Assembly: GCA_964577275.1 (NCBI GenBank)
Contig: CAZNYR010000073.1
Span: forward strand, 599 to 19,860
Direction of reading: 5' to 3'
Origin: an uncultured Cytophagales bacterium
Lineage (GTDB): Bacteria > Bacteroidota > Bacteroidia > Cytophagales > Thermoflexibacteraceae
Length of the DNA: 19,262 bases
A program made the translations under genes and the position numbers. Below are positions 1 through 19,262 of this stretch, in pieces (the stretch's first letter is position 1; each line of letters opens with the position of its first letter). A model generated the notes under the pieces. That model did not search any database, was not told the origin of the DNA, and saw only the letters and a program-made list of their open reading frames with translations.

Positions 1-3000
1 CCGCCGCCACCGCCACCGCCACCAGTTGTGGGTGGGGCGGGATTTGGATTTTGATAAATAATTAATTCACCATTATTTGTCGTGATGGCTAAATCCATAT
101 CGCCATCACCATCTGCATCATAAGCCTCGATAGCAGTTGGCGTATTTGGTAAACTGATGGTTTTGAATGTATTATAACTTCCTGTTCCATCATTTTTTAG
201 TATTGAAATATTCTTGCCATCACCATTGGCTGTGGCAACGTCCAGATGACCATCGCCATCCATATCAAAAATGACGATTCCGAGAGGACCACCGCCCACG
301 GCGAAATCAGTTTTTGCGCTGTAATTTCCTGCGCCATTATTTTTCAAAACTGAAACATTATCCGAACTATTATTGGATGCAATCAAATCCATATCGCCAT
401 CGCCATCTACGTCCACTGCCTTGACGACCTGCGGAGAAGTTCCTGCGGTATAATCGGTTTTTGTGCCATAATTTCCTGTACCATCATTCAACAAAACGGA
501 CAGATTATTTGAATTTCGGTTGGCTACTGCCAAGTCCATATCGCCATCGGCATCCGCATCAAAAGCCGTAACGCTGTACGGAGCTGTTCCGACTGCATAT
601 TTTGTGGTTGTGGCATATCCTCCTGCGCCGTTATTTTTCAAGACCATGACTTCATTTGAGCCTTCTAATGCTACGGCTAAATCCAAATCGCCATCGGCAT
701 CTGCATCAAAAGTGGTGATACCGTAAGGATTTGTTCCTGCACCAAAATCGGTACGGGTATAATTTCCAGTTCCATCATTTTTTAGGATAGAAATATTACC
801 TGAATTAGAGTTTGTTAGGGCTAAATCCATATCGCCATCGCCATCTACATCTAAAGCTACGGCAGTATGAGGCGAATTATCGGTAGCAAAGTCCGTTTTT
901 GTGGCGTAACTTCCCGTTCCATCATTTTTGAAAATGGAAATATTGTTAGCACCTCGATTCACAACAGCTAAGTCCAAATCGCCATCGCCATCCACATCCA
1001 AAGTTACTACGGTATTTGGATTTGTTCCTGTGGCAAGTCCGTTTCCGGCGGTCTGAAATTCGGTAGTTCCTGCATTTGCCTTGACCGTAAATGAAAATTG
1101 CGTTTTGGCATCGCCGCCATCGGTGCTTTGCACGCCGTTCGTAAAAATGACGGTTATTGTTTCGCCCGCCTTAAAAGATTTAGTAGGATTGTAGGTTACG
1201 GTCGAAGTTCCGCCGCCTGACCAAGTTCCTGCGGTATGAAGTCCTGATTGTGAGCCAATAATTTTGATATTCGTTGTGTTCAGGGTTGCTCCATTAATGG
1301 CTTTGCTGAAAGCGACCTGAATAGCAGTATTGGCATTTTGGTTTATGGCATTATTCGTTGGGCTAACCGAATTGACGGTGGCAGGTGGTGCTGCATTTCT
1401 AAGAATTTGTAATTTGCCATCATTTGTTACGATAGCTAAATCCATATCGCCGTCATTATCAGCATCATAAGCCGAAATGGCGTTTACTTTCACACCAATA
1501 TTCATGTTGGTAGCCGTACCGTAATTTCCTGTTCCTCCGTTGGTTAAGAAAGCGATATTCGTACCATCGTGATTTGCTACGGCTAAATCTAAATCGCCAT
1601 CGCCATCCGCATCATAAGCCGTAGTTCCATAAGGGAAACCATTTACACCAAAGTTTATTGGTGTGTCATAACTTCCCGAACCATTATTTTTCAAAAGTGA
1701 TACATTGCCCGAATTATAATTTGTTGAAACTATATCCATATCACCATCGCTATCTGCATCTAAAATTGTTAAAGCTAAAGGATAATCGCCTGCGGCAAAA
1801 TCTGTTTTTGTGCCATAGCTACCTGTTCCGTCATTCAACAAAACAGAAATATTATCCGACTGATAGTTAGCGACTGCCAAGTCTATATCTCCATCATTAT
1901 CCGCATCAAAGGCTTCTACATAAATCGGGTCATAATCGACACTTCCTACCGCATATCCCGTAGATGTGCCGTAATTTCCTGAACCATCATTCATAAAAAC
2001 TGCTACTTCATGAGGTTTACCAACTGCTACGGCTAAATCCAAATCGCCATCGGCATCGGCATCCAAAGCCGTAATACCAGTAGGAAAAAGTCCCGTAGCA
2101 ATCGTGCTGGTACTGGAAAAATCTCCTGTACCATTATTTTTCATGATGTAAATATTATTTGCACCTGCGTTAGTTACTGCCAAATCCATATCGCCATCGC
2201 CATCTACGTCTAAGGCAACTCCTATGAAAGTTTGATCGCCTGCACCAAAATCCGTTTTTGCTCCGTAATTTCCATTTCCATTATTTTTGAAGATAGAGAT
2301 ATTGTCCGAACCATTATTCAGGACACCCATGTCCAAATCGCCATCCCCATCGACATCCAGCGGAATAACATCAAAAGGCGTGGCTCCTGCCGTTAGTCCG
2401 CCACCGCTTACGGTTTGGAAGAAGGTAGTTCCTGCATTTGCCTTGACCGTAAATGAAAATTGGGCTTTGGCATTGCCGCCTTGTCCTGTTTTTGAGCCAC
2501 TAAACACAACGCTGACGGTTTCGCCCGCCTTGAAAGGTGTGGTCGGCGTGTAGGTTACGGTCGAAGTTCCGCCGCCCGTCCAATTTCCGCCCGTGTTTGC
2601 ACCTGATTGTGAACCGATAATTTTTACGTTGGTTGCGTTTAATGTTGCGCCATCAATGACCGTACTGAAAGCCACTTGAATGGCGACATTTGTATTTTGA
2701 TTCAGGGCATTATTCGTTGGGCTAACCGAATTGACGGTGGCAGGTGGAACAGCAGGCAACGCAGGATAAACCCACAACTCCTCTCCGTTAATGCCGTTGT
2801 TAGCCGTAAAAATGAGTTTTGTGCCTACGACTGTCAAACCACTGGGGCTACCGTTTCCTGCACCTGCTTGAATATTAGCGAAAAGCTGCGTATTTCCTGC
2901 CGTACCATCCGTTACCCAAAGTTCTCGTCCGTTTGTGCCATCATCTGCTACGAAATACAATTTATTATCATACACGATAAATTGAGCAGGGCTACTACTT

Positions 3001-4157
3001 CCTGCAGGATGAATATCTTTTAACATTTGTGTACCAGCTCCCGTGCCGTCTGTTTCCCATAATTCTATCTGAGTTCCATCTCCTGCACTGAAATATAATT
3101 TGCCATTGAAAACGGTTAGATTGTTGGGATAAGCATTACTAACACCTCCTCCGACATTAATATCTTTGACGATTTGCGTCCCTAAGGCTGTGCCATCGCT
3201 CATCCAGAGTTCTGTGTTTTCTGCGTTAAAAATACCCATAAATGGGTCGATACTACCCGCATCGCTTGCTGTGAAATATAATTTACCATTAAATTCTATA
3301 AAATTATCGATAGCACTTTCACCACTTCCCGGATTGATGTCTTTGACCAATACGGTTCCAGCAGCAGTTCCATCGCTGACATAAAGTTCATTCCCAGTGG
3401 TAGCGTCAGTTCCACGGAAAAATAATTTATTGCCCCCTATCACGGTCAAATTAAATGGAATACTTCCTGCTGCGCCAGTTCGAATATCTTTGAGCATTTG
3501 CGTACCTGCCGCTGTGCCGTCCGTTTCCCAGAGTTCACTTCCATTGGTGCCTTCATTGGCTGTGAAATACATTTTTCCGCCCATGACCACAAACTTTAAG
3601 CCACCAGAACCAATCGAACTCCCAGCACCGACATTAATATCTTTGAGCATTTTCGTCCCAGCTACTGTACCATCCGATTCCCAAAGTTCTCGTCCGTTTG
3701 TGCCATCGTTGGCGACGAAATAAAATTTGCCATTAAAAAGAGTCAGGGCTTCTGCATCCGAACCATTGGCACCAGGATTAATATCTTTGAAGAGTTGAGT
3801 ACCAGCCGTTGTGCCATCGCTTACCCAAAGTTCTTTTCCATTTACAGCATCATCAGCCATAAAATAAAATTTACCACCAAACTCAATGAATTCACTATTA
3901 AAAACGCCCCAACCGCCACCTGCTTGGATGTCTTTGAGGAGTTGTGTACCCGTAGGCGTGCCGTCCGTTACCCAAAGTTCGCCACCATGCGTCCCATCAG
4001 ATAGTTCGACATAGAGCTTGCCTCCAAAAACTATCTTTTTGTTGATAAAAATATCACCACCAGCATTAATATCCTTGAGTAAGGATTGTGCCTGCAAGCT
4101 ATTTCCCGTGAAAAACAGGAAAGCCAATGCGATTACGCCAAAGTATTTTCTTACCAT
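1..4157 (-). CDS. Giant secreted repeat protein, partial. The C-terminal end lies beyond the left window edge. Architecture: signal peptide, ~9 ELWxxDGT repeats, two tandem modules each of an Ig-like domain plus 7 FG-GAP/VCBS-type Ca-binding repeats, then a poly-Gly linker. Adhesin-like; a T9SS C-terminal sorting domain probably lies off-window (inference).
   Basis: The ATG is the reverse complement of 'cat' at 4155-4157, giving MVRKYFGVIALAFLFFTGNSLQAQS..., which looks like a signal peptide. I translated the minus strand by hand and it stays open from 4157 to position 1. The N-terminal third carries GELWVTDGT, KELWVSDGT, RELWESDGT, SELWETDGT and similar units about every 50 aa. After that come two copies of ...PPATVNSVSPTNNA(I/L)NQN...IKIIGSQSG...FSFTVKANAGTT..., an Ig-like segment. 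Each copy is followed by 7 units of xDxDxDGDxDLAV...NDGTGNY at a 147-bp period. The window ends in GGTGGC-type codons for GGGGGGG. This gene is absent from the supplied track, presumably because it has no stop inside the window. Confidence 0.8.
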   Translation of the reverse strand, partial: MVRKYFGVIALAFLFFTGNSLQAQSLLKDINAGGDIFINKKIVFGGKLYVELSDGTHGGELWVTDGTPTGTQLLKDIQAGGGWGVFNSEFIEFGGKFYFMADDAVNGKELWVSDGTTAGTQLFKDINPGANGSDAEALTLFNGKFYFVANDGTNGRELWESDGTVAGTKMLKDINVGAGSSIGSGGLKFVVMGGKMYFTANEGTNGSELWETDGTAAGTQMLKDIRTGAAGSIPFNLTVIGGNKLFFRGTDATTGNELYVSDGTAAGTVLVKDINPGSGESAIDNFIEFNGKLYFTASDAGSIDPFMGIFNAENTELWMSDGTALGTQIVKDINVGGGVSNAYPNNLTVFNGKLYFSAGDGTQIELWETDGTGAGTQMLKDIHPAGSSSPAQFIVYDNKLYFVADDGTNGRELWVTDGTAGNTQLFANIQAGAGNGSPSGLTVVGTKLIFTANNGINGEELWVYPALPAVPPATVNSVSPTNNALNQNTNVAIQVAFSTVIDGATLNATNVKIIGSQSGANTGGNWTGGGTSTVTYTPTTPFKAGETVSVVFSGSKTGQGGNAKAQFSFTVKANAGTTFFQTVSGGGLTAGATPFDVIPLDVDGDGDLDMGVLNNGSDNISIFKNNGNGNYGAKTDFGAGDQTFIGVALDVDGDGDMDLAVTNAGANNIYIMKNNGTGDFSSTSTIATGLFPTGITALDADADGDLDLAVAVGKPHEVAVFMNDGSGNYGTSTGYAVGSVDYDPIYVEAFDADNDGDIDLAVANYQSDNISVLLNDGTGSYGTKTDFAAGDYPLALTILDADSDGDMDIVSTNYNSGNVSLLKNNGSGSYDTPINFGVNGFPYGTTAYDADGDGDLDLAVANHDGTNIAFLTNGGTGNYGTATNMNIGVKVNAISAYDADNDGDMDLAIVTNDGKLQILRNAAPPATVNSVSPTNNAINQNANTAIQVAFSKAINGATLNTTNIKIIGSQSGLHTAGTWSGGGTSTVTYNPTKSFKAGETITVIFTNGVQSTDGGDAKTQFSFTVKANAGTTEFQTAGNGLATGTNPNTVVTLDVDGDGDLDLAVVNRGANNISIFKNDGTGSYATKTDFATDNSPHTAVALDVDGDGDMDLALTNSNSGNISILKNDGTGNYTRTDFGAGTNPYGITTFDADADGDLDLAVALEGSNEVMVLKNNGAGGYATTTKYAVGTAPYSVTAFDADADGDMDLAVANRNSNNLSVLLNDGTGNYGTKTDYTAGTSPQVVKAVDVDGDGDMDLIASNNSSDNVSVLKNNGAGNYSAKTDFAVGGGPLGIVIFDMDGDGHLDVATANGDGKNISILKNDGTGSYNTFKTISLPNTPTAIEAYDADGDGDMDLAITTNNGELIIYQNPNPAPPTTGGGGGGG
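25..2755 (-). repeat. Intragenic tandem duplication: two ~1.36-kb modules (about 25-1395 and 1400-2755), each encoding an Ig-like domain plus a 7-unit FG-GAP/VCBS block
   Basis: Plus-strand blocks recur with an offset of 1359-1362 bp. Examples are 'ggtagttcctgcatttgccttgaccgtaaatgaaaattg' at 1062 and again at 2424, 'gtaggttacggtcgaagttccgccgcc', and 'attattcgttgggctaaccgaattgacggtggcaggtgg' at 1350-1388 and 2709-2747. Within each module the Asp-rich motif 'atccatatcgccatcgccatc' recurs about every 147 bp. Confidence 0.75.
2765..4080 (-). repeat. In-frame ELWxxDGT repeat array (~9 units of ~50 aa) in the N-terminal part of the giant protein
   Basis: Hand translation gives ELWVTDGT, ELWVSDGT, ELWESDGT, ELWETDGT, ELYVSDGT, ELWMSDGT, ELWETDGT, ELWVTDGT and a degenerate EELWVYPA. 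Each unit is followed by AGTQ(L/M)(L/F/V)KDI. Confidence 0.7.
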
Positions 4158-4217
4158 TTTGCTCTAATTGTTTTGAAGTTTTAAAATTTAAAAAAGGAAA
4201 AATTTTTGTTCTCGGAG

Positions 4218-4249
4218 CAAAACTAATGGAAACACAAGAGGAGATGCAA
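4218..4249 (-). promoter_or_regulatory. Candidate Bacteroidota sigma-A-type promoter for the giant repeat-protein gene. On the minus strand the -33 TTG is at 4249-4247 and the -7 TAGTTTTG is at 4225-4218.
   Basis: The plus strand reads 'caaaacta' at 4218-4225, which is TAGTTTTG on the minus strand and an exact TAnnTTTG. 'caa' at 4247-4249 gives TTG with a 21-nt spacer. The predicted 5' UTR to the ATG at 4157 is about 50 nt. Confidence 0.4.
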
Positions 4250-4645
4250 GAATTGATACCCTTCAAAATCCCTTTGAAAATAAAATAAGCTATGGTATTA
4301 TTCGTGTTTTTTTTGGTATAAAACCAAGATTTGCTTAAAGGTTTATTTTTGAGGCAAGAATAAAACGGAAGTTGGAGATTCGTGAAAATATATTTATTAT
4401 ATTGATTATCAAGTATTTAGACCGTATTTATCATTGAAAACTGTCTGGAAAATAAAAATAGATAAAATAGTTTTGTGAATAATGCACCCTTCATTTACAC
4501 TTCAAAAAATAGTAACTTCCTGAATTGATTTCCAGATAAATTAATGAGATGTATATTATTTTTTGTAATATTCCAAGATAAAAATGGTATTATTCAAATA
4601 TTTTTCAGGCATTTGATGTTCATCATTTGGACATCACGTCATGCC

Positions 4646-5335
4646 TTATCCTCCTAAAATTTGATTTATGACATCCCGAATTTTATTCATAATCGAAGCC
4701 AATTCGGAATCCGATTTATTGGCACTGACCATATCGGAGGTTTCGGAAAGCGGAGTACGTTCGGCAATCGTCAGGGCAAACATTTCGGTAAAGAAACACA
4801 CAAATTCGGCAGAAATTCCCGTTTTTTGTGCCTGAAAATTGACTCGAAACGAAAAATCCATGTGTTGTTGCAGTTGCGTGGGGATAATTTGTGCGACCAT
4901 TTCAGGGCTATATGTCTGAATTTCAGGGATGTGTCCAGTAATTTTTCGGTTCAAAATATCGGCGTATTTCGTAACGACCGAAGCCGCCAAAATATTATCG
5001 ACCTCCAATAGCATGGCTTCCCGCATTTCGGGATTTCCGATTAAACTCTTGGGTAACAGGGCTTTATAGGTTTTTGTAGCATTATTATCCGAAAAAATTA
5101 AGAATGAATTGGCTTTCATTTGTCCTACGATTTCGGTTCGTAATACGAAATATTTATCCTCGTCCAGCTTGACCGAATGCAAGACATCAGATGGCGATAG
5201 ATGCAAGGCTAAATGTTGCAAAATTACCTCGTCCTGAAGCATTTTAGCAAACGATTTGGCGGCATTTGCCAGCGCAATTTTTGCGGTGTCTTTTATCAAT
5301 TCGGCTTCCTCTTGTGTGAAAGATACAATCGCCAT
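4646..5335 (-). CDS. CheC/CheX-family protein (putative CheY-P phosphatase), 229 aa, last gene of the che-like operon
   Basis: The ATG is at 5335. 'LLEVDNILAASVVTKYADILNRKITGHIPEI' fits the CheC active-site motif E-x2-N-x22-P. The N-terminal 'DTAKIALANAAKSFAKML' resembles the first CheC repeat (EVGNIGAGHAATALSQLL-like), but its E/N positions are replaced by D/K. The gene sits directly downstream of cheA in the same orientation. Confidence 0.55.
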   Translation of the reverse strand: MAIVSFTQEEAELIKDTAKIALANAAKSFAKMLQDEVILQHLALHLSPSDVLHSVKLDEDKYFVLRTEIVGQMKANSFLIFSDNNATKTYKALLPKSLIGNPEMREAMLLEVDNILAASVVTKYADILNRKITGHIPEIQTYSPEMVAQIIPTQLQQHMDFSFRVNFQAQKTGISAEFVCFFTEMFALTIAERTPLSETSDMVSANKSDSELASIMNKIRDVINQILGG

Positions 5336-5377
5336 AATCTATCTTAATTATTAATTTTATTTCTTATAATAATGATA

Positions 5378-7204
5378 TTACGTTAAAACTGTATGATTGG
5401 TCGAAATAGACGATATTTTACCAGCGGCAAACAAATGATTAACGACCGAAGGAATATCCATGACCAAACACACATTTCCATTTCCCAAAATCGTAACGCC
5501 ACTGATAAATGGCACTTTATCAGCGGGTTTACTCAATGGTTTTTCGATAATTTCTTTTTGGTGCAAGAGCTTATCCACGACCAAACCTACCAGCCGATTG
5601 GTGGCAGAAATGACAATGACAAACAACTCGTCTTGGTCGGATAATTGCTCATAACCACGATGCAAAATCTTGCTTTCGTACAAATTTTCGAGGCACTCTG
5701 ACGTGAACAAATCACTCAACCAGACGACCGAAATTGTTTGATTGAGATAGGTTGCCGCCAGCCCTTTGCCGACTTTATGAATATCTGATTTTTTGAGGTT
5801 GATGACCGCCTCGGTAAATATCAGCGGAATGGCATATTCGGTATTTTGGGAAATAAACAAAAGCACACTTTTGACCGCCATCGAAGCGGGCAAAAACATA
5901 CTTATTTTTGAGCCTTTGCCGATGGCTGTCGTGATTTTGACTTTGCCCCCCACCGAATCAGTCGCTCGTTTCACCACATCCATTCCCACGCCCCGCCCCG
6001 ATACGGCGGTTACTTTTTCTGCACTGGAAAATCCAGCCTCAAAAATAAGATTAATAACCTCATTATCAGATATTTGTGCTGCCGTTTGTGGCGTTAAAAA
6101 TCCTTTTTCGAGGGCTTTTTTTCGGATAATATCGGCAACGATACCGCGCCCGTCATCAGCCACTTCAATCACGACATGGTCTTTATCATTTCGTGCCGAA
6201 AGCGTTACTTTGCCTACGGGATTTTTGCCGATTTTTTGGCGTTCATCGGCGGGTTCGATGCCATGACTAATTGCATTTCGGACAAGATGAATCAAGGAAT
6301 CGCTAATAATTTGCAAAATATTTCGGTCGATTTCAACGTCCGTGCCTTGCAATTCGAGTTGTACTTTTTTGCCTTCCTTGACGGAAATATCACGGATAAT
6401 CCGATGAAATTTGTTGAACAAAACGCTCACTTGCACCAGCCGAACACCCATGACGGAATATTGCAAATCGGAAGTAATGCGATACAAGGCAGCATAATCG
6501 TTTTCGTCTGCCAGTTCCGAAACTTGACTTTGGGTAATGAGTTTATCCTTTTCGATTGCCAATTCGCCGACCAGATTTAACAAATTATCCAACTTTTCGA
6601 CAGGCACCTGCACGAGGTCAGAAAACGTAATTTTGGGTTGCTGTTTTTTGTCGATGGATTCGTTCGTATCTTCCTGTTTATCAATACTTTCAGGTATTTC
6701 TAAGGCGGTTTGAGGCGTTGGGTTTTTGGGCGTGTTTTCAGCATCCTTTTGAGGCAAAATTTCTGTCGTTACGCTGTCGTCTTGGAGTTGGATGCCTTTG
6801 GCATTTCGTAAGATGACTTTGAGTTTGGTTTGGATGCCTTGATAGCGTACTTTTTCGCCCGATTGCACTGCCTGAATTAGCTCGCCTAATTTGTCATTGG
6901 CACGGAATAAATCATCAAAAATCGTGGTGGTTAATTGGAATTTATCCTGCCGAATTTCGCCAAAAATATCTTCGAGCAGGTGCGCTGTTTCGGAGATGGG
7001 CGTAAATCCCATCGCTGCGGCATTTGCCTTGAGGGTGTGAGTAATTCGGAAAATAGCATTTACTGCCTCTTTGTCAGCGTGGTCATTTTCCAACTTGACA
7101 AAAAACTGATTGAGTTCTTCGTAATTTTCGAGTGCCTCTGCCAAAAATAATGCTTTGTATTCTTCTTCCTTCGCCATAGGTTTATCGTCATGCCGTGATG
7201 CCAT
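5378..7204 (-). CDS. cheA: Chemotaxis-type histidine kinase CheA with HPt, dimerisation, HATPase and CheW-like domains; no recognisable P2 domain
   Basis: The HPt motif is 'AIFRITHTLKANAAAMGF'. A low-complexity linker rich in Q/E/D/K/P/T follows, then the ATP-binding motifs 'HLVRNAISHGIE', 'EVADDGRGI' and 'GRGVGMDVV'. The C-terminal ~130 aa are CheW-like. The track ORF starts with TTG at 7210. I prefer the in-frame ATG at 7204, 9 nt after the cheY stop. Confidence 0.9.
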   Translation of the reverse strand: MASRHDDKPMAKEEEYKALFLAEALENYEELNQFFVKLENDHADKEAVNAIFRITHTLKANAAAMGFTPISETAHLLEDIFGEIRQDKFQLTTTIFDDLFRANDKLGELIQAVQSGEKVRYQGIQTKLKVILRNAKGIQLQDDSVTTEILPQKDAENTPKNPTPQTALEIPESIDKQEDTNESIDKKQQPKITFSDLVQVPVEKLDNLLNLVGELAIEKDKLITQSQVSELADENDYAALYRITSDLQYSVMGVRLVQVSVLFNKFHRIIRDISVKEGKKVQLELQGTDVEIDRNILQIISDSLIHLVRNAISHGIEPADERQKIGKNPVGKVTLSARNDKDHVVIEVADDGRGIVADIIRKKALEKGFLTPQTAAQISDNEVINLIFEAGFSSAEKVTAVSGRGVGMDVVKRATDSVGGKVKITTAIGKGSKISMFLPASMAVKSVLLFISQNTEYAIPLIFTEAVINLKKSDIHKVGKGLAATYLNQTISVVWLSDLFTSECLENLYESKILHRGYEQLSDQDELFVIVISATNRLVGLVVDKLLHQKEIIEKPLSKPADKVPFISGVTILGNGNVCLVMDIPSVVNHLFAAGKISSISTNHTVLT

Positions 7205-7213
7205 TTTCAATCA

Positions 7214-7573
7214 TTATCCCAAAACTTTATGAATCGAATCAATCAGTTGTTCGGGCGTAAAAGGTTTGACCACGTAGCCATCTGCTCCTAAAGACAATCC
7301 CGTATTAATGACTGATTGTTGTCCTACGGCACTGACCATCAGGATTTTAGTAGGACAATGTTCGTCTTTTAGGGTTTTGATAATATCCAAACCCAGCATA
7401 TCAGGCAAAATATTATCCAACGTAACGAGGTCTGGATTGAGGTCTAAAATCAAATCAATGGCATCCTCGCCTGTTCCTGCCTCGCCAACGACCTCAAAAT
7501 TTGCGCTGGTCAGGGCATCTTTGATGATGGTACGCATATACAAGGAATCATCTATCACAACGATTTTCTTCAT
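7214..7573 (-). CDS. cheY: CheY-like single-domain response regulator, 119 aa
   Basis: The ATG is at 7573. The protein reads MKKIVVIDDSLYMRT...VTLDNILPDM...MVSAVGQ...YVVKPF. This gives the acidic pocket DD, the phospho-acceptor Asp in LVTLD, and the conserved S/T and K-P of the receiver fold. Its stop lies 9 nt before the cheA start. Confidence 0.85.
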   Translation of the reverse strand: MKKIVVIDDSLYMRTIIKDALTSANFEVVGEAGTGEDAIDLILDLNPDLVTLDNILPDMLGLDIIKTLKDEHCPTKILMVSAVGQQSVINTGLSLGADGYVVKPFTPEQLIDSIHKVLG

Positions 7574-7901
7574 AATAATTTGAACGATGTATCAATTTTA
7601 CGATTTTGGATTTCTGTTTTTGAGTAAAGTAAATATATCAATTTAATTCGATTTCTCCTAATTTAGTCAGCGATTTGACAAATGGGCGAAAATTCGGGGC
7701 ATATTTTCCAGTAAATCCGCAAATAAAAGTCCCTGAAAATTGGGTGGTTTCGGACACGCCCAATTAGACTAAATGCTTGCTCAAAGCCTTGTAAATTAAG
7801 GATTTATTGTGTGTTTTTTGGCTCATTGGTTATTTTTATTTCGTGTTTTTTTCCTGTATCTTCGCTTTGTGATAAACACAAAAAAAGACCAAAAAACACA
7901 C

Positions 7902-8747
7902 ATGAAAATCATTGAATGTCCGCGCGATGCGATGCAGGGCTTGAAGGATTTTATCCCGACAGAAACGAAAATTCGGTACATCAATCAACTGCTTCGAGTG
8001 GGATTTGATACCCTTGATTTCGGCAGTTTTGTGTCGTCCAAAGTCATTCCGCAAATGCGAGATACAGTGGAGGTATTAAAGCAACTGGATTTGAGCCAAA
8101 CGCAGTCCAAGCTGTTGGCGATTGTCCCAAACCGACATGGCGCAAGTCAGGCAGCCGAATTTGTCGAAATTGATTATTTGGGGTATCCGCTTTCGGTTTC
8201 CGAAACTTTCCAGCTCCGCAATACGCACAAAAATTTACGTCAATCCCTTGAGGCTGTGGAAGATATGCAAGAAATTTGCCTCCGAACTGACAAACATTTA
8301 TTGGTATATCTGTCGATGGGATTTGGCAATCCGTATGGCGACCCATACAGCCCCGAAATCTTGGAGGAATTTACCGAAAAATTAGACCAAATCGGGATAA
8401 AAACCATTCAGATTGCCGATACGATTGGCGTTTCCGAACCGCAATTAATTCGGGAGGTATTTCAAAATTTATTGACCAAATTTCCGCATATCGAATTTGG
8501 AGCGCATTTTCATTCGGCGTATTATTCGGCAAATGAAAAAGTGAAAGCCGCCTTAGATGTGGGTTGTCGGCGGTTTGATAGTGCCATCGGCGGATATGGC
8601 GGATGCCCGATGGCAAAAGATGAACTCACGGGAAACATTACTACCGAGCAGATGACGCAATTATTTTTGAGCGAAAATCTGGCATTGGGATTGGATTTTG
8701 AGGCTTTTTCGGAGTGCATCCAAATGAGTCGGCAAATTTTCCCCTAA
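7902..8747 (+). CDS. HMGL-like pyruvate-carboxyltransferase family protein, hydroxymethylglutaryl-CoA lyase-like
   Basis: From the ATG at 7902 the protein starts 'MKIIECPRDAMQGLKDFIPTETKIRYINQLLRVGFDTLDFGSF', which matches the HMG-CoA lyase N-terminus (V-E-V-G-P-R-D-G-L-Q pattern). '...AHFHSAYYSANEKVKAALDVGCRRFDSAIGGYGGCP' matches the metal-binding His-x-His and the C-terminal GGCP region of the TIM barrel. The track ORF starts at a GTG at 7809 with a hydrophobic, non-homologous extension, which I reject. Confidence 0.75.
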   Translation: MKIIECPRDAMQGLKDFIPTETKIRYINQLLRVGFDTLDFGSFVSSKVIPQMRDTVEVLKQLDLSQTQSKLLAIVPNRHGASQAAEFVEIDYLGYPLSVSETFQLRNTHKNLRQSLEAVEDMQEICLRTDKHLLVYLSMGFGNPYGDPYSPEILEEFTEKLDQIGIKTIQIADTIGVSEPQLIREVFQNLLTKFPHIEFGAHFHSAYYSANEKVKAALDVGCRRFDSAIGGYGGCPMAKDELTGNITTEQMTQLFLSENLALGLDFEAFSECIQMSRQIFP

Positions 8748-8792
8748 AATTTAAATAGTTGTCCCCAAGCAATTCGGTATTTGATGGAACTA

Positions 8793-8820
8793 TCGGCAAG
8801 GTCTGTGCGAGCCTTGCCGA
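8793..8820. terminator. GC-rich hairpin between the convergent HMGL-like gene and the GNAT-like gene; possible bidirectional terminator without a clear U-tract
   Basis: 'tcggcaagg' at 8793-8801 and 'ccttgccga' at 8812-8820 form a 9-bp stem around the 10-nt loop 'tctgtgcgag'. Confidence 0.35.
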
Positions 8821-8840
8821 AGTTCTGAAAATGATTGATT

Positions 8841-9719
8841 TTAGGTTAAATCCTCTAATTGTCCGGGTATTGTTTCGGGGAAGTTCATGCGTTGCCGTGT
8901 GAATGCCAGAAAGTACGAATTTTCATCAGTTTCGTTGATTTTTCGTGGAGGAATAATCCCCATGATTCGGAATGGCGTATTGAGGTACATCTCTTCAATT
9001 AATTCGTTTTTGCCCGTGGGGATGAGCATAAAATCCGCTCCGTTTTGGTGCGATTTGATGTATTGTATCGTTTTGCTCATGTCCAATTTATTATTGAAGA
9101 TTCCGCCCGTTGTTAGGGGGAACGAAATAATAAATCGAGGTTCGTTTTGTCCGAACAGATGAGGATAATATGATTCGCACAAAAAACCAGTTTTGTTGGT
9201 GAGCATATTGATAGAGCGCAAGTTATCAGGCTTGACAATGCCGCGCCGAATGTATCCGTTTCGTTCCATGCCCAAGAGCGAAGTATAAATCGAAATGGCA
9301 GTTCCCATGCCCGTTTTGCCTAATTTTGGCGAAACCGTAATGATAATGCCAAACGAAGTTCGGTCTTCGCTATCATAGCCCGCCGAAATATCTGCGCCCA
9401 ACATTTCGCCCGTTTGGTCATGGACAATGACCGCCGTATAGCCATGAACGACCGCCCGATAGGTGTCATATTCACTGACCAACGCCGCCACTTCGGGCTT
9501 AAACTGGGTACGCATCATGTCCATAATGCTGGGCATATCGGCACGGGTAGCAAGGCGCATGGTGCAACCGATGGCTTGGGCTTGGGCTTCGAGTTGGGTT
9601 TTATAGTCAGCAACTAATTTTTTGACCTGATGGGGTTGCGTAACTCCCTCAACATCAGGATTATACTGACAAACCTCGATGGGTTTACGGAAAGGGTCTT
9701 TTAGTTCAATTGGTGTCAT
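8841..9719 (-). CDS. Hypothetical protein with a GNAT-like acetyl-CoA-binding motif; N-terminal half unrecognised
   Basis: The frame is open from 8841. The track start at 9752 is a GTG, so I prefer the ATG at 9719 (MTPIELKDPF...). 'ITVSPKLGKTGMGTAISIYTSLLGMERNGY' resembles GNAT motif A (R/K-x-x-G-x-G/A followed by a hydrophobic helix). Confidence 0.5.
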   Translation of the reverse strand: MTPIELKDPFRKPIEVCQYNPDVEGVTQPHQVKKLVADYKTQLEAQAQAIGCTMRLATRADMPSIMDMMRTQFKPEVAALVSEYDTYRAVVHGYTAVIVHDQTGEMLGADISAGYDSEDRTSFGIIITVSPKLGKTGMGTAISIYTSLLGMERNGYIRRGIVKPDNLRSINMLTNKTGFLCESYYPHLFGQNEPRFIISFPLTTGGIFNNKLDMSKTIQYIKSHQNGADFMLIPTGKNELIEEMYLNTPFRIMGIIPPRKINETDENSYFLAFTRQRMNFPETIPGQLEDLT

Positions 9720-9910
9720 TTGTACTTTAAATTTTATGAGGCATTGAGCCACTGATGCGCTTGCATTTTATCATCAAAAAAACGAATACTTAATAAGATT
9801 TTGTTCTTCGGTAGTTTGTGCTATGGAAAACCTGCGCAAAGATGTCCGAAGTTATCAAAAAGGTAAATACTTTTTGACTAATTCCAGATATAATTTTAGT
9901 TCAGTCCTTC

Positions 9911-9925
9911 AAACTTGCCAAGTTT
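9911..9925. promoter_or_regulatory. 15-bp palindrome AAACTTG-C-CAAGTTT just downstream of the TonB-receptor stop and upstream of the GNAT-like gene. It shares its half-site with the palindromes at 16508-16548.
   Basis: The reverse complement of 'aaacttg' is 'caagttt'. The same CTTGCCAA/AACTTG half-site is used at 16508-16524 and 16521-16548. Confidence 0.3.
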
Positions 9926-9938
9926 TGGTGCGAAACCC

Positions 9939-12569
9939 CTATAAATCACAGAGAATTTTGAGATAGAAACTACGGCGATACTGTGGGATGCGTGGCGCAT
10001 ACGGCGTTCGTGAGGCATTTCTTACGCCCGGATGCCAGTATTCTCGGTCAGTCAGATTTTCGATAATTCCCTGCAAAGCCAATCCTTTGGTCAAGTCATA
10101 GGTCAGGGCGGTATGAAAAATGGCGTAGGCTTTAATTTCAGATAATGGACTTGCCGAAACGGACGTATTTTTGCCTGTGGGTTTGGTTGCCACGTAATTC
10201 ATGCGGAGATTGGCATGAAGCCGATTTCTCAAAAATGTATGATTTACGCCCAAATTAATTTGGTGCGGTGCAATATCGCCTACTTTTACCCAAGACACAT
10301 TTTCTTGGTCTTGCATCAATTTTGCTTCGGCATATGTGAACGTGTAATTGGCATACCATTCCGTGTTTTTGTGGGTATATTTACTATTCAGTTGAATGCC
10401 TTTTGATTTAGCTTCTTCTTTCCCGACAAATCGGGTGGTTGTCGTGCCGTCTGCAAGCGTATAAACCTCATCGCTAAGGACATTTTTGTAGGCAGCATTA
10501 TACCCGATAATTTCAAAATAATAGTTGGCGTTGGCGCGCCATCGGAAGGTCAGTTCGTAATTGCGGACACGTTCGGGTTTCAGGGTAGGATTATTAATGC
10601 GCCGAATCGCCGAGCGAGAATATTTATTGAAGGCAGAAGCATCCTTGAAGGCTTCGGCATAAATGGCTTTGATAACAAACTTTTTGGGTGCATAAACGAG
10701 TGCCAAGCGTGGACTTAGTTCGGAGCCGTAGCCTAAACTTAAATTCTTGACCGTATTATTATCCCAGCGCAAACCGCCCGTAAGTTTCACAAAATCAGAT
10801 AGTTGCCAGTCCATTTGGCAGTATGCCCCCAAATCGGTAACGTCATAAAAGTTTCCGCCTCTAATCGTGTCGTTTTGGGTCGTATAATTAATGAAACCAT
10901 TTCGGGTGGGTTCTGGCACATCCGAAAGTAAATAACCACCCTGAATGACGCTACTCCGAAACTCAAAACCTCCAACGATGTCGAAATTTTCCAGATTATA
11001 AGCAAATTTGATTTCGTTTCGGAATTGTGTCGAACGCTGACTGAAATAGGTATCCAGCCAATAAGATGGCACATCTTTGACCAAACTATCCAGCCCCAAA
11101 TCACCATTGCCATAACTTCGATAAAAAGCAATGCGGGTATCAGGAAAAAATCCATTGACCCGAAATGTACTTTGGTTGGCGATATAAAGTCGTCCCGTTA
11201 CATATTTTTCAAATTTGGCATACGCCAACCACTGCCGTACTGTCCACATCGTGCCGTTCAACGACCCCGAATAAATGTTTCCGTCCGAATAAGCGGAGGC
11301 AGCACCTTCGGCACGATTCCAGTAATGAAATCCAATTTGAAAATTTCCAGATTTCAATTTGCCAGATAAATACATATTATCTGTCGGATTGCTATAACGA
11401 AGCGGATTGCCTCTGGAGTCGGTTTGATACCCTAAGGCATCGGTGGCTTGCGCCTGCTGAATTGCCAAATCCGTAGGACGAATTACCGTAGAATCGCCCT
11501 GCGGAACAATTTGATAAAGACTTGATATTGAGGGGTTTTTGTCCATAAATTGTTGCACATGACTGGCATTGGTGATGCTCAAGTTATTGTAATAATGATT
11601 GGCAAATAAATCGGGATTCCATTGGTAATCCCAATCCTCAAATTGGGATAAATCACGCTCCTCCGAAAGGAAAAATCGCCCTGTCATGGTTACGGTCAAT
11701 TTTTGTCGTTCAAAACCGCCCGTCAGGTCTACATATCGCGTATTCATCGAGCCGTATGCAGCCTGCGCCGAAAGTCCATATTTTTTTTGTCCTTTGAATA
11801 AATCTACTTCATTTTTAGTAACCACATTTACCACGCCCAAAAACGCATTCGCCCCGTAAGTCGTTGAGGAGGGTCCATAAATAATCTCGACACGCTTAAT
11901 GTTGCTTATCGGATATTGTCTGGAAATAAATGCGGTATTTGACCACAGTTCGTTATCTTCCATGCCATCCATCAGGAGCATGGTGCGGTCGGTATTGGCA
12001 GCCGAACGAAACCCTCTTTGATAAAGATTGGAATATGCCAAGCCCATCGAACGCGAAATATCAAAACCCGAAATATCATGGAACAAGGCTTCCAAATCAC
12101 GATAGCCTCGATTTCGGATGTCCTCCTCGCTGATAATGACGATGGTGGCAGGAACTTCCTCGATATTTTCGGCTTTTTTTGAAACCGAAGAAGTCTGCTT
12201 GGAAGCCAAAATCCGCCGCACATTTTCGGTTACTTTGATGAAAATGGGCGAGTCATCATAGGAAGGCTCAAAATCAGGTTGTGTAACCAAAAGTTGTTGG
12301 ATGTGTCGTTCGGCTTGCGTCATGGAATCCAAGCCAATGTAAGATTGCGCCACTAATTTTTGTGCCTCCACCCGTGCGGGATACGTCAGATATTTGGCAC
12401 TATGGTTGAGATATTTACCCAAATACTCAATCACAGACTCGAATCGTCCGCTGGCAAAGTCAATTTTGGCACGAGAAATAATTACTTCCGAACTCTCTTT
12501 TTGTCCATAAACCGCAAACACAAATGCCAGACAAAACGCAATCGAGGTTAAAAATCGTTTTAATAACAT
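9939..12569 (-). CDS. TonB-dependent outer-membrane receptor with signal peptide, a ~120-aa helical N-terminal extension, plug and beta-barrel
   Basis: The ATG at 12569 gives MLLKRFLTSIAFCLAFVFAVYGQ, a signal peptide. The track start 26 codons upstream has no signal peptide, so I reject it. Plug-domain motifs are 'ATIVIISEEDIRNRGYRDLEALFHDISGF', 'TMLLMDGMEDNELWS' and 'VEIIYGPSSTTYGANAFLGVVNVVTK'. The long C-terminal part alternates aromatic and small residues and is Gly-rich, which is typical of a 22-strand barrel. Confidence 0.85.
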   Translation of the reverse strand: MLLKRFLTSIAFCLAFVFAVYGQKESSEVIISRAKIDFASGRFESVIEYLGKYLNHSAKYLTYPARVEAQKLVAQSYIGLDSMTQAERHIQQLLVTQPDFEPSYDDSPIFIKVTENVRRILASKQTSSVSKKAENIEEVPATIVIISEEDIRNRGYRDLEALFHDISGFDISRSMGLAYSNLYQRGFRSAANTDRTMLLMDGMEDNELWSNTAFISRQYPISNIKRVEIIYGPSSTTYGANAFLGVVNVVTKNEVDLFKGQKKYGLSAQAAYGSMNTRYVDLTGGFERQKLTVTMTGRFFLSEERDLSQFEDWDYQWNPDLFANHYYNNLSITNASHVQQFMDKNPSISSLYQIVPQGDSTVIRPTDLAIQQAQATDALGYQTDSRGNPLRYSNPTDNMYLSGKLKSGNFQIGFHYWNRAEGAASAYSDGNIYSGSLNGTMWTVRQWLAYAKFEKYVTGRLYIANQSTFRVNGFFPDTRIAFYRSYGNGDLGLDSLVKDVPSYWLDTYFSQRSTQFRNEIKFAYNLENFDIVGGFEFRSSVIQGGYLLSDVPEPTRNGFINYTTQNDTIRGGNFYDVTDLGAYCQMDWQLSDFVKLTGGLRWDNNTVKNLSLGYGSELSPRLALVYAPKKFVIKAIYAEAFKDASAFNKYSRSAIRRINNPTLKPERVRNYELTFRWRANANYYFEIIGYNAAYKNVLSDEVYTLADGTTTTRFVGKEEAKSKGIQLNSKYTHKNTEWYANYTFTYAEAKLMQDQENVSWVKVGDIAPHQINLGVNHTFLRNRLHANLRMNYVATKPTGKNTSVSASPLSEIKAYAIFHTALTYDLTKGLALQGIIENLTDREYWHPGVRNASRTPYAPRIPQYRRSFYLKILCDL

Positions 12570-12730
12570 GGGCTTGGTTTTGAATTTTTGGGCGTAAGCT
12601 ACATAATTTTTGGGGAAACTAAAAAAATATACACGCACAATACACAAAAAAGCAACCTCTATGCCCTAAATTTGGTCTGATAAATAGAAGTTTTGCGCCC
12701 CAAAAACATGATTTATCCACAAAAAATTTA

Positions 12731-12738
12731 TAAATTTG
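12731..12738 (+). promoter_or_regulatory. Candidate -7 box TAAATTTG (TAnnTTTG) about 40 nt upstream of the 12779 ATG; an identical TAAATTTG lies at 12667-12674
   Basis: The match to TAnnTTTG is exact and occurs twice, 64 bp apart. There is no well-spaced -33 TTG; the nearest TTG at 12693-12695 gives a 35-nt spacer. Confidence 0.25.
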
Positions 12739-12778
12739 GGAATCGGTCGTCCAATTAATTCGACCCTAAAAGAAGCAC

Positions 12779-13615
12779 ATGAAGAAACTCAAAATTCATA
12801 AACTTAACGCCACAGAAAAACTTGTCCTGAAGTATTTGTTGGTCATGCCTCGCCGATGGTACATTACCCCTAACTTGGTACAATTTTTTCGGTGTGGCAT
12901 CCAAACCGAACACATAATGGAAATTTATGCCGATTATTTGCCCGGTGCTACTCTCCGACAAAAATTAAAGCGTGGTATCCAACTCATTTTTGGCATGATG
13001 CCCCATATCGTCATGTATGAACGGCTTAGCCGACAAGGTTATTTGGAATGGGTGCTAAAAAATATGGTCGAAAAAGGATGGCTCGAATACGAAGACAAAA
13101 TGTATCGCCTCACGACCGAAGGAAGCCTCAAAGGACGCAAAAAAATCAAAATTAAGCCCCATGATGTCGTGGTTTTGGTGCATTATTTCCGAAATTTAAT
13201 TTATGCTGATAATTCGATTGATGGCTATAATGGCGTTTTTGGATTGCCCTATGCCGAAAGTTTGTTGGAAAATATTCAAGGAAAGCATCTGTTGCTTGCC
13301 AGTCTGGCGAATGTGGTCGGCAAAACTTACATGGCACTCGAAAATTTTGATAAAGCCGTTCATTATCAGATGATAGAAGTCGAACACTACGAAGAATTAT
13401 TGACCGAAGATGACATGAACCTCGCTTATTCCTATGGTATGGCGGCGATTTATTGTTATTATAACGAAGAGTTTGCCGATGCCAAAGATTTAATCGAAAA
13501 AAGTGCCGATATTTTTCAGAAAAATGTAGATGAAGAAGACGAAAACTACAAAAATCTCCTCCACTGGCGAGATGATATTTACGAGGCTTACGAAGCCCAA
13601 AAATTTAATTATTGA
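12779..13615 (+). CDS. Hypothetical cytoplasmic protein, 278 aa, no recognised family
   Basis: It starts with ATG, runs 837 bp without a stop, shows ordinary non-repetitive composition and no signal peptide. Small antisense track ORFs fall inside it, and a hairpin follows its stop. Confidence 0.6.
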   Translation: MKKLKIHKLNATEKLVLKYLLVMPRRWYITPNLVQFFRCGIQTEHIMEIYADYLPGATLRQKLKRGIQLIFGMMPHIVMYERLSRQGYLEWVLKNMVEKGWLEYEDKMYRLTTEGSLKGRKKIKIKPHDVVVLVHYFRNLIYADNSIDGYNGVFGLPYAESLLENIQGKHLLLASLANVVGKTYMALENFDKAVHYQMIEVEHYEELLTEDDMNLAYSYGMAAIYCYYNEEFADAKDLIEKSADIFQKNVDEEDENYKNLLHWRDDIYEAYEAQKFNY

Positions 13616-13668
13616 GCTACTTTTCCGATGCCCAAAAAATAATGTTTCCATGCCCAAAAAAGTAGCTC
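13614..13668. terminator. 11-bp inverted repeat gagctactttt / aaaagtagctc around a 33-nt loop carrying a direct repeat; possible bidirectional terminator between convergent genes
   Basis: Positions 13614-13624 pair with 13658-13668. The loop contains 'atgcccaaaaaa' twice, at 13628-13639 and 13650-13661. A/T-rich runs flank the stem on both sides. Confidence 0.3.
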
Positions 13669-13723
13669 AAATCTTGATTTTCCTGCCATAAATCATTGAT
13701 TCACAAGTGTTTAAGAATTGAAA

Positions 13724-13939
13724 TTATAACGGACGTTTGGAAATAACATCCACATACTTGCACACATCTTTGCCATCGCACAGCATATCTAACGGAATGC
13801 TTGATTTTTGTCCGTTTTTGAGCGGAATGCAACACAAAACCTGACCCCGAACGATGACCCGCAAAACCAAATCTCGCTGGTAACGAATCGTTTGACCTGC
13901 TCGGATTTCGACACCCGAATTATCTTTGTATGTTTTCAT
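13724..13939 (-). CDS. Small hypothetical protein (~71 aa from the ATG at 13939; the track ORF starts at a TTG at 13945)
   Basis: The frame is open from 13724 to 13945 with ordinary composition (MKTYKDNSGVEIRAGQTIRYQRDLVLRVIVRGQVLCCIPLKNGQKSSIPLDMLCDGKDVCKYVDVISKRPL). It is co-oriented with and downstream of the MVP/ORF711 pair. I see no homology by eye. Confidence 0.4.
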   Translation of the reverse strand: MKTYKDNSGVEIRAGQTIRYQRDLVLRVIVRGQVLCCIPLKNGQKSSIPLDMLCDGKDVCKYVDVISKRPL

Positions 13940-14235
13940 GACCAAAAAAATTTAAAATTCAAAAAATGAAAGAGGTATCAATCAAAAGAGGTTCGATTAT
14001 GTGTTGTTTTAAATTTAGGTTTGACTTTCGGAGTACATTTTTTGAAAAAAATCGAAATTATTTTGATATTACGATTTTATATACGTACTTTGAAAGTTTT
14101 TTTAATTCATGTTTTTTAGACGTATTTCAAAATCTAAAAGTTCTCCGTGAGAATTGATTTTATGATTTTTTTGACCTCAACAACCCAAAAATGATTTTCC
14201 TTCAAACAGAAAATTATCAAAAATAAACCATATAA

Positions 14236-14254
14236 TTATTTGATAATCAAATAA
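14236..14254. promoter_or_regulatory. 19-bp AT-rich palindrome TTATTTGAT-A-ATCAAATAA in the 380-bp non-coding region between ORF711 and the small ORF
   Basis: It is a perfect 9+1+9 palindrome. The core TTGATaATCAA recurs as TTGATtATCAA at 4403-4413 in the other long AT-rich spacer. Confidence 0.3.
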
Positions 14255-14324
14255 ATACTTCCAAAAATAAAGTACATTTATTTTGTTTGCCACGAATTAT
14301 ATTTTTAACAATTTTTGGGATAAG

Positions 14325-19262: not shown

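What the first reader, a model, noticed from the sequence alone, without database searches (positions are those of the whole stretch)
4646..7573. Orphan minimal chemosensory module (cheY-cheA-cheC-like) with no MCP, CheW, CheR or CheB in the operon
The three genes are tightly packed on the minus strand: a 9-nt gap between cheY and cheA and 42 nt between cheA and cheC-like. The operon is bounded upstream by a divergent metabolic gene and downstream by a 487-bp AT-rich spacer, so nothing else belongs to it. CheA has HPt, kinase and its own CheW-like domain, but where the P2 (CheY-docking) domain would be it has a low-complexity acidic linker. The phosphatase is a CheC-family protein that keeps only one of the two E-x2-N-x22-P active sites. 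Bacteroidota lack flagella. A che-like system with no receptor or adaptation genes nearby may control gliding, T9SS-dependent adhesin display or development. The neighbouring giant adhesin gene is a candidate output.
Basis: partly seen in the sequence, partly recalled or inferred. Interest (0 to 1): 0.5.

Follow-up and report, generated by a model that had tools for sequence, protein, structure and literature searches.

The report
Split-off CheY-CheA-CheC chemosensory core, Cytophagales
The three genes are a real, intact CheY–CheA–CheC-type signalling core in a gliding-type Cytophagales bacterium, but relatives carry the same trio inside a complete chemotaxis-like cluster, so this is most likely a dispersed piece of a known kind of pathway and not a receptor-less "minimal" system.

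Summary
Observation confirmed. Window 4646-7573 (minus strand) encodes three genes:
- a single-domain CheY;
- a CheA with P1, a low-complexity linker, P3, P4 and P5, and no P2;
- a 229-aa CheC-fold protein that keeps only the second E-x2-N-x22-P site.

No MCP, CheW, CheR, CheB or CheD lies anywhere in the 19.3-kb window.

Interpretation partly supported. The order CheY-CheA-CheC-like is conserved in Cytophagales. In five more distant loci, including cultured gliding Marivirga tractuosa, it sits inside a full cluster: soluble multi-PAS MCP, CheW, sometimes CheD, CheB and CheR. Only the window and its closest relative (Cytophagales MAG UBA2561) have the bare trio.

The traits called special are family-wide:
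- every family CheA lacks P2;
- 147 of 147 CheC-like representatives keep only the second site.

In the trio-only lineage the receptor-coupling P5 domain is as conserved as the kinase domain (83% vs 78%). All three genes are under strong purifying selection. This argues that receptors and CheW exist elsewhere in the genome, which I could not check.

The adjacent adhesin gene is not a conserved neighbour.

Verdict: a new member of a known kind, in a lineage whose Che output is unstudied. Interest is low to moderate.

The parts
7214..7573 (-). cheY: 119-aa single-domain response regulator. Carries D8, D9, D53 (phospho-acceptor), S81, Y100 and K103.
   Evidence: Pfam Response_reg E=2.8e-25. NCBIfam best hit is CheY_Halo at 1.9e-24 (86.3 bits), far below that model's 200-bit cut-off. 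Residues read from the translation. 59-83% identical to the CheY of related che clusters.
5378..7204 (-). cheA: histidine kinase with P1, linker, P3, P4 and P5. Possible starts are TTG 7210, ATG 7204 and ATG 7177. The last is the conserved start in relatives.
   Evidence: Pfam Hpt, H-kinase_dim, HATPase_c and CheW. NCBIfam CheA_Halo 2.1e-114. PDB T. maritima CheA 4.8e-79. N box HLVRNAISHGIE, G1 DDGRGI, F IFEAGFSS and G2 GRGVGMDVV read from the translation.
6863..7159 (-). CheA P1 (Hpt) domain with phospho-His in FRITHTLKANAAAMG (His58 of the 610-aa ORF).
   Evidence: Pfam Hpt aa 18-116. The His motif is conserved in all seven aligned family CheAs.
6620..6862 (-). 81-aa low-complexity acidic/proline-rich linker where P2 would be.
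   Evidence: No Pfam or PDB match. Linker length is 60-103 aa and identity 20-49% across family CheAs, all without P2.
5870..6619 (-). CheA P3 dimerisation and P4 ATP-binding kinase domains.
   Evidence: Pfam H-kinase_dim aa 198-254 and HATPase_c aa 304-442. PDB 1b3q.
5435..5866 (-). CheA P5 (CheW-like) receptor-coupling domain.
   Evidence: Pfam CheW aa 449-592, E=6.1e-15. 83% identical to UBA2561, against 78% for P4.
4646..5335 (-). CheC-like gene: 229-aa predicted CheY~P phosphatase of the CheC/CheX/FliY fold, with a C-terminal helical extension at about aa 197-226.
   Evidence: The family has 803 representatives at E<=1e-3. 17 of 51 sampled members hit Pfam CheC and 12 of 51 hit CheX.
4925..5005 (-). 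Retained second active site, E111-x2-N114-x22-P137.
   Evidence: Aligns to the E-x2-N-x22-P site of T. maritima CheC. Invariant in 147 of 147 family representatives and 51 of 51.
5210..5290 (-). Degenerate first site (D16, K19 and L42 in place of E, N and P).
   Evidence: Alignment to 1xkr. Only 5 of 147 family representatives have a full N-terminal motif.
7574..7898 (.). 325-bp divergent intergenic region (32% GC) between cheY and the HMGL-like gene. Presumed promoter region of the trio.
   Evidence: Sequence and GC. The sigma-70 scan is not above chance. No promoter was demonstrated.
4158..4645 (.). 488-bp AT-rich (27% GC) spacer between the CheC-like gene and the FG-GAP/Big_5 surface-protein gene.
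   Evidence: No Rfam family, no convincing ORF, and no terminator above chance.

Best explanation
The locus is the phosphotransfer core of a Cytophagales chemosensory pathway.

**Mechanism**
- CheA autophosphorylates on the P1 histidine (FRITHTLK).
- It passes the phosphoryl group to Asp53 of the single-domain CheY. No P2 docking domain is involved, as in every member of this CheA family.
- The CheC-fold protein removes the phosphate from CheY~P through its one conserved E-x2-N-x22-P site, resetting the signal.

**Input and output**
- Input most likely comes from soluble multi-PAS/HAMP MCP-type receptors coupled through CheW to the CheA P5 domain. In this lineage (window and UBA2561) those genes would sit elsewhere in the genome, not next to the trio.
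- The output, meaning the target of CheY~P in a presumably non-flagellated gliding bacterium, is unknown. Control of gliding/T9SS-motor behaviour is the leading guess.

**Basis**
- Shown: gene and domain identities, catalytic residues, fold, family-wide architecture, synteny in relatives, purifying selection.
- Inferred: phosphatase activity, existence of remote MCP/CheW, output.
For: **Identities**
- Domains and residues.
- CheC fold and active site.

**Order conserved.** The order CheY-CheA-CheC-like is conserved in UBA2561 (83, 76 and 66% identity), L007, L009, L010 and L017/L028. L013 shows CheA-CheC-like. L023 has the same components in another order.

**Complete clusters around the core in relatives**
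- L007: PAS x11-GAF-HAMP-MCP | CheW | CheY | CheY | CheA | CheC-like.
- L009: PAS-MCP | CheW | CheY | CheA | CheC-like.
- L010: adds CheB and CheR.
- L017 and Marivirga tractuosa L028: add CheD, CheB and CheR.
- L023: CheW | MCP | CheW | CheB | CheA | CheR | CheY | CheC-like | CheY.
- Sources.

**Constraint in the trio-only lineage**
- P5 is 83% identical between the window and UBA2561, at least as high as P4 at 78%.
- pN is 0.10-0.20 against pS 0.68-0.76 for all three genes.

**Family traits.** All seven aligned family CheAs lack P2.
Against: - No MCP, CheW, CheR, CheB or CheD was found in the 19.3-kb window. No MCP or CheW was found within +/-10 kb of the trio in UBA2561.
- No CheW attributable to UBA2561 or to the window organism appeared among the 120 best Cytophagales-type CheW hits.
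- The CheR and CheB 5 kb from the UBA2561 trio sit in a SiaB-like/SiaC cluster. In one strain a Ser/Thr-kinase-GAF-PP2C giant gene follows them. They may therefore belong to another circuit.
- CheC-like relatives also occur without CheA (L008) or entirely alone (L006, L012), so this phosphatase family is not strictly tied to full Che systems.
- Phosphatase activity and the output are untested.
Confidence: 0.62

Rival explanations
1. Truly receptor-less minimal module. The window/UBA2561 lineage has lost MCP and CheW. CheA then works as a free-standing kinase, either constitutive or regulated through another partner. CheY~P level is set mainly by the CheC-like phosphatase.
For: The bare trio is conserved in two lineages that differ at saturated synonymous sites. 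No MCP or CheW lies within the window or within +/-10 kb in UBA2561. No lineage-attributable CheW appears in the top hits. CheY-CheC-like pairs exist without CheA in L008, which shows the family's modules can be rewired.
Against: P5, whose known role is receptor/CheW coupling, is as conserved as the catalytic domain. All more distant relatives with enough flanking sequence have adjacent MCP and CheW. Dispersed che genes are common in bacteria (general knowledge). Absence was tested on only ~20 kb of each genome.
Confidence: 0.15
2. One reading: the trio is functionally linked to the neighbouring giant FG-GAP/Big_5 adhesin, and controls adhesin display or T9SS-dependent gliding through that gene.
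For: The adhesin gene is on the same strand, 488 nt downstream. Gliding Bacteroidota move surface adhesins with the T9SS rotary motor, and upstream sensory control of motor direction is an open question (PMC12239597).
Against: The adjacency is not conserved. UBA2561 has a convergent GHL10 gene there, and other relatives have unrelated genes. The 488-bp, 27%-GC spacer suggests a separate transcription unit. A single-domain CheY has no DNA-binding output, so it would not regulate the neighbouring gene's transcription directly.
Confidence: 0.05
3. Decaying remnant: the trio is what is left after deletion of a full che cluster and no longer functions.
For: MCP-CheW upstream and CheB/CheR are missing relative to more distant relatives.
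Against: The reading frames are intact and all catalytic residues are present. pN is far below pS against UBA2561. The same bare trio is kept in at least two diverged lineages, plus the 84% and 69% identical CheC-like relatives P0002 and P0003.
Confidence: 0.04

Closest known systems
Complete che cluster of gliding Cytophagales, e.g. Marivirga tractuosa CP159478.1 (PAS-MCP | CheW | CheD | CheY | CheB | CheA | CheC-like | GAF/PAS | PAS | CheR). It is annotated in genomes. I found no experimental study of it in the searchable literature.
   Same: Orthologous CheY (61% identity), CheA (47%; P1-linker-P3-P4-P5, no P2) and CheC-like protein (32%; single second-site E-x2-N-x22-P), in the same order.
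   Different: The window and UBA2561 lack the adjacent MCP, CheW, CheD, CheB, CheR and PAS/GAF genes. The window's CheC-like protein is longer (229 vs 202 aa) because of a C-terminal helical extension.
CheC/CheX/FliY family of CheY~P phosphatases (T. maritima CheC 1xkr; B. burgdorferi CheX-CheY complex 3hzh).
   Same: Same fold, two pseudo-symmetric alpha/beta halves (Foldseek E=8.7e-11, TM 0.62-0.68). Same catalytic E-x2-N-x22-P motif on the second long helix.
   Different: Only the second site is kept, as in CheX, but the protein has the two-half monomer length of CheC and not the ~155-aa length of CheX. Sequence identity is 14-18%, and the Pfam CheC score is below its gathering threshold.
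Thermotoga/Bacillus-type chemotaxis core (CheA-CheW-CheY with CheC/CheD), within the Wuichet-Zhulin scheme of 19 categories, F1-F17, Tfp and ACF (scheme as summarised in bioRxiv 10.1101/2022.05.07.491037).
   Same: CheA P3-P4-P5 closely resembles T. maritima CheA (E=4.8e-79). The phosphatase is of the CheC type, not CheZ. CheD is present in some relatives.
   Different: No P2 domain. The receptors in relatives are soluble multi-PAS MCPs. The hosts are Cytophagales, regarded as non-flagellated gliders (my own knowledge, not tested here). Assignment to a category was not tested because no MiST class models were available.
Chemosensory systems that control non-flagellar behaviour, e.g. Myxococcus xanthus Frz, which has the cytoplasmic receptor FrzCD and controls gliding reversals (PMC6952110 and PMC12077210, seen).
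   Same: A Che-type kinase pathway in a gliding bacterium, with cytoplasmic receptors in relatives.
   Different: FrzE is a CheA-CheY fusion, and its outputs FrzZ and FrzX act on a different (Agl/Glt) motor. No homology of output is implied. The analogy is functional only and untested.

Membership tests
CheA histidine kinase | P1 Hpt domain with phospho-accepting His | tested here: met
   Pfam Hpt 2.6e-11. FRITHTLKANAAAMG is conserved in the family alignment. PDB CheA P1 matches at about 1e-13.
CheA histidine kinase | P3 dimerisation and P4 HATPase domains with N, G1, F and G2 boxes | tested here: met
   Pfam H-kinase_dim 5.7e-9 and HATPase_c 1.3e-17. The boxes are read directly in the translation. 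1b3q matches at 4.8e-79.
CheA histidine kinase | P5 CheW-like domain | tested here: met
   Pfam CheW 6.1e-15, aa 449-592.
CheA histidine kinase | [quoted passage not shown] | tested here: not met
   No Pfam or PDB match for aa 117-197. The family linker is low-complexity and of variable length.
CheY (single-domain receiver) | Receiver fold with the acidic pocket, phospho-Asp, Thr/Ser, aromatic switch residue and Lys | tested here: met
   Pfam Response_reg 2.8e-25. D8, D9, D53, S81, Y100 and K103 read from the sequence.
CheC/CheX/FliY phosphatase family | CheC-type alpha/beta fold | tested here: met
   AlphaFold model with pLDDT 83 and pTM 0.83. Top Foldseek PDB hits are CheC 1xkr, 3qta, FliY 4hyn and CheX 1squ.
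CheC/CheX/FliY phosphatase family | At least one E-x2-N-x22-P active site | tested here: met
   E111-x2-N114-x22-P137 aligns with the T. maritima CheC second site. It is invariant in 147 of 147 family representatives.
CheC/CheX/FliY phosphatase family | Two active sites (the CheC/FliY type, as opposed to CheX) | tested here: not met
   The first site reads D16, K19 and L42. Only 5 of 147 family members have a full first motif.
CheC/CheX/FliY phosphatase family | Passes the Pfam PF04509 gathering score | tested here: not met
   16.7 bits against a 22-bit cut-off. 17 of 51 relatives match CheC and 12 of 51 match CheX at E<=0.01. Profile-level tests pass.
CheC/CheX/FliY phosphatase family | CheY~P phosphatase activity | not testable with these tools
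   Needs biochemistry.
Complete chemosensory pathway (MCP-CheW-CheA-CheY with CheR/CheB adaptation) | MCP and CheW encoded with the kinase | tested here: not met
   None in the window or within +/-10 kb in UBA2561. Present next to the orthologous trio in L007, L009, L010, L017, L023 and L028.
Complete chemosensory pathway (MCP-CheW-CheA-CheY with CheR/CheB adaptation) | MCP, CheW, CheR and CheB anywhere in the same genome | not testable with these tools
   Only a 19.9-kb contig of the source genome is reachable. A CheR 79% identical to UBA2561's exists in NCBI (P0155) but cannot be tied to this organism.
Wuichet-Zhulin chemosensory categories (F1-F17, Tfp, ACF) | Assignment by CheA/CheB/CheR class models | not tested
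   No class HMMs were available. The scheme is cited.

The most novel reading that the evidence does not exclude
In the window/UBA2561 lineage the CheA-CheY-CheC-like trio has been cut loose from MCP and CheW. It would then act as a receptor-independent phosphorelay that sets reversal or direction of the T9SS-driven gliding machinery, with CheY~P acting on a non-flagellar motor component. More broadly, this Cytophagales Che family would be the missing sensory input to Bacteroidota gliding.
Probability: 0.12. Interest if true: 0.6.

Novelty: new member of a known kind. Interest (0 to 1): 0.27.

Why it matters
Gliding Bacteroidota move with the T9SS rotary motor. The sensory pathway that biases this motor is unknown, and recent work identifies GldJ as a direction controller but no upstream sensor (PMC12239597).

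A conserved Che-type pathway with soluble PAS receptors in Cytophagales is a reasonable candidate input. It can be tested in cultured species such as Marivirga tractuosa, which carries the complete cluster.

This locus adds little on its own. It shows only that the CheY-CheA-CheC-like core can be kept under selection away from its receptor genes. The features that looked unusual, no P2 and a single-site CheC, are family traits.

Tried and rejected
**Locating the rest of the genome**
- The window protein is recorded on one NCBI contig of 19,860 bp and one 1.3-kb Logan contig, with no accessions.
- The genome-contig scan did not return the window's own genome.

**Looking for a CheR, CheW or MCP of the same lineage**
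- The CheR search gave P0155, NCBI-only and 79% identical to UBA2561's. It has no DNA on record and cannot be tied to the window organism.
- The CheW profile search returned no hit attributable to UBA2561. The candidate with the matching source signature (P0374) turned out to be a different marine organism with a full cluster.

**Walking upstream in UBA2561**
- The neighbouring strain's contig (L016) starts only 187 bp upstream of the SiaB-like (DUF6272) gene.

**Metagenome scans**
- The first, with the CheC-like alignment, found nothing.
- The second, with the CheA alignment, gave only one relevant locus, L023.

**Other dead ends**
- Foldseek against afdb50 was not available.
- Literature searches found no study of Che systems in Cytophagales or Bacteroidota. 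The Wuichet and Zhulin 2010 paper is not held.
- The sigma-70 promoter and terminator scan was not above chance. There were no Rfam hits.
- The unannotated window ORFs (303 aa, 278-aa TPR, 711 aa) have no PDB matches and no che-related Pfam hits.

**Rejected ideas**
- The CheC-like protein as a FliM-like switch. FliM lacks the E-x2-N-x22-P site that is invariant here.
- The UBA2561 CheR/CheB pair as proof of a complete system. It sits in a SiaB/SiaC partner-switch context.
Full report
**1. What is in the sequence**

The minus strand of window 4646-7573 carries three closely spaced ORFs.

*cheY (7214-7573).* This encodes a 119-aa single-domain receiver (Pfam Response_reg, E=2.8e-25). The full set of receiver residues can be read in the translation: D8, D9, D53, S81, Y100 and K103.

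*cheA (5378-7204/7210).* Pfam finds Hpt, H-kinase_dim, HATPase_c and CheW domains. NCBIfam finds CheA at 2.1e-114.
- Thermotoga maritima CheA P3-P4-P5 (1b3q) matches residues 196-588 at E=4.8e-79. CheA P1 structures match residues 14-119.
- The phospho-His motif FRITHTLKANAAAMG and the N, G1, F and G2 boxes are all present.
- Residues ~117-197 match nothing. They are a P/E/K/Q/T-rich low-complexity stretch, so there is no P2 domain.

*CheC-like gene (4646-5335).* This encodes a 229-aa protein.
- Pfam CheC scores only 16.7 bits, below the 22-bit cut-off.
- NCBIfam CheC_Thtogales gives 1e-7.
- A profile of six homologues hits T. maritima CheC (1xkr, 2f9z) at 2e-9.
- A 51-member family profile aligns to the N-terminal 141 residues of CheC with 97.9% probability.
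- An AlphaFold model (pLDDT 83, pTM 0.83) has as its best PDB fold matches CheC 1xkr (E=8.7e-11), a CheC-like archaeal protein, FliY and CheX. FliM middle domains follow.
- In the alignment to 1xkr, the second active site is intact (E111-x2-N114-x22-P137). The first is degenerate (E->D16, N->K19, P->L42).

- cheA to the CheC-like gene is 42 nt.
- An HMGL-like gene lies divergently upstream.
- The 9-nt cheY-cheA gap depends on the start codon. Relatives start at the conserved MAKEEEYK, which corresponds to the ATG at 7177 and a 36-nt gap.

*Rest of the window.* There is no MCP, CheW, CheR, CheB or CheD by Pfam on the large ORFs or by tblastn with queries taken from relatives.

**2. Where it comes from and what relatives look like**

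The closest genomes are Cytophagales MAGs. The nearest is Cytophagales bacterium UBA2561, also seen in coral and other metagenomes. Its identities are CheY 83%, CheA 76% and CheC-like 66%.

It has the same bare trio, flanked by unrelated genes: PhoD upstream and a convergent GHL10 gene downstream. The giant FG-GAP/Big_5 surface-protein gene beside the window's trio is therefore not a conserved neighbour.

More distant relatives, with CheA 45-51% and CheY 59-65% identical, carry the same core inside complete clusters:

| Locus | Source | Gene order |
|---|---|---|
| L007 | Bernardetiaceae | 2312+-aa soluble PAS x11-GAF-HAMP-MCP, CheW, CheY, CheY, CheA, CheC-like |
| L009 | Cytophagales | PAS-HAMP-MCP, CheW, CheY, CheA, CheC-like |
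| L010 | Microscillaceae | PAS-MCP, CheW, CheY, CheB, CheA, CheC-like, CheR |
| L017 | Marine metagenome | MCP, CheW, CheD, CheY, CheB, CheA, CheC-like, PAS protein |
| L023 | Metagenome | CheW, MCP, CheW, CheB, CheA, CheR, CheY, CheC-like, CheY |
| L028 | Marivirga tractuosa CP159478.1 | PAS-MCP, CheW, CheD, CheY, CheB, CheA, CheC-like (202 aa, no Pfam hit on record), GAF/PAS, PAS, CheR |

CheW proteins of this type are named in other cultured Cytophagales: Sediminitomix, Flammeovirga, Marivirga and Limibacter.

The trio is thus the conserved core of a Cytophagales chemosensory system. The window and UBA2561 are the exception in having it alone.

**3. Are the 'special' features special?**

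No.
- All seven aligned family CheAs, including those beside MCP and CheW, lack P2. They have a 60-103-aa, poorly conserved linker.
- The exhaustive profile search found 803 representatives of the CheC-like family at E<=1e-3, mostly ~200 aa.
- Among 147 of the best hits, all 147 keep E-x2-N-x22-P at the second site. Only 5 have a complete first motif. E111, N114 and P137 are invariant in the 51-member alignment.
- The single-site CheC is therefore a subfamily trait. It resembles CheX in site number but CheC in size and topology.

**4. Is the bare trio functional, and does it still talk to receptors?**

- Against UBA2561, non-synonymous differences are low while synonymous sites are saturated. 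pN is 0.10, 0.15 and 0.20 and pS is 0.68, 0.76 and 0.76 for cheY, cheA and the CheC-like gene. All three genes are under purifying selection, so this is not a decaying remnant.
- Within CheA, the P5 domain is 83% identical between the two trio-only genomes. The established role of P5 is coupling to CheW and receptors. The kinase domain is 78% identical and the linker 49%.
- I take this as indirect evidence that receptor coupling is retained and that MCP and CheW genes lie elsewhere in these genomes. That is an inference.

I could not examine the rest of either genome.

Two other findings bear on this.
- UBA2561 has CheR and a receiver-less CheB 5 kb upstream of the trio. They follow SiaB-like (DUF6272) and SiaC genes. 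In a sister strain a 1747-aa Pkinase-AAA_16-TPR-GAF-SpoIIE gene follows them. They may therefore serve a partner-switch circuit and not the CheA pathway.
- A CheR 79% identical to UBA2561's exists in NCBI (P0155). It might be the window organism's, but it cannot be tied to it.

**5. Mechanism**

*Best explanation (confidence about 0.6 for the whole, about 0.9 for the core relay).*
- CheA autophosphorylates on the P1 histidine.
- It transfers the phosphoryl group to CheY Asp53 without a P2 docking step.
- The CheC-like protein dephosphorylates CheY~P through E111 and N114.
- Input comes from remote soluble PAS-type MCPs through CheW and P5.
- The output is an unknown CheY~P target.

*Output.* Cytophagales are regarded as non-flagellated gliders. 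That is my own knowledge and was not tested here. Control of the direction of the T9SS gliding motor is an open question (PMC12239597). Gliding control is therefore the most attractive output, but nothing here tests it.

*Rivals.*
- A truly receptor-less module (0.15).
- A non-functional remnant (0.04; contradicted by selection).

**6. Comparison with the known, and novelty**

The parts are members of known families: CheA, CheY and the CheC/CheX/FliY fold. The system as a whole exists, complete, in sequenced and cultured Cytophagales. I found no experimental paper on Che systems of Cytophagales or Bacteroidota in the searchable library, so the biology of the family is unexplored.

This locus is a new member of a known kind. 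Its only peculiarity is gene dispersal.

Interest is low to moderate (0.27). The family-level question, what a Che pathway does in a gliding bacterium, is interesting. This locus does not make it more testable than the complete cluster in Marivirga does.

**7. Limits**

- Absence of MCP and CheW was tested on only ~20 kb per genome.
- Category assignment (F1-F17, Tfp, ACF; scheme as) was not possible.
- Phosphatase activity, the operon structure and the output are all inferred.

Noticed in passing
window 16559-19036 (-): An 825-aa bacterial homologue of the eukaryotic Major Vault Protein. Pfam gives MVP_shoulder 7.8e-29 and Vault_3 5.7e-8. PDB MVP chains match at E~1e-17 over aa 448-813. No NCBIfam name.
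   Followed up: partly
window 14325-16460 (-): A 711-aa ORF next to the MVP homologue with no Pfam, NCBIfam or PDB match. It could be a partner of the vault-like protein.
   Followed up: partly
window 3-4157 (-): A surface protein of more than 1385 aa, running off the window, with 13 FG-GAP_3 repeats, Big_5 domains and a signal-peptide-like N-terminus. It is not a conserved neighbour of the che trio.
   Followed up: partly
L005:1-2543 and L016:188-8285 (UBA2561-type Cytophagales): CheR and a receiver-less CheB methylesterase sit directly after SiaB-like (DUF6272) and SiaC genes. In L016 a 1747-aa Pkinase-AAA_16-TPR-GAF-SpoIIE protein follows them. This places a CheR/CheB pair inside what looks like a partner-switching cluster.
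   Followed up: partly
L008:9609-13863 (Cyclobacteriaceae MAG): A CheY (65% identical) and a CheC-like gene are followed by a 1069-aa GAF/PAS protein. There is no CheA within +/-10 kb. The CheY-phosphatase pair seems to be reused outside a CheA context.
   Followed up: partly
L006:1783-2460 and L012:3204-3881: CheC-like proteins about 40% identical to the window's stand alone. In L012 the upstream gene begins like RNA polymerase beta'; that identification rests on my reading of its N-terminal peptide only. No CheA or CheY is on these short contigs.
   Followed up: no
L017:7893-10793; L028:14833-17747; L008:10654-13863: A PAS/GAF-rich protein with no recognised output domain recurs immediately downstream of the CheC-like gene. 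In the Marivirga tractuosa strain it is split into two ORFs.
   Followed up: no
window 7177-7210 (-): The cheA start is ambiguous (TTG 7210, ATG 7204, ATG 7177). The conserved N-terminus MAKEEEYK in relatives favours 7177, which lengthens the cheY-cheA gap from 9 to 36 nt.
   Followed up: yes
window 8841-9752 (-) and 12779-13615 (+): A 303-aa ORF with no family or structure match, and a 278-aa TPR protein, flank a TonB-dependent receptor at 9939-12647.
   Followed up: partly
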